From: Holosporaceae bacterium UBA7879
GTDB taxonomy: Bacteria; Pseudomonadota; Alphaproteobacteria; UBA7879
Reading direction: 5' to 3'
Assembly: GCA_002500565.1 (NCBI GenBank)
Contig: DLRV01000020.1
Coordinates: forward strand, 1 to 63,836
Length of the DNA: 63,836 nt
In this document: positions 1 to 63,836 of the stretch, piece after piece
Layout: every line of letters begins with the position of its first letter
Position numbering within the stretch: the stretch's first letter is position 1
The notes under the pieces: model-generated
What the model was told of the DNA's origin: nothing
Seen by the model: only the letters and a program-made list of their open reading frames with translations
The model's database searches: none
Made by a program: the position numbers and the translations under genes

Positions 1-1068
1 TTTGTTCAATTTCATCCAACAGGTATTTATGGTGCTGGATGCTTGATTTCTGAAGGCGCGCGCGGAGAAGGTGGCTATTTGACGAACTCTGAAGGTGAAA
101 GGTTCATGGAAAAATATGCCCCGCAAACCAAAGACCTTGCCTCACGGGATGTAGTCAGCCGAGCCATTACTATTGAGATTCAAGAGGGTCGTGGGGTTGG
201 GCCAAATAAAGATCACGTTAACTTGCATTTGAATCATCTGGATCCAAAATTATTAGCTGAGAGACTGCCCGGGATTTCTGAAACAGCCAAAATGTTTGCA
301 GGTATTGATGTGACTAAGGAGCCGATCCCGGTTTTGCCAACGGTTCATTATAACATGGGTGGTATCCCCACCAACTACCGTGCAGAAGTGTTGCGGCCAA
401 CTGTAGAGGATCCTGATGCAACGGTGGCAGGGCTGATGGCTATCGGTGAAACGGCCTGTGCTTCGGTTCATGGAGCCAACCGTTTGGGAACTAATTCTCT
501 GGTTGATTTGGTGGTATTTGGACGGGCAGCAGCTTTACGGGCGAAAGAAGTGTTAGAGCCAGATAAGCAGCATAAGCCACTTAAACCAGAAATGTATGCT
601 AAAGGTATTAACCGATTAGAAAAATTAATTCAGGGTAAGGGAACGAAAAGCGTAGCTGATGTCCGGGAGTCAATGCAGAAAATTATGCAAAAATATTGCT
701 CTGTGTTTCGAACAGCTGACTCTCTGAAACAAGGGGTTAGTGAGCTGCGGGAAGTGATGTTTGATCTGGATCAGCTCAATTTGCATGATCGCTCATTATT
801 TTGGAATACGGATTTGGTAGAGGCGCTTGAGCTACAGAATTTGGCCCAGCAAGCCATGGCGACAATTGTGAGTGCTTTAAATCGAACTGAAAGCCGCGGA
901 GCACACTCACGAGATGATTATCCGGATCGAGATGATGAAGAATGGTTAAAACACACTCTTTCTTGGTTGCAACCAAATTATGAAATTAAGTGTACTTATC
1001 GACCTGTTCACACACAGACCTTGACGGGTGATGTTGAGTCAATCAAGCCGGTAAAACGGGTGTATTAG
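1..1068 (+). CDS. sdhA: Succinate dehydrogenase flavoprotein subunit, C-terminal part (5' end lies upstream of window)
   Basis: Frame is open from base 1 ([25 protein letters not shown]). SdhA/FrdA motifs [22 protein letters not shown] and [14 protein letters not shown] are present. sdhB follows 9 nt downstream. Confidence 0.95.
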
Positions 1069-1077
1069 GAGGGCGTA

Positions 1078-1869
1078 ATGGTTGAGCTTACTTTGCCAAA
1101 AAATTCACGCGTGGTCCGTGGTAAAACCTATCCAAAACCCGATGGTGCCAAGCGTGTTAAAGAGGTTTCGATTTATCGCTATGACCCAGAAACGGATCAA
1201 CAGCCCAGGTTAGATACCTTTTATGTTGACCTGGATCAATGTGGACCCATGGTTCTAGATTTGATTATTTTTATAAAAAATCAAATAGATCCGAAATTGA
1301 CTTTCCGCCGGTCTTGCCGGGAGGGTGTGTGTGGGAGTTGTTCGATGAATGTGAATGGTGTAAACACCCTTGCATGTATCAAGCCAATTCATGAGCTTAC
1401 CAATGATATTATTATCTATCCGTTGCCACATATGCCGATTTTAAAAGATTTGGTGCCAGATTTATCCATGATGTATAGGCAATACGCATCGATAGAGCCT
1501 TGGCTTAAGTCTTCCAAGCCTCCAAAAAACTCAGAGCAAATTCAAAGTCCTGAAGAGCGGCAAAAGTTGGATGGTTTATGGGAATGTGTTTTATGTTTTT
1601 GTTGCACAACAAGTTGTCCAAGCTATTGGTGGAATGGCGATCATTATCTTGGCCCAGCTGTTCTTTTGCAAGCGCAACGATGGATAGAAGATTCCCGGGA
1701 TAGCAAAACAGATCAACGTATTGATGAGCTTGATGATAATGACAAAGTATATCGATGCCATACAATTATGAATTGTACCAATGCTTGTCCGAAAAACTTA
1801 AATCCAGGTCAGGCCATTGCAAACATTAAAAAACAGCATGCCAAGCGCTCCATCTCTAAAACCATATAA
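1078..1869 (+). CDS. sdhB: Succinate dehydrogenase iron-sulfur subunit
   Basis: Three Fe-S cysteine clusters: [28 protein letters not shown] and [13 protein letters not shown]. Lies directly after sdhA. Confidence 0.95.
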
Positions 1870-1914
1870 CTTAAGCCGTAGCCTTCATGAATGGTTTAAA
1901 GTATAGTTAAAATT

Positions 1915-2604
1915 ATGAGTTTTGAAGAATATCACATTCTGGTTGTTGATGATGATCAGCGTTTGCGTGATCTGCTGGCGCGTTACTTGTCAGAAAATGG
2001 GTTTCTTGTGACAGCCGTTGCATCGGCAGCAGAAGCTGATGAGCATTTGAAATTCGTTGCCTATGATCTGATGATTTTAGATGTTATGATGCCAGAGGAG
2101 TCGGGCCTTGACTATGCACGGCGATTAATAAAGGCGGGGAGCACATTGCCAATTCTCTTTTTAACCGCTATGAGTGACACAGAGGATCGTATCCGCGGTT
2201 TAGAGATAGGGGTGGATGAATACCTGCCCAAGCCGTTTGAGCCCAAGGAGCTTTTATTGCGTATGCGGGCAATATTGCGGCGACAAAAAATGATTCCAAC
2301 CCACAAAAGTGAGCAAACCTTTTACATTGGTAAATGGGTATTTAGCCCGCAGAAGCAAACACTAAAAGATGCGGAAAAAACGGTGTCTTTGACAGCTTCT
2401 GAAACAGAAATTCTTCGATTTTTGTTGGCAAGGGCTGGAGAAGTGGTGAATCGTGATCAAGTGCTTGAGCGGGTTGGTGGTGCTAGTTCCGCTAGGGCGA
2501 TTGACATTCAAATCACGCGGTTACGGCAAAAAATGGAAGATGATGCACGGCAGCCTAAACATATACAAACCATTCGCAATCAGGGGTATATTTTATGGGT
2601 TTGA
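1915..2604 (+). CDS. ompR: OmpR-family two-component response regulator
   Basis: Receiver domain (ILVVDDD, acceptor context LMILDVMMP, LPKPF) plus a winged-helix output domain (ITRLRQKMEDD...IQTIRNQGYIL). Resembles E. coli OmpR along its length, from memory. Overlaps the kinase gene by 10 nt. Confidence 0.85.
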   Translation: MSFEEYHILVVDDDQRLRDLLARYLSENGFLVTAVASAAEADEHLKFVAYDLMILDVMMPEESGLDYARRLIKAGSTLPILFLTAMSDTEDRIRGLEIGVDEYLPKPFEPKELLLRMRAILRRQKMIPTHKSEQTFYIGKWVFSPQKQTLKDAEKTVSLTASETEILRFLLARAGEVVNRDQVLERVGGASSARAIDIQITRLRQKMEDDARQPKHIQTIRNQGYILWV

Positions 2605-3923
2605 GATGGCCCAAGACTCTCTGGAAGCCTTCCTTAAAATTTCTGAAACCGCATGGCTTGATGAGCCGTTTCTTGCTTATTTTTTTCACACCTCTGGTAT
2701 TGGTGCAACTGGTGGCGGCATTTGTTTTTGTGGATCGTCACTTGGATTCAGTTACTAAGCTTCTTGCGCAAAATATTGTTGGTGCCTCACAAAGCTTGAT
2801 CAATTTGTATGAAAAAAAGCTTTTTACTGAAGAAGAATTAAACCGCATCTCAACCAATCATTATCGTTTTTCATATAAATTTTATCCTGATCGAAGTTTG
2901 ACGCCAGAAAAGAGTGCCTCGGGTTGGATTGCTGGGTACTTGAAGCGTGAATTAGAACGGTCTATTCGTTACAAGTATCAAGTTTTTTCAAAAGATAGTC
3001 AGTTGTTTTTGCTAATCCAGTTACCTGATGGCGTGATGCAGTTGGATTTCCCACGTAAAAGGTTGTTCAGCAATACCGCTGAATTGGTTTTATATTGGGC
3101 GCTTGGCACAACCATACTATCGATAATTATTGCGGGCATTTTCTTACGCAATCAAGTTCGTCCGCTCATAACTCTGGAGAGAAGAACGCGCCAATTTGGT
3201 CGGGGTGAGTCAATTGAGGACGTTCCTGTACATGGTGCAAAAGAAATACGAAATTTGATTGAATCATTCAATATTATGAAGAGTCGGATTAAACGGCAGG
3301 TTATGCAACGAACTCAGGTTTTAGCTGGTATTTCCCATGATTTGCGGACACCATTAACACGTTTGAAACTTGAGCTGTCAATGGCGCCGGATAATGAAAT
3401 GACAAGATCTTTAAGTCATGATGTTGATGAAATGCAGTCAATGGTTGGGGCCTATCTTGATTTTGCTAAGGGCGATCATCGAGAGAATTTTGAAGAGATC
3501 CATTTGCGGGCTTTTATGGCGCGTTTAATTGAAAAATTTAAAGGTGTTGATATTGATTTTAAATATTCAGATGTTTTGCCAGACATTGTCTTTAATGGAC
3601 GGCCAGATAGCCTGAGCAGAGCATTTGAAAATTTGTTCAACAATGCCTCACGTCACGCGCAAACTGTTTCGATTTATCATGAGGAAAGCCGAGATCATGT
3701 CCATATTATTTTGGATGATGATGGTAAGGGGATTCCAAAAGATAAACGCCAAGAGGTTTTCCAAGCTTTTTATCGTTTAGATGCTTCACGCAATGCTGAA
3801 ACGGGTGGTGTAGGTCTTGGTTTAAGTATTGTTCAAGACATTATTCACTCGCATGGTGGGCGAATTGATTTAGATGAGGCGCCTGGTGGGGGGTTGAGAA
3901 TTAATATTAAATTACCAAAGTAA
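2595..3923 (+). CDS. envZ: EnvZ-like sensor histidine kinase
   Basis: Two N-terminal hydrophobic segments, H-box ISHDLRTPLTRL, N-box NLFNNASRHA, and G-boxes DDDGKGIP and GGVGLGLSIV. Coupled to the upstream regulator. Confidence 0.8.
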   Translation: MGLRWPKTLWKPSLKFLKPHGLMSRFLLIFFTPLVLVQLVAAFVFVDRHLDSVTKLLAQNIVGASQSLINLYEKKLFTEEELNRISTNHYRFSYKFYPDRSLTPEKSASGWIAGYLKRELERSIRYKYQVFSKDSQLFLLIQLPDGVMQLDFPRKRLFSNTAELVLYWALGTTILSIIIAGIFLRNQVRPLITLERRTRQFGRGESIEDVPVHGAKEIRNLIESFNIMKSRIKRQVMQRTQVLAGISHDLRTPLTRLKLELSMAPDNEMTRSLSHDVDEMQSMVGAYLDFAKGDHRENFEEIHLRAFMARLIEKFKGVDIDFKYSDVLPDIVFNGRPDSLSRAFENLFNNASRHAQTVSIYHEESRDHVHIILDDDGKGIPKDKRQEVFQAFYRLDASRNAETGGVGLGLSIVQDIIHSHGGRIDLDEAPGGGLRINIKLPK

Positions 3924-3984
3924 TCCATAAATATTCAAAAAATAGCATTTCTCTTTAGGGCTAAAACAATTATAGTTAATAGCT

Positions 3985-4701
3985 ATGATGAACAAAAAAG
4001 CTGCTTTGGCCCCCAATTTAAATAACTTGATCGAAATGGAAAAATTGACCTTGTCATTTGGCCAAAGTCACCCTTTGTTTGACGAGATGAATTTAACAAT
4101 CAAAGAAGGTAGCTTTCAATTTTTGATGGGGCCTAGTGGAGCTGGGAAATCAACACTATTGAAAATGCTGTATTTAGATCAGCTGCCAGACAAAGGAACA
4201 CTGCGTGCCTTTGGGCTGAATATACGTGATTTGTCAATGGACCAACGAGCGCTTCTTCGGCGAAAAATTGGTGTTGTATTTCAAGATTTTCGGCTTATTG
4301 ATAATTTAACAGCCCTTGAAAATGTCTCTTTGCCTCTAAAAGTTCAGGGTGTACACAACAAACAGCGTCAAGAGGAGGCTATGGAGCTTCTTGAGTGGGT
4401 TGGCTTAAAAGACAAGTTTAATGCCTATCCACCAGAAATGTCAGGTGGTCAACAGCAACGTGTTGCCATTGCGCGGGCTGTTATTGTGCGTCCTAAGCTT
4501 TTGCTAGCAGATGAGCCAACGGGAAATGTAGATGATGATGTGGCGATGCGATTGATCTATCTTTTTGAACAGCTTCATAAGTCTGGTGCAACAATTGTGG
4601 TTGCCACACACAATCATGCGCTTTCAGCAGCTTTTCCATATGATGAGATGATGATTCAAGATGGCAAAGTGAAAGTTTTGAAAAAAAGCGAGGAGAATTA
4701 A
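3985..4701 (+). CDS. ftsE: Cell-division ABC transporter ATP-binding protein FtsE
   Basis: Walker A GPSGAGKSTLL, signature MSGGQQQRVAIARA, Walker B LLLADEPTG. Followed by ftsX. An alternative start at 4036 (MEKLTL) is possible. Confidence 0.85.
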   Translation: MMNKKAALAPNLNNLIEMEKLTLSFGQSHPLFDEMNLTIKEGSFQFLMGPSGAGKSTLLKMLYLDQLPDKGTLRAFGLNIRDLSMDQRALLRRKIGVVFQDFRLIDNLTALENVSLPLKVQGVHNKQRQEEAMELLEWVGLKDKFNAYPPEMSGGQQQRVAIARAVIVRPKLLLADEPTGNVDDDVAMRLIYLFEQLHKSGATIVVATHNHALSAAFPYDEMMIQDGKVKVLKKSEEN

Positions 4702-4703
4702 TA

Positions 4704-5606
4704 TTGGCACATGCAAGCTTAGATCTTCCTCTTTGGCAAGACCCAGCATCTAGGTCTGCCCCTTGGCTTATTTCACTATTGATTTATGTTGCAACGATTG
4801 TTTTTTTGATTGCTTTAACAATACATTCACTCATTGACCGATGGGATCGTGATACGTCGCATAAATTAACTATCGAAATTCCGCCAATGACGCAATCCTT
4901 TGATCACCTGGCAGCGCCTTTTACAGAGGATATGGCAGCAAAAGTATCTCAAAAGCTGCGTGATTTTCCTGGAATTAAAAGCTTTCGCACAGCTAACCAG
5001 GCTGAAATTATTAAAACATTGGAACCTTGGTTTGGAGACGCAGAGCAAATCAAAGATCTGCCATTGTCTAAGTTGATTTATGTGCAGCTTGAGCCTGGCC
5101 GCTCTTTTGATGTCATTCAGTTGCAAAAGCAATTAAATCATATTTACCCTGCCATAAATGTCGAAGATCACTTTAATTGGAAAACAGGAATTTTCAACAT
5201 GGCTTATGCTGTTCAAATCATTAGCTTTTTAATTGTTGTTCTGATTTTTGTTGCCGTTATTGCCATGATTTCCTATATGACTCGAACAAGTTTGATTATC
5301 CACCGTCATATCATTGATATTTTACATTTGATTGGCGCCAAAAACCAATACATAGCCTGGCAGTATCAAAGCCATTCTTTTAAGTTAGCGCTCCGTGGTA
5401 CTTTCCTTGGGGTCATTCTTGTTGCAATTACTTTGTTGGTTTTTGATAATATTATGAATCAATTTGATTTTCCCTTGATAACAAAAGCTCTTTCTTCCTG
5501 GGACATTTGGGCAATTACGTTAATTATACCGGCTCTTGTTGTCGTCTTGATGGCGTATTCAGCCAAAGTAACTGCTCTTAAAATGTTGCGTCGATACAAT
5601 TTTTAA
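4704..5606 (+). CDS. ftsX: Cell-division permease-like protein FtsX
   Basis: TTG start 8 nt after an AGGAG. One N-terminal TM, a large extracytoplasmic loop, then three C-terminal TM helices (FtsX topology). Lies immediately after ftsE. Confidence 0.8.
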   Translation: MAHASLDLPLWQDPASRSAPWLISLLIYVATIVFLIALTIHSLIDRWDRDTSHKLTIEIPPMTQSFDHLAAPFTEDMAAKVSQKLRDFPGIKSFRTANQAEIIKTLEPWFGDAEQIKDLPLSKLIYVQLEPGRSFDVIQLQKQLNHIYPAINVEDHFNWKTGIFNMAYAVQIISFLIVVLIFVAVIAMISYMTRTSLIIHRHIIDILHLIGAKNQYIAWQYQSHSFKLALRGTFLGVILVAITLLVFDNIMNQFDFPLITKALSSWDIWAITLIIPALVVVLMAYSAKVTALKMLRRYNF

Positions 5607-6326
5607 ATGCAATTTATTCGATCATTATTTCAAAGCATTTTGTTTTATGGTGTCGTTACTTTTCTTGGTATTATTTGTTTACCGGGCGCTTATTTGAGTG
5701 CATCTTTTGCCCGTAAAGTACTGAGTGTTCTTGGCCACTTCATGTTTTGGTCATTGCGGATATTTGTTGGTTTGAAGTGGCAATTGAGTGGAATGAAAAA
5801 CATGCCTAAAAACCCAGCCCTTTATGTTGCTCAGCATCAATCAATGTGGGAAACAGTTGCGCTTTTTATGATTGTTCCAAATAGTGTTTTTGTTTTAAAG
5901 CAAAGCCTCCTTGATATGCCTTTAGTAGGTGTTTATTTTCGACGATGTGGGTTTATTGGTATTGATCGCCAAAACAAGTCTATTTTGCGTGGGTTGATTA
6001 AAAAATGCCGTTCAGCTCTGGAAGGAGACCATAACATTATAATTTTTCCGGAGGGGCGGCGTGTTGAGTATGGCGATCAAGCCCACATAAATCTAAGCTT
6101 TATAAAAATTGCTTCTGAGGTAAATGTGCCGATTGTGCCTGTGACGCATAATTCTGGAAAATTCTGGCCAAGAAAATCAATGATGAAGAAGCAGGGGGTA
6201 GTTGAGCTTAATGTTCATAAAGTTATCAATAGCACAGAGCCAGTTTTAGAAATAAAAGAAACGATTGAACGCTTGTTTTATGACACTTTAGGTCTGCAAG
6301 AATGTACAAAAAAAGGTCAAACTTGA
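5607..6326 (+). CDS. plsC: 1-acyl-sn-glycerol-3-phosphate acyltransferase
   Basis: Acyltransferase blocks HQSMWE (HX4D/E type) and IIFPEGRR, with an N-terminal membrane anchor. Confidence 0.8.
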   Translation: MQFIRSLFQSILFYGVVTFLGIICLPGAYLSASFARKVLSVLGHFMFWSLRIFVGLKWQLSGMKNMPKNPALYVAQHQSMWETVALFMIVPNSVFVLKQSLLDMPLVGVYFRRCGFIGIDRQNKSILRGLIKKCRSALEGDHNIIIFPEGRRVEYGDQAHINLSFIKIASEVNVPIVPVTHNSGKFWPRKSMMKKQGVVELNVHKVINSTEPVLEIKETIERLFYDTLGLQECTKKGQT

Positions 6327-6380
6327 CGGCCTTCGGCATGTCAAGTATACAGGATGTAACGTTTACAAACGAGGAATTAC

Positions 6381-6911
6381 GTGGCTCCTAAAAATACAAA
6401 AAATGATGCAGTTGCACCAAAAAAGAATCAAAAAAACATTGAGATTAATGCTTCATCAGTGCGTGAGCTTGCTGAAATTTTAAGAGATACTGAACTAACT
6501 GAAATTGAATATGAAACTGAGTTCGGTCGCATTCGTGTAGCAAAGGAATTAACAGTTGCGCCAATGCAGATGTCTCAGCCTGTTGCAAATGCTGCGCCAG
6601 CTCCTAGTGCAAGCGCCCCCCTTGCTCAACAACAAGAAGTTGCATCTTCTGGTGCACCAGACTGGTCAACACACCCTGGTCTTATTAAAGCACCTATGGT
6701 AGGAACGTCTTATCTTGCGCCACAGCCAGGTGCCTCTAAGTTTGTTGAAGAAGGTGCCTCAGTTGCTGAAGGAGATACGTTGATGATCATTGAAGCAATG
6801 AAAGTGATGAATCCAATCAAAGCACCAAAAAGTGGGGTTGTTAAAGCAGTGATCATTGGTGATGCAGAGCCAGTTGAATTTGGCCAGCCATTGATTGTAA
6901 TTGAGTCTTAA
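6381..6911 (+). CDS. accB: Acetyl-CoA carboxylase biotin carboxyl carrier protein
   Basis: GTG start, Ala/Pro-rich linker, biotinyl-lysine motif IEAMKVMN. Followed by accC. Confidence 0.93.
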   Translation: MAPKNTKNDAVAPKKNQKNIEINASSVRELAEILRDTELTEIEYETEFGRIRVAKELTVAPMQMSQPVANAAPAPSASAPLAQQQEVASSGAPDWSTHPGLIKAPMVGTSYLAPQPGASKFVEEGASVAEGDTLMIIEAMKVMNPIKAPKSGVVKAVIIGDAEPVEFGQPLIVIES

Positions 6912-6926
6912 CCTTAGGGCCTGAAA

Positions 6927-8267
6927 ATGTTTAAAAAAATTCTAATCGCTAATCGTGGTGAAATTGCTTTGCGTATTTATCGCGCCTGTCGTGAAATGAA
7001 CATACGCACTGTTGCTATACATTCAACGGCTGATGAAGATGCGATGCATGCACGCTTAGCGGATGAGTGTATTTGTATTGGTCCAGCAGCATCAAAAGAT
7101 AGCTACTTGAATAAAGCAGCCTTGTTAGCGGCTGTTGAAATTAGTGGCGCTGAAGCTGTGCACCCAGGTGTTGGGTTTTTATCTGAGAATGCTGACTTTG
7201 CTGAAATGGTTGAAGAGCATGGACAGGTATTTATTGGTCCTAAACCTGAGCATATTCGCCTTATGGGCGATAAAGTAACCGCCAAAGAAGCGATGATCAA
7301 GCTTGGTATTCCGGTTGTTCCCGGATCTGATGGGGTTGTTAACTCTTTATCAGAAGCACGTGAGATTGCGTCTAATATGGGGTATCCTGTCCTAGTCAAA
7401 GCAGCAGCTGGTGGCGGGGGGCGTGGCATGAAAGTAGCGCACAGTGAGAGCGAGCTTGAGGAAGCCTTTAATTTTGCCCGCTCAGAAGCGTTGGCTGGTT
7501 TTGGCGATGATTCAGTTTTTATTGAGAAATACCTTGAAAAGCCAAGGCATATTGAATTTCAGATCTTAGCAGATAAGCATGGCAACGCTGTTCATCTAGG
7601 AGAGCGTGATTGTTCGGTGCAGCGCCGCCACCAGAAAGTATGGGAAGAAGCGCCATCACCGGTTGTGACGCCAGAAATGCGGGCTGAAATGGGAGATAAG
7701 GTTGTTCAAGCCGTTAAAAACATGGGATATGTTGGCGCTGGAACCTTTGAATTTTTGTTTGAAAACGGTCAGTTTTATTTCATTGAGATGAATACCCGGA
7801 TTCAAGTTGAGCATCCAATATCCGAGATGATTACTGGTATTGACCTTGTGCAAGAACAAATCAAAGTTGCTTATGGGGAAAAGCTTTCTTTCACTCAAGA
7901 TGATATAAAGTTTTCGGGGCATGCGATTGAATGCCGTGTGAACGCTGAACACCCAGAGACTTTTATGCCATCACCGGGACTGGTTACTGATTACCATCCG
8001 CCAGGTGGATTGCACGTGCGTGTTGATAGTCCTATTTATACTGGTTATAAAATTCCACCCCATTATGATAGTTTAGTAGCAAAGCTTATCGTTTATGGAA
8101 AGGACCGACCTGAGTGTATTCGAAGACTCCACCGTGCTATTGAAGAGTTTGTTATTGGTGGTATTGAAACATTATTGCCATTACATAAGAAGCTCTCAGA
8201 GGATGAAGACATGCAAGCTGGTGATTATGATATCCATTGGCTTGAGCGAGAGTTTCTTAAAAAATAA
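6927..8267 (+). CDS. accC: Acetyl-CoA carboxylase biotin carboxylase subunit
   Basis: KILIANRGEIALRI, ATP-grasp glycine loop AAGGGGRGM, EMNTRIQVEHP. Typical length of 446 aa. Confidence 0.95.
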   Translation: MFKKILIANRGEIALRIYRACREMNIRTVAIHSTADEDAMHARLADECICIGPAASKDSYLNKAALLAAVEISGAEAVHPGVGFLSENADFAEMVEEHGQVFIGPKPEHIRLMGDKVTAKEAMIKLGIPVVPGSDGVVNSLSEAREIASNMGYPVLVKAAAGGGGRGMKVAHSESELEEAFNFARSEALAGFGDDSVFIEKYLEKPRHIEFQILADKHGNAVHLGERDCSVQRRHQKVWEEAPSPVVTPEMRAEMGDKVVQAVKNMGYVGAGTFEFLFENGQFYFIEMNTRIQVEHPISEMITGIDLVQEQIKVAYGEKLSFTQDDIKFSGHAIECRVNAEHPETFMPSPGLVTDYHPPGGLHVRVDSPIYTGYKIPPHYDSLVAKLIVYGKDRPECIRRLHRAIEEFVIGGIETLLPLHKKLSEDEDMQAGDYDIHWLEREFLKK

Positions 8268-8657
8268 CTAAATATCAATACCTTTCAAAACCAACTGAAT
8301 TACTTTAAGGCTGGCGTTATTGAAGGGGAAGTGTAGCTGTAGCGAGTCAAACAGTTCAGATCTCGTTTCTTGTTTTGTGTTGATAATGAACTCTTTTATC
8401 CAGGCTAAAATCAGCGGGTTATTACTTATTTCATCTAAAATATGTTCAAGCTTTACCTTGCTGTCTGATAGCTTTAATTGAGCAAGTGTTTCTGAGAGGG
8501 TGCTGCTTAGGTTGTTATGCAGTGTATCTTCTGTGAGATAGAGGATTAACAGAAAACGTTGAATTGGTGAATAATCATGCGGAATCATCGTATCATCTGA
8601 TACGATGGTGCCATATTTTTCAGCTAACAGTTGGTGCGCACGCGATGGGTTCGTCAT
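8268..8657 (-). CDS. Hypothetical small protein (129 aa), paralog of the next gene
   Basis: ATG-initiated ORF in an AT-rich island. Shares AxxHQxL near the N-terminus and NPL(I/L)L(A/K)W(I/F) in the C-terminal half with the 8709-9119 product. I recognise no domain. Confidence 0.6.
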   Translation of the reverse strand: MTNPSRAHQLLAEKYGTIVSDDTMIPHDYSPIQRFLLILYLTEDTLHNNLSSTLSETLAQLKLSDSKVKLEHILDEISNNPLILAWIKEFIINTKQETRSELFDSLQLHFPFNNASLKVIQLVLKGIDI

Positions 8658-8708
8658 TATAATTTCTTAATATACCATTAATACCAAGGTCTTTATATTG
8701 GTATTAAT

Positions 8709-9119
8709 TTATTTATTCAACCTTTGTTCTGCTTTATTTAGATATTTATTTAATGAAAAAAGTGAGATGAAAGATAGAATGCTCTTATCAACTGAGTCTT
8801 TTTTTTCTAGAGCTTTTACTAAACTGCCAAGCTCAGCAGAAGATCTTTCATTATAAAAAGCATTGAACCACTTTAGAAGTAAGGGGTTTTCTAAAAGGCA
8901 ATTAACAACATCGTCTGACGAAATACCATCAAAAACTTGTGCCATTTTATGATTAATTATATCGTTTAAAGGACTGGAATTAACGAGGCTAATAAATGTA
9001 AGAAGTGCATTTTCTGTTTTTGTATAAGAAAAGGGTTTGATCTCATCAATTTGTACAAAATCAGGAAATCTATCATGTAAAATTTGGTGGCCGTTGGCTG
9101 CGAGTGTACTAAGGTTCAT
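8709..9119 (-). CDS. Hypothetical small protein (about 136 aa), paralog of the previous gene
   Basis: The ORF track gives 8709..9128 with a TTG start. The first ATG is at 9119 (MNLSTL). Similar to the 8268-8657 product. Transcribed divergently from a LysR-type regulator. Confidence 0.6.
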   Translation of the reverse strand: MNLSTLAANGHQILHDRFPDFVQIDEIKPFSYTKTENALLTFISLVNSSPLNDIINHKMAQVFDGISSDDVVNCLLENPLLLKWFNAFYNERSSAELGSLVKALEKKDSVDKSILSFISLFSLNKYLNKAEQRLNK

Positions 9120-9249
9120 AATCTTCAATTGTTTAAGTTAATGACCATTTAGATACTTGTTATTGCTTTTCAAGGTTTCTTGCAAAAAAAATTAAAAAAA
9201 TCACCTCGAAAAATTCTGTATGTGGACCGCATAATAGGGAGTTTGCTAG

Positions 9250-10125
9250 ATGAATGATAGGCTTTTTTTGTTTTTTAACGATTGTTTAGAATTAAAAAAA
9301 ATTTCACTTATTTCAAAAAAGTATAAGTTGAAAGAGCACGCAATTCGCCGCCGCTTATCTGGTCTTGAAAGTGAGGTTGGCGAAAAGCTCTATACGATTA
9401 GGGAGCAGGAAATAAATTTAACAGAAAGTGGAAAAAAAATATTAAAACTGTTAAAAAATTCAGAGGATTTCAAGAATGCGCTTATTTTAAAAAAGGCTCT
9501 AGAAAGAAAAAAAACAGTTAATGTGCTTATATGCTCTGAGCTTGAGGACTATGCTTTGCCAACCTTTTTATCTTTCCTAGAGAATGGTGGTGCTATTGGA
9601 AAATTTTCTTATTATGTGTCTGATGCGTTAGGTGTAAGTTTGTTTTCTGATGTGATGCCGGACTTTTGCTTGTTTAGCGACAGTGATCTTTTCAAACACG
9701 TTTTTCAAAATCATAAAAAAATCATTCAAGAGAAAGTGAGCTTCTATGCATTAAGTGCCTATGTGAAGAAAAATGGAAACCCTAGCTCTTTAAGTGATTT
9801 AAAAAACCATACAGTTATTTTTACAAGCCAGCAAAAAAACAACATGAATGAGTCCTGCAAAAATTATTTGGAAGCTTTTGGAAAAATAATTGAGGTAACG
9901 GATGCTTTGAGCGTTAAGAGCTTAGTTGAAAAAGGGATTGCAATAGGTGCTTTGTCTGAGACTCTCTCTATACAGGCTAAAGGGCCGCTTATCCAAGTAT
10001 TGAAAGATCTGACCTTTACTTTAGATTTTTATTTCGGGTGTCATCCAAATTGGATTGAAGAAAAGCAGTTTAATAGCTTATTTTCTAATATGCGCGATGC
10101 TTTGAAAAGCAGGAGGGTGAGATGA
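9250..10125 (+). CDS. LysR-type transcriptional regulator (divergent sequence)
   Basis: N-terminal HTH pattern (ISLISKKYKLKEHAIRRRLSGLESEVGEKLYTIREQEINLTESGKKIL) and a substrate-binding-type C-terminal region of about 200 aa. Divergent from the small-protein pair. Confidence 0.7.
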   Translation: MNDRLFLFFNDCLELKKISLISKKYKLKEHAIRRRLSGLESEVGEKLYTIREQEINLTESGKKILKLLKNSEDFKNALILKKALERKKTVNVLICSELEDYALPTFLSFLENGGAIGKFSYYVSDALGVSLFSDVMPDFCLFSDSDLFKHVFQNHKKIIQEKVSFYALSAYVKKNGNPSSLSDLKNHTVIFTSQQKNNMNESCKNYLEAFGKIIEVTDALSVKSLVEKGIAIGALSETLSIQAKGPLIQVLKDLTFTLDFYFGCHPNWIEEKQFNSLFSNMRDALKSRRVR

Positions 10126-11018
10126 CCTCTATTTTCTCTGAACAGAATATTGAAACAATACTAAAAGTTTATCCAGCTTTATTGGCTTTAGGAAAACATC
10201 GAAATTATGAAAAGGCAGCTCAAGAAATTGGTCTTTCAGAGTCAGGGTTACGCGCACAGATTGATGATCTGGAGAGAGAAATTGGTGAAGGGGTTTTTAT
10301 TAAAATTCATCAAAAATTGTTTATCACGCCTCTTGGAGAGCAACTAATTAAGGTCTGTCAAAACTATCAATACAATAAAAATATTCTTTTAAAGCAGAAA
10401 GGATTTTCACCAAAAATTTTAACTGTTCAATTGACTGCGACGACTGAGAAATTATTTGGTGCTGACATTATCGATATTTTAATAAAATCATTTCCTGACT
10501 ATTCATTACAAATAAGGGTGTCGGAATCTTTGCCTGATTTTTCTACGGGAGAAATTGACATGGCTTTAAATTATTTTTATCAGGGGTCGAGCCCTGATAT
10601 TGATTCTTTTACTCTGACACGCTTTAAGCTGTTGTTGTATGCCTCCCAGCATTATTTAGATAAATCCCCTCCTTTAGATCATGCAGAGGATCTAAAAAAT
10701 CATGAACTTGTTGGCTATCAAGGCCAGCAAAATTCCATTATTGATTTGAACTGGTTTACGCGGTTGGTTCAACCAGAGACGTTGCCGCTAAACTTTATCA
10801 CGAGCTCAACTTTCTCTTTGATTTCTATGATAAAGAGAGGTGTTGGTATCGGATCTTTTGCCAGTCATGTAAAACGGTTTGCCAGAAAAGATTTAGTGCA
10901 TGTGCTTCCTCAATATGAAGGAAGTGGCCATACTCTTTATTGGATGTATAATAAACGAATAATAGATTTAGAAAAAATCCAATCAATTATTAACCCAATA
11001 AGAAGTATTTTTAACTAA
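10122..11018 (+). CDS. LysR-type transcriptional regulator
   Basis: HTH region NYEKAAQEIGLSESGLRAQIDDLEREIGEGVFIKIHQKLFITPLGEQL with an LTTR-sized C-terminal domain. Its start overlaps the upstream LTTR stop by 4 nt (ATGA). Confidence 0.75.
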   Translation: MTSIFSEQNIETILKVYPALLALGKHRNYEKAAQEIGLSESGLRAQIDDLEREIGEGVFIKIHQKLFITPLGEQLIKVCQNYQYNKNILLKQKGFSPKILTVQLTATTEKLFGADIIDILIKSFPDYSLQIRVSESLPDFSTGEIDMALNYFYQGSSPDIDSFTLTRFKLLLYASQHYLDKSPPLDHAEDLKNHELVGYQGQQNSIIDLNWFTRLVQPETLPLNFITSSTFSLISMIKRGVGIGSFASHVKRFARKDLVHVLPQYEGSGHTLYWMYNKRIIDLEKIQSIINPIRSIFN

Positions 11019-11084
11019 TCAGCTATCAAAGGTTGAATTTTTCCATTGCTCTTACTATTTGGTCAAAAAAATAGAGATAGAGTA

Positions 11085-11726
11085 ATGACTGAAAACTTCT
11101 TTAAAAAAATTAAAGAAGATGGTGTTGTGCTAATTAAAGCGGGATCGCACTGTTTTGATCAAAAAACACTTAAAAAAATTCAAGCGGTGTTTGACTTTAA
11201 TCAGCTTCTATATAAGCATGTTAGTAATAGTATGATTGATACAAAAGTTTCTGTTTATAATTATAAGCCAAAAACACCTGCAAGTTCTGAGTATGAATGT
11301 GAAAAGATTAAGTTATTGTTTTCAGAAGGCTTTAAAAACTTTATTCGCCAAGTCACAGATCTTGAACAGCCTTATATAGAGAGGTTGCAAGCCCATTACT
11401 ATATTGGCGGTAATTATATTGCTGCCCATGTGGATCAAGATGCGCAACCTTTTGTTAAGTATACTTTTATTCTTGGATTAGATTGTGATTATGATGGGGG
11501 TGAATTGGTTGTTCACCACCCTAAAAAAGGACTTATTCCGTATAAGATTGAACCAAATGACTTGTTGATTTTGGATGCACGCTATCGACATGAGGTGACT
11601 GAAATTACCAGAGGAAGACGTCATATGGTTATTGGCTTTATGATGGAAGAAAGCCAAGTGGGCGTTCCATATAAAATGAAGCTTAACGATGGTAAGAACG
11701 GATTTAAAGAGGGTGTTTCTTATTAA
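11085..11726 (+). CDS. 2-oxoglutarate/Fe(II)-dependent oxygenase (prolyl-4-hydroxylase-like)
   Basis: Facial triad H-x-D (AAHVDQD) plus distal His (RYRHEVTEI) and a downstream Arg (TRGRRHMV). ATG at 11085; the ORF track starts at TTG 11046. Followed by a strong terminator. Confidence 0.7.
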   Translation: MTENFFKKIKEDGVVLIKAGSHCFDQKTLKKIQAVFDFNQLLYKHVSNSMIDTKVSVYNYKPKTPASSEYECEKIKLLFSEGFKNFIRQVTDLEQPYIERLQAHYYIGGNYIAAHVDQDAQPFVKYTFILGLDCDYDGGELVVHHPKKGLIPYKIEPNDLLILDARYRHEVTEITRGRRHMVIGFMMEESQVGVPYKMKLNDGKNGFKEGVSY

Positions 11727-11749
11727 GTTTTCTTTATGATTACAAAATA

Positions 11750-11778
11750 AAAAACCAGGCAATTAGCCTGGTTTTTTT
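11750..11778 (+). terminator. Rho-independent terminator closing the island
   Basis: AAAAA-CCAGGC-aatta-GCCTGG-TTTTTTT: a perfect 6-bp GC-rich stem with a T7 tail, 24 nt after the oxygenase stop. Confidence 0.8.
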
Positions 11779-11923
11779 GTGCCTGCACCAAATTATCAAT
11801 TGTTATTGTCTGTGCCTCTATCGTTTTTCTTAATAGATGCGCGCTAATTTTAAAATTTATTTAGTTAGTAAATAGTTATTTTTTCTTACTTTTTAAGAAT
11901 CTAATACTTATTTTTGCATTATA

Positions 11924-11970
11924 TTCCATATTAATCCCATTGTTTCCCATGTGAAACCATGTTATACCAT
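11924..11970 (+). promoter_or_regulatory. Putative MraZ operator: phased CCAT (bottom strand ATGG) direct repeats
   Basis: Four consecutive 10-nt blocks end in CCAT (11937-40, 11947-50, 11957-60, 11967-70), with a fifth copy 1 nt out of register (11926-29). On the bottom strand these read ATGGGA, ATGGGA, ATGGTT and ATGGTA. They lie 33-80 nt upstream of the mraZ ATG. Confidence 0.5.
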
Positions 11971-12002
11971 AGATGGTTGTAATGTGTTGAAAACTGAGGT
12001 CT

Positions 12003-12464
12003 ATGGTGTCGTTATTCCTATCGACTTTTATCAATAAGGTTGATCGTAAGGGGCGTGTCTCTGTGCCGGCTTCTTTTCGTGCAACTTTAGCTGATCAAAG
12101 TTTTCATGGAATTGTGGTTTTTAAGTCGTACCGTCAAGCGGCGCTTGAGGGGTGTGGCATAAACCGTATGCACTTGTTGAGCCAGCAAGTTGATGATCAA
12201 ATGGATCTTTTTTCCGAAGATCAAGATGATATGACGGCGACATTATTTGCCGATGCTCAGCAATTAGGGTTTGACACGGATGGACGGGTGATGTTGCCGG
12301 AGGCTTTTAGAGCTTATGCCAATATTACAGATTCTGCTGCTTTTGTTGGAAGGGGTGCAACCTTTCAAATCTGGCAACCGGATGCATTTAAAGTTCATCA
12401 AGATCAGGCGCGAAAAAGACTGCATCAGCGTGGGGCGACATTAAAAATTAAAAGTAAAGACTAG
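12003..12464 (+). CDS. mraZ: Division/cell wall cluster transcriptional regulator MraZ
   Basis: Duplicated SpoVT/AbrB-like motifs (DRKGRVSVPASFR and DTDGRVMLPEAFR). First gene of the dcw cluster. Confidence 0.93.
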   Translation: MVSLFLSTFINKVDRKGRVSVPASFRATLADQSFHGIVVFKSYRQAALEGCGINRMHLLSQQVDDQMDLFSEDQDDMTATLFADAQQLGFDTDGRVMLPEAFRAYANITDSAAFVGRGATFQIWQPDAFKVHQDQARKRLHQRGATLKIKSKD

Positions 12465-12502
12465 AGCATAAAGATATGGTCGAGTTTAAGGGGAGAACAC
12501 AC

Positions 12503-13465
12503 ATGACAGGAAATGAGCAAATTCCTTCTTTGCACAGTCCTGTTATGATTAATGAAGTTCTTTATGCTATGTCGCCCCGCGCTGGTGCAGTTTATGTGGA
12601 TGGAACATTTGGCCGTGGTGGATACAGTCGTGCTCTTATGAATGAAGCGGATTGTCAAGTCGTTGCTATAGATCGTGATCCTGATGCTTTGGATGCTGCG
12701 CAAGATTTGGAAAAAGAATATCGAAAAAGATTCAAGTTTGTTGAGGGGTGCTTTGGCCAAATCAAAGAAACACTAACAGAACTGGGTCACGAAAAGGTTG
12801 ATGGCATTGTGTTAGATCTGGGTGTGTCCTCGCCGCAAATAGATCAGAGAGAACGCGGGTTTTCCTTCCAATCAGAAGGCCCGCTTGATATGCGGATGAG
12901 TCGATCGGGCTTATCGGCTGCTGATGTTGTAAATACGTACTCCCAAGAAGATATTGCCAACATTTTATACCAATATGGTGAAGAAAAAAAATCAAGAGCC
13001 ATTGCGCGAAAGATAGTTGAAAGGCGTTCTGAGAAAAAAGTTGAGACAACTCTTGAGCTTGCCAATCTTATTCGTTCAGTCATCCCAGATCATGTTTCTG
13101 GGCGGATTCATCCAGCTACACGCACATTTCAGGCATTGAGAATTTATGTAAACCAAGAGCTTGAAGAGCTTGAAAAATTCTTAGAGCAGGTAATGGGCTG
13201 TCTGAAAGAAAATGGGCGCTTGGTTATAGTAAGCTTCCATTCATTGGAAGACAGATTGGTTAAAAAGTTTTTTGCAGCAAATGCTCAAAAGCAAGAAAGC
13301 CCAAATAGGAATTTGCCACTGTATATGCCGAGAAAGGCAGCCCATTACTTCATCCAGCCTGATCGTAAAGGGCTTATCGCAAGTGAAGCTGAAGTTCAGA
13401 TGAACCCTCGATCAAGGTCTGCAAGGCTTAGGTGGGGAATTTTAGAGCGTGGAGAGGTAGCATGA
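12503..13465 (+). CDS. rsmH: 16S rRNA (cytosine1402-N4)-methyltransferase
   Basis: HSPVMINEVL, SAM-binding DGTFGRGGYS, DLGVSSPQID, SFHSLEDR. The ATG at 12503 follows AAGGGGA; the ORF track's upstream ATG at 12476 is also possible. Confidence 0.92.
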   Translation: MTGNEQIPSLHSPVMINEVLYAMSPRAGAVYVDGTFGRGGYSRALMNEADCQVVAIDRDPDALDAAQDLEKEYRKRFKFVEGCFGQIKETLTELGHEKVDGIVLDLGVSSPQIDQRERGFSFQSEGPLDMRMSRSGLSAADVVNTYSQEDIANILYQYGEEKKSRAIARKIVERRSEKKVETTLELANLIRSVIPDHVSGRIHPATRTFQALRIYVNQELEELEKFLEQVMGCLKENGRLVIVSFHSLEDRLVKKFFAANAQKQESPNRNLPLYMPRKAAHYFIQPDRKGLIASEAEVQMNPRSRSARLRWGILERGEVA

Positions 13466-13812
13466 CTCTAAAGTACCATCATCTAAAGCTTATTAACTAT
13501 GTTTCGATGGCGGCTGTTTTTTTGATTGGGGTTTTTTTATACAAAACCAGTTATGACGTTCGTTTTCTTAAGTCAGATCATGAGCGCATGGAGGCTGAGC
13601 TTGCAACAGTGATGCAGGCTATGCATGTTCTTAAGGCGGAGTGGTCTTATTTAGATTCGCCGGCTCATTTGAAAAAGCTGAGCAATAAAGTTTTGCCACA
13701 TAAGCCAGCGCGCGTTATGCAGCTTGCTTCTTGGAAAAGTCTGGATGTGGCTAAGATAGGACCACATACAGTCCTTGCTTACAAACAACCTCAAAAGAGG
13801 AGGGCTGTTTGA
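13462..13812 (+). CDS. ftsL: Cell division protein FtsL (alphaproteobacterial type)
   Basis: Small bitopic protein with one TM (VSMAAVFLIGVFLY) followed by a coiled-coil-like segment. Sits between rsmH and ftsI. The ATG at 13462 overlaps the rsmH stop (ATGA). Confidence 0.7.
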   Translation: MTLKYHHLKLINYVSMAAVFLIGVFLYKTSYDVRFLKSDHERMEAELATVMQAMHVLKAEWSYLDSPAHLKKLSNKVLPHKPARVMQLASWKSLDVAKIGPHTVLAYKQPQKRRAV

Positions 13813-15506
13813 TGACTGTCACAACGTTGAAATCTACTGCCCATGATCGGTTTGCGGCGCACAGTAATATGCTTTTAGACTATGCCAATCGTATCTATCT
13901 TATAGCGGCCTTGGTTGTTGTTTTGATTTTGCTTGTATGTGGGCGATTGTTTCTTTTGGTTCAAGTTAGTGCGTATTCAAAAGATACAGCGGTGCGTGAA
14001 TTAGAAACAGTTGCATCTAGGCGAGATATTGTTGATCGAAATGGTTCGATTCTTGCAACAAATCTTATGACTGGTTCGTTATATGCAAATCCAAAAGAAA
14101 TAACAAATCCTAGGATGGTAGCTAATAAAATCCATAAAATTTTTCCTGAATTAGATAAAAAAAAACTTTTAAATAAACTTCAATCACAAAAAAGCTTTGT
14201 TTGGGTAAAGAGGAATGTTACGCCAGCTCAACAGCAAAAGTTTTTACAGCTTGGACTTGTTGGTGTTTATATTGAGAGATCGGAAAAGAGAGCCTATATT
14301 CATGGTCGAACTACTGGCCATTTATTGGGATTCACCTCAATTGATATGCAGGGAAGGTCTGGGATTGAGAGGTTTTTTGATAAAGAATTGGTTGGATATG
14401 GAAAGCCTTTAGCTTTGTCAGTTGATATACGTGTGCAAAATATTGTGCATGAAGTTCTGGGTGAGGCTATTAAGACATTCTCTGCTGAGGGTGGCACCGC
14501 TGTGATGATTGATGTTGAGAGTGGTGAGATAATTGCTATGGTTTCTTTCCCTGATTTTGACCCTCATATGGTGACGCAAAATTCTAAAGCAGCTATGTTC
14601 AATATGGCCACACAAGGCATCTATGAGTTGGGGTCTATATTCAAGGTTTTTACAACAGTTGCTGCTTTTGAATCGGGTGCCGTTAAGTTGTCTGATCAAT
14701 TCGACGCAACGAAAGCAATAAAAATTGGTAAGTTCCGCGTGGGAGATTACAGAGGGAAAAATAGATGGCTCTCTGTTCCTGAAATTTTTATTTATTCTTC
14801 AAACATTGGCGCAATGAAAATGCTGCTTGAAATGGGTAAGGATAAATTACAAGAAACTTATCAGAAACTAGGATTATTTGAGCCACTTGTAGGCCTTGAA
14901 TTTGGTGAGATTGCACAGCCATCATTAACGGGACATTGGTCTGAGGCACGGGCTTTGACCGCCTCTTATGGCTATGGCGTAGCAACGACGCCGTTACATT
15001 TTTTAAGAGCATTAGCTGCTGTTGTAAATGGTGGCAAGCTTATAAACCCAACCTTTGTTAAAGGCAACCCAGGGCGTATAGAACAAAGAGTGATATCTGA
15101 AAAAACATCTAGAACCATTCGAAAACTTATGTACAAAGCAGCGTTACAAGGAACAAGCCGCCGATCTCGGGTAAATGGCTATATGGTGGGCGGTAAAACC
15201 GGATCGGCAAATAAAATTATTGATGGTAAATATGATAAGAAAAAACACCTTGCAAGTGTGACGACTATCTTCCCCATGAACAAGCCAAGGTATGCAATGT
15301 TAATTACTTTAGATGCGCCACAAGGGACAAAAGAAACGCATGGGTTTTCAACCGGTGGATGGACAGCAGCGCCTGTTGCTGCAAAGATAATTGAACAAGC
15401 TGGGCCCCTATTGGGTGTGTTGCCTGTGGATGAAAACGACGAGGTTATCCAAAAAGCGATGTACGTTAAAGTAGAGTATGACAATGAAAAACGTGCGCTT
15501 GGATAA
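13809..15506 (+). CDS. ftsI: Peptidoglycan D,D-transpeptidase FtsI (PBP3)
   Basis: N-terminal TM and transpeptidase motifs SIFK, SSN and KTGS. Canonical dcw position. Confidence 0.9.
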   Translation: MMTVTTLKSTAHDRFAAHSNMLLDYANRIYLIAALVVVLILLVCGRLFLLVQVSAYSKDTAVRELETVASRRDIVDRNGSILATNLMTGSLYANPKEITNPRMVANKIHKIFPELDKKKLLNKLQSQKSFVWVKRNVTPAQQQKFLQLGLVGVYIERSEKRAYIHGRTTGHLLGFTSIDMQGRSGIERFFDKELVGYGKPLALSVDIRVQNIVHEVLGEAIKTFSAEGGTAVMIDVESGEIIAMVSFPDFDPHMVTQNSKAAMFNMATQGIYELGSIFKVFTTVAAFESGAVKLSDQFDATKAIKIGKFRVGDYRGKNRWLSVPEIFIYSSNIGAMKMLLEMGKDKLQETYQKLGLFEPLVGLEFGEIAQPSLTGHWSEARALTASYGYGVATTPLHFLRALAAVVNGGKLINPTFVKGNPGRIEQRVISEKTSRTIRKLMYKAALQGTSRRSRVNGYMVGGKTGSANKIIDGKYDKKKHLASVTTIFPMNKPRYAMLITLDAPQGTKETHGFSTGGWTAAPVAAKIIEQAGPLLGVLPVDENDEVIQKAMYVKVEYDNEKRALG

Positions 15507-16977
15507 GTTGTTGGCAGTTCTTGGAGGTGGTTGTAAAACTTCTTTATCTGAGCAATCTCAAAAATCAATCTTACTAAACGATGTTTTTTTAGATTCACGT
15601 AAAGTTACGCCAGGATCTCTTTTTGTTGCTTTACCGAGCTTCGTTGATAGTGGAGCTTATTATATTGATGAGGCCAAGCTGCAAGGTGCTGCAGCTGTTA
15701 TTGTTGAAACGAATGATTTTGAAGCTGTAAAAAAATCTAATAACAACATCCATTTGATCGGCGTTAGCGGTTTGAGGGATCACTTGGGCAAAATAGCTCA
15801 GCTATTCTATCCAAACAAACCTGACTTGATTTACGCAGTGACAGGGACGAATGGAAAAAGTTCTGTTGTTGATTTTCTTAGGCAGTTTTGGGAAGGCTTA
15901 GGAATACAAGGAGCCTCAATTGGAACGATGGGAGTAACTTTTGGTGGAGAAATCTTATCAAGTGGACTCACCACCATGGATAGTGTTTCATTACATAAAG
16001 AGCTTGATCGATTGGCTAGAAAAGGCGTTACGCATGTTGCGATGGAAGCTTCGAGCCATGGCCTTCATCAACATAGATTAAGCGGCATCTTAGCTGATGT
16101 GACGGCCTTTACAAACATTACTCATGAGCATCTTGACTATCATAAAACTTTTGAGAATTACCTAGATGCAAAGCTTTTGCTATTTAAGAAGTATACGAAG
16201 AAAGGCAGCTCTGCAGTTGTTAATGTTGATGGAGAACATTTTAATAAAATAAAGTCTGCTTGTAGAGATCAGCATATTGTTACATATGGCGAAAATAAGT
16301 CGGACTTTCAAATAATAGATATTATTGCAGCGGGCGATGTTCAGCATTTAACAGTAAATGTCTATGGTCAAGAGTATGAATTTACTCTGCCTATAGCGGG
16401 GCATTTTCAAGCCTATAATGTTGTTTGTGCAATGGCTATGATTTTGTCTGCTGAGGAATTTGAAAAACGACAAACATTGTTTCAGAAGCTTATTAAGGTT
16501 GCCAGCAATTTAAAGCCGGTTAAGGGACGACTTGAGAGGGTCGGTAGTTATAATAACGGTTCAATCTATATTGATTTTGCGCATACGCCTGACTCCTTGA
16601 GTATGGTTTTAAACTCGTTGAAAAATCAATTGTCTGGAGATTTGCATGTGGTTTTTGGCTGTGGAGGTAATCGAGACACGTTGAAAAGAAAATTGATGGG
16701 AGAAATTAGCGATAAAGTTGCAGATTATGTTATTATAACTGATGACAACCCACGCAATGAAGAGCCAGCTGTTATTCGAAAAATGATTATGAATTATTGT
16801 CCTAAAGCGATTGAAATTGGAGATCGTCGTGAGGCTATTAAAAAGGCTATACTTCAACTTATGCCGGGAGATGTTTTGGTTATTGCTGGGAAGGGTCATG
16901 AAACAGGGCAAATATATGGGGATAAAGTTATGCCATTTAGTGATCATGCTGTTGTTGGAGAAATATTAGGGGAGTGA
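15478..16977 (+). CDS. murE: UDP-N-acetylmuramoyl-L-alanyl-D-glutamate--2,6-diaminopimelate ligase
   Basis: Mur ligase P-loop VTGTNGKSS and the meso-DAP specificity motif DDNPRNE. Confidence 0.93.
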   Translation: MTMKNVRLDKLLAVLGGGCKTSLSEQSQKSILLNDVFLDSRKVTPGSLFVALPSFVDSGAYYIDEAKLQGAAAVIVETNDFEAVKKSNNNIHLIGVSGLRDHLGKIAQLFYPNKPDLIYAVTGTNGKSSVVDFLRQFWEGLGIQGASIGTMGVTFGGEILSSGLTTMDSVSLHKELDRLARKGVTHVAMEASSHGLHQHRLSGILADVTAFTNITHEHLDYHKTFENYLDAKLLLFKKYTKKGSSAVVNVDGEHFNKIKSACRDQHIVTYGENKSDFQIIDIIAAGDVQHLTVNVYGQEYEFTLPIAGHFQAYNVVCAMAMILSAEEFEKRQTLFQKLIKVASNLKPVKGRLERVGSYNNGSIYIDFAHTPDSLSMVLNSLKNQLSGDLHVVFGCGGNRDTLKRKLMGEISDKVADYVIITDDNPRNEEPAVIRKMIMNYCPKAIEIGDRREAIKKAILQLMPGDVLVIAGKGHETGQIYGDKVMPFSDHAVVGEILGE

Positions 16978-16981
16978 ATAA

Positions 16982-18364
16982 ATGAAATGGAATCAAGCAG
17001 ATATTTTAGCCGCAACTCATGGACGCTTGCATGGGCATGATTTTGTTGCCAATGATGTTGCAATTCATACGGATCACGTCAAAAAAGGCGGAATATATAT
17101 AGCGCTTAAGGGCGAAAAATCTGATGGACACTTGCATGTGGAAAAAGCATTTGAGCGTGGAGCTGTGGCTGTCATTGTTGAAGAATTGCAAAAAAGTCTC
17201 TCTTCTACACAGACGCAAATTGTGGTTAGGGATTCCATGAAAGCTTTGGTTGATATGGCAAAGTGGCGTCGATTGGAATTAAAAAACACTAAGTTTATTG
17301 CGCTCACAGGAAGTGTTGGAAAAACCACAACGCGTATGATGATTGCAAAAGCTCTTGAGTCTTATGGGTCTGTTTTTACAAGCCAGCAAAACTATAATAC
17401 CTTGATTGGTGTTTCCGTTGATATGTGTCGATGCCCTCTTGGTGCTAACTTTGCTGTTTTTGAAGTTGGCATGAATAAGCCGGGTGAAATTGATCCCATC
17501 ACTCAATTGATAAAGCCTGATGTTGCCCTTCTGACCACAATTGCTGAAAATCACATTGAATATTTTGAATCTATTGAGGGGATAGCCTATGAAAAGTCGC
17601 AAATATTCAATGGCTTGTCTTCAAAAGGTGTTGCAGTTTTTAATTTGGATATGCCGTGCCTGAATCTTGTTGCCCCGCTTGTTCAAAGGTTGAATAACCG
17701 GATTTGCTTTTCTCGGCATAATTCCAGAGCAGATGTGTTTCTAGAGCAAACGACAGATGGGAAAAAATATATAAATACCAATGAGGAAGAGTGTGAAATT
17801 ACGCTCAACGAAATTGGTGACCATCTTTATAGTAATGCCCTTGCGGCGATAAGCGTAATATGCGCTCTTGGTCTGAAAATTGAAACGGGCGTTAAAAGCC
17901 TGCGGTCATTTTATTTGCCTAAAGGGAGAGGGGAGGTAAAGTTAGCGCAGAGCGTTTTGGGTAAAAATGGCATGACAATCGATCTTATTGATGATTGTTA
18001 CAATGCAAGCTTTACTTCAACCCAAGCAGCTTTAAAGCGACTTAAAAACATGCAAAGTCGTGGGCGAAAAATTCTGGTATTTGGCGATATGCTTGAATTG
18101 GGTAAGGAATCGCAAGAGTGGCATTTAAAACTTTTGCCTGAAATTATTGATGCAGAAGTGAATAAGGTTTTTTGTTGCGGGGCTTTTTCAGAAAAACTTT
18201 TTCAGGCGCTTCCAGATAACTTAAAAGGATCGTGGTGTCATAAAAGCATTGATCTGCACCCAGTATTGTTAGAGAGCCTTAGGGAAGGGGACATGGTTTT
18301 GGTCAAAGCATCAAACGGAACAAATATGCGTGCGCTTATTGATTTGCTAATAATGGAAAAATAA
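16982..18364 (+). CDS. murF: UDP-N-acetylmuramoyl-tripeptide--D-alanyl-D-alanine ligase
   Basis: P-loop LTGSVGKTTT, Mur ligase architecture, position after murE. Confidence 0.92.
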   Translation: MKWNQADILAATHGRLHGHDFVANDVAIHTDHVKKGGIYIALKGEKSDGHLHVEKAFERGAVAVIVEELQKSLSSTQTQIVVRDSMKALVDMAKWRRLELKNTKFIALTGSVGKTTTRMMIAKALESYGSVFTSQQNYNTLIGVSVDMCRCPLGANFAVFEVGMNKPGEIDPITQLIKPDVALLTTIAENHIEYFESIEGIAYEKSQIFNGLSSKGVAVFNLDMPCLNLVAPLVQRLNNRICFSRHNSRADVFLEQTTDGKKYINTNEEECEITLNEIGDHLYSNALAAISVICALGLKIETGVKSLRSFYLPKGRGEVKLAQSVLGKNGMTIDLIDDCYNASFTSTQAALKRLKNMQSRGRKILVFGDMLELGKESQEWHLKLLPEIIDAEVNKVFCCGAFSEKLFQALPDNLKGSWCHKSIDLHPVLLESLREGDMVLVKASNGTNMRALIDLLIMEK

Positions 18365-18368
18365 CAAT

Positions 18369-19463
18369 ATGTTTTACAATCTTTTCTACCAAAATTCTGT
18401 TGATGTCATTTCAGGGTTTAACCTTTTTAAATATATTACTTTTAGAACAGGTGCGGCTTTTATGACCTCTCTTCTGTTTTCTTTATTATTCGGCGCGCGT
18501 TTTATTTCTTATTTGAAGAAAAAGCAAAAAAAAGGGCAGCCAATTCGAGATGATGGGCCCATTTCCCATATTGTTGCAAAACAAGGAACACCCACAATGG
18601 GAGGGGGTTTGATTTTACTAAGTCTATTAGTTGGAAGCCTGTTGTGGGTTGATCTTACAAATGGTTATTTTTGGACTGTTCTTTTTGTAACCGTTGCCTA
18701 TGGTTTCTTAGGATTTTGCGATGACTATTTAAAGGTGTCACGGCAAAACCCAAAGGGAGTATCTTTTCGAGTGAAAATGGTAATGCAGTTAATAACAGCA
18801 CTGATTGCGCTCTATTTTATCCATATGAATTATGGTTTGGAGGATCAAACATCCATCTATTTGCCTTACCTAAAAAATGTAGTGGTAGATCTTGGGATGT
18901 TCTTTTATATTTTTGCGGTTGTGGTTATTATCGGCAGCTCAAATGCAGTGAATCTGACAGATGGCCTTGATGGATTGGCTATCGGCCCTGTCATTTTTGT
19001 TGGGCTGGTTTTTGCCATTTTTACCTATGTGGCCGGGAATGCTGTTTTTTCTTCTTATCTATACTTACCACATATTGAAAGTAGTGGTGAGCTTGCAGTG
19101 TTTTGTGGTGCGTTGGTTGGGGGTGGACTTGGATTTTTGTGGTTCAATGCCCCGCCAGCACAGGTATTTATGGGCGATACAGGTTCCCTTGCGTTGGGAG
19201 GTGCTTTTGGTGTTATTAGTGTGATCATTAAACAGGAATTTATTTTAGCAATTGCTGGGGGATTATTCGTTATAGAGGCTCTTTCAGTTATGATTCAAGT
19301 GGCCTATTTCAAAATAAGCGGGGGCAAACGAATATTTTTGATGGCACCCCTTCACCATCATTTTGAGAAAAAGGGCTGGGCTGAGCCAACTGTTGTTATT
19401 CGTTTTTGGATTATTGCTATTATTCTTGCTGTGATTGCACTTTCTTCCCTTAAGATCAGATGA
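18369..19463 (+). CDS. mraY: Phospho-N-acetylmuramoyl-pentapeptide transferase
   Basis: Polytopic membrane protein with GTPTMGG, NAVNLTDGLDGLA and HHHFE motifs. Confidence 0.95.
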   Translation: MFYNLFYQNSVDVISGFNLFKYITFRTGAAFMTSLLFSLLFGARFISYLKKKQKKGQPIRDDGPISHIVAKQGTPTMGGGLILLSLLVGSLLWVDLTNGYFWTVLFVTVAYGFLGFCDDYLKVSRQNPKGVSFRVKMVMQLITALIALYFIHMNYGLEDQTSIYLPYLKNVVVDLGMFFYIFAVVVIIGSSNAVNLTDGLDGLAIGPVIFVGLVFAIFTYVAGNAVFSSYLYLPHIESSGELAVFCGALVGGGLGFLWFNAPPAQVFMGDTGSLALGGAFGVISVIIKQEFILAIAGGLFVIEALSVMIQVAYFKISGGKRIFLMAPLHHHFEKKGWAEPTVVIRFWIIAIILAVIALSSLKIR

Positions 19464-20773
19464 TTCCAGATAGTACTTTGTCAAAAAAATATTTTTTATA
19501 CGGCCTTGGAAAGTCTAACCGTTCTTGTGCGCAGTATTTCAAAGAAAATAACATTGAATATGCTGTTTGGGATGATCAAGAAGATGTGCGGAGGCAGTTC
19601 AGAGATGAGTTTCCAAACAGTCAATTTGTGGACTTAAATACGCATACTTTTCAAAAAACAGATGGAATTGTTGTTTCACCAGGTATTAAAACCACATTTC
19701 CAAAGGAAAATAGAATTATCAAAAATGCGCGCCAAGCAGATGCATACGTTGGGTGTGATGTAGATCTGTTTCTTAGAAGCATTGCAAATAAAACGATTAT
19801 TGGGGTTACCGGTACAAATGGAAAATCAACCGTTGTTGCGCTTATTGCGCATGTTCTAAGACAGTTGGGGTATAAAGCGATTGCGGGTGGGAATATTGGC
19901 TTGCCAGTTTTTGAAATGGAGGCCTCTGATATTTATGTGCTTGAACTGTCTTCTTTTCAATTGGAGCTTATAAGTCAACGAGCATTAGATTGTGCGGTGA
20001 TCCTTAATATCAGGCCAGATCATCTTGATCATCATGGAAATTTTTCTGCCTATTGTAAGGCAAAGTTCAGGATATATGATCTAGGGGCTGAAAAGTGCTT
20101 TCGATTGTACGGGGAAGATGCATTTCCAATGGCGCTTGATTCACGAGAAAAGATAAATATGCCGGGTGACTTTGAGTCATTGAAAACAATACTATTTGAG
20201 GAGCTGAGAAAAGAATCCCAAGAAATATATTTAGTAGGGAAAAACTTTGAGAATGTATTCAATGTTTTTTTAATTTTAAATCAAAAGTTTAACATTGAAT
20301 GCTCTGATTATGTTGAGGCGTTGAAAACGTTTTCGCCTTTGCCTTATCGACAGCAGATTGTTAAAAGTTTTGATAACATATTATTTGTGAATGATAGCAA
20401 AGCAACCAACTGTTCAGCTGCACTAGCTGCGATTGATTCATACGAAAATATATATTGGCTGGTTGGCGGCATCTTCAAAGAAACTTTAGCAGATTTAGAG
20501 ATTTTCAAAAAATCAAAAGACCGGATTGCCAAAATGTATTGTTATGGGCAAAGTGCAGAAATATTTGATACTTTTGCTGATCAATTAAAAAAACCAAGAG
20601 AGCGATTTGAGACTTTAGCGGAAGCTGTAAGTGCTGCCTATAAAGATTCAAAAATCGCTGGTGGGGGAGTGATTCTTTTATCGCCTTGTTGTAGTTCGTT
20701 TGATCAATTTAAAAATTTTGAAGATCGGGGTGAGAAGTTTAATCAGATCGTTTACTCGCTTGGGAAGTATTAA
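19460..20773 (+). CDS. murD: UDP-N-acetylmuramoylalanine--D-glutamate ligase
   Basis: P-loop VTGTNGKST, Mur ligase fold, 4-nt overlap with mraY. Confidence 0.9.
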   Translation: MIPDSTLSKKYFLYGLGKSNRSCAQYFKENNIEYAVWDDQEDVRRQFRDEFPNSQFVDLNTHTFQKTDGIVVSPGIKTTFPKENRIIKNARQADAYVGCDVDLFLRSIANKTIIGVTGTNGKSTVVALIAHVLRQLGYKAIAGGNIGLPVFEMEASDIYVLELSSFQLELISQRALDCAVILNIRPDHLDHHGNFSAYCKAKFRIYDLGAEKCFRLYGEDAFPMALDSREKINMPGDFESLKTILFEELRKESQEIYLVGKNFENVFNVFLILNQKFNIECSDYVEALKTFSPLPYRQQIVKSFDNILFVNDSKATNCSAALAAIDSYENIYWLVGGIFKETLADLEIFKKSKDRIAKMYCYGQSAEIFDTFADQLKKPRERFETLAEAVSAAYKDSKIAGGGVILLSPCCSSFDQFKNFEDRGEKFNQIVYSLGKY

Positions 20774-21891
20774 TGAGTTTAATTTTTTCAAGAACAGATA
20801 AAAGTATGCTGGGTCAATGGTGGTGGACTGTTGATAGAAGCTTATTGGCAGCAGCGATGGCCTTAATTGCAATTGGTGTACTGTTAAGTTTTTCTGCAAG
20901 CCCTGTTGTTGCCAAGCGTATTGGGGCTGAACCGTATTTTTTTGTGTATCGCCACCTGATATATATCTTTCCGTCTATATTGTTGATGGTCTTTTTTTCA
21001 ATGTTGTCCGTTCAAACAATGCGATTGATATGTTGGGGCGGGCTTTTGGTGACTTTTATACTTCTGGTATTAACGCCATTTATAGGTAAAGAAATTAAGG
21101 GAGCTGTTCGGTGGATTCATATTTCATTTTTTTCATTACAAGTAACTGAGATTTTTAAACCTTTTTATATTGTCATAACAGCTTGGATCCTTTCTAAAAA
21201 CTGGTTCAATAATATAATGAAGACGTGGGCTTTTTCTGCATTTTTAACAGTACTGGTTGTATTTTTTGTGATGCTCCAGCCAGACTTTGGTATGAGTTTT
21301 GTTATTTGTGTGGTTTGGTTTGTGCAAATTTTTGTGTCTGGACTACCATTATTGTGGGTTTTGATCGTTGCTCTTGGTGGTCTTGTCTCAGTTGTGGTGA
21401 TTTATTACCTCTTTGAACACGTAGCAAGTCGTATAGATCGGTTTTTAGGTCTTTCACAACAAGCTGATTTGTATCAAATCCAACAGTCTCTACATTCCAT
21501 AAAAAATGGTGGTTTTTTTGGCGTGGGACCTGGTGAGGGGCATTTCAAAATGTTTTTGCCAGATGCCCATGCTGACTTCATTTTTGCTGTTGCTATTGAA
21601 GAATTTGGTGTGATTATGGGATTAATTATCTTGTTTTTATTTATTTTTATTTTTACCAAAGCATTTTTTTGTTATGTAAATGACCAAAATATGTTTCGCC
21701 AGCTTGCAATGCTTGGCATTGTAATTCAGTTTGCAGTTCAAATGATTGTTAATATTTCCTCAACGCTTAGCCTTATCCCTACAAAGGGGATGACTTTACC
21801 TTTTATTAGTTATGGAGGATCATCACTTATTGGTGTGTCAATTGGTATGGGTATTTTGCTCTGTTTAACCCGTCAAAGTCGGATAGATTAA
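20773..21891 (+). CDS. ftsW: Peptidoglycan glycosyltransferase / cell division protein FtsW
   Basis: SEDS family polytopic protein with QPDFG and LPFISYGGSS motifs. TAATG overlap with murD. Confidence 0.9.
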   Translation: MSLIFSRTDKSMLGQWWWTVDRSLLAAAMALIAIGVLLSFSASPVVAKRIGAEPYFFVYRHLIYIFPSILLMVFFSMLSVQTMRLICWGGLLVTFILLVLTPFIGKEIKGAVRWIHISFFSLQVTEIFKPFYIVITAWILSKNWFNNIMKTWAFSAFLTVLVVFFVMLQPDFGMSFVICVVWFVQIFVSGLPLLWVLIVALGGLVSVVVIYYLFEHVASRIDRFLGLSQQADLYQIQQSLHSIKNGGFFGVGPGEGHFKMFLPDAHADFIFAVAIEEFGVIMGLIILFLFIFIFTKAFFCYVNDQNMFRQLAMLGIVIQFAVQMIVNISSTLSLIPTKGMTLPFISYGGSSLIGVSIGMGILLCLTRQSRID

Positions 21892-23018
21892 TGGATAAGA
21901 ATAAACAGACACATAAAAGAAGAATTCTTTTAGCAACAGGTGGTTCTGGAGGGCATGTATCACCAAGCTTGTCCCTGGCCCATGCACTTACTAAGCAAGG
22001 TTTTGAGGTTGGAATTTCCTATGATTCACGTACTAAACATCTTATGCAAAACATAAGTGAAGATAATATTCAAACCTTTGAATTGCCTATTCATAAGCGA
22101 CATTCAGGGTTGAGGGGTATGTTTGTTTTTGTGTGGCAAATACTTAAAGGCTTGTATTTTAGTGCTAAAATTCTAAGGAGTTTCCAACCTGATCTTGTTG
22201 TGGGTTTTGGAAGTTATGCCTCTTTTCCAATGGTTTTAATTGCAATGATCAAGGGAATGCCATTAGTTTTACACGAGCAAAATGCTGTTCTGGGTCAAGT
22301 GAATAGATTTGCTATTCGTTCGGCAATTTTTCTTGCAGTATCTTTTGAAAACACAAAGAGGGTTCCTCCAAAAGACCAACATAAAATAGTGTTCACTGGT
22401 AACCCTGTTCGAGGAGTTTTTGAGCAGAAACTTGCTTCTGTTTTTCACCCACCTAAAGACAACGATCCTATTTCCATCTTTATCATTGCAGGGAGTCAGG
22501 GTTCTTTTGTTTTTGATCGTTTTATATCAATGGGTTTAACGCTTTTGCCACTTGAGGTTCGGAGACGTCTTAATGTTGTGCAGCAGGTAAGAGAAGAGAA
22601 TATCGCTGCTGTTAGAAAGCTGTATAGTGACCATGAAATAGAGGCTGAGCTTTCACCCTACTTTGATGATGTTCAGTTACATTTTTCAAAGGCTCATCTC
22701 GTGGTGGCTCGCGGTGGATCCAGCACTTTGTTTGAGTTGTTACAAATGGGTCGGCCGGGGATTATCATTCCTTTAAAAACATCAAAGGATAATCACCAAT
22801 ATGAAAATGCAGTCGCTCTTCAAAAAATGGGTGCAGCGTTATTAATTGACCAAAATGATATAAGTGGAGAAAAGATTGCTAAAGCAATGGTCTCTCTTTT
22901 GCTTTACCCACATCTTTTAGAGCGCATGCATCAAAATGCACTGCGTAATCGTTCTATTCATGCAGCTGAAAAACTAGCTTCTTCGATTGAGGAAGTGTTC
23001 ATGAAAAAAGGCTTGTAA
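21891..23018 (+). CDS. murG: UDP-N-acetylglucosamine--N-acetylmuramyl-(pentapeptide) pyrophosphoryl-undecaprenol GlcNAc transferase
   Basis: N-terminal TGGSGGHVSP loop and C-terminal HQYENA motif. TAATG overlap with ftsW. Confidence 0.92.
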   Translation: MDKNKQTHKRRILLATGGSGGHVSPSLSLAHALTKQGFEVGISYDSRTKHLMQNISEDNIQTFELPIHKRHSGLRGMFVFVWQILKGLYFSAKILRSFQPDLVVGFGSYASFPMVLIAMIKGMPLVLHEQNAVLGQVNRFAIRSAIFLAVSFENTKRVPPKDQHKIVFTGNPVRGVFEQKLASVFHPPKDNDPISIFIIAGSQGSFVFDRFISMGLTLLPLEVRRRLNVVQQVREENIAAVRKLYSDHEIEAELSPYFDDVQLHFSKAHLVVARGGSSTLFELLQMGRPGIIIPLKTSKDNHQYENAVALQKMGAALLIDQNDISGEKIAKAMVSLLLYPHLLERMHQNALRNRSIHAAEKLASSIEEVFMKKGL

Positions 23019-23021
23019 TCA

Positions 23022-24431
23022 ATGCTTAATATTTCTCCGCTAACGATTAGTAAGATTCATATTATTGGCATTGGCGGTATTGGTATGAGTGGTATTGCTA
23101 AAGTTTTAGCTCATATGGGATATCAAGTACAAGGGAGCGATCAGCAACTTAGCGCGAATATTGAGCGCCTTAATGAGCAGGAAATCGATGTTAAAATTGG
23201 CCATCAAGAAAATAATATAACATCTGATATTGAGGCGATTGTTTATTCAAGTGCTGTTGATCAAAATAATCCTGAATTGATTGCAGGCAAAAAACTTGGA
23301 ATACCTCTTCTTAAAAGAGCAGAGATGCTCTCGGAATTGATGCGTTTTTATCACACGATTGCTATTTCAGGGAGCCATGGTAAAACAACCACAACCTCAC
23401 TGATTGGGCACGTTTTAAAGGATATTTCTCCAACTGTTATTAATGGAGGCGTTGCCAATCAGGATGGGTCAAATGTTCAGATTGGCTCTGGTCAATGGAT
23501 GGTTGTTGAGGCAGATGAGTCTGATGCAACATTTGTGAGAGTACCGGCCACGGTTGGTGTGGTTACAAATATTGATCCTGAGCACCTAGAGTTTTATGGT
23601 AGTTTTGAGTCTGTTATTGATCATTTTAAACAATTCATTGAGGGTATTGCTTTTTATGGCTTTGCTGTTTTGTGTTATGACCACACAGAGGTTCGCAATC
23701 TAGCAGTTCAAGCAATTGACACACGTGTTATAACTTACGGTTTTGAAGCGGGCGCAGATTATCAGATCTGTCGTTTTCAATCTGATTTGACAGGGATATA
23801 TTTTGATGTTTGTACGCAAGATAAAGAAATTGTTTTTGAAAATATATTTGTGCCCTTGCATGGTAAACATAATGCGTTGAATGCTTTGGCAGCTGTTGTT
23901 GTTGCGCTTAAGTTAAGGGTTGCTCCGGATAGCATCAGAAAACAGCTTGCATGTTTTGAAGGAGTAAGAAGGCGCTTTTCAAAAACGGCAATCACTCAAA
24001 ATATACAATACATTGATGATTATGCACATCATCCTGTGGAAATTAAGGCGGTTATTGAAACGGCAAAGCCTTTGACAAAAGGTAAACTGGTTGTGGTTTT
24101 TCAGCCGCATCGTTACAGTCGTTTAGATTCACTTTTTGAAAATTTCCTAGACTCAATGAAAGCCAGTGATCATCTATTTGTTTTACCTGTTTATGAAGCA
24201 GGGGAAATTAAAAATAACAGAAAAGATCATGTTGATTTTGCCCAGGCATATCAGTCTGAGACAGGGGGAATCTGTCACACAATTGACTCAAAAAATCAAC
24301 TTGCGCATTCTATTTGTGAACTTAACTTGCCAATTGGGTCGACAGTTTTATTTGTTGGTGCAGGCGATATAACCAAATGGGCTTATGAAATCCCTAGTTT
24401 GGTTGAGGAAAAAATAGGCCAGTCCGCATGA
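23022..24431 (+). CDS. murC: UDP-N-acetylmuramate--L-alanine ligase
   Basis: Rossmann IGIGGIGMSG, P-loop ISGSHGKTTT, DDYAHHP motif. Confidence 0.93.
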   Translation: MLNISPLTISKIHIIGIGGIGMSGIAKVLAHMGYQVQGSDQQLSANIERLNEQEIDVKIGHQENNITSDIEAIVYSSAVDQNNPELIAGKKLGIPLLKRAEMLSELMRFYHTIAISGSHGKTTTTSLIGHVLKDISPTVINGGVANQDGSNVQIGSGQWMVVEADESDATFVRVPATVGVVTNIDPEHLEFYGSFESVIDHFKQFIEGIAFYGFAVLCYDHTEVRNLAVQAIDTRVITYGFEAGADYQICRFQSDLTGIYFDVCTQDKEIVFENIFVPLHGKHNALNALAAVVVALKLRVAPDSIRKQLACFEGVRRRFSKTAITQNIQYIDDYAHHPVEIKAVIETAKPLTKGKLVVVFQPHRYSRLDSLFENFLDSMKASDHLFVLPVYEAGEIKNNRKDHVDFAQAYQSETGGICHTIDSKNQLAHSICELNLPIGSTVLFVGAGDITKWAYEIPSLVEEKIGQSA

Positions 24432-25357
24432 TGGATGTTTTTTTTGAGAGATATCATGCACTGTGCCGATTCAGTGTTTCTTTGGGGCCGATGGTTTGGT
24501 TTAGAGTTGGTGGACAGGCACAGGTGTTTTTTAAACCGAGCGATCAAACTTCTTTGCAAGAGTTTATTTCCGAATGCCCTGCTGAAATTCCACTGTTTCC
24601 ACTAGGCGTTGGATCAAATTTATTAATCCGTGATGGTGGAATTAAAGGTATTGTGATTCGTTTAGGTAAGGCTTTTACATCGATTCGCTTTGAGGATGAC
24701 TTGGTTTATGTGGGGGCAGGGGCGCTTGATCGAACGGTGGCACTTATGGCAGCTGAACAAGGGTTGACCGGATTAGAGTTTTTATCTGGCATTCCTGGAA
24801 CAATAGGCGGTGCTGTTAAAATGAATGCTGGCGCCTATGGTTCTGAAGTTAAGGATGTATTTGTTAGTTGCAAAGTAATAACGCGTCAGGGTGAAATTGT
24901 TGAAAAAAAATTAGAAGATTTAAATTTCACTTATCGAAAAAGCGCCATTGAAGCCGATGACATAATTTTAGAAGCAACCTTTAAAGCGCAAAAAGGATCT
25001 AAAGAAGAATCACTTCATAAAATAGAAAGCATACAAAGAAATCGAGCTTTATCGCAGCCCATTAAAGGGCAAACAGGAGGGAGTACATTTAAAAACCCAG
25101 CTGGTGAAAGCGCATGGAAATTAATTGATCAAGCAGGGTGTCGAGGCCTGCGTTTTGGTAAAGCACAAGTTTCTGAAAAGCACTGTAATTTTTTGCTTAA
25201 TACAGGTGGTGCTTCGGCTTATGAAATTGAGACATTGGCTGAAGAAGTTCGAAGACGTGTTTATGACCAATCAAAAATTTTGCTAGAATGGGAAATTAAA
25301 CGGGTTGGTCAAATGATACCTATAGAAAATTACAAAGAAAAACACCATGCGTATTAA
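24428..25357 (+). CDS. murB: UDP-N-acetylenolpyruvoylglucosamine reductase
   Basis: FAD-binding WFRVGGQA and GVGSNLL, and GGSTFKNP. 4-nt overlap with murC. Confidence 0.92.
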   Translation: MMDVFFERYHALCRFSVSLGPMVWFRVGGQAQVFFKPSDQTSLQEFISECPAEIPLFPLGVGSNLLIRDGGIKGIVIRLGKAFTSIRFEDDLVYVGAGALDRTVALMAAEQGLTGLEFLSGIPGTIGGAVKMNAGAYGSEVKDVFVSCKVITRQGEIVEKKLEDLNFTYRKSAIEADDIILEATFKAQKGSKEESLHKIESIQRNRALSQPIKGQTGGSTFKNPAGESAWKLIDQAGCRGLRFGKAQVSEKHCNFLLNTGGASAYEIETLAEEVRRRVYDQSKILLEWEIKRVGQMIPIENYKEKHHAY

Positions 25358-26126
25358 CCAGCAAAGAACAACGCGATCAAAACGCATGGCTAGAAAAAAG
25401 CCTTTGTTAAAAAGGTGGCTATATATAGCTGGCCTATGCTTTATTGTGTTTTTAGGTTTTTTTGTGTGGAGTCGTTTTGATTCCTGGATGAGAGATCTTT
25501 CAATTTTTGCTGATACTTTGCAAAAAAAAACAGGATTTGTTGTTGAAGAAGTTTTGGTGGAAGGGCGAAATAAAACCAATAAAAATGATTTGCTGAAAAC
25601 AGCTGGAATATCACTTCATTCTCCTATCCTTTCTTTATCTTTGAAAAATACGCATCAGCAGATTATGTCCATGCCATGGGTTGATCAGGTTGTTATTGAA
25701 CGACATTTGCCAGACACAATCCTTATTCGCTTAAGAGAGCATGTTCCCTATGCATTGTGGCAATATGGTCAGAAGATATCTTTAATTTCACAAGAGGGAC
25801 AAGAAATTTCTATCGATCAAATAGAGGGGTATAGAGGGTTACCCAAGGTGGTGGGAGAGGGCGCTTTACCAAAGGCAAAGCAAATTATAGAAACTCTTAA
25901 AAAGTACCCAGAATTTTGGCGTGATTTCCATTATGCACAGTATGTCGGTAAACGAAGATGGACAATCCATTTAAAAAATAAGCTCAAGACTAAAATTGAC
26001 CTACCCGAAAAGAACTATATTCAAGCTCTTGATCGATTAAAAAGATACGAAAAACAACATCAAGCAACGCGTCGATTTAGATATATTGACCTAAGATTGT
26101 CTGATAAAGTGATTGTGAAAAAGTAA
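25347..26126 (+). CDS. ftsQ: Cell division protein FtsQ
   Basis: Basic N-terminus, one TM, POTRA-like segment (VVEEVLVEGRNKTNKNDLL). Lies between murB and ftsA and overlaps the murB end by 11 nt. Confidence 0.85.
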   Translation: MRINQQRTTRSKRMARKKPLLKRWLYIAGLCFIVFLGFFVWSRFDSWMRDLSIFADTLQKKTGFVVEEVLVEGRNKTNKNDLLKTAGISLHSPILSLSLKNTHQQIMSMPWVDQVVIERHLPDTILIRLREHVPYALWQYGQKISLISQEGQEISIDQIEGYRGLPKVVGEGALPKAKQIIETLKKYPEFWRDFHYAQYVGKRRWTIHLKNKLKTKIDLPEKNYIQALDRLKRYEKQHQATRRFRYIDLRLSDKVIVKK

Positions 26127-26127
26127 T

Positions 26128-27345
26128 ATGACCAGTCCTGAAAAACTTAGTAAATACATACAGGCAGTTTTAGACATTGGTGCGCATAAAATCACATGCT
26201 TGATTGGGACATATGATTCGTTCAGCAAAAAGCTGTTGATCAAAAGCATATATCAAACTGCCTCTAGAGGGATGGCAAAAGGGAAAGTTGTTAGCGCTGA
26301 TGATCTTGAAGCTTCAATCTTAAAGTGTGTTAGTCAAACCGAGCAGCAGTATGGTGAGCCTATCAAGTCAGTTGCTATAAATGTTGCTAATATTGATGTG
26401 TTGTCTGAATGGACGCAAGTTAGACAATCTTTATCCGGCAGGATTATTGATGAAACACACCTTGTTCGCCTGCGTGACATTGAAGATACTTTGCCAAGCG
26501 AACGTGATTTTGATTTGATTTATGCAAAAGAGCTAACTTTAACCGTTGATAAGAAAACAGTGGAAGGATCGCCCATAGGTTTGTCTGGGCAAGTTCTTTC
26601 GGCAGTTTTCCATGTAATGACAGCAAAACGTGATTTTCTTAGGTCTATTAGAACCGTTGTAAGACGTTGTCATCTTAAAATTGATGGTTTTTATTTTGCG
26701 GGTATGTCTGCAGGATTTGGTTGTTCATCTTATGACGAACGTGTTCAAGGCGTAACTGTTTTAGATATTGGCGCTGATCAGACGTGTGTTGCGATGTTTC
26801 ATAAAGGAAAGTTTGTATACGGGAGTGTAATCCCAGTTGGTGGAAAGCATATAACGCGTGATATTGCACAAGCATTTAAATTATCTATTCAAGATGCTGA
26901 ACGGGTTAAAAATTTATATGGTAGTTTGGTTGCTTCTCCAGCTGATCGCGCCGAAAGAATCTATTTGCCTGGCAATGGTAATCTAACAATTACAAAAGCT
27001 GATTTAATTGAAGTGATTTTTTATCGCGCTCAAGAAATTTTTATGATGGCCAAACAAAAAGTTCAAGGGCAAAGGTTAGAGGCAACGGCAGGATGTAGAT
27101 ATATTATTACTGGTGGAAGTTGTCAGTTACCCGGCATGCGAGAGCTGGGTAATAGATTGCTGGAAAAGCCGGTGCGAATTGGTAGGCCATTGGCTGTTGC
27201 TGGCGCAGAGTCATACATGCAAGACCCTGGGGTAACAGGCGCTGTTGGCCTATTATATGCAAGCTTACTCGATTATAAAACTGGATCACGTCAAAATAAA
27301 AAGTGGCATCAAAGAATCGGGGCTTGGATCAAAGAAAATTTATAG
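26128..27345 (+). CDS. ftsA: Cell division protein FtsA
   Basis: Actin-like ATPase ([29 protein letters not shown]). Precedes ftsZ. Confidence 0.92.
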
Positions 27346-27373
27346 TAAACTACAAATACAAAAAGGAAGTAAA

Positions 27374-28828
27374 ATGTCTGACTTAAATCAAATTGATAAC
27401 ACTAAACCAAGAATTACTGTTATTGGCGTTGGGGGCGCTGGTGGAAATGCTGTTAACAATATGATTCGAGCCAACTTGGAAGGCGTTGATTTCTTGGTTT
27501 GTAATACGGATGCTCAAGCGTTACGCGAGTCTTTAGCTGAGAAAAAAATTCAAATTGGGAATGATACAACCCAGGGTTTAGGAGCTGGGTCAAAACCTGA
27601 CATGGGTCGTCTTTCAGCTGAAGAAGACATTGAAGAGGTGATGAAGCAAATAAAAGGCTCGCACATGCTCTTTGTGACGGCCGGCATGGGTGGTGGAACT
27701 GGAACGGGAGCAGCACCTGTCATTGCTAAAGCAGCACGTGAAATGGGGGTTTTAACCATTGGTGTTGTAACCAAGCCTTTTAATTTTGAAGGCATTCACC
27801 GAATGAAAACGGCTGAAAAAGGTATTGAAGAGATTCAAAACTGTGTGGATACGCTTATTGTAATTCCAAACCAAAACCTCTTTCGTTTGGCAACTGATAC
27901 AACAACGTTTGCTGATGCCTTTAACATGGCTGATAATGTGCTGCATTCAGGTGTGCGTGGAGTAACAGATTTAATGATTATGCCTGGTTTGATCAATTTA
28001 GATTTTGCTGACGTTAAAACCGTTATGAGCGAAATGGGTAAAGCCATGATGGGGACAGGAGAAGCTGAAAATGAAAACCGAGCTATTGAAGCCGCTGAAG
28101 CAGCGATTGCAAATCCATTGCTGGATGAAGTTTCTATGCGCGGTGCAAAAGGTGTTTTGATTAACATCACGGGTGGCCTTGATATGACTCTGTTTGAAGT
28201 AGATGAAGCAGCAAATCGTATTCGTGAAGAAGTTGATGAATCAGCCAATATTATTTTTGGATCAACGTTTGATGAAAAAATGAGTGGTCGTATGCGGGTA
28301 TCCGTTGTTGCAACGGGTATCGATGCAAAGCCTGCTATAAAGAAAACATTTGGTGAGCAAATGAGTTTCTTAAAAACGCCATCTGATCAAGAACGTAATA
28401 TAAGTGCTTCATCAATGGAGGCAAACTCTCAGCCTGAAATTGCCCCCTATGAGCTTGGTGGTGTTGATGCTATACCAACACAAGCACAAGAGGGATTAAA
28501 TGAAGGCGTGGCAGAAAAGCCTGAGGGTTTCAGGTCGCAAGTAGCTGATGATGAAAAGTTGCCAGAGACACATTCACCAAAAAAGAAATCCTTTTTGGAG
28601 CGATGGGGCCTTGGCAAGAAAAGATCTACCCAGGAAGAAAAAGTTATGACAAGAGAGGACGTTGTACGCCCGCAGCCAGGAGTTAACTCTTCTCATCAAC
28701 CAATGCAAAACATGCCTTCTGAACAAGCGCCATATGAGAATATGTTTGACCAGCCTCAAGGATCTGAGAAAAAAGAGCAAGATGATTTAGATATTCCAGC
28801 GTTTCTTCGGGCAAAGAAAAAGAAGTAA
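27374..28828 (+). CDS. ftsZ: Cell division GTPase FtsZ
   Basis: Start placed at Met44 of the ORF-track ORF (MSDLNQ...[15 protein letters not shown]). Tubulin signature [10 protein letters not shown], a long Pro/Gln/Glu-rich linker and the conserved C-terminal peptide [10 protein letters not shown]. Confidence 0.95.
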
Positions 28829-28902
28829 TACATTAGTGAATTTCTTTAATGTTTTGTGATTGTTTGAAATTGTTGTAGCATTCAATAGGTGTATGAAGAA
28901 AT

Positions 28903-29703
28903 ATGATGGTTATAAGTTGTCCTGACTGCGAAAAAAAGTTTCAAGTTGCTGATAGTGTTTTAGCTGGAAGAAAAACAGCAAAATTGCGTTGTTCAGGTTG
29001 TCAACATGTATGGGTGTATCAAGTTGAACAAGTAGATGAAAACAAGCCTTTGGATCTTGATCTTTCTTCTGATAGCAAAAATAGCACGCAAGATTTGTCA
29101 AATGACACAAACGAAGCTGTGGAGCCTGAAAACCCAAAGTTCGTAGTGAGCCAAACTGATAAAAAGGCTGTTGCCTATCAAGTTTCATCGATGCAGAAAA
29201 GACTGGTTTGGAGTCTGTATTTAGCAATTGCTTTGCTTATCATGATCCCAATTTTGGTTCTGATGCGTTACCATATTGTGAGTGTTATTCCACAAGCTGA
29301 AGTTGCCTACGAGGCGCTTGGTTTGGAAATTAATACACGCAATGAGTTTTTTAGTTTTCATGATGTGTCTTTTCGAAAGTTATCCACTGAATCGGGTGAT
29401 AAACTAATTATTCGTGGGAAAATTAAATACCAGCCGCCAGAGCAAGAGGCACGGTTAGTGCCACGGGTGCGCGTGACAGTCTATGGCAAGGCTGATTGTG
29501 GGAAGCAAGCCTGGTGGGACAAAAAACAAGTTGGTAATAACCATTTCCTAGAGCGGGGTTTATGTGTGCTGGATTCATGGACATTCTCTACAAAGGATAA
29601 CCTTGCGTTGCCTGGAGAAGTAATACCATTTGAAAAAGAAAAGATGTATCAATCGGAAGAAATCATGCCGTCTGAAATTAATCTGCAATTTGAAAAACAG
29701 TAA
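28903..29703 (+). CDS. ZitP-like membrane protein (MJ0042-type zinc ribbon, TM, DUF3426-like C-terminus)
   Basis: N-terminal CxxC...CxxC ribbon (CPDCEKKFQV...RCSGCQHVW), low-complexity linker, one TM (LVWSLYLAIALLIMIPILVL), and a beta-rich C-terminal domain. Confidence 0.6.
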   Translation: MMVISCPDCEKKFQVADSVLAGRKTAKLRCSGCQHVWVYQVEQVDENKPLDLDLSSDSKNSTQDLSNDTNEAVEPENPKFVVSQTDKKAVAYQVSSMQKRLVWSLYLAIALLIMIPILVLMRYHIVSVIPQAEVAYEALGLEINTRNEFFSFHDVSFRKLSTESGDKLIIRGKIKYQPPEQEARLVPRVRVTVYGKADCGKQAWWDKKQVGNNHFLERGLCVLDSWTFSTKDNLALPGEVIPFEKEKMYQSEEIMPSEINLQFEKQ

Positions 29704-29737
29704 TTAAATAATTTTTTACTATTTTTTAATATTTTTA

Positions 29738-29766
29738 TTGACAGCTAGCATTTTATTTGTTATTAA
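29738..29766 (+). promoter_or_regulatory. Sigma70-type promoter candidate for the 29863 gene
   Basis: TTGACA (29738-43), 17-nt spacer, TATTAA (29761-66), in a very AT-rich intergenic region. Confidence 0.45.
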
Positions 29767-29862
29767 GGCTGTAAGATCGATACATCTATAAGCTTTCTTT
29801 AGCGTCCAGTAATTTTTCAATTATGCTTTTTATACATAGAAATAACTTCAAGGATATAACAC

Positions 29863-30609
29863 ATGAAATACATTTTTTTTATAGCTCTCTTTTTATTTAG
29901 TGATATTACATTCTCTATGCCACAGCGCGAAGGTGATAAAGCAGAGGACGAACACGGTGCGGCATCTGCAGCAGCAGGTCCTCAGCATGGTGGAAGATAC
30001 TCACATGGTGTCGTTGTTCCGGCTTTACAACTTTATGTGACGGCAGTTGAGTATATCGTTGATGTAAGCGGAGATAATACGAAAGAGTTTGTTCTCCCTT
30101 ATCAGCAGTCTGATTTTGTAGAAAGAAAATCTGATTTCGTATCTTCCAGCCTTGTTAGAGATGGTATTCTTAGAGAGCGTATTCTTGATACTCTTCATGA
30201 ACGTATTGGTAAAACTCTGTTGCATTCTGTTAGTTGTTATCCTGAAGATTTTGATATAAAAAAATTCTCTCGTGAAGATATTGTTGCAAAAGTTTATGGC
30301 CTTAAAGATATAGCAGGAGTTAGAGTTGAGTTAAGGGAACCACGTTTTGGTACTGCCAGAATTACTTGCAGTCTACAACGTGATTTAGAGAAGTGCTCTT
30401 ATCAAATAAAACCGGCATCGCCTGATGAGTTAAAAGCCTTTGATAGGGCTTTTAGGGTTAAACAGTATTCTACAGTTCAATGTGATGAGTGTGTTCCAGG
30501 CGTGAATCCAGAGAATTTTTTTGCTTTTTATAAATTCATTATTTCCGGTGAATTAGGATCTTTAGGTTTCATTCTTGAATCTCAACCTGTAAAGTCAGAC
30601 AAACTATAA
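29863..30609 (+). CDS. Orphan exported protein (248 aa)
   Basis: Hydrophobic N-terminal signal-like segment (MKYIFFIALFLFSDITFS), Ala-rich acidic stretch (EDEHGAASAAAGPQHGG), several Cys residues. I recognise no domain. Stands as its own transcription unit. Confidence 0.65.
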   Translation: MKYIFFIALFLFSDITFSMPQREGDKAEDEHGAASAAAGPQHGGRYSHGVVVPALQLYVTAVEYIVDVSGDNTKEFVLPYQQSDFVERKSDFVSSSLVRDGILRERILDTLHERIGKTLLHSVSCYPEDFDIKKFSREDIVAKVYGLKDIAGVRVELREPRFGTARITCSLQRDLEKCSYQIKPASPDELKAFDRAFRVKQYSTVQCDECVPGVNPENFFAFYKFIISGELGSLGFILESQPVKSDKL

Positions 30610-30709
30610 AACTCTTTTTTATATAGTTTTTCTGATTAGCTAAATATTTGTCATTCAACTTTATGATCATCCTCTGTATCAGATGTGATAAATAAAAACT
30701 ATTTCTTTT

Positions 30710-32683
30710 TCATGAAAATGAGTAGGGGTCCACATCAACAGTTATTCGAATAGATTGACTAAGTTCTAGGTTAGAAAGCCACTCTTGCAAGTAGTTGGTA
30801 TGAAGAGTAGCTTTGTTAGATTTAACCAAAAAACGCCAGCGATATAACTTCTTAAGCCGGGTTAAGGGTGCAGGTGTAGGGCCTAAGATTTGAACGCCTG
30901 GCTTTTTTGGATGGCAGCGTAATAAATCCATGGCTGCTTGTTTAACTTCTTTTTCTTTTGCTCCCTCAACAATGAGTGCTGTTAAACGGCCAAAAGGGGG
31001 TAAGCTCAGACGTTGGCGTTGTTCAAGCTCTGTTTTGTAAAACTTTTGACCATCATTTTGACAAAGGGCCATGAAGGCTGGATGGTCAGGGGCAAAGGTT
31101 TGTAAATAAACGTGACCTGGTTTATCAGCACGGCCACACCTACCTGCGACTTGATGGAGTAATTGAAAGCTTCTTTCTGTGGTGCGCAGATCAAATTCAA
31201 TGGGGCCAAGTGTGGCATCTACCACCCCAACCAACGTTAGATTTGGAAAGTGATGGCCTTTGGCCATTGTTTGAGTGGCAATGATGACTCTCGCTTCGCC
31301 AGATTCAATTTGATCAAAAGCTTGCTTCATCTTTTTGGGCGTTGAGAGGGTATCACTGGTCATAAGAAGAAGGGGCCAGTCAGGATGTTTTTCTTTAATC
31401 TCTTCAACTAGTTTTTCAACACCAACACCAAAAAACAAAAAATCTTCCTTGTCACTGCATTGGCCACATGCACTGCTTGCCTTGCGTTGATAGCCACAAT
31501 GATGACAGAGGAGGGCTTGAGTGTGTTTATGATAAACAAGATTAACATCGCACTTTTTGCATGTTTGATTGGTTCGGCAACTTTGACAAAAAGCAATGGG
31601 GGCATACCCGCGGCGGTTTAAGAAAAGAAGAGATTGTTCGCCGCGCTCATAATTTCCCTCTAGCGCTTGCCAAAGAGTTGGGGAAATGGATTGCTCTTTT
31701 GCTAGGATTTCTTGTTTCAAGTCAATGGGATGCATGGTCGGCATGAGCGCTGGCCCGTAGCGTTTAGTCAGGCGCATGTATTGGTATTTGCCGCTATGAA
31801 CATTTTGAATGGTTTCAACACTTGGGGTGGCGGATGTAAGGATAATCGGGCAAGAAGCCAACTGGGCGCGGCGGACGGCCATGTCGCGGGCATGATAACG
31901 AACCAGGGATTCTTGCTTGTAACTTGCATCGTGCTCTTCATCAACAACGATTAGGCCTAAGTTTTGATGGGGCAGGCACAGAGCAGAGCGGGTGCCAACA
32001 ACCACAGCTGTGCCAGCATTGATTTTAAGCCATGCTTCTTGGCGTTGTTTGGGTGTCATGTGTGAATGCCAAAAGATGGGTTTAAAGCCAAAGCAAGATT
32101 CAAAGCGGGCCAGCCAGGCAGCGGTCAGATTGATTTCAGGCAGTAAGATCAGCGCATTTTTTCCAGCCTCTAGACAGGTTTGCAGAGCTTGGAAATACAC
32201 TTCTGTTTTACCCGATCCTGTGACACCTTCCAAAAGCAGCGGGGCGAATGAATGATTTTTCACCAGGGTTTCAAGTTGGGTTGCAGCAGATTTTTGCTCG
32301 GTGTTTAAGTGCAGCGGCTGAAATGAAAAAGACGGTTTGTTTTCAGAGTTTTCAGTGTTGGTACTTAAAGCGGGTTGTTTGATACCACCCAGATACATTT
32401 TGAATACCAGGCCTTGAGGAGAGACGGTGTAGTTAGCAAGCCAGGTGATGAAATCTCTGTTTTCTGTAGAGAGGGATGCAGGTAACATGGATTCAATTGA
32501 CCGGAGCTTTAAAATGGGAACGGTGGAGGCTGCGATGATTTCTGTGACCCAACCAATATGATGCGCGCGGCGGAATGGCACGACAACCAATTGATTTAGC
32601 TGAATCGCCATCGTTTCTGGGATCAGATAATCAAGCGGGCCAAGGGCGATAGGGAGGCAGACTTTTGCAACAGGCTGATTCAT
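30710..32683 (-). CDS. priA: Primosomal protein N' (replication restart helicase PriA)
   Basis: Walker A GVTGSGKTEVY, DEEHD box and a Cys-rich zinc-binding insert (CQSCRTNQTCKKCDVNLVYHKHTQALLCHHCGY). Confidence 0.92.
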   Translation of the reverse strand: MNQPVAKVCLPIALGPLDYLIPETMAIQLNQLVVVPFRRAHHIGWVTEIIAASTVPILKLRSIESMLPASLSTENRDFITWLANYTVSPQGLVFKMYLGGIKQPALSTNTENSENKPSFSFQPLHLNTEQKSAATQLETLVKNHSFAPLLLEGVTGSGKTEVYFQALQTCLEAGKNALILLPEINLTAAWLARFESCFGFKPIFWHSHMTPKQRQEAWLKINAGTAVVVGTRSALCLPHQNLGLIVVDEEHDASYKQESLVRYHARDMAVRRAQLASCPIILTSATPSVETIQNVHSGKYQYMRLTKRYGPALMPTMHPIDLKQEILAKEQSISPTLWQALEGNYERGEQSLLFLNRRGYAPIAFCQSCRTNQTCKKCDVNLVYHKHTQALLCHHCGYQRKASSACGQCSDKEDFLFFGVGVEKLVEEIKEKHPDWPLLLMTSDTLSTPKKMKQAFDQIESGEARVIIATQTMAKGHHFPNLTLVGVVDATLGPIEFDLRTTERSFQLLHQVAGRCGRADKPGHVYLQTFAPDHPAFMALCQNDGQKFYKTELEQRQRLSLPPFGRLTALIVEGAKEKEVKQAAMDLLRCHPKKPGVQILGPTPAPLTRLKKLYRWRFLVKSNKATLHTNYLQEWLSNLELSQSIRITVDVDPYSFS

Positions 32684-32750
32684 TGTCAGTGACTTCGGTT
32701 CCGGTTTTGTATAAAGTGACTATACTGAGCATAACTCTTTGAGGCAATCT

Positions 32751-33404
32751 ATGAAGTTTTTTATTGATGGTGCAGATATTCAAGAAATTGAATCATTGGC
32801 GATGATGGGCCTGGTGGATGGTGTGACAACCAACCCAAGCATTATTGCCAAAAGCGGCCGCAACATTCACAAAGTTATTGAAGAGATTTGTGATGTTGTG
32901 TCCGGGCCTGTAAGCGCTGAAGTTGTGTCGGATGATGCAGAGGGAATGCTACGTGAGGCGGGATCTTTGGCTAAGATTGCTCCAAATGTAACGATTAAAG
33001 TGCCACTAACAGAAGAGGGGCTTAAGGCCTGTTACCGTTTGCGGGAGCGGGACGTGATGGTCAATGTAACGTTGTGTTTTTCAGCGGCGCAGGCTTTGTT
33101 GGCGGCCAAAGCAGGGGCAACTTTTATCTCGCCATTCGTGGGGCGTTTGGATGATATTGGACACGATGGACTTGGTTTAATTGAAGAGATTGTAACGATT
33201 TATGAAAATGACCCACTGATCACAACCGAAGTTCTGGTGGCATCGGTTCGCAATCCTATGCACATTGTAACGGCGGCTCAGCTTGGCGCGCATGTTGCAA
33301 CGGCACCGGCAAGTGTGTTTCGACAAATGCTTAACCATCCATTAACCAATGCGGGTTTGGAGAAGTTTAAACAAGACTGGCAAGCATCTGGCCAAACCAT
33401 CTAG
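32751..33404 (+). CDS. tal: Transaldolase / fructose-6-phosphate aldolase family (short type)
   Basis: MKFFIDGADIQEI...GVTTNPSI, Schiff-base lysine context TIKVP, about 217 aa. ATG at 32751; the ORF track starts at 32739. Confidence 0.88.
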   Translation: MKFFIDGADIQEIESLAMMGLVDGVTTNPSIIAKSGRNIHKVIEEICDVVSGPVSAEVVSDDAEGMLREAGSLAKIAPNVTIKVPLTEEGLKACYRLRERDVMVNVTLCFSAAQALLAAKAGATFISPFVGRLDDIGHDGLGLIEEIVTIYENDPLITTEVLVASVRNPMHIVTAAQLGAHVATAPASVFRQMLNHPLTNAGLEKFKQDWQASGQTI

Positions 33405-33407
33405 GCA

Positions 33408-34346
33408 ATGAAAACGACAGACAGCTTGATTGATGCAGGATTGAAGCAAGATTGGCTGGCGTGGCAACAATGGTTACAATTTGAAAAGCGGTATTCGCAT
33501 CATACGCTGACAGCCTATGTGAGTGATACTGAGCATTTCTTTGTTTTTTACAAAGCGTATCAAGAGCTGAACACGGCTCTGGGCCTTGAGTCTTTACAAA
33601 GTCTGGAAATTGCAACAGTGCGGGCTTGGTTGAGTCAACGACGGCTAAGAGAGCGCAAAGCCCCAGCCACCCTGGCCCGAGCGCTTTCATCACTACGAAG
33701 TTTTTACACGTTTTTATTGCAAAAATATGAGCTAAAAAACAACGTTTTTGATCACATTCAGGGTCCAAAACAAGCCCTTTTGATGCCAAAAGGAGTCGGT
33801 TTTGATGATTTTAAGCACCTTATTGAACCGCTGCAAAAAAAAACAACTTGGCAAAGCCTTCGAGATTTAGCTTTGATTACTTTATTGTATGGAACAGGGC
33901 TGCGCATTAGTGAAGCCATTAATTTAAGGCAAGGCGATATCAATGAAAAAACTCAAGAACTTATTGTTAAAGGAAAGGGAAACAAAACCCGGGTGGTGCC
34001 AGTCTTGCCACAAATCGTTGAGCACATCCAAAAATACTGTGAGGTGTGCCCGTATATGGGTGATGTGGCAGCGCCGTTGTTTTATGGCAACCGGGGTGGG
34101 GCCCTGACAGCGGGAGCGGCACAACGGACATTGGTTAAACTGCGGCGGGAGCTGGGTCTGCCGGAAACCCTAACGCCGCATGCGCTGCGGCACAGCTATG
34201 CATCGCATCTTTTGCAGGGTGGGGCCGATTTGCGGGTGATTCAGGAATTGTTGGGACATGCCAGTTTATCAACCACCCAACGTTATGCCCATGCAGACAT
34301 GAAGCATATCCAAGATGTTTACAAAAACAAACACCCACGGGGGTAA
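33408..34346 (+). CDS. xerC: Tyrosine recombinase XerC/XerD family (XerC-like)
   Basis: Catalytic region GLRISEA...HALRHSYASHLL...LLGHASLSTTQRYAH, with an N-terminal SAM-like core-binding domain. C-terminus ends VYKNKHPR as in XerC. Confidence 0.75.
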   Translation: MKTTDSLIDAGLKQDWLAWQQWLQFEKRYSHHTLTAYVSDTEHFFVFYKAYQELNTALGLESLQSLEIATVRAWLSQRRLRERKAPATLARALSSLRSFYTFLLQKYELKNNVFDHIQGPKQALLMPKGVGFDDFKHLIEPLQKKTTWQSLRDLALITLLYGTGLRISEAINLRQGDINEKTQELIVKGKGNKTRVVPVLPQIVEHIQKYCEVCPYMGDVAAPLFYGNRGGALTAGAAQRTLVKLRRELGLPETLTPHALRHSYASHLLQGGADLRVIQELLGHASLSTTQRYAHADMKHIQDVYKNKHPRG

Positions 34347-34443
34347 GAATACCATTTAAAAAGACTTTGCTTAAGCACATAATATGCAGGGGTTTTTATA
34401 TGCTTTTATCAAGATTTTTTGACCTGAAATTCTTAGGTAAAAC

Positions 34444-34471
34444 TTGAAAAAACAAATTTAGTTAATATATT
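34444..34471 (+). promoter_or_regulatory. Promoter candidate of Sel1 gene 1 (conserved in all three paralogs)
   Basis: TTGAAA (34444-49), 16-nt spacer, TATATT (34466-71), 25 nt before the ATG. The same architecture is found at 36526-53 and 38573-600. Confidence 0.5.
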
Positions 34472-34495
34472 ATTTACAAAACAGAGATATTAAAC

Positions 34496-36283
34496 ATGAA
34501 AAAACTTTACCACCTTTCGAGCCTTGTCGTTGCATTGTTTGCCTTTGCTGGACATGCAATTGGGGAAGAGGGACATGATGGTGAAGAGCCTTCAGCTAAA
34601 AGAGCTAAGGCAGCAGCTGCAGGGCCTGGTGCTGCAGAAGGGGTCGATGAAGAACGTTCTATGTCCAGAGGAGCTTCTTCTGAAGAGGGGCAAGATGTTG
34701 ATGTAGCTGCTTTAACTACTCAGGCTGAACAAGGAGATGCTGACGCGCAAAATAGACTTGCTCATGCCTATAAAGAAGGTGAAGGAGGTGTTCCGCAAGA
34801 TTGCAGAAAAGCTTTTGAATGGTACCGCAAATCAGCCGAGCAAGGGAATGGCGAGGGGTTGTTTAGATCAGGCATGCTTTATTTGACAGGAAAAGGCGTC
34901 GCCCATGACAAAGCTCAAGCTGTTAAGCTTCTTCAAGAGGCTGCAAAGCAAGGGCATGTGTTCGCACAAAATAATTTTGGGGCTTGTTTTCAAAATGGCT
35001 GGGGTGTTCCTCAAGACGTTGCTCAAGCGGCTCTATGGTATCGCAAAGCCGCTGAGCAAGGGGCTTTAGAGGCTAAGAATAATTTAGAGCGGCTTTGTGA
35101 TAGCGGTTTGGTCACTTCTCAAGATTTTACTCTAGCGGCAGCAAGGTTTACACTAGCCGCCCAACAACCAGACGGTGCGTCAGCACAGTATTTGTTGGCT
35201 TTGTGTTATTCTTATGGCCAGGGCGTTCCCAAGGACCACGCTCAAGCAGCTGTATGGTTTAGCAAAGCTGCACAGGAAGGGCACGCAGATGCGCAATTTA
35301 TGTTATCCGCTCTTTATCTTTATGGGAAAGATGTGCCTCAAAATAATTTCCAAGCATTAAGGTGGTGTCTCAAAGCCGCAGAGAATAGACATGCAGCGGC
35401 GCAAAATAGTCTTGGGGTTTGTTTTTTGCATGGCCGTGTTTTACCTCAGGACCAAGCTAAAGCAATTGAATGGTTTAGAAAAGCCGCAGAGCAGAGATAT
35501 GCATGTGCGCAACATAATTTAGGCATATGTTATGCAAAGGGTCATGGCGTTCCTCAAAATCACGCGCTAGCAGTGGAATGGTATCGCAAAGCTGCTGAGC
35601 AAGGCCTTGACAAAGCGCAAATCTCTTTAGGTGCTTGTTATGTTGATGGCCTGGGTGTGTCTCAAGATTACTCTAAAGCTTTTTTCTGGTATCAAAAAGC
35701 TGCCGAACAAGGTCATGCAATGGCGCAATTTAACTTGGGTCAGCATTATGCGCATGGTATGGGCGTCCTGAAGGACATGCATCAAGCAATAGAATGGTAT
35801 CGCAAAGCCGCTGAGCAAGGGGATGAATGGGCGCAATATAGTTTAGGCTTATGTTTTAAAAAAGGAGAGGGCGTTCCGCAAGACCTAGAACAAGCAATAG
35901 AATGGTATCGCAAAGCCGCTGAGCAAGGCAATTACATGGGGCAAAATGGCCTCGGTGCTTGTTATGAAAATGGCATTGGTGTTCCTCAGGACTACGTTCA
36001 AGCCATTGAATGGTATCGAAAATCTGCAAAACAAGGGTATTCAGCAGCATACTATAATCTCGGTGGTTGTTATGAAAATGGTAAGGGCGTTCCCAAGAAC
36101 ATGAGTCAAGCTATTGCATACTATAAAAAAGCCGCTGAGAAAGGGTATGAAGACGCAAAATCAGCGCTTGCAAGATTTGAAAGGGCTGCCGCCGGATCAG
36201 CGCAGCAAGAAGAAGATGGAGCAGCATCAGCTGCTGCAGAAGCCCGAACTGCAAAAGGGTCCTCTGACGCAAAGCGAAGATAA
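34496..36283 (+). CDS. Exported Sel1-repeat (SLR/TPR-like) protein 1, 595 aa
   Basis: Signal peptide MKKLYHLSSLVVALFAFAGHA, acidic/Ala-rich linker, then a dozen or so 36-aa units of the form AQxxLGxCYxxGxGVPQDxxQAxxWYRKAAEQG. Confidence 0.9.
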   Translation: MKKLYHLSSLVVALFAFAGHAIGEEGHDGEEPSAKRAKAAAAGPGAAEGVDEERSMSRGASSEEGQDVDVAALTTQAEQGDADAQNRLAHAYKEGEGGVPQDCRKAFEWYRKSAEQGNGEGLFRSGMLYLTGKGVAHDKAQAVKLLQEAAKQGHVFAQNNFGACFQNGWGVPQDVAQAALWYRKAAEQGALEAKNNLERLCDSGLVTSQDFTLAAARFTLAAQQPDGASAQYLLALCYSYGQGVPKDHAQAAVWFSKAAQEGHADAQFMLSALYLYGKDVPQNNFQALRWCLKAAENRHAAAQNSLGVCFLHGRVLPQDQAKAIEWFRKAAEQRYACAQHNLGICYAKGHGVPQNHALAVEWYRKAAEQGLDKAQISLGACYVDGLGVSQDYSKAFFWYQKAAEQGHAMAQFNLGQHYAHGMGVLKDMHQAIEWYRKAAEQGDEWAQYSLGLCFKKGEGVPQDLEQAIEWYRKAAEQGNYMGQNGLGACYENGIGVPQDYVQAIEWYRKSAKQGYSAAYYNLGGCYENGKGVPKNMSQAIAYYKKAAEKGYEDAKSALARFERAAAGSAQQEEDGAASAAAEARTAKGSSDAKRR

Positions 36284-36463
36284 CTACTGCCACCTTCTGC
36301 ATAGGGCAAAAAGCAGAGAGTGCGTATCGTGTGTGATTTCAAAATGGATAATATATAGATTTTTGATGGCCAGAGGTGCTGCTTTTGCCTCTGAGTCAAA
36401 TGCGTATCTAGATATTTTTATGGTGGAAGAGTCTGCCTTGTTGCTGGTTTGACTAGCCCGCAC
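36239..36463 (+). repeat. Copy 1 of a 225-nt near-identical segment (last 15 codons of the Sel1 gene plus about 180 nt of 3' flank)
   Basis: Aligns base for base with 38282-38506. By eye there are about 3 mismatches in the first 190 nt and about 6 more in the last 35 nt. Confidence 0.9.
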
Positions 36464-36525
36464 CTTCTATCAGTAAGCTTTTAGGAATTAAACCACCTTA
36501 AAAATTAACTATTTTTTAACAAGGG

Positions 36526-36553
36526 TTGAAAAAATAAAATCAGTTAATATATT
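36526..36553 (+). promoter_or_regulatory. Promoter candidate of Sel1 gene 2
   Basis: TTGAAA (36526-31), 16-nt spacer, TATATT (36548-53). The leader is nearly identical to that of gene 1. Confidence 0.5.
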
Positions 36554-36577
36554 ATTTAAAAAACAGAGATAACAAAC

Positions 36578-38326
36578 ATGAAAAAACTTTACCACCTTTC
36601 GAGCGCTGTTGTGGCAATTCTTGCTTTTGCTGGGCATGCAATGGATGTAAATGAACAAAATCTTATTCCTATTGAAGAAGGTCGTTCAGCCAGCCCGGCC
36701 AATGTCCAAGCTGCAGCTGCAGGGCCTGGTGCTGTAGGAGGGATCGATAAAGAAAGTTCAATGTCCAGAGGAGCTTCTTCTTCTAGAGAGGAACAAGATA
36801 CCTTTAAACCGTTTGTAACTGTTCATTTTACAGCAATGAATGCTGAAGAGCAAAATAATCTGGGTATTAGTTATGCAAATGGTCATGGTGTTCCTCAGGA
36901 CCACGCACTAGCGGCTCAATGGTTTCGCAAAGCCGCAGAGAAAGGGCATGCTGAGGCGCAATGTAACCTAGGTATTTGCTATGCGAACAGTCATGGTGTT
37001 GCGCAAGACTATAGTCAAGCAGTTCGCTGGTTTAGTAAAGCCGCAGAACAAGGGTATGCTGAGGCGCAAAATAATCTGGGTATTAGTTATCTAAATGGTC
37101 ATGGTGTTCCTCAGGACCACGCTCAAGCAGCTCAATGGTTTCGCAAAGCCGCCAAGCAAGGGCATGCTGAGGCGCAAAATAATCTAGGTGCTTGTTATTT
37201 AAATGGTCGAGGTGTGCCTCAAGGCTTTTGTCAAGCAGTTTATTGGTTTAGAAAAGCCGCAGAGCAGGGGTGTGCCGAGGCCCAATATAACCTAGGTATT
37301 TGCTATGTGAACAGTCATGGCGTTGCGCAAGACTATGGTCAAGCAGTTCGCTGGTTTCGTAAAGCCGCTGACCAGGGGGATGCTAATGCGCAAAATAATC
37401 TGGGTGTTAGTTATGAAAATGGTCGTGGTGTTCCTCAGGACCACGGACTAGCAGTTCAATGGTATCGCAAAGCCGCAGAACAAGGGCATGCAAGGGCGAA
37501 ATATAATCTCGGCATTTGTTATACGAATGGTAAGGGCGTTGCGCAAGACCTAGAGCAAGCAGTAGCATGGTTTAGAAAAGCCGCCGAGCAAGGGCATGCA
37601 GATGCGCAATATAATTTAGGCTTCTGTTATCAAAATGGAGAGGGCGTTCCTCAGGACTACACGCAAGCAGTAGAATGGTATCGCAAAGCCGCAGAACAAG
37701 GACATGTAGACGCGCAATATAATCTTGGGTTTTGTTATACGAATGGTCATGGTGTTTCTCAAAATCACGCGGTAGCAGTAGAATGGTATCGCAAAGCCGT
37801 AGAACAAGAGCATGTAAAGGCGCAATTTAGTCTTGGCACGTGTTATCTGAAGGGACATGGCGTTCCGCAAAGTCACGCTCAAGCAGTTCAATGGCTTAGA
37901 AAAGCTGCAGAACAAGGGCAAGCAAACGCGCAGTGTATTTTGGGTATTTTTTATGAAAACGGCCAGGGCGTTTCACAAGACTTAGAACAAGCGATAGAAT
38001 GGTATGGAAAAGCCGCTGCACAAGGGGTTGCAGAGGCGCAAAGTAGTCTTGGTTATCATTATGTAGAGGGTAAAGGTGTGCCGCAAGACTATGGTCAAGC
38101 CGTAGCATGGTTTAGAAAGGCTGCAGAACAAGGGCATGCAAAGGCGCAATATAATCTTGGCATTTGTTATATGAAGGGGACAGGCGTTCCTCAGGACACC
38201 CGTCAAGCAGCTCAATGGTTAATTAAAGCAGCAGACCAAGGGTATGAAGCGGCATCACTGCTTGAAAGATTTGCGCAGCAAGAAGCCCGAACTGCAAAAG
38301 GGTCCTCTGACGCAAAGCGAAGATAA
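36578..38326 (+). CDS. Exported Sel1-repeat protein 2, 582 aa
   Basis: Signal peptide MKKLYHLSSAVVAILAFAGHA, a linker containing AAAAGPGA, about 13 Sel1 units, and the same C-terminal peptide ARTAKGSSDAKRR as protein 1. Confidence 0.9.
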   Translation: MKKLYHLSSAVVAILAFAGHAMDVNEQNLIPIEEGRSASPANVQAAAAGPGAVGGIDKESSMSRGASSSREEQDTFKPFVTVHFTAMNAEEQNNLGISYANGHGVPQDHALAAQWFRKAAEKGHAEAQCNLGICYANSHGVAQDYSQAVRWFSKAAEQGYAEAQNNLGISYLNGHGVPQDHAQAAQWFRKAAKQGHAEAQNNLGACYLNGRGVPQGFCQAVYWFRKAAEQGCAEAQYNLGICYVNSHGVAQDYGQAVRWFRKAADQGDANAQNNLGVSYENGRGVPQDHGLAVQWYRKAAEQGHARAKYNLGICYTNGKGVAQDLEQAVAWFRKAAEQGHADAQYNLGFCYQNGEGVPQDYTQAVEWYRKAAEQGHVDAQYNLGFCYTNGHGVSQNHAVAVEWYRKAVEQEHVKAQFSLGTCYLKGHGVPQSHAQAVQWLRKAAEQGQANAQCILGIFYENGQGVSQDLEQAIEWYGKAAAQGVAEAQSSLGYHYVEGKGVPQDYGQAVAWFRKAAEQGHAKAQYNLGICYMKGTGVPQDTRQAAQWLIKAADQGYEAASLLERFAQQEARTAKGSSDAKRR

Positions 38327-38506
38327 CTACTGCCACCTTCTGCATAGGGCAAAAAGCAGAGAGTGCGTATCGTGTGTGATTTCAAAATGGATAATATATA
38401 GATTTTTGATGACCAGAGGTGCTGCTTTTGCCTCTGAGTCAAATGCGTATCTAGATGTTTTTGTGGTGGAAGAGTCTGCCTCGTTTCCAGTTTGGTTAGC
38501 CCGCAC
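38282..38506 (+). repeat. Copy 2 of the 225-nt near-identical tail plus 3' flank segment
   Basis: See 36239-36463. Confidence 0.9.
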
Positions 38507-38572
38507 TGGCTTTTTATAACATGTTTCAATGATATCTGTGGTAGTCCCCAAATAACTTTTTTCAAATAAAAC

Positions 38573-38600
38573 TTGAAAAATATTAATTAATTAATATTTT
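38573..38600 (+). promoter_or_regulatory. Promoter candidate of Sel1 gene 3
   Basis: TTGAAA (38573-78), 16-nt spacer, TATTTT (38595-600), 22 nt before the ATG at 38623. Confidence 0.4.
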
Positions 38601-38622
38601 GTTTACAAAGAGAGATGTAAAA

Positions 38623-40878
38623 ATGAGAAATATTTATCAATTTTCTAGTGTTATCTTTATATTGCTGGCTTTTGCTGGGCATGCAATGGGTACTGAGCCT
38701 GAACATGGTGAGGAGCCCGGAGCCAGGGCGGCTTCTCAAGCCCAAGCCAAAGAAACTGTAGATCGTGAGGCTGAACAAGGAGATCGTCAAGAACGTTCAA
38801 CGTTAAGACAGCATGCTTCTGAAGCGGAGCAAGATATCTATTTAAAACTTCTAACTATTAATGCTGAAGCAGGGGATGCAGAGGCGCAACTTGAACTTGC
38901 TATTAGATATACAAAGGGTGAGGGCGTTTCTGAGGACTTGGAAACAGCTTTTAAATTTTGTCAAAAAGCCGCCCTTCAGGGTAATGAAGAAGCACAAAAT
39001 AGGCTAGGTTTTTATTATCAAAAAGGTATGGGTGTTCCGCAAGACCACGCACTAGCAGTTCAATGGTATCGCAAAGCCGCTGAGCAAGGGTATGGTAAAG
39101 CACAGTATAATTTAGGGTTGTGTTACTCCAAAGGTTGTGGCGTCTCTCAAGACCACGCTCAAGCCGTAGCATGGTATCAAAAAGCAGCAGAGCAAGAAAA
39201 TGCAGCAGCGCAACTTGAGCTTGCTATTAAATATACAAAGGGTGAGGGCGTTCCTGAGGACTTAAAAAAAGCTTTTAAATTTTGTGAAAAAGCTGCCAAT
39301 CAAGATAATAAAGAAGCACAGAATAGACTTGGTTTTTACTATAAAAAAGGTATGGGCGTTACCAAAAACTTAGAGCAAGCAGTTCATTGGTTTAGAAAAG
39401 CCGCTGAGCAAGGGCACGCCGAAGCACAACACTTTCTAGGTGTATGTTACGATTATGGCGAGGGCGTTCCTCAAGATAAAGCCCAAGCGGTTAAATGGTA
39501 TTGCAAATCAGCAGAGCAAGGAAATGCAGAAGCGCAAAACGCTCTGGGCGTATGTTACGATTATGGCGAGGGCGTTCCTCAAGATAAAGCCCAAGCGGTT
39601 GAATGGTATCGCAAATCAGCAGAGCAAGGAAATGCTGGTGCACAATACAATTTAGGCTTGTGCTACGCAGAGGGTGAGGGAATTGCGCAAGACTACTCTG
39701 AAGCGGTTAAATGGTATCGCAAATCAGCAGAGCAAGGAAATGCAGAAGCGCAAAATGAATTAGGTGAATTTTATCAATTCGTGTGCACTCCTGAAATTTA
39801 TAGTGAAGCAATTAGATGGTTTCAAAAAGCCGCCGAGCAGGGGGATGCAGCGGCGCAAAGAAACTTAGGTGTTTGCTACATGAAAGGCCAGGGCGTTGCT
39901 GAAGACAAAGTTAAAGCAGTTCGACTGTATCGCAAATCAGCAGAGCAAGGGGATTCAGCGGCGCAATACAATTTAGGCTTGTGTTATGCAGAGGGTATCG
40001 CTGTCTTTCAAAACCACGCTCAAGCAGTTCAATGGTTTACAAAAGCCGCTGAACAAGGGCACACCGAAGCGCAAAACACTCTTGGTGCTTGTTATTTAAA
40101 TGGTAAGGGTGTTCCTCAAAACCACGCACAAGCAGTTCATTGGCTGAGTAAGGCCGCTAAGCAAGGGAATGTAGAGGCGCAATATAACCTAGGTGTTTGC
40201 TATGTGAACGGTCAGGGCATTCCGCAAAATCATGTTCAAGCAGTTTATTGGTTTACAAAAGCAGCCGAGCAAGGATATGCAGCAGCGCAAAACGCTCTGG
40301 GCGTTTGTTATGAAAGCAGCCAGGGTGTTTCACAAGACTTAAGGAAAGCAATTGGCTATTTTCAAAAAGCTTCGGCGCAGGGAAATGAAACAGCTAAATA
40401 CAATTTAGGCTTGACTTATTTAAAGATGGGCTGGTGTTATGAAAAAGGGTTGAGTGTTCGTAAAAACTATAGCTCAGCAGCTAATTGGTATCACAAAGCC
40501 GCTGAGCAAGGGAATGCAGGGGCGCAATATAATTTGGGTCTTCTTTATGCCAGTGGGAAGGGTGTTGTCAAAGACATGCGTCAAGCAGTACAATTGTATC
40601 GCAAAGCTGCGGAGCAAGGGCATGCAGAGGCGCAGTACACTCTAGGCCAGCTTTATGCCAAGGGGAAGGGTGTTGTCAAAGACATGCGTCAAGCAGTACA
40701 ATTGTATCGCAGAGCTGCAGAGCAAGGGAATACAGAGGCACAATACACTTTAGGCCAGCTTTATGCCAAGGGAAAGAACGTGCCTGAAGACATGCGTCAA
40801 GCAGTTCAATGGTTTAGAAAAGCAGCCGTACAAGGGCACGAAAATGCAAAAAAAGCGCTTAAGAAGCTAAAGATATAA
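38623..40878 (+). CDS. Exported Sel1-repeat protein 3, about 751 aa
   Basis: Start at the ATG of MRNIYQFSSVIFILLAFAGHAMG; the ORF track begins at 38599. About 18 Sel1 units with several near-identical neighbours. Confidence 0.9.
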   Translation: MRNIYQFSSVIFILLAFAGHAMGTEPEHGEEPGARAASQAQAKETVDREAEQGDRQERSTLRQHASEAEQDIYLKLLTINAEAGDAEAQLELAIRYTKGEGVSEDLETAFKFCQKAALQGNEEAQNRLGFYYQKGMGVPQDHALAVQWYRKAAEQGYGKAQYNLGLCYSKGCGVSQDHAQAVAWYQKAAEQENAAAQLELAIKYTKGEGVPEDLKKAFKFCEKAANQDNKEAQNRLGFYYKKGMGVTKNLEQAVHWFRKAAEQGHAEAQHFLGVCYDYGEGVPQDKAQAVKWYCKSAEQGNAEAQNALGVCYDYGEGVPQDKAQAVEWYRKSAEQGNAGAQYNLGLCYAEGEGIAQDYSEAVKWYRKSAEQGNAEAQNELGEFYQFVCTPEIYSEAIRWFQKAAEQGDAAAQRNLGVCYMKGQGVAEDKVKAVRLYRKSAEQGDSAAQYNLGLCYAEGIAVFQNHAQAVQWFTKAAEQGHTEAQNTLGACYLNGKGVPQNHAQAVHWLSKAAKQGNVEAQYNLGVCYVNGQGIPQNHVQAVYWFTKAAEQGYAAAQNALGVCYESSQGVSQDLRKAIGYFQKASAQGNETAKYNLGLTYLKMGWCYEKGLSVRKNYSSAANWYHKAAEQGNAGAQYNLGLLYASGKGVVKDMRQAVQLYRKAAEQGHAEAQYTLGQLYAKGKGVVKDMRQAVQLYRRAAEQGNTEAQYTLGQLYAKGKNVPEDMRQAVQWFRKAAVQGHENAKKALKKLKI
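39441..39641 (+). repeat. Intragenic tandem duplication, 108-nt period (two Sel1 units)
   Basis: GTATGTTACGATTATGGCGAGGGCGTTCCTCAAGATAAAGCCCAAGCGGTT... recurs 108 nt later with 2-3 mismatches. Confidence 0.9.
40540..40830 (+). repeat. Intragenic tandem triplication, 108-nt period (three Sel1 units)
   Basis: GGTGTTGTCAAAGACATGCGTCAAGCAGTACAATTGTATCGCA occurs at 40561 and 40669, with a diverged third copy near 40777. Confidence 0.85.
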
Positions 40879-41113
40879 TCGAGTTAACAGCACCTGCGGC
40901 ATATGTGCTTATCATGGGGCGCATATGCTGTGGAAAGCTTTAGGGATAACTTATCTTTGGACCTCTAGCCCTTCTGAAGTAGCTATATTTCCAAACTGAA
41001 ACTTATACATTTTCGTTTTGGAAAAACTTACTCTTTCAAATTCCTTTACCTGCGCGCTTATTCATTTTATAACAAGTTTTAAGTTTTTAAGATTGTTTGA
41101 TAAGCGGGTTCGT

Positions 41114-41560
41114 ATGAAGTTTTTACTGGTTCTTTTGTTTTGTGTTTTGCAGGTATCGGCTGCAGATTCCCTCCAGGTTACGGATGTTTTTGCCCGGGCA
41201 ACCAACGGTAAGAATGGCGCCGTATTCATGACTTTGAAGAATGAGGGTAACCGGATGCATAAGCTGATTTCGGCTAAGGTGTCTGATCCGATTGCGGAGA
41301 AGTGTGAACTGCATACCCATGTGGTTGAAGGCAATACCTATCGGATGCGCAAAATACCAAGCATTGAGGTGCCAGCTGGCAGTCAGGTGCAGCTGAAACC
41401 AGGTGGCTTGCATGTGATGCTGATGGGCTTAAAAAAACATCTGGTGCAGGGCCAAACGTTTGATTTAACGCTTGTTTTTGGATCGGGCGCAAATGTAAAC
41501 GTTGAGGTGCCGATTAAATCAGCTGGGGCGATGAGCGCTTCGTGCGGCTGTCAATCTTAG
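41114..41560 (+). CDS. Periplasmic copper chaperone PCu(A)C (DUF461)
   Basis: Signal peptide MKFLLVLLFCVLQVSA, then the H/M copper motif pattern (ELHTHVVEGNTYRMRKI...GGLHVMLMGL). ATG at 41114, inside the longer ORF-track ORF. Confidence 0.8.
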   Translation: MKFLLVLLFCVLQVSAADSLQVTDVFARATNGKNGAVFMTLKNEGNRMHKLISAKVSDPIAEKCELHTHVVEGNTYRMRKIPSIEVPAGSQVQLKPGGLHVMLMGLKKHLVQGQTFDLTLVFGSGANVNVEVPIKSAGAMSASCGCQS

Positions 41561-41572
41561 GGTTTTTCAATA

Positions 41573-44356
41573 ATGACTGATGTAAAAAAATCTGTTCGCT
41601 TGCCACAAACGCCTTTTGGAATGAAGGCGCGCTTAGCAGAAACTGAGCCGCAAACGCTGCAATGGTGGCAGAAAAATGCCGTTTATCAAAAGTTGCAAGA
41701 TAAGAATGCGGGGAATCAGCCTTTTATTCTGCATGATGGCCCGCCCTATGCCAATGGGCATTTGCACATGGGACATGCCCTAAACAAAATTTTAAAAGAT
41801 ATTTTCCTGAAATACAAAGCCATGCAAGGGTTTAAAACCCCTTTGACGCCTGGTTGGGATTGCCACGGCCTGCCAATTGAATGGAAGGTTGAGGAAGAAT
41901 ACAAGAAAAAAGGCCAGGATAAAGAGGCAGTGGATGCAGCCAGTTTCCGGAAAGCCTGTCGGGATTTTGCTGATAAATGGGTGGGGGTACAATCGAGCGA
42001 GTTTCAACGCCTGGGGGTTTTTGCTGACTGGCAGCAGCCGTATTTGACCATGACGCCGGCCAATGAAGCGCTGATCACGGAAAAGCTATTCCAATTCCTG
42101 ATGAACGGTGATTTGTACAAAAGTGTTAAACCGGTTTACTGGTCAGTTGTCGAACAAACAGCTTTAGCTGAGGCGGAAGTTGAATACAAAGATAAACAAT
42201 CACCCTCCATTCATGTGGCGTTTAAAATTACGCACAGCCCAAAGCCAAGTTTAGTGGGCGCAGAGGCCTTGATTTGGACAACAACGCCTTGGACATTGCC
42301 GGCTAACCGAGCTATTGCCTATCACCCCGAAGTTGATTATGTGCTGGTTGAGGGGTCTGTTAATGGGTGCGGACGAAAACTGGTAATAGCCGAAGCGTTG
42401 ACTGGTCAGGTGGAAAAAGTGCTGGGCTATGACCTGGCTGTTGTTGAACGCTTTAGTGGGGCTGATCTGAAAGATACACTTGCCCAGCACCCGTGGCATG
42501 CAACCGGCTATGATTTTTCTGTACCGCTTTTGCCAGGTGAGCATGTAACCACCGATCAAGGAACAGGGCTTGTTCATACCGCGCCAGGACATGGTGTTGA
42601 AGACTTTTTGTTGGGCAAGCAGTTTGATTTGGAAGTGGCGCAACCGGTTGGCGATGATGGGGTTTATTATGACCATGTGCCGATGTGGGCCGGACAGCAT
42701 GTGTATAAGGTGAACGAGGCCATCATCCAAGCGTTGGATCAAGTTGGAGCGTTGGTGGCGCGTGCGGATATTACGCATAGCTATCCGCATTCGTGGCGAT
42801 CAAAAGCACCGCTGATTTACCGCACCACGCCGCAATGGTTTATTTCCATGGAAGTTAATAACCTGCGTGAAAAAGCGCTTACGGCAATTGAGGGCGTGAC
42901 ATGGATTCCAAGTCAAGGGCGTAACCGAATTGAGGCGATGATTTCAGGGCGGCCTGATTGGTGTGTGTCGCGGCAGCGATTGTGGGGGATCCCCATTCCG
43001 TTGTTTGTGCACAAGCAAAGCCAAGAGATTCTGAAAGATGCTGAGCTGAATCAACGGATTGTGGCCAAGATTGCTGCAGAGGGAACGGACTTTTGGTTTG
43101 ATAGCAATGCGGTTCGAGCGCTATTGGCACCAACATACCAATTGGATGATTACATTAAAATTGATGATATTTTGGATGTGTGGTTTGAAAGCGGTTGTTC
43201 TTATCAATTTATCCAGAAAAATCCAGATGTGTCGCTGCCAGTTGATTTGTATTTGGAAGGATCCGACCAGCACCGGGGGTGGTTCCAATCAAGCTTACTG
43301 GTTGGATTGGCAACCGATGGTAAGGCGCCATTTAAATCGGTTTTAACCCATGGATTTATTGTTGACGAACATGGGTATAAGCTGTCGAAGTCTAAAGGCA
43401 ATGCGGTGAACCTGGCCGATGTTGTGCAGAAAGACGGGGTAGATATTATCCGCCTGTGGGTGGCTGGATCGGATTATCAAAATGACATGCGCTTGGGACA
43501 ACAAGTGATCAAGATCCAACAAGAAAACTATCGCAAAATCCGCAATGTGCTGCGGTTTATGTTGGGGAACATGCCGGCTGAGCGTGTGGAAGTTGCGTAT
43601 GCGGATTTGCCGGTGTTGGAAAAATATGCATTGGCGCATTTGCATGCGGTATTAACAGCCTGTGAGAAGCATCTTGAGAAAGTGAATATTCATGGTATCT
43701 ACCGTGAACTGTTCCAGTTCTGTGTGGATCTCTCATCGTTCTATTTCGATATTCGTAAAGATGCGTTGTATTGCGAAGGCGATCAATCGGCACCCTATCG
43801 CGGCTGTGTGGGTGTGTTGGCGCAAACATTCCAAGCTGTATGTCAATGGTTGGCGCCGATCTTGAGTTTTACAGCCGAGGAAGCTTGGCAAATTTATAAG
43901 CCTGGTGAAAGTATCTTTTTGCAGGATTTAACAAAGCCAGTTGATGACTGGCAGAATGAAAGCTTGCTGAACAAAATGACTGTGCTGCGCGGAATTCGGG
44001 ATCAGGTTAATTGGGCTTTGGAGCAGGCACGGGCTGAGAAAAAGATTCGATCCAGTTTGGAAGCGGAAATTTCGGTTTTTGTGCCAGAAAGTTTGGACAG
44101 GCTGAGCCGGCAAGAAATTCTGGAGACGTTTACCCCAGATGAGTGGTGTGACTTCTTTATCGTTTCTGGCGTTACGTTTGTGGATGAAAAGCCGACTGGT
44201 TCTGTTCAACAAGACGGGCAAGAAATTGCGGTACGGGTTGATCAACATGCCGGTGAGAAATGCCAACGCTGTTGGAAATACGGCACGGGCTATAAAGAAG
44301 TTGGCCCAGAAAATGTTCCGGTTTGTCAGAGGTGTTATGATGTGTTGGTGCATTAA
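41573..44356 (+). CDS. ileS: Isoleucine--tRNA ligase
   Basis: HIGH-type motif PYANGHLHMGH, KMSKS-type KLSKSKG, CP1 editing domain, C-terminal zinc knuckles CQRCWKY...CQRCYD. Confidence 0.96.
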   Translation: MTDVKKSVRLPQTPFGMKARLAETEPQTLQWWQKNAVYQKLQDKNAGNQPFILHDGPPYANGHLHMGHALNKILKDIFLKYKAMQGFKTPLTPGWDCHGLPIEWKVEEEYKKKGQDKEAVDAASFRKACRDFADKWVGVQSSEFQRLGVFADWQQPYLTMTPANEALITEKLFQFLMNGDLYKSVKPVYWSVVEQTALAEAEVEYKDKQSPSIHVAFKITHSPKPSLVGAEALIWTTTPWTLPANRAIAYHPEVDYVLVEGSVNGCGRKLVIAEALTGQVEKVLGYDLAVVERFSGADLKDTLAQHPWHATGYDFSVPLLPGEHVTTDQGTGLVHTAPGHGVEDFLLGKQFDLEVAQPVGDDGVYYDHVPMWAGQHVYKVNEAIIQALDQVGALVARADITHSYPHSWRSKAPLIYRTTPQWFISMEVNNLREKALTAIEGVTWIPSQGRNRIEAMISGRPDWCVSRQRLWGIPIPLFVHKQSQEILKDAELNQRIVAKIAAEGTDFWFDSNAVRALLAPTYQLDDYIKIDDILDVWFESGCSYQFIQKNPDVSLPVDLYLEGSDQHRGWFQSSLLVGLATDGKAPFKSVLTHGFIVDEHGYKLSKSKGNAVNLADVVQKDGVDIIRLWVAGSDYQNDMRLGQQVIKIQQENYRKIRNVLRFMLGNMPAERVEVAYADLPVLEKYALAHLHAVLTACEKHLEKVNIHGIYRELFQFCVDLSSFYFDIRKDALYCEGDQSAPYRGCVGVLAQTFQAVCQWLAPILSFTAEEAWQIYKPGESIFLQDLTKPVDDWQNESLLNKMTVLRGIRDQVNWALEQARAEKKIRSSLEAEISVFVPESLDRLSRQEILETFTPDEWCDFFIVSGVTFVDEKPTGSVQQDGQEIAVRVDQHAGEKCQRCWKYGTGYKEVGPENVPVCQRCYDVLVH

Positions 44357-44810
44357 TCGAGTATGGTATGTGCTGGTTATCCTGCTGGTGTGGGGGCTGG
44401 ATTATTACAGCAAAGAATGGATTCTGGAATACTTTGCAACGCGCAGTCAGCCTTTAGAAATTAGTTCTTATTTTCATCTGGTACTGGTTTACAACAAAGG
44501 CGCAACATTTGGATTGCTAAACAATGGTTCAACAACTGCTTTTTGGATTTTAACTGCGGTTGTGATTTTTGTTTTAGGGTTTTTGGTGCGTTGGTTGATA
44601 ACGGAAAAATCAACGTATACCCATTTGGCCTTATCCATGATTATTGGTGGGGCGCTGGGAAACTTGTATGATCGATTGATGCGCGGCGCGGTTGTTGATT
44701 TTTTAGATTTTTTTTGGCAAGACTATCATTGGCCGGCTTTTAATGTTGCAGATGCTGCAATCGTGATGGGCGTTGGACTTTTAATTTTAAAAACAATAAA
44801 AGAAAGATAA
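44337..44810 (+). CDS. lspA: Lipoprotein signal peptidase (signal peptidase II)
   Basis: Four TM helices, VYNKGATFGL and FNVADAAIVMG motifs. ATG at 44337 overlaps the ileS end by 20 nt, matching the conserved ileS-lspA pairing. Confidence 0.9.
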   Translation: MMCWCINRVWYVLVILLVWGLDYYSKEWILEYFATRSQPLEISSYFHLVLVYNKGATFGLLNNGSTTAFWILTAVVIFVLGFLVRWLITEKSTYTHLALSMIIGGALGNLYDRLMRGAVVDFLDFFWQDYHWPAFNVADAAIVMGVGLLILKTIKER

Positions 44811-44813
44811 TTG

Positions 44814-45302
44814 ATGACTAAAATTTTGACTTTGTCTGTATGCAGCTTTATTTTGGTGTTGCTTGCAGGGTGTGATTCAACCAAAAAGTTCTTGGGGATG
44901 GAAAACAAACAACCTGATGCGTTTGAGGTGATGAACAGAGCGCCGCTTGAGTTGCCGCCGGATTTTGATCTGCGTCCACCAGAGCCGGGTAAAAAACGCC
45001 CACAGGAAATGACAAAGCGTCAGCAAGCTGAACAGCAACTGATTAAGCCAACGCAACAAACGCCGCAGCCACAGGTTTCGGATAAAGCGCTGGGTAAAAC
45101 CCGCCGTAGTCACTATAAATCGACATCAGGAGAACAAGCTTTCTTAAGCCAGGCAGGCGTGGGTAAATCTTCGACAAATCTAAAAAATAAAATGCGCCAA
45201 CAAGAAATGACGGATTCTGAAGATTCATTTTTAAAGCAGTTAGCGCGCGAAAAAAAGGATCCAGTGATTAACCCTTATACTGAGCCAACCCCCAAAAGCT
45301 AG
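44814..45302 (+). CDS. Lipoprotein, DUF3035-like
   Basis: Lipobox LLAGC after a signal peptide, and a Pro-rich motif PDAFEVMNRAPLELPPDFDLRPPEPG. Lies directly downstream of lspA. TTG 44811 is an alternative start. Confidence 0.7.
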   Translation: MTKILTLSVCSFILVLLAGCDSTKKFLGMENKQPDAFEVMNRAPLELPPDFDLRPPEPGKKRPQEMTKRQQAEQQLIKPTQQTPQPQVSDKALGKTRRSHYKSTSGEQAFLSQAGVGKSSTNLKNKMRQQEMTDSEDSFLKQLAREKKDPVINPYTEPTPKS

Positions 45303-45317
45303 CTTGGAAGGAGAGCC

Positions 45318-46604
45318 ATGATTTACACGCAAAACCTGCACGGCCTCTCCATCGATACCATTGGTGAGAACGGCTTTAAGCCAACGCAAATTGATCTGCA
45401 TCGGCAAAAGTTTCTAAACGCCCAGGAAAAGTTTAATCAGATTTTTGATGAGGGATCTTTGCCGCTGTTTAAACAGCCGTACCTGCGCAAAGACTTACTG
45501 GAGCTGGCGCCGCACATTGAACGCTTTCAAGATGATTTTTCCGATGTGGTGATTATTGGCACTGGTGGATCGAGTTTGGGCGGACAGACATTAAGTGTGC
45601 TGGCTGAAAATAAGGGGCCCAAGCTTCATTTCATGGACAATGTGGACCCAGCAACGTTTACGGAATTGTTTAAAACCATTGATCCTAATCATACTGGTTT
45701 TGTGGTGATTTCTAAATCGGGTGGTACGGTTGAGACATTGGCTGCATTTCTACACTGTTTAAAATTCTGGCGCCAGAGTGAGCACGACAATGCGATTTCT
45801 GATCATTTTTTGATTGTGACAGAGCCGAAGGAATCGTCTTTGATGAAGTTGGCCACACAATGGCAGATTCCTGTGATTGATCATGATCCGGGGCTGGGCG
45901 GACGATTTTCAGTGCTGTCGGTTGTGGGGATGATCCCAGCAATGTTGGTGGGGATTGACCCGCTGGCAATACGTAAGGGCGCGCAAGATGTTCTAGAACA
46001 TACCTTAAAGGAAAAGGTTCTTGAAAAAAACCAACCTGGTATGGGGGCGGTTACAGCTGTTGCCCTGAGCCGCCGTTACCCCAATGCGGTGTTGATGCCG
46101 TATGTTGACCAGCTGCGTTATTTTTCCAGATGGTACAGGCAACTATGGGCTGAAAGCTTGGGTAAAGGTGGCAAGGGAACAACACCGATTGATGCCTTGG
46201 GCACAGTCGATCAACACAGTCAGTTGCAGCTTTATTTAGATGGACCGCTGGATAAAGTGATTACATTAATTGGCGCTGAAAAAGAACATGGGTCAGAAGC
46301 CTTGAACATGCAAGGGCTGCCCGAAGATGGGTTGATTGATTTGCTTAACCAAACATCGATGGCTGATCTTCTAAATGCTGAATTTGAGGCGACGCGGGAT
46401 ACGTTGATTCAAAACAATAAACCTGTACGGGTGCTGACGTATGAAAAGCTGACAGCTGAAACCATGGGTGCGCTGTTGATGCACTTTATGCTGGAAACCA
46501 TGTATGCCGCTGAGCTTCTGGGCGTGGACCCGTTCGACCAGCCAGCGGTTGAGCAAGGCAAGATTCTAGCCAAGCAATATCTATCAGACAGCATTCAACA
46601 ATGA
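45318..46604 (+). CDS. pgi: Glucose-6-phosphate isomerase (short form)
   Basis: SIS domains, IGTGGSSLG and ISKSGGTVETL motifs, 428 aa. Confidence 0.88.
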   Translation: MIYTQNLHGLSIDTIGENGFKPTQIDLHRQKFLNAQEKFNQIFDEGSLPLFKQPYLRKDLLELAPHIERFQDDFSDVVIIGTGGSSLGGQTLSVLAENKGPKLHFMDNVDPATFTELFKTIDPNHTGFVVISKSGGTVETLAAFLHCLKFWRQSEHDNAISDHFLIVTEPKESSLMKLATQWQIPVIDHDPGLGGRFSVLSVVGMIPAMLVGIDPLAIRKGAQDVLEHTLKEKVLEKNQPGMGAVTAVALSRRYPNAVLMPYVDQLRYFSRWYRQLWAESLGKGGKGTTPIDALGTVDQHSQLQLYLDGPLDKVITLIGAEKEHGSEALNMQGLPEDGLIDLLNQTSMADLLNAEFEATRDTLIQNNKPVRVLTYEKLTAETMGALLMHFMLETMYAAELLGVDPFDQPAVEQGKILAKQYLSDSIQQ

Positions 46605-48457
46605 GTCAAATCCGCCTTCTGCCCACTGTTTTAATAAATCAAATTGCAGCTGGGGAAGTGGTGGACCGGCCAGCTTCTGTGGTGAAAGAGCTGGTGGAAA
46701 ATGCGCTGGATGCGGGGGCAAGCCAAATTGATGTTTACATTGAGGATGCGGGAAAAAATCTGATTCGGGTGCGAGACAACGGATCGGGGATGACGCCTGA
46801 AGATTTGCAGCTATCAGTTCAGCGGCATGCAACTTCTAAAATTCCAGGTGATGATTTGATGGCCATTGCCACCATGGGCTTTCGGGGGGAGGCGCTACCG
46901 TCTATTGGATCGATCAGCCGGCTAATCATTGATAGCGCAACGCAAGGCAGCGAGACGGGTTGGCGCCTTGCTGTTGAAGGCGGGAAAGTTTTGCCGTTGA
47001 AGCCAACCCCGATGCAACGCGGCACAACTGTTGAAGTTAGAGACTTGTTTTATGCAACGCCGGCGCGTTTAAACTTTATGCGTGCGGATGCAACAGAGCT
47101 GAGCCATATCACAACGGTGATGCAAAACATTGCCCTGGCCAATTTGGATAAAGGCTTTACGTTGCAAACCGATCGCAAAACGGTGTTTCAGTTTCCCTCA
47201 AACCAAAACTTGCACGAACGATTGAATGCAGTTTTTGCCGCTGACTTCCACGCCAATGCCTTGCCGGTTGAAACAGCTTTTGAGGATATGCAGCTAACCG
47301 GACTTATTAGTTTACCAACCTATAACAAGGGGACAGCGCAAAACCAACTACTGTTTATAAATGGTCGGCCCATCAAAGATAAAATGTTGATCCCAGCTTT
47401 GCGAGCAGCATACCACGATGTGTTGGCCCGGGATCGATATGCGCAGGTTTGCTTGTTTTTGACCCTGAGCACGCAGGCCTTTGATGTAAATGTTCACCCG
47501 GCCAAAATGGAAGTACGGTTTGCCCAGCCGGACCGTATTCGTAAGTTTTTGATCACTTCCTTGAAAGAGACATTACGAAGACATGCACAAGCAGCCGCAC
47601 CATCGGTTGCTCAAGATGTTATGAATTCTTTCCAGCGGCCGTTTTCATCGTCACCTGTTGGTGGGTTTGATCTTGGAAAAATGATGCAGGGTTCGCCGGA
47701 TAAGGGCGGGTTTTCCGATCCGGGTCGGCCTATGGCCAAGTATAGTTCCAGCTATGCTTCAAGACCAACCATGAGGCAACAACAAGCTGTGGACGCATTG
47801 TTTAAGCCAGGACAGGTTCAGCCTTCTGTTAAACAAGCCGATACGTCAGGCCAAGGTTCTGAGGGAAATGTGGACTATCCCTTAGGAGCCGCGTGCGCGC
47901 AAATCCATGGTACGTATATTTTGTGTCAAACCAAAGATGGAATGGTGATTGTTGACCAACATGCCGCCCATGAACGGTTGGTGTATGAAGAGCTGAAAAA
48001 AACAGCTTTAGACCCCACCGGGATTGAGCGACAAATGCTATTGGTGCCTGAGGTTGTGAACTTTAAGAATGGCGTTGTTGAAGCGGTTGCTGACCAACTG
48101 GTGGATTTTGAAAAACTGGGTTTGGTGTTGGAAGCGTTTGGCGAAAATGCCATTTTGATTCGTGAAGTGCCAACTTTGCTGCGCCAAGATAAAATGCATG
48201 ATCTGGTGGAAACATTGGTGATGGAAATGTACCAGCATGGCGAAGGATTTGTGGTTAAGGAAAAACTGCATGAGCTATGTTCCACAATCGCGTGCTATGG
48301 CAGTATTCGTGCCGGGCGGCAGCTGAATTTATCGGAAATGAATGACCTTCTGCGGCAGATGGAAAAAACGCTTTTCTCTGGACAATGCAACCATGGCAGA
48401 CCCACTTATGTAAAGCTGGCCCTAAAAGATATTGAAAAGCTGTTTGGTCGCCGATAA
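46601..48457 (+). CDS. mutL: DNA mismatch repair protein MutL
   Basis: GHKL ATPase N-terminus LINQIAAGEVVDRPASVVKELVENALDAG, and a C-terminal dimerisation/endonuclease-type domain (DQHAAHERL). 4-nt overlap with pgi. Confidence 0.93.
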   Translation: MSQIRLLPTVLINQIAAGEVVDRPASVVKELVENALDAGASQIDVYIEDAGKNLIRVRDNGSGMTPEDLQLSVQRHATSKIPGDDLMAIATMGFRGEALPSIGSISRLIIDSATQGSETGWRLAVEGGKVLPLKPTPMQRGTTVEVRDLFYATPARLNFMRADATELSHITTVMQNIALANLDKGFTLQTDRKTVFQFPSNQNLHERLNAVFAADFHANALPVETAFEDMQLTGLISLPTYNKGTAQNQLLFINGRPIKDKMLIPALRAAYHDVLARDRYAQVCLFLTLSTQAFDVNVHPAKMEVRFAQPDRIRKFLITSLKETLRRHAQAAAPSVAQDVMNSFQRPFSSSPVGGFDLGKMMQGSPDKGGFSDPGRPMAKYSSSYASRPTMRQQQAVDALFKPGQVQPSVKQADTSGQGSEGNVDYPLGAACAQIHGTYILCQTKDGMVIVDQHAAHERLVYEELKKTALDPTGIERQMLLVPEVVNFKNGVVEAVADQLVDFEKLGLVLEAFGENAILIREVPTLLRQDKMHDLVETLVMEMYQHGEGFVVKEKLHELCSTIACYGSIRAGRQLNLSEMNDLLRQMEKTLFSGQCNHGRPTYVKLALKDIEKLFGRR

Positions 48458-48536
48458 ATACGCCTTCGTTGATTCAAGTTTGTTGTTATTTTTTGTAAAA
48501 GTTGGTACTTTATAAGCTCATATTCGTGAGTAGTAA

Positions 48537-49013
48537 ATGTCGGGAAGTGTAAATAAAGTTATTCTTGTTGGAAACCTAGGTAGAGATCCAGAAGTTCGCA
48601 ATGCGCAAGATGGCAGTAAGATTGTTCAACTGTCCATTGCAACGTCTGAAAGCTGGCGCGACAAAACTACGGGTGAGCGCAAAGATAAAACTGAATGGCA
48701 CCGGGTTGTTTTATTTAACGATCGTTTGGCGGATGTCGCTGAGCGGTTTTTGACCAAAGGATCCAAAGTATACATAGAAGGGCAATTGCAGACCCGTAAG
48801 TGGACCGACAATGAAGGACAAGAAAAATACACCACCGAAGTTATTTTGGGCAAATACCGCGGTGAGTTGACTATGTTAGATGGCCGTTCTGAAGGTGGGC
48901 GCTCTGGCGGTGGTCAGCAGATTGGCCATTCACCAGATCAAGGTCAACAATCGTTTGGATCGCAAACTTCATCACCTGCACCGGCTGGCTTCGATGATGA
49001 GCCACCATTTTAG
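48537..49013 (+). CDS. ssb: Single-stranded DNA-binding protein
   Basis: OB fold ([16 protein letters not shown]...TEWHRVV), Gly/Gln-rich tail, acidic tip DDEPPF. Confidence 0.95.
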
Positions 49014-49073
49014 AAACACCTATTAGTTTGCTGTATCAATTCAAACCCCCAATTAAATTCGTAAGGATTCCGT

Positions 49074-51872
49074 GTGACAAACGATAAACGCCAAGACATT
49101 ATTGAGGTTAATTTAGCTGACGAAATTAAGAGTTCTTATCTTGATTACGCCATGAGTATTATCGTTTCGCGGGCCATTCCGGATGTATGCGATGGCTTTA
49201 AGCCTGTGCACCGCCGGATCTTATACGCAATGTATGATGGGGGGTATCATTACAACAAACAGCATCGTAAATCGATGGCGATCGTTGGGGAAGTTTTGAA
49301 GCATTACCACCCGCACGGAAATGTGGCTGTGTATGATGCAATGGTGCGGTTGGCGCAGGACTTTTCGATGCGGTTACCGTTGGTGGATGGACAAGGGAAC
49401 TTTGGATCGATTGATGGCGACCCGCCGGCAGCTGAACGGTACACAGAAGCGCGCTTAAAGCAAGTTGCGCATTCGTTGATGCTGGATATTGATAAAGACA
49501 CGGTTACTTTTGCTCCCAACTATGACAACACGACCACGGAGCCAACGGTTCTGCCGGCCCGTTTTCCAAACTTATTGGTGAATGGCGCGGGTGGTATTGC
49601 TGTGGGGATGGCAACCAATATTCCGCCCCACAACTTGGGTGAAGTGTTGGATGCTTGTTTGCATTTACTTGATAATCCAGAAGCCAGCCTGGAAGAGATT
49701 ATGGAGTTTGTCAAAGCGCCAGACTTCCCAACCGGTGGCTATATCATTGGTCAGCGCGGCGCCGTTGAGGCTTATGAAACAGGGAAAGGCGCGGTTGTTA
49801 TGCGGGCCCGTACCCATGTGGAAGAGGTGAATAACCGTAAAGCGATTATTGTGACCGAAATTCCGTATCAGGTGAATAAAGCGCGATTGGTGGAGCGTAT
49901 TGCTGAATTGGTGAATACCAAAGTGGTTGAAGGTATTGCTGATTTACGCGATGAATCAGACCGACGTGGAATGCGCGTTGTGATTGAGCTGAAAAAGGAT
50001 GTTGATCCAGATGTTATTTTGAATCAGTTGTTCCGCCTGACGCCATTGCAGTGTGCGTTTAACTGCAACATGTTGGCGCTAAATGAAGGGCGGCCTGAAA
50101 CCATGGGGCTGCTGGCAATGTTGCGGGCGTTTCTGGCATTCCGTGAAAAAGTTATTACGCGTCGGACAAACTTTTTGCTGAACAAAGCGCGTGAAAAAGC
50201 TCAGATTTATCTTGGATTGGTGGTGGCTGTTGCCAACATTGATGAAGTGATTGCCCTGATCCGTGCGGCCAAATCACCGGTTGAAGCAAAAGAGCAATTG
50301 ATGGCCCGGGCTTGGGCGGCGGATTCGGTTGCATCTTTGATTGAAATGGTTGAAGCACAAGCGCCAAAGCAAAACATTTATCACTTGTCTGAAGCGCAGG
50401 CAAAGGCGATTTTGGATTTGCGTTTGCATCGTTTGACAGGCCTTGAGCAAGATAAAATTACCGAAGACTTGAATCAAGTTCTTGAAGAAATTCGGGGCTG
50501 TTTGGATATTCTGCAAAACCGCGATAAGCTGGTTGGAGTGATTCGCGATGAATTTGAAGAAATACGTGAAAAATATGCCAATCCGCGCCGTTCTGAAATA
50601 ATTGAAGCTGAGCTGACAGATGATATTGAATCACTGATTCAAAAAGAAGATATGGTGATTACGGTTACGCACAAGGGCTATATTAAGCGTGTGCCGGCGA
50701 AAAGTTACCGTGCGCAAAAACGGGGTGGTAAAGGCCGCTCTGGAATGAGTACGCGGGATGAAGATTTTGTTGATAGGGTTTTTGTTGAAAACACGCACAC
50801 ACCGCTGTTGTTCTTCACAACCAAAGGTCAGGTCTATAACCTGAAGGTTTATAAGCTGCCAATCTCTTCGGCAACGGCGCTTGGTAAGCCAATCATCAAC
50901 TTGTTGCCCATCGACAAAGATGAGAAAATTGCCACCATCATGCCTATGCCGGAAGATGAGCAAACGTGGTCTGATTTGCAAATTATGTTTGCCACCGATA
51001 AAGGAAATATCCGACGGAATAATCTTTCTGATTTCACCAACATCCGCGCCAATGGAAAGATTGCCATGAAGCTGGAAGAGGGTGAACAGTTGATTGGTGT
51101 GGCTGCATGTAGTGATGACAATGATGTATTGTTGACAGCAACCAATGGCCGTAGTGTGCGCTGTAATGTGACACAGGTTCGGGTGTTTGCTAGTCGCTCT
51201 TCAACGGGTGTGCGGGGGATTAAACTGGCTGGAAAAGACAAAGTTGTCTCTATGGCGATTTTGAACAAAACAGACTATAGTCCTGAAGAACGCGAGTCTT
51301 ATCTGAAATTATCGCGTAAAGCACGACAAGGAGCATTGGTTGAGGCTGATTTCGCCGAAGAAAACATGGATCAACATCTTTATGAACAAATGGCCGAACA
51401 AGAGCAATTTATCCTGAGTGTGACGGAGCGTGGGTATGGAAAGCGATCTTCATCCTATGAGTTCCGCCAAACAAACCGGGGGACGCAGGGAATTATGAAC
51501 ATGGAAGTGACCTCAAAGACCGGAGGGATTATTGCCTCATTCCCTGTGGAACATGATGACGAGCTGATGATTATTACCGACCAAGGACAATTGATCCGCA
51601 GTAAGATTGATGAAATTCGGATTGCCGGGCGTCGTACCCAAGGGGTGCGCTTGTTTAATATTGACCAAAAAACAAAAGTTGTGGCCGCAGACTGGATTCG
51701 TGACACCAAAGATGATGATGAGCTTGATGAAGATGAAGAAGGTGAGTCAGGTCTTGGAGGTCAAGTGGACGTGGAAAAGATCGGAGAGATTGAGGTGCCT
51801 AATGATGATGGGTCTGATAATAATGCCGCTGCTGATACTCATGCGGCTGACATAGACGACTCTGAGGAATAA
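49074..51872 (+). CDS. gyrA: DNA gyrase subunit A
   Basis: GTG start. DGFKPVHRRILY, active-site context AAERYTEARL, beta-pinwheel C-terminal domain, long acidic tail. Confidence 0.96.
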   Translation: MTNDKRQDIIEVNLADEIKSSYLDYAMSIIVSRAIPDVCDGFKPVHRRILYAMYDGGYHYNKQHRKSMAIVGEVLKHYHPHGNVAVYDAMVRLAQDFSMRLPLVDGQGNFGSIDGDPPAAERYTEARLKQVAHSLMLDIDKDTVTFAPNYDNTTTEPTVLPARFPNLLVNGAGGIAVGMATNIPPHNLGEVLDACLHLLDNPEASLEEIMEFVKAPDFPTGGYIIGQRGAVEAYETGKGAVVMRARTHVEEVNNRKAIIVTEIPYQVNKARLVERIAELVNTKVVEGIADLRDESDRRGMRVVIELKKDVDPDVILNQLFRLTPLQCAFNCNMLALNEGRPETMGLLAMLRAFLAFREKVITRRTNFLLNKAREKAQIYLGLVVAVANIDEVIALIRAAKSPVEAKEQLMARAWAADSVASLIEMVEAQAPKQNIYHLSEAQAKAILDLRLHRLTGLEQDKITEDLNQVLEEIRGCLDILQNRDKLVGVIRDEFEEIREKYANPRRSEIIEAELTDDIESLIQKEDMVITVTHKGYIKRVPAKSYRAQKRGGKGRSGMSTRDEDFVDRVFVENTHTPLLFFTTKGQVYNLKVYKLPISSATALGKPIINLLPIDKDEKIATIMPMPEDEQTWSDLQIMFATDKGNIRRNNLSDFTNIRANGKIAMKLEEGEQLIGVAACSDDNDVLLTATNGRSVRCNVTQVRVFASRSSTGVRGIKLAGKDKVVSMAILNKTDYSPEERESYLKLSRKARQGALVEADFAEENMDQHLYEQMAEQEQFILSVTERGYGKRSSSYEFRQTNRGTQGIMNMEVTSKTGGIIASFPVEHDDELMIITDQGQLIRSKIDEIRIAGRRTQGVRLFNIDQKTKVVAADWIRDTKDDDELDEDEEGESGLGGQVDVEKIGEIEVPNDDGSDNNAAADTHAADIDDSEE

Positions 51873-51879
51873 TAGCATC

Positions 51880-52392
51880 ATGGCTCCATCTTGTGTGCCA
51901 CATATAGCTGTTTACCCGGGGTCTTTTGACCCTATTACCTATGGCCATCTCGATATCATTCAGCGGGCCGTAAAGCTGGTTGATAAGCTGATTATCGCTG
52001 TTGGCACCAATCAACGTAAAAATGCTTTATTTACCTTAGATGAGCGACAGAAGATGGTTGAAGGGTCTCTTGTTGGCATAGGTAAGGAGGATCGGCAAAA
52101 AATATACGTTATGTCTTTTGATGGCTTGTTGGTGGAGTTTGCTAAAAACCAATCTGCACGCAGTATTATCCGCGGCTTACGAGCGGTATCAGATTTTGAT
52201 TATGAGTTTCAAATGGCCTCCATGAATCGGAAAATTTGTGATCAACTGGAAACTATTTTTCTGATGTCATCGGACCATATGCAGTTTGTTGCCTCAAGCT
52301 TGGTGCGTGAGATTGCCAATATGCAAGGTGATATTAGTAAGTTTGTGCCGAAATTGGTTGAGCAATCGGTCAAAAGAAAAGTTAATATTTAA
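51880..52392 (+). CDS. coaD: Phosphopantetheine adenylyltransferase
   Basis: VYPGSFDPITYGHLDII (T/HxGH nucleotidyltransferase motif), about 170 aa. Confidence 0.93.
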   Translation: MAPSCVPHIAVYPGSFDPITYGHLDIIQRAVKLVDKLIIAVGTNQRKNALFTLDERQKMVEGSLVGIGKEDRQKIYVMSFDGLLVEFAKNQSARSIIRGLRAVSDFDYEFQMASMNRKICDQLETIFLMSSDHMQFVASSLVREIANMQGDISKFVPKLVEQSVKRKVNI

Positions 52393-52617
52393 TTAACTTA
52401 AATTCTTAATAAAAATGATATTTTCGTTTTTACGTTTGATTTGGCTGGTCAAATAGATTTATTAAGCATTTACAACACTTTAGCATGGTTACATTTCTCC
52501 TAATTTTAGATTTCTGAATGCATTTTACATTTTCTTTTTGCAAAATATATATTAATATTAAGTTATCTAGGTAGAGGTCTTTACCTGGATAAACGTAGGA
52601 AAAAAAAGAAGTAAACT

Positions 52618-52695
52618 ATGAAAAAAATTATGTTTTATGCGACTAGCATATCTTTAGGTCTAGCAGTATCAGCTATGATGATTGGCTGTCCATAA
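52618..52695 (+). CDS. Candidate 25-codon mini-ORF: lipoprotein-type signal peptide ending in Cys-Pro
   Basis: Read directly from the sequence: MKKIMFYATSISLGLAVSAMMIGCP-stop. It is below the ORF-track size cutoff. A strong terminator follows 26 nt downstream. The upstream purine-rich tract (AGGAAAAAAAAGAAG) is only a weak SD. Confidence 0.4.
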   Translation: MKKIMFYATSISLGLAVSAMMIGCP

Positions 52696-52720
52696 GTCTT
52701 AAAGATTTAATGTTTTTAAA

Positions 52721-52746
52721 AGCCCACTTTATGTGGGCTTTTTTAT
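52721..52746 (+). terminator. Rho-independent terminator after the mini-ORF
   Basis: AGCCCAC-tttat-GTGGGCT followed by a T-rich run (TTTTTATT), with an A-run upstream. Confidence 0.8.
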
Positions 52747-52850
52747 TGCCTGAATCAAGAAAGTATTATCAATATAAGAACTAGCTTCTCTCATTAAATG
52801 ATAAACTTTGTAGTGAATAATTTAGTCGTTTTTTTACTTCTTAAATCCAC

Positions 52851-53633
52851 TTAACGATAGTCTAGGGTTCCACCCTCGAGCAAGATCAGAATATGTGTGT
52901 TTTTGATAACGCCGAGTTTACGGCGGATATTGCTGAGGTATTCTTCCACGGTTTTTGGAGAAAGGTTTAGGGTGTCCGCTATCTGTTTGGCTGAGCGCCC
53001 TTTTTTTAATTCGAAAACAGCTTTGGTTTCTTGACTGCTTAAAGTGACGGGCCCATGTAAGCCAATGCAGTTAAGTTTTTCTGGCATTTCAATCCAAATA
53101 GGTTGCTTTGGTGTATATGTTTTGAGGCTGGAAATATTGCTGGATACCACAGGCGCAACATCATGAGGATTAATCAAATGTTCAATGCGCGGCTTAAGAT
53201 AAGCAATAAACTGTTTAAGAAGATGTTGTTTTGTTAAATAGAAGTTAGATAGAGCTGTATCTTCTTTTGTGCCAGCAAATTCCCATGCTTCGAGACCATC
53301 CGGGCATTTTTGATAGAGGCTAGCCCCATTCCAGATATTGTAATGGTGCAAAGCGCTGACAACATTGTCAGAAAGTGTTGTAGGCCACAGGCGTAAATTT
53401 AAGGTTGTTGGATCCAATCCTGTGGCATTATCAATGAAGGCAATACTGTTTTCGTTGAGGGATTCAAAATAGAATTCACTCCAGACTGTATTATTAAAAA
53501 TACTTAGGTGGCGTCCATCATCATAAAACCGTTGATAAGAAAAATGATGTATACAGTTCTTTTCAAGAAACCAGTCAATTTCGGTTTTAAGCTTGTCTAA
53601 AATAATTGAATTATAATTTTTGAGAAAACTCAC
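52851..53633 (-). CDS. LuxR-family transcriptional regulator with an uncharacterised N-terminal sensor-like domain
   Basis: C-terminal LuxR/FixJ HTH (LSSQETKAVFELKKGRSAKQIADTLNLSPKTVEEYLSNIRRKLGV). The N-terminal 190 aa contain W-x3-Y ... DP ... W spacing loosely reminiscent of autoinducer-binding domains. Confidence 0.75.
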   Translation of the reverse strand: MSFLKNYNSIILDKLKTEIDWFLEKNCIHHFSYQRFYDDGRHLSIFNNTVWSEFYFESLNENSIAFIDNATGLDPTTLNLRLWPTTLSDNVVSALHHYNIWNGASLYQKCPDGLEAWEFAGTKEDTALSNFYLTKQHLLKQFIAYLKPRIEHLINPHDVAPVVSSNISSLKTYTPKQPIWIEMPEKLNCIGLHGPVTLSSQETKAVFELKKGRSAKQIADTLNLSPKTVEEYLSNIRRKLGVIKNTHILILLEGGTLDYR

Positions 53634-53726
53634 TTTAAAGCATGCCCTTGCTTAAGGATAGTGGCAATCAATCCTAATTATTTCAATTAGAAAAAAACCA
53701 ATAATAATAATTTTTATAGAAAATAA

Positions 53727-54824
53727 TTAATAATATCTTTCTAGGCGGCGATCGTGATTGCGGTCTGCGTTCAAGATGAACCCTACTGTAATCAGGAGTG
53801 TCCACATGGCAGTTCCGCCATAAGAAATGAAGGGAAGCGGAACCCCAACAACTGGTACCAAGCCAATGACCATAGCAATATTGATGGCAACATACAAAAA
53901 GATGGTGCAGCTAAGACCAATGGCAACCAAGCGACAAAAAATACTGTGACAGCGATAGCCAAGATAGATGCCGGTTATGATTGTGACAAGATAACCAATG
54001 AGCAATAGAATGCTGCCAACGAACCCAAACTCTTCGGCAAAAAGGGTAAAGATAAAGTCAGTTTGTTTTTCCGGTAAAAAGTTAAGGTGGCTTTGTGTTC
54101 CTGCCATGAACCCTTTACCAAACAGACCGCCAGATCCAAGAGCGATTTTTGATTGCATAATATGATAGCCAGCACCGAAGGGATCGCGCTCTGGATTGAG
54201 AAACGTTAGAACCCGTTTTTTTTGATAGGTGTGTAAAAAGGTCCAGGCGATGGGAATAAGACTAATAAGCCCAATACCTGAGATGATAAAAACCCGTTTT
54301 GGAACCCCAGCGATAAATAGAACCATGACACCGCTCAGAAAAATCATGATGGCTGTTCCCAGATCTGGTTGTTTGGCAACCAAAGCTGTTGGGATTAGAA
54401 TCATGAGCATGGGAATCAAAAGAGTGGAGATTTTTTGTATTTCTTCATAGGTTCGACGGTGATAGTAACAGGCAAGGGCTAGAATAAGTGAAACTCGCAT
54501 CATTTCAGAGGGCTGGATTTGAATCGGGCCAAGCTTGAGCCATCTTTGCGCGCCCATGCCTGTATGACCCATGATAAGAACTAGGGATAGCATCCCAAGG
54601 ACCATGAAATAAAAACTGTAGGCGTATTTAATCCAAAATTTGATAGGAGTGATAATAATACAAGTCATGATACCAAGACCAATGGCAAAACGAATTAATT
54701 GGCTTTTTGCCCAGGGATCCATTTTACCGCCTGCTGCATCGTAGAGCAGGGCCAAGCCAAGGCAGACAAAGCAAAGCATAAGCAGCAAAATTGTTTTGTT
54801 TATTTTTTGAATGTTAAAGGTCAT
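53727..54824 (-). CDS. rodA: Peptidoglycan glycosyltransferase RodA (SEDS)
   Basis: Polytopic SEDS protein with QPDLG and LPFISYGGTAM motifs. ATG at 54824 (MTFNIQ) overlaps the mrdA stop as ATGA; the ORF track extends to 54902. Confidence 0.9.
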   Translation of the reverse strand: MTFNIQKINKTILLLMLCFVCLGLALLYDAAGGKMDPWAKSQLIRFAIGLGIMTCIIITPIKFWIKYAYSFYFMVLGMLSLVLIMGHTGMGAQRWLKLGPIQIQPSEMMRVSLILALACYYHRRTYEEIQKISTLLIPMLMILIPTALVAKQPDLGTAIMIFLSGVMVLFIAGVPKRVFIISGIGLISLIPIAWTFLHTYQKKRVLTFLNPERDPFGAGYHIMQSKIALGSGGLFGKGFMAGTQSHLNFLPEKQTDFIFTLFAEEFGFVGSILLLIGYLVTIITGIYLGYRCHSIFCRLVAIGLSCTIFLYVAINIAMVIGLVPVVGVPLPFISYGGTAMWTLLITVGFILNADRNHDRRLERYY

Positions 54825-56626
54825 GCGTTTTTCTTGTATAGATGGGTGTAGATGTATTGAAAGATATTTTTGACCAATGGCCCGGTTGTGCGTCCACCCC
54901 AACCCCCATGCTCTACAATTAGAGTTAGCGCATAGCGCGGGTTTTGAGCCGGTGCGTATCCGGTAAATATGGCGTTATCCCGCAAATGCCAAGGTGTTTC
55001 AGCAACGGAGCGAATGCCTTGCTGACGTTCTTTCATTGTAATGCGTCGCACCTGACTGGTGGATGTTTTTCCTGCAACGTGGAAATCGGGTATATCAAGT
55101 TTGGCGTGGTGGCCTGTGCCACCCGGACTGTTGACAGTATGATCCAGAGCTTTTTGAATATAGGTTAAATGTGGATCTTTTTTGCTTGGTGGAGCAAAGT
55201 ATTCTCCAGCGCCTTTTCTTAAATGTGGCTGAAGTTCCTGACCACCATTAGCAATTTTGGCTATGCCATACACCCACTGTAAAGGCGTTGTGAGAAGGGC
55301 GCCTTGACCAATGGAAAGGTTGATTGTATCACCCGGCCACCAGCGTTGACTATATCGTTGCTTTTTCCACTGCGGTGAAGGGAGAAGCCCTGCTTTTTCA
55401 TGCTCGAGATCAATGCCGGTTTTCTGGCCCATTTTAAATTGGCTAAGGGTTGTAATCAGTTTGTCAATTCCAAGAAGCTGTGTGGTTTTATAAAAGAAAA
55501 TATCACAAGATTGCATGAGTGCTTTGAGAAGGTTTGTTTGGCCATGACCGATTTTTTTCCAGCAGTGAAAAGTATGAGAGCCAACGGGATACTTACCATC
55601 GCAGCCCAAAGTAAAGTTTGGCCCGACCTTTGGCTCTGACAAAAGGGCGTAAGCGATAAAGGTTTTGATCAGGGAGCCTGGGCTGTACAATCCAGAAATG
55701 GTTTTATTGGTGAGGGGATTGTTTTCGGCCTTGAGAAGGGACTGCCACTGGCGGGAAGAAATACCTTTGGTAAAAAGATTAGGATCATAGCCAGGGATAG
55801 AAACCAGCGCCAGTATTTCACCGGTCTTGATATCCATAACAATAGCGGCAGCGCTTTTGTGTGGTTTTAATAATTCATAGATATGATTTTGTAAAGGAAG
55901 GTCGATGGTTAATGTAATATCCTCGCCAGCAACGGCTTGCTCTTTTGAGAGTGTTCTTATCTTTTGACCGCGTGCATTGTTTTCGGTCATAAGCGTACCG
56001 AACTCACCGCTGAGATCTTCGTTGTAATATTTTTCTAGACCGTTTTTACCCACCACAACACCAGGAACAGAAAGAAGGATATTGTTGTTAAGATCTTCTT
56101 GATTTGGTTTTGCAACATAGCCAAGCACATGGCTGAGCGATTCGCCGTATGGATATACCCGCTCTTCACTTTGGAGAATTTCCAGACCCGGAATATCGAA
56201 ACTGTTAATCTCTAAGGTAGACAGTTCTTGCCATGATAAATTCCTTTTTAGTTCTAAAGGGATATACTTTGGCACCGTTTCAACTTGTTTTTCAATATCG
56301 GCGATTTCTTCCTCTGTTAAATTGAGAATGGTTTGAATCGTTGATAATGCCTTAGAAAAGTTTTTGTTTTTACGGCGATCAAAAGCAGCATGATATCGGG
56401 GTTGGTTATGGGCGATGACTGTGCCATTACGATCAAGGATGCGCCCACGCTCTGGTTTAATTGGCGTGGTTTGAATGCGATTTTTATCGGATAGCGTAAG
56501 ATAATGGCTGCTTTTATAAACCTGTAAATAGTAAAGGCGGCCGGCCAAAGAAAGGAAAACCAAAATAATGACAACAATTAAAGTTGTAATGCGGGACGAT
56601 AATGATTCAATGGCCCGAGCTGACAT
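54821..56626 (-). CDS. mrdA: Penicillin-binding protein 2 (elongasome transpeptidase)
   Basis: Start at MSARAIESL (Met75 of the ORF-track ORF), TM anchor, and SLIK (SxxK), SCD and KTS motifs. Lies between mreD and rodA. Confidence 0.88.
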   Translation of the reverse strand: MSARAIESLSSRITTLIVVIILVFLSLAGRLYYLQVYKSSHYLTLSDKNRIQTTPIKPERGRILDRNGTVIAHNQPRYHAAFDRRKNKNFSKALSTIQTILNLTEEEIADIEKQVETVPKYIPLELKRNLSWQELSTLEINSFDIPGLEILQSEERVYPYGESLSHVLGYVAKPNQEDLNNNILLSVPGVVVGKNGLEKYYNEDLSGEFGTLMTENNARGQKIRTLSKEQAVAGEDITLTIDLPLQNHIYELLKPHKSAAAIVMDIKTGEILALVSIPGYDPNLFTKGISSRQWQSLLKAENNPLTNKTISGLYSPGSLIKTFIAYALLSEPKVGPNFTLGCDGKYPVGSHTFHCWKKIGHGQTNLLKALMQSCDIFFYKTTQLLGIDKLITTLSQFKMGQKTGIDLEHEKAGLLPSPQWKKQRYSQRWWPGDTINLSIGQGALLTTPLQWVYGIAKIANGGQELQPHLRKGAGEYFAPPSKKDPHLTYIQKALDHTVNSPGGTGHHAKLDIPDFHVAGKTSTSQVRRITMKERQQGIRSVAETPWHLRDNAIFTGYAPAQNPRYALTLIVEHGGWGGRTTGPLVKNIFQYIYTHLYKKNA

Positions 56627-57114
56627 CAGACATGACTCCGGCGTAAGAGATGTATTTGTAGGGGAAGAAGCGTCCAGGTGAGAATATATTTCAAAGCGTT
56701 GGTTTCTATGGTCCAGATGCCGAAAATCACTAAGCCCCATACCTGTTGCCAGGCCATGAGCAGCATTAAAACCACACCATATAAGATCCATAAATTGATG
56801 AATCTGGTACTTTGTAAAAGTGGCTTTAAAAGGATTGTGAGAACGCAACAGAGGTAAAAGCTGATCAGATAGTAGCTAAGTGGGAGGTTTTGAGTGAGGC
56901 TGAGGATCATGCCAAAAAACAAGGCCCATACACACCAGATAACTTTTTGGTTAGATAGAGCTGTGTAAAAAAGGAAGCCATAGCAAAAGAAAGGGGTAAA
57001 TTGGGTGCCTATAAAAAGTATGTCCAAAATCAAACATGTAACGGCAATAAGCACTGATGTGGTCAGGGGAAGAAGCTGGCTGCTCCGTTTGCGTTGTTCA
57101 TCAAGCGTCATCAT
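56626..57114 (-). CDS. mreD: Rod shape-determining protein MreD
   Basis: Small polytopic membrane protein after mreC. Probable start at MMTLDEQ (57114/57111), overlapping the mreC end. Confidence 0.75.
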   Translation of the reverse strand: MMTLDEQRKRSSQLLPLTTSVLIAVTCLILDILFIGTQFTPFFCYGFLFYTALSNQKVIWCVWALFFGMILSLTQNLPLSYYLISFYLCCVLTILLKPLLQSTRFINLWILYGVVLMLLMAWQQVWGLVIFGIWTIETNALKYILTWTLLPLQIHLLRRSHV

Positions 57115-58012
57115 TCTCTCTGAATAAGCTGTCTTTGATATCTTGCGTGCGGGCAATTGAGACGAATAAGAGGTGTCTGGGATTTATCGATAGCCGTGCG
57201 ACAAGATAATCTGACTTCATGCCTTCTATATTACCGACATTCAATTGTGGGGGGTAAACGCCGCCCAGGCCACTGGTGCGAATGCGCATGCCGGGTTCTA
57301 TGTCTTCTTGAGACTCGACATAGCGAATCTTAAGACGATTGTTGCTCATACCTGAGGCAATGCCTTTTTGCTTGCCATCATCGATTACAACAGGAAGTTT
57401 TGATCTGGGATCTGATAGTAACAGACCATAACTGTGATGCGGAGAGGTTTTGATAACCCGGCCAATAATGCTGCCTTGATATAAGATAGGGTCGTTAATA
57501 TTGACTTGATCAATGGATCCTTTATTGAGCAAAAGGCTTTGTTTAAAAGGGGCGCCAGGAAAGCCAATAATTTTGGCTGTAATGGTATTGTAGGACGTTT
57601 CTGGAGCGTCTTGCGTGCCCCGCATTTCTGAAAGTGCGTTGAGCTCTGCTTGAAGGTCAAGAATTTTTGAGTGCAGGCCACGGATGGTTGAAGCTTGTTG
57701 TTGCAAGGCATTTTCGGTTTTGATGGGAGACTGAAAACTGAGAGACGTTGTCAGGTAATGAATTTGTGACTGGATGGGTGCTAGTATGCCTTGTAATGTT
57801 TGCTGAGCGTTTGATTTAATATAGAGCCATGCCTTGGGTTTGATCATATCCAACAAAAGTAGAAAGCTGACGATACAAGCAATGATAATGAAAGTTTTTT
57901 CCAAAGCACGGCGATAGGAAAATAAAAGCAAGATTGTGGATGAGCTCTCTAGCTTTTTTTCAAACGTAGAGGATTTGGCAGCTGGTTTTGAGAAAAGTTT
58001 CTTTTTCGCCAT
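57101..58012 (-). CDS. mreC: Rod shape-determining protein MreC
   Basis: N-terminal TM, coiled coil (LHSKILDLQAELNAL), and a beta-barrel domain with GLGGVYPPQLNVGNI. Confidence 0.88.
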   Translation of the reverse strand: MAKKKLFSKPAAKSSTFEKKLESSSTILLLFSYRRALEKTFIIIACIVSFLLLLDMIKPKAWLYIKSNAQQTLQGILAPIQSQIHYLTTSLSFQSPIKTENALQQQASTIRGLHSKILDLQAELNALSEMRGTQDAPETSYNTITAKIIGFPGAPFKQSLLLNKGSIDQVNINDPILYQGSIIGRVIKTSPHHSYGLLLSDPRSKLPVVIDDGKQKGIASGMSNNRLKIRYVESQEDIEPGMRIRTSGLGGVYPPQLNVGNIEGMKSDYLVARLSINPRHLLFVSIARTQDIKDSLFRENDDA

Positions 58013-58029
58013 GGGCTGCCATTCTCATG

Positions 58030-59094
<1,065 letters not shown>

Positions 59095-59149
59095 TTACAT
59101 GACTTTTATACCCAATTTCTTAGGTATTTGGAACCACATTCTTTTACAA

Positions 59150-59992
59150 CTATGAATTGAAAAAAGTGCTGAGGGGGGAGGGGATGAGCTGCAGCGTATT
59201 GCCCAAATCATCCCGGGCTTTGAATTGATGGGTCTGTAGCAAATCTTTATGTTCATGGCGAATTAAGGCCAGGCCATGACTTTGGGTGTGACAGAGCAGC
59301 GATCCAACTTTTGTATCTTTACAAAAAATGTCTGTGCCCAGGGTTTCTGTGGGATTTGCAAGCTTAAAGCCCATGGCTTCTTTATGAATGCCACCACGGT
59401 GTTTGGTGCGGGCCATAAGCTCTTGGCCCATATAACACCCTTTGGTCCAACTGAGGGCGTTCATGGCATCGAAGTGATATTCAAGGATGACGCTTTTTTG
59501 TAGTTTGAGTTCTTCACTGCCCTCGGCAAGGCCCAATTGATAACGCTGATTTTGGTGTTCTGATGGGTTGGCAGTTGCCTCTAAAGCTGTGTTTTTTGGC
59601 ATAACAATAATAGAGCCAAGATCTGGATGACGTGGGTCTTTGGCCTGGAAGAATGCATCTGAATGGGATTTAGCCGCCAAATCAACATACACCAAAAATT
59701 CAGCCGACATGTCTTGTATGGTCATTTGATTACGCAATTTGTAAAGCTTGAGCAATTTAGTGAAATCAGCAACCCGAGCGGTTTCTACCAGGGCATAATA
59801 AACGCTGTCTTTTTTAAAAAGAAAAAAATCAAATTGATAACGGCCTTGAGCGCTTAGCCAAGCTGTGTAGAGCAGGGGGTGTTGATTCAGCAATGCAATA
59901 TCGTTGGTGATTAGCCCCTGCAAGACCTGGCCAGCATCGGCGCCAGAAAGGGCAACAACAGCGCGGGTGTTATAAGGGCAGAGCATCATCAA
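59150..59992 (-). CDS. ygfZ: Folate-binding YgfZ/GcvT-family protein (Fe-S cluster repair / tRNA modification associated)
   Basis: N-terminus RAVVALSGADAGQVLQGLITNDI and the signature KGCYMGQELMARTKHRGGIHK. Confidence 0.8.
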   Translation of the reverse strand: MMMLCPYNTRAVVALSGADAGQVLQGLITNDIALLNQHPLLYTAWLSAQGRYQFDFFLFKKDSVYYALVETARVADFTKLLKLYKLRNQMTIQDMSAEFLVYVDLAAKSHSDAFFQAKDPRHPDLGSIIVMPKNTALEATANPSEHQNQRYQLGLAEGSEELKLQKSVILEYHFDAMNALSWTKGCYMGQELMARTKHRGGIHKEAMGFKLANPTETLGTDIFCKDTKVGSLLCHTQSHGLALIRHEHKDLLQTHQFKARDDLGNTLQLIPSPLSTFFNS

Positions 59993-60923
59993 TCTCCTTT
60001 TTCAAAGGGCGGGCCAATAAATCTTGGATCAAATCTTTTGGGTTTTGGTTTTGGGTGACCATCTGGATAACAGCGGTGCAAATGGGCAGATCGACCGGAT
60101 GGCGTTGCAACAGCTTGACCAATGATCGGGCGGTGGAAACGCCCTCAACGGTGCCAATTTCATTTAGGGCATCAGCAACTGAATGACCATTGGCCAGCAT
60201 GTTGCCAAAGCGGAAGTTGCGGGAGGTGTGGCTGGTGCAGGTTAAGATGGTATCGCCCATGCCCGAGAGGCCGGCAAAGGTTTCAGCCTTAGCGCCAAGA
60301 TGAATGCCAAGGCGCATCATTTCATGGAGGCCGCGGGTCATAATAAGAGCTTGCATATTTTGCCCAAGTTTGGCGCCATGGCAATAGCCGGTGGCAATGG
60401 CAATAATATTTTTCAAGGCGCCACCAATTTGGATGCCAATTTGATCGGTGCAGTGATAGAGGCGCAGGGATTGTGGATTGAACATGGTTTGCAAGATTGG
60501 CCAAGATTGTGCCGGACAATATAAAGAGGCTGCAGCGCTGAGGCCACTGGCTATTTCATGGGCCAAATTTGGACCGGACAAAACAGATTGTGTCGCATTT
60601 GAAAAATACTTGTCATAGAGGGTGGAGAGAACCTGACCGGTGGATTGATCCAAGCCTTTGGTGGCGCTTATCAAGGTAGTTGGCTGTAGATTGACTTGTT
60701 GCATTTCAGCCAGAACGGATGCCAACGCGGCAGAGGGAATGGCAATGATAAGGTGCGGGCAATCTGCCAAATCAGTTAGGGTATCTGTGATGGGATAATC
60801 GGTTGGTAAGGTGATAGGATCGCGGGACCAAGCCAATACCAAATGGCCAGCCTGATGGGCAAGACCAGCCAGCGCGCTGCCCCAGGCCCCATAACCAACA
60901 ATGCCAAGATGTAATTTTTCCAT
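59970..60923 (-). CDS. gpsA: NAD(P)H-dependent glycerol-3-phosphate dehydrogenase
   Basis: Rossmann GIVGYGAWGSALA, GALKNIIAIATG, and LSGMGDTILTCTSHTSRNFRFG. Confidence 0.92.
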   Translation of the reverse strand: MEKLHLGIVGYGAWGSALAGLAHQAGHLVLAWSRDPITLPTDYPITDTLTDLADCPHLIIAIPSAALASVLAEMQQVNLQPTTLISATKGLDQSTGQVLSTLYDKYFSNATQSVLSGPNLAHEIASGLSAAASLYCPAQSWPILQTMFNPQSLRLYHCTDQIGIQIGGALKNIIAIATGYCHGAKLGQNMQALIMTRGLHEMMRLGIHLGAKAETFAGLSGMGDTILTCTSHTSRNFRFGNMLANGHSVADALNEIGTVEGVSTARSLVKLLQRHPVDLPICTAVIQMVTQNQNPKDLIQDLLARPLKKEIDDALPL

Positions 60924-60999
60924 GCCGTCACTTTATTTTTTATTGCTGCATAAATCAAGGAGGCTTTGAAGGGGTTATTACATGGATATGAAGTTGTAT

Positions 61000-61425
61000 G
61001 AGATTTTCGCGTTGTTTCTACGAAACTCCTCAGAATGACGTGTTCAGGTAGATGCTGCGCAAAACACCAGTCACCCTGAGGAAGGACGAAGTCCTGACGT
61101 GAGGGTCTTTACCATACAGTATTGAATCAGATTCTCACGTCGTTGCCATGCAACTCCTCAGAATGGCGTGTGTTCTGTAAAACGTGAGGGTCTAGTGAAA
61201 AGTGGATCAGACTCTCACGCGGATTAAAAATCCGCTCAGAATGACGGGTTCTAGAATGAGATCATCACGTCGTGGATTCTCCACTCCTCATGATGATGTG
61301 TTTTTTGTATGGCAAGAGAGATTGCCACGTCGGCCGCTGGCCTCTTTGCAATGACGGGTTTGGGGGGTGGCCGCATCAAACACCAGTCACCCTGAGGAGA
61401 AATGAAATTTCGACGTGAGGGTCTT
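61000..61425. repeat. Array A of ~40-nt double-stem palindromic modules (7 full copies plus 1 half)
   Basis: Modules at 61000-61040(+), 61069-61109(-), 61128-61168(+), 61208-61246(+), 61258-61298(+), 61318-61356(+) and 61385-61425(-), with a half module at 61180-61194. Consensus: GAGAT-NNN-CACGTCG-[hairpin]-CTCCTC-N'N'N'-ATGACG. Confidence 0.9.
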
Positions 61426-61553
61426 ATACGCAGCAAAAAGATGTTGCAGATTAGCAACTCTAGAGGAGTTTTTTTTGAATCCAACAGAGACATAGCCATT
61501 GACGGGAAATTTCTGTATGGTAACTTCAAATATAGATTTAATAGGGTTTTTAC

Positions 61554-62279
61554 ATGAAAAAAGTATCTTTATATGTGTTAGCTGGTCTAATGGCTGGTGG
61601 CGTGTCGGCAAAAGTTGACAGCGGTTTCTATGCCGGTGTTGGCGTGTCGATGAATAATAATAAGTATAAGCACAATGTGGTCACAACGGATAATAACCTT
61701 GTCCTTGATGCTGAGAGTTTTTCTAATAAGTTCTCAAAAAACACAGTTATGCCAGAAATTTTTGTGGGATACCTGTGTGTTGGGAAATCCTTTGCGTGGG
61801 CCCCTGAGCTGCATGTTGGCAACGACTTTGGTAAGCGCGATTCATATAACTTGGCTAATGATGCTGTTGACCTTTATCAAACAACAGAAGTTAAAAAGCG
61901 TTTGAATCTTGGCCTGGACATGAAATTAGGACGTATCGTTGAAGACAGCGCTTTTGTGTATGGTGTGCTTGGTTTAGACCTATCCCGGTATAAAGTTTCT
62001 TATCGCCAAGATGAGGTAGATGCCGCCGGGGCTGTGGACTCTACACGTACATTTAGTCCCTCCGCCAAATTTGTTCCAGGACTCAAGGTAGGGGCTGGGG
62101 CTGATGTTTATACGAACCAGAACCTGTTTATCGGCGGAGAAGTAAACTACACGTTCCGTTCTAAAAGCATTAAATCCAACAACCAAGCAGAAAATCTTGG
62201 TATGGATCAGAATGTAAATAATAAACTAAGACCAAAAAACAGCTTGGCTGTTAAGGTCAAAATTGGTTGGAAGTTTTAA
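61554..62279 (+). CDS. Outer-membrane beta-barrel protein (OMP_b-brl / Omp25-Omp31-like)
   Basis: Signal peptide MKKVSLYVLAGLMAGGVSA, FYAGVGV start strand, alternating hydrophobic pattern, C-terminal KIGWKF ending in Phe. Confidence 0.8.
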   Translation: MKKVSLYVLAGLMAGGVSAKVDSGFYAGVGVSMNNNKYKHNVVTTDNNLVLDAESFSNKFSKNTVMPEIFVGYLCVGKSFAWAPELHVGNDFGKRDSYNLANDAVDLYQTTEVKKRLNLGLDMKLGRIVEDSAFVYGVLGLDLSRYKVSYRQDEVDAAGAVDSTRTFSPSAKFVPGLKVGAGADVYTNQNLFIGGEVNYTFRSKSIKSNNQAENLGMDQNVNNKLRPKNSLAVKVKIGWKF

Positions 62280-62303
62280 AGTAATCTAACAGGGAGAGAG
62301 AAT

Positions 62304-63401
62304 ATGATGAAAAAAATTTTAACAGTTGGAGCTTTAGCAGCTCTGCTTAGTGGTGTGAATGCGGAAGCAATTCGTTTTGATCAAATCAAACAAAAAGCCG
62401 TGCGCAGTTCATTGGTCCAAACAGGGCTTAAGGCGGGTATGGACGAGCTGCAAGCAGCGGGCGTGCCCGTTTGGAGCTATTTTAAGTCTGAAAAAGACTT
62501 CTTGCCTTTGATTAAAGCTAAGAAGCAAGGCAAAGACCCACTGGCTGTATACTGGGCGCAGATTGATAAAAATGCCACGCGAGAAGAGAAAGAAAGAATG
62601 CTTCCTGGTGGGCCGGCAGCGGCAGCAGCAGACGCCTTGGGTATGGACAGATATGCCGGCAAAATAAAGGCTGAGAATTATCCTTACTTGTTAGGTAAGT
62701 TTGCTGATGCCATGGAAATTAAGAGAGGTCCAGATTTATCAAAGAGAGCAAAGGGTTTTCTGCGGAAGGCTAAAAACAATAATGCGTTTGCTTCTGCTTA
62801 TGAAATTAAGGATCCATATGAGTTAAACCGTCTTTATGCTGGAAATTTGAGGCAGGGTTTTTGGATAAAAAAAATCATATCTAATGATAGATTAATTCAG
62901 TACTTCAACACACAGGTGTTGCCAGCGGATGCTATTGCCAACGTTGGACCTGGGTCTTCTAGTGCGCAGTTCCAAAATGCCATTAAGCAAGTGTTCTATG
63001 TGATGCACATGCACAATCAAAACATCCGTCAGGATGGAAGTATGGTAGGCGGTACTAGAGAGTCAAGGGCCATACTCTTTACTGTAACAGGGGTCAATGA
63101 CCAAGGATATCGCGTAAGCTTCGTGAACCTTAGGGGTAGATTTCAACATGCTTTTGTGCCTTTCTTGGGCGCTATGCAAGGGCAATATAAACCCTTAAAA
63201 ATAGGGCAACTGTTGGTGGCCAAAATCAATTATGGCGTTAATCGTCAGCTTCAAAACTTAGATTTCCCAGGTAATGATAATCTTCAAGGTGAAATTAATG
63301 GTAATCAGTTTGATATAAACCCTAACATACCAGCAGGTGCTCAAGAAAATTATCGTTTAACACTACTGCCTATTATCAAAGGATTGGTTCCTGTTCGTTA
63401 A
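62304..63401 (+). CDS. Orphan exported protein (365 aa)
   Basis: Signal peptide MMKKILTVGALAALLSGVNA. I recognise no domain. Lies 24 nt after the OMP gene and is followed by a terminator. Confidence 0.7.
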   Translation: MMKKILTVGALAALLSGVNAEAIRFDQIKQKAVRSSLVQTGLKAGMDELQAAGVPVWSYFKSEKDFLPLIKAKKQGKDPLAVYWAQIDKNATREEKERMLPGGPAAAAADALGMDRYAGKIKAENYPYLLGKFADAMEIKRGPDLSKRAKGFLRKAKNNNAFASAYEIKDPYELNRLYAGNLRQGFWIKKIISNDRLIQYFNTQVLPADAIANVGPGSSSAQFQNAIKQVFYVMHMHNQNIRQDGSMVGGTRESRAILFTVTGVNDQGYRVSFVNLRGRFQHAFVPFLGAMQGQYKPLKIGQLLVAKINYGVNRQLQNLDFPGNDNLQGEINGNQFDINPNIPAGAQENYRLTLLPIIKGLVPVR

Positions 63402-63426
63402 CAATAATGAGTTAATTCTGAATTTA

Positions 63427-63452
63427 AAAACCCTGCTTCGGCAGGGTTTTTT
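63427..63452 (+). terminator. Rho-independent terminator of the OMP/orphan operon
   Basis: AAAAA-CCCTGC-ttcg-GCAGGG-TTTTTT: a UUCG-type tetraloop hairpin with a T6 tail. Confidence 0.85.
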
Positions 63453-63466
63453 GTTGGGCGTTAAAG

Positions 63467-63836
63467 GAGATTGCCACGTCGGTCGCTGGCCTCCTCGCAA
63501 TGATATGGAAAGGAATGAGATTCTTACGTCGTTTCTGCGAAACGCCTCAGAATGACGGGCTTGGAGGGTGGCCGCACAAAACACCAGTCACCCTGAGGAG
63601 AAATGAAATTTCGACGCGAGGGTCTTACCTACAGTGTTGAATCAGATTCTCGCGTCGTTGCTATGCAACTCCTCAGAATGACGTGTGTTCTGTAAGACGT
63701 GGGGGTCTAGTGAAAAGTGGATCAGATTCTCACACGGATTTTCAATCCGCTCAGAATGACGGGTTTTTTATTCTCAACTCCTTCAGAGTGACTGGTTTTT
63801 GGGTAAAACGCTTCAGAATTGTATAAGTTAAGAGAT
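63467..63836. repeat. Array B of the same module family (5 full, 1 degenerate and 2 partial copies), running to the window end
   Basis: Modules at 63467-63504(+), 63517-63557(+), 63586-63626(-), 63643-63683(+) and 63723-63761(+). A degenerate copy lies at 63768-63794, with partial copies at 63696-63710 and 63806-63818. Confidence 0.9.

What the first reader, a model, noticed from the sequence alone, without database searches (positions are those of the whole stretch)
61000..61425. Array of ~40-nt modules with conserved loops and two independently covarying stems
The gpsA-OMP intergenic region is packed with seven copies of one module, in both orientations. In the + orientation it reads GAGAT-NNN-CACGTCG-[hairpin with 4-7 bp stem and 3-nt loop]-CTCCTC-N'N'N'-ATGACG. 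The NNN/N'N'N' triplets differ between copies but are always complementary. They are tct/aga (61128), cat/atg (61258), tgc/gca (61318) and cct/agg (61069 and 61385). In the cct/agg copies the neighbouring T..A pair is also switched to C..G. The inner hairpins are all different yet all self-complementary: tttc-tac-gaaa, ttgc-cat-gcaa, gcggatt-aaa-aatccgc, gtgga-ttc-tccac, ggcc-gct-ggcc, aggac-gaa-gtcct and gaaat-gaa-atttc. Invariant unpaired segments (CACGTCG, CTCCTC) flanked by compensatory changes in two stems point to selection on a folded nucleic acid, either RNA or single-stranded DNA. This is not the pattern expected for a coding sequence or a plain sequence repeat. The window contains no transposase, integrase, RT or Cas gene. 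Possible identities are a REP/RAYT-like element, an IS200/IS605-derived MITE, or a structured RNA family. I cannot place it in a named family from the sequence alone.
Basis: partly seen in the sequence, partly recalled or inferred. Interest (0 to 1): 0.8.

Follow-up and report, generated by a model that had tools for sequence, protein, structure and literature searches.

The report
Hairpin repeats targeted by Ssn nucleases
The modules are real hairpin-forming DNA repeats of a family found across bacteria and phages, whose partner is a small GIY-YIG nuclease (Ssn, described in 2025) that cuts single-stranded DNA; this is a known kind of system in a two-tier form that the published search motif misses.

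Summary
The window carries 12 full and 2 partial copies of a ~45-nt module, in two clusters (60997-61428 and 63464-63763). The clusters flank an outer-membrane-protein gene and a secreted-protein gene. A covariance model built only from copies in other genomes finds 11 of them (E 2.5e-11 to 0.012) and nothing elsewhere in the window.

The same module occurs in more than 15 bacterial phyla and in phages. Its outer-stem triplets are Watson-Crick complementary in 128 of 134 genome copies and 87 of 95 viral copies. The inner hairpin is hypervariable but stays paired.

Read on the opposite strand, the module is (C/T)GTC-AT-NNN-GAGGAG-[hairpin]-CGACGTG-N'N'N'-AT-C. This is the tag and tail of "CGTC-tagged REPs" (Di Nocera 2013) and of Ssn-related motifs (Chenal 2025).

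In metagenomes and cultured genomes, 95-aa GIY-YIG genes (49% identical to Neisseria SsnA) sit between inverted modules. The elements are therefore most likely single-stranded-DNA hairpin sites for an Ssn nuclease acting in trans. They are not RNA and not RAYT/IS200 elements. No ssn gene lies in the window.

The two-tier architecture is not matched by the published SRM motif (0 of 145), so I rate it a new variant of a known kind, of modest interest.

The parts
60997..61042 (-). Module 1. The strand given is the one that reads 5'-CGTC tag ... CTC tail-3', which is the strand predicted to fold and be bound as ssDNA. CGTC ATTCT GAGGA G-TTTC-GTA-GAAA-C AACGCG AAAAT CTC. One C.A mismatch in the outer stem.
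   Evidence: (E 3.5e-06 with model R2)
61067..61112 (+). Module 2, ACCCT/AGGGT subtype. AGTC ACCCT GAGGA A-GGAC-GAA-GTCC-T GACGTG AGGGT CTT.
   Evidence: (E 0.0057)
61125..61170 (-). Module 3. CGCC (mutated tag) ATTCT GAGGA G-TTGC-ATG-GCAA-C GACGTG AGAAT CTG.
   Evidence: (E 3.5e-08)
61182..61193 (+). Partial module, 3' half only: ACGTGAGGGTCT.
   Evidence: (family D6)
61205..61248 (-). Module 4, variant without the GAGGAG/CGACGTG loop. CGTC ATTCT GA-GCGGATT-TTT-AATCCGC-GTG AGAGT CTG.
   Evidence: (E 1.1 with model R1; no match at E<=1 with R2); paralogue of 63720-63763
61255..61300 (-). Module 5. CATC (mutated tag) ATCAT GAGGA G-TGGA-GAA-TCCA-C GACGTG ATGAT CTC.
   Evidence: (E 8.4e-09)
61315..61358 (-). 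Module 6, canonical TGC/GCA subtype. CGTC ATTGC AAAGA G-GCC-AGC-GGC-C GACGTG GCAAT CTC.
   Evidence: (E 4.4e-08)
61383..61428 (+). Module 7, ACCCT/AGGGT subtype. AGTC ACCCT GAGGA G-AAAT-GAA-ATTT-C GACGTG AGGGT CTT.
   Evidence: (E 0.00021)
63464..63507 (-). Module 8. TATC (mutated tag) ATTGC GAGGA G-GCC-AGC-GAC-C GACGTG GCAAT CTC.
   Evidence: (E 2.5e-11)
63514..63559 (-). Module 9. CGTC ATTCT GAGGC G-TTTC-GCA-GAAA-C GACGTA AGAAT CTC. Paralogue of module 1.
   Evidence: (E 3.6e-08)
63584..63629 (+). Module 10. AGTC ACCCT GAGGA G-AAAT-GAA-ATTT-C GACGCG AGGGT CTT. Paralogue of module 7.
   Evidence: (E 0.0018)
63640..63685 (-). Module 11. CGTC ATTCT GAGGA G-TTGC-ATA-GCAA-C GACGCG AGAAT CTG. Paralogue of module 3.
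   Evidence: (E 2.5e-10)
63697..63708 (+). Partial module, 3' half only: ACGTGGGGGTCT.
63720..63763 (-). Module 12, variant. CGTC ATTCT GA-GCGGATT-GAA-AATCCGT-GTG AGAAT CTG.
   Evidence: (E 0.012)
63770..63836 (.). Degenerate module fragments (ATTCT..CTTCAGAGTGACTGG and CTTCAGAAT). Other assemblies of this population end 59-98 nt past the window end.
61554..63401 (+). The two genes bracketed by the clusters: a 241-aa outer-membrane beta-barrel protein (61554-62279) and a 365-aa protein with a signal peptide and no Pfam family (62304-63401). A 250-nt composite repeat block lies in direct orientation on both sides.

Best explanation
The modules are DNA-level palindromic repeats of the CGTC-tagged REP / Ssn-related-motif (SRM) superfamily, in a two-tier ('compound') form.

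Anatomy, shown here. On one strand each module reads: (C/T)GTC tag; a 5-bp outer stem that starts with AT; a purine-rich internal loop (GAGGA on one side, GACGTG on the other); a variable inner hairpin; the closing half of the outer stem; then C plus a short tail.

Mechanism, inferred. When that strand is single-stranded (during replication, repair or DNA uptake) it folds, and the folded form is the binding site of a small single-domain GIY-YIG nuclease of the Ssn family, encoded elsewhere in the genome. By analogy with Neisseria SsnA, the nuclease binds the hairpin plus the C after it and nicks the ssDNA a few nucleotides 5' of the GTC tag.

Autonomous form, shown in other genomes. A ~0.4-kb unit consists of an inverted module, then the ssn gene, then a module, with the tags facing outward. 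The copies in this window are gene-less derivatives (solo modules and inverted dimers) that have piled up and been duplicated as a 250-nt composite block on both sides of an outer-membrane-protein gene pair.

Not shown: whether the copies in this window still do anything. They could limit recombination of incoming ssDNA as in Neisseria, act as recombination substrates, or be passengers.
For: 1. Family membership. Triplets are complementary in 87/95 and 128/134 copies, in at least 8 types.

2. Model R2, built without any window sequence, recovers 11 window modules.

3. The (C/T)GTC tag, the AT start of the stem and the C after the palindrome are shared with NTS (CGTCATTCCCGCG..GCGGGAATC) and with CGTC REPs. 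The C is kept in 12 of 12 window modules and GTC in 9 of 12.

4. The partner gene is a GIY-YIG ORF (PF01541, E 1.4e-16) bracketed by inverted modules in Oscillospiraceae, a CPR bacterium, Omnitrophota and Sphingopyxis.

5. Of 80 metagenomic relatives, 53 of the 76 with an identifiable ORF have a module in the expected orientation within 150 nt by a loose regex (chance about 0.003 per flank). Model R1 gives 167 hits in 129 kb. A tag-plus-stem detector finds flanking modules at 76 of the 80 loci it could score, 63 of them compound.

6. That ORF is 49% identical (E 4e-30) to the 94-aa N. gonorrhoeae SsnA homologue.

7. In cultured genomes (S. meliloti, A. lipoferum, N. aromaticivorans, N. gonorrhoeae) the homologues are flanked by classical CGTC REPs.

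8. Strand asymmetry points to DNA.

9. Biochemistry from the literature: Ssn enzymes bind and cut ssDNA only, on one strand only, upstream of the motif (PMC11893778).
Against: - No ssn/GIY-YIG ORF lies in the 64-kb window, and I could not search the rest of this MAG. A cognate nuclease in this organism is therefore assumed, not shown.
- The published degenerate SRM motif matches none of the window modules and 0 of 145 compound modules. No Ssn enzyme has been tested on a compound module.
- Three window modules have mutated tags, and there are truncated copies, so part of the array may be decaying.
- Single modules fold only weakly in silico (z -0.1 to -2.9).
- Pairing in palindromes can be restored by template-switch correction (established knowledge), so the covariation does not by itself prove selection.
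Confidence: 0.75

Rival explanations
1. The modules are a structured RNA family (a cis-regulatory element, sRNA, or mRNA stabiliser/terminator) whose stems are kept by selection on the transcript.
For: There is strong covariation in two stems with conserved unpaired segments. Modules lie in intergenic regions, often just after or just before genes. REPs in E. coli are known to affect 3' UTRs (established knowledge).
Against: - No Rfam family matches, even at E<=10.
- Both orientations occur within one intergenic region, and across about 125 copies there is no orientation preference relative to flanking genes (++ 36, -- 53).
- G.T and A.C mismatches are equally common (13 against 18), so no single transcribed strand tolerates wobble pairs.
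- Loops are triloops of the DNA-stable C(GNA)G type, not UNCG or GNRA tetraloops.
- SsnA does not bind RNA (PMC11893778).
Confidence: 0.05
2. The modules are REP/REPIN elements mobilised by a RAYT (HUH Y1 transposase), or MITEs derived from IS200/IS605.
For: The anatomy is similar: a short palindrome with an unpaired tag, inverted dimers, arrays resembling BIMEs, and a dimer that folds as a long hairpin (z -3.9).
Against: - The tag is CGTC, not GTAG.
- Di Nocera et al. found that no RAYT or IS200 gene is flanked by CGTC repeats.
- In every locus where a gene sits between inverted modules, that gene is a GIY-YIG nuclease.
- All-against-all comparison of ORFs next to 120 genome copies found no recurrent transposase.
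Confidence: 0.04
3. The modules and the nuclease are associated for the opposite reason. The ssn gene is a homing-endonuclease-like invader that targets pre-existing module dimers, using the modules as homology arms. The modules themselves spread or persist by some other route: recombination, template switching, or another enzyme.
For: - GIY-YIG enzymes are nucleases with no known strand-transfer activity (established knowledge).
- The gene sits exactly in the linker position of an inverted dimer, and its stop codon often overlaps the start of the module (TGAGATTGC, TAGATTGC).
- Most modules, including all those in this window and in phages, have no gene nearby.
- ssn genes appear inside housekeeping operons: gyrB|gyrA, sufB|sufC, gltA|lpxB.
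Against: Chenal et al. show that the enzyme specifically binds and cuts at the motif, and that 81% of genomes with more than 200 SRMs carry ssn. That fits a mobiliser or a domesticated partner equally well. Nothing in my data separates the two directions.
Confidence: 0.15

Closest known systems
Ssn-related motifs (SRM), including the Neisseria NTS, with their Ssn GIY-YIG ssDNA nucleases (Chenal et al., Nat Commun 2025, PMC11893778)
   Same: - An oriented hairpin repeat with a (C/T)GTC tag 5' of a palindrome that starts with AT, and a C right after the palindrome.
- Hundreds of copies, clustered, rarely inside genes, and often around membrane-protein genes.
- The architecture motif-ssn-motif. 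The partner proteins are homologous (49% identity to the gonococcal SsnA homologue).
   Different: - The stem is not continuous. Five outer base pairs are followed by a conserved purine-rich 5x6 internal loop and a hypervariable inner hairpin, giving 41-47 nt (up to about 60 nt elsewhere).
- The published search motif HGTCWYN(0-2)YYVSBRHN(0-5)WNVSBRGN(0-2)RNCYNB matches 0 of 145 compound modules.
- No enzyme has been tested on this form.
- No ssn gene lies in this window.
CGTC-tagged REPs (Di Nocera, De Gregorio and Rocco, BMC Genomics 2013, PMC3733652). This class includes Neisseria dRS3 and Rickettsia RPE-4 and RPE-6.
   Same: A terminal CGTC/TGTC tag, AT as the first two stem pairs, a short unpaired tail, inverted dimers and clusters, and occurrence in many phyla.
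   Different: Those families have continuous 8-9-bp stems, 4-5-nt loops and a CCA tail. Here the stem is interrupted and the tail is CTC, CTG or CTT. That paper reported no dedicated enzyme.
REP/REPIN-RAYT systems and BIMEs of gamma-proteobacteria
   Same: They work alike in outline: ssDNA hairpins with an unpaired tag, inverted pairs, mosaic arrays, and a single partner nuclease gene flanked by the repeats.
   Different: The tag is different (GTAG) and the enzyme fold is unrelated (HUH Y1 transposase against GIY-YIG). REPs are species-specific, whereas this module keeps nearly the same sequence across phyla and in phages.
Neisserial intergenic mosaic elements (NIMEs)
   Same: Arrays of oriented hairpin repeats separated by 20-150-nt linkers, flanking surface-protein genes. 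In this window the clusters bracket an OMP beta-barrel gene.
   Different: The repeat sequence and the host differ. Here a 250-nt composite block is directly repeated on both sides of the genes.

Membership tests
Ssn-related motif (SRM/NTS) repeats | A hairpin-forming inverted repeat of 20-50 nt | tested here: met
   Two nested helices, 93.3% paired over 145 copies, with controls. The two-tier fold is the minimum-free-energy structure for several window copies on the CGTC strand.
Ssn-related motif (SRM/NTS) repeats | Orientation given by GTC just 5' of the palindrome (needed for cleavage) and a C just 3' of it (needed for binding) | tested here: met
   The C is present in 12 of 12 window modules and GTC in 9 of 12; the other three read GCC, ATC and ATC. 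Both positions were part of, or adjacent to, the search pattern for the external copies.
Ssn-related motif (SRM/NTS) repeats | Match to the published degenerate SRM search sequence | tested here: not met
   0 hits in the window, 0 of 145 compound modules, and 3 of 80 Ssn-homologue loci. The same regex does find the Neisseria, Azospirillum and Sinorhizobium repeats.
Ssn-related motif (SRM/NTS) repeats | The repeats flank genes of the Ssn GIY-YIG family | tested here: met
   Met at family level; homology to SsnA. For this window itself the test is not met, because there is no GIY-YIG ORF. The rest of the genome could not be searched.
Ssn-related motif (SRM/NTS) repeats | Bound and cut as ssDNA, on one strand only, by the cognate Ssn | not testable with these tools
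   Indirect evidence only: C(GNA)G loops occur exclusively on the CGTC strand.
CGTC-tagged REPs (Di Nocera 2013) | A terminal unpaired CGTC (or TGTC/CCTC) tag and a stem that begins with A-T, T-A | tested here: met
   The ACCCT subtype has AC in place of AT, with a compensating GT on the other side.
CGTC-tagged REPs (Di Nocera 2013) | A continuous 8-9-bp stem, a 4-5-nt loop and a CCA tail | tested here: not met
   A 5-bp outer stem, an internal loop, then an inner hairpin with a 3-nt loop. The tail is CTC, CTG or CTT.
REP/REPIN-RAYT | A GTAG tag and a RAYT (Y1 HUH) gene flanked by the repeats | tested here: not met
   There is no GTAG tag. The flanked gene is GIY-YIG. No recurrent transposase lies next to 120 genome copies.
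IS200/IS605-derived MITE (PATE) | Subterminal hairpins that match the ends of a resident IS200/IS605 element | tested here: inconclusive
   No such gene was seen next to modules in any locus. I did not scan the window's ORFs for tnpA systematically.
Rfam structured RNA families | Match to a curated covariance model | tested here: not met
   No match on the modules at gathering threshold or at E<=10, either for the window or for canonical copies in 15 other loci.

The most novel reading that the evidence does not exclude
The two-tier module (5-bp AT-started outer stem, conserved GAGGA/GACGTG purine loop, free inner hairpin with C(GNA)G loops) is a distinct class of Ssn substrate. It may be the commonest one in uncultured phyla (Chloroflexota, CPR, Bacteroidota, Bacillota, Omnitrophota), and it also occurs in phages. 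It is invisible to the published SRM motif. If so, Ssn-repeat systems are much more widespread than the RefSeq survey showed. It would also mean that one branch of these 95-aa enzymes reads an internal loop rather than a continuous stem, which would offer new ssDNA-cutting specificities.
Probability: 0.5. Interest if true: 0.5.

Novelty: new variant of a known kind. Interest (0 to 1): 0.35.

Why it matters
For annotation, these modules break assemblies: several contigs of this population end inside the clusters. They also generate spurious 'hypothetical proteins' (EIA..LLAMT and RHCEE..DVAIS peptides) in very many genomes, so a covariance model for them would clean up annotation.

For biology, they mark where an Ssn-type ssDNA nuclease would act. 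Here that is on both sides of an outer-membrane-protein gene pair, the same layout that in Neisseria lowers recombination of incoming DNA.

For the Ssn field, the compound form extends the known motif space and the known taxonomic range. It suggests enzymes with a new recognition mode, which matters for the ssDNA tools proposed for this family.

Tried and rejected
- Rfam, at gathering threshold and at E<=10, on the window and on canonical copies: nothing on the modules.
- tRNA/tmRNA scan: none.
- Paper searches for the peptide PRNDG and for the DNA strings: only primer coincidences, including one primer that happens to lie in a module upstream of a soil beta-lactamase gene.
- CRISPR, TIGR arrays, type III antitoxin repeats and integron attC were considered while reading the sequence and dropped. 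Spacing is irregular, the variable parts are self-complementary, and there is no GTTRRRY/RYYYAAC core.
- All-against-all clustering of ORFs next to modules found no recurrent neighbour: viral loci, genome loci.
- A strict GIY-YIG regex found only 2 genes. phmmer then found 4 loci, and that opened the lead.
- Wobble asymmetry as an RNA-strand test gave no asymmetry.
- A viral-contig scan for Ssn relatives found only one distant hit.
- Comparing four assemblies of this locus for presence or absence of modules: all identical.
- Before finding Chenal et al., I briefly thought the GIY-YIG association was new. It was published in 2025 (onward).

Full report
**What is in the window.**
A second cluster of five full modules, one partial module and some fragments starts 60 nt after the next gene pair, at 63464.

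The window comes from a marine (Tara Oceans) MAG. Four public assemblies are identical over 60801-63836. One of them ends inside cluster 1 and three end just after cluster 2, as expected for repeats that break assemblies.

The two clusters are partly paralogous. 60998-61250 aligns with 63515-63765 at 87% identity, and 61350-61426 aligns with 63551-63627 at 93.5%. A composite block is therefore directly repeated on both sides of the two genes. Within that block one module (61067 against 63584) has a completely different inner hairpin.

**Is it more than chance?**
- In IMG/VR it gave 95 matches. In 87 of them the two triplets are Watson-Crick complementary, where chance is 1 in 64.
Of these, 128 are complementary, in eight types: TGC/GCA 94, TCT/AGA 18, CGC/GCG 11, plus TAC, TCC, GGT, TAT and CCT.
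- The hosts span Chloroflexota, Bacteroidota, Bacillota, Patescibacteria, Omnitrophota, Pseudomonadota (including a Rickettsiales symbiont), Actinomycetota, Gemmatimonadota, Nitrospirota and others.

On an alignment of 145 distinct copies, the named two-helix structure is 93.3% paired. Column shuffles give 72.3% (0 of 500 reach the observed value), and slid partners give 31-54%. Eight of nine pairs show changes on both sides.

A covariance model built only from the 135 non-window copies finds 11 window modules with E from 2.5e-11 to 0.012. It finds nothing else in the other 62 kb.

**RNA or DNA?**
Rfam has nothing on the modules. The modules show no fixed orientation relative to neighbouring genes; this used crude ORF calls and gave ++ 36, -- 53, +- 18, -+ 17. 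Both orientations occur side by side. G.T and A.C mismatches in the stems are equally frequent, 13 against 18, so neither strand shows the wobble tolerance expected of a transcript.

The loops, however, are strongly asymmetric. That statement rests on my own knowledge and was not checked here.

**The partner gene.**
On that strand the module reads (C/T)GTC-AT-NNN-GAGGA-G[hairpin]C-GACGTG-N'N'N'-AT-C-TC.

Clustering of neighbouring ORFs gave no recurrent family. A phmmer search for small GIY-YIG proteins, however, found four genome loci in which such a gene lies directly between two inverted modules with the GTC tags outward. The hosts are an Oscillospiraceae, a Falkowbacteria (CPR), an Omnitrophota and a Sphingopyxis.

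The protein is PF01541 (E 1.4e-16), and its nearest solved relative is the UPF0213 protein 1ZG2. It has more than 8000 close homologues, mostly on very short contigs. Near-identical genes sit in unrelated places, such as gyrB|gyrA and racemase|AMP-ligase, each time as a ~410-bp unit of module-gene-module.

I then collected 80 metagenomic relatives.
- 53 of the 76 with an identifiable ORF have a module in the expected orientation within 150 nt by a loose regex. My estimate of chance is about 0.003 per flank.
- Model R1 gives 167 hits in 129 kb, in 53 loci.
- A detector for tag, 5-bp stem and trailing C finds flanking modules at 76 of the 80 loci it could score; these comprise 74 of the metagenomic relatives plus six further Ssn loci. 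63 of them are of the interrupted-stem type.
- The stop codon of the gene often overlaps the first bases of the downstream module.

**What this is called.**
Two papers settle the identity.

Di Nocera et al. (2013, PMC3733652) defined 'CGTC-tagged REPs'. These have a CGTC tag, a stem starting with AT and a short tail. They include Neisseria dRS3 and Rickettsia RPE-4 and RPE-6, occur mostly in alpha-proteobacteria, and were 'apparently lacking a dedicated transposase'.

Chenal et al. (2025, PMC11893778) showed the following:
- The Neisseria NTS (CGTCATTCCCGCGMAVGCGGGAATCYRG) and related 'SRM' hairpins are associated with a 94-aa single-domain GIY-YIG protein, SsnA (cd10448).
- SsnA binds the motif as ssDNA only, on one strand only, and not as RNA or dsDNA.
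- It cuts a few nucleotides upstream.
- The three bases before the palindrome matter for cutting, and the C after the palindrome matters for binding.
- 71% of homologues have SRMs nearby.
- NTS-ssnA-NTS looks like an insertion sequence.
- NTS clusters surround membrane-protein genes.
- SsnA lowers transformation by DNA that carries NTS.

My GIY-YIG protein is 49% identical (E 4e-30) to the gonococcal 94-aa homologue. tblastn finds homologues in Neisseria, Sinorhizobium meliloti, Azospirillum lipoferum, Sphingobium and Novosphingobium. Neisseria, Sinorhizobium meliloti, Azospirillum lipoferum and Sphingobium are among the CGTC-REP hosts named in the 2013 paper. In the four I looked at (Neisseria, S. 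meliloti, A. lipoferum, Novosphingobium), the homologues are flanked by classical CGTC REPs.

**How this differs from the described forms.**
The window modules keep the tag, the AT start and the trailing C. Their stem, however, is interrupted after 5 bp by a conserved purine-rich internal loop and continues as a free inner hairpin.

The published degenerate SRM motif matches none of the window modules, none of the 145 aligned copies, and only 3 of the 80 metagenomic Ssn loci. The same motif does find the Neisseria, Azospirillum and Sinorhizobium repeats.

Shorter relatives such as GTCATTCTGA-GCGGAGC-GAAGAATCTC suggest a graded series, in which tandem G.A pairs bridge the outer stem to a GCGNAGC mini-hairpin. 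This last point is inference.

**Most likely mechanism.**
*Shown here:* the anatomy, the covariation, the strand-specific loops, the association with Ssn-family genes across phyla, and the layout around an OMP gene pair.

*Taken from the literature:* Ssn enzymes are ssDNA-specific, strand-specific nucleases that cut upstream of the motif.

*Inferred:*
- An Ssn encoded elsewhere in this genome recognises these compound modules.
- The three modules with altered tags (61125, 61255, 63464) would be bound but poorly cut.
- The arrays grew by local duplication and recombination.
- The clusters may limit or shape recombination at the flanked surface-protein genes.

An inverted dimer (61067-61170) can also fold as one long branched hairpin (z -3.9), as REPINs do. 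I could not decide whether Ssn mobilises the modules or merely homes into module dimers.

**Limits.**
- The set of 80 Ssn loci was seeded from compound-associated proteins, so the 63-to-6 ratio of compound to simple overstates how common compound motifs are.
- Covariation in palindromes can arise from template-switch correction as well as from selection.

**Verdict.**
This is a real feature that was well observed. It belongs to a family known since 2013 and 2025, in an architectural variant that the published motif does not capture. Interest is modest.

Noticed in passing
window 60998-61250 and 63515-63765: A 250-nt composite block of four to five modules plus linkers is directly repeated (87% identity) on both sides of the OMP and secreted-protein gene pair. 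This could support deletion or duplication of those genes by homologous recombination.
   Followed up: partly
window 61067-61112 against 63584-63629: Within otherwise homologous blocks, one module has a wholly different inner hairpin (AGGAC-GAA-GTCCT against GAAAT-GAA-ATTTC) while its flanks are conserved. The hairpin appears to have been replaced as a unit rather than by point changes.
   Followed up: no
window 61202-61354 (+), 61251-61529 (-), 63500-63640 (+): ORFs of 46-92 aa are just translations of the repeats (peptides such as RFLRRFCETPQNDG and PVTLRRNEIST). Such ORFs are likely to be annotated as hypothetical proteins in many genomes.
   Followed up: partly
L039 3863-3904 and 4975-5016; L025 2706-2741 and 3794-3829: Canonical modules sit between structural genes of bona fide phages: terminase large subunit, portal and major head protein by PHROGs. 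In L039 they are in sense orientation and in L025 antisense. Why phages carry sites for an ssDNA nuclease is unexplained.
   Followed up: partly
L312 (A. lipoferum plasmid AZO_p3), L313 (S. meliloti pSymB record), L210-L219: ssn genes with their repeats are inserted inside housekeeping gene pairs: sufB|sufC, gltA|lpxB and gyrB|gyrA.
   Followed up: partly
L105 2690-2870: The CPR (Falkowbacteria) ssn gene is split by a ~180-nt insertion that is itself a long palindrome. This looks like a different MITE-like element.
   Followed up: no
L212 960-1470: Upstream of an Oscillospiraceae ssn gene there are three tandem ~145-nt units. Each consists of a compound module, a ~50-nt linker and a simpler module of opposite orientation (GAGATTCCCACGGCCCGTTGGGCCTCGGAATGAC). 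Compound and near-simple forms therefore coexist in one array.
   Followed up: no
window 63424-63451: A clean intrinsic terminator (AAAAACCCTGCTTCGGCAGGGTTTTTT) follows the 365-aa ORF, just before cluster 2. It caused the only weak Rfam hits in the region (rsmX and istR, both below threshold).
   Followed up: yes
window 8001-12000: G+C content drops to 0.34 here, against about 0.42-0.47 elsewhere. A ~1-kb stretch with no long ORF lies at 8268-9249.
   Followed up: no
PMC8066302, Table 5: A primer designed 150 nt upstream of a soil-metagenome beta-lactamase gene (GAGATTGCTTCGTCGCTCTG) lies in one of these modules.
   Followed up: no
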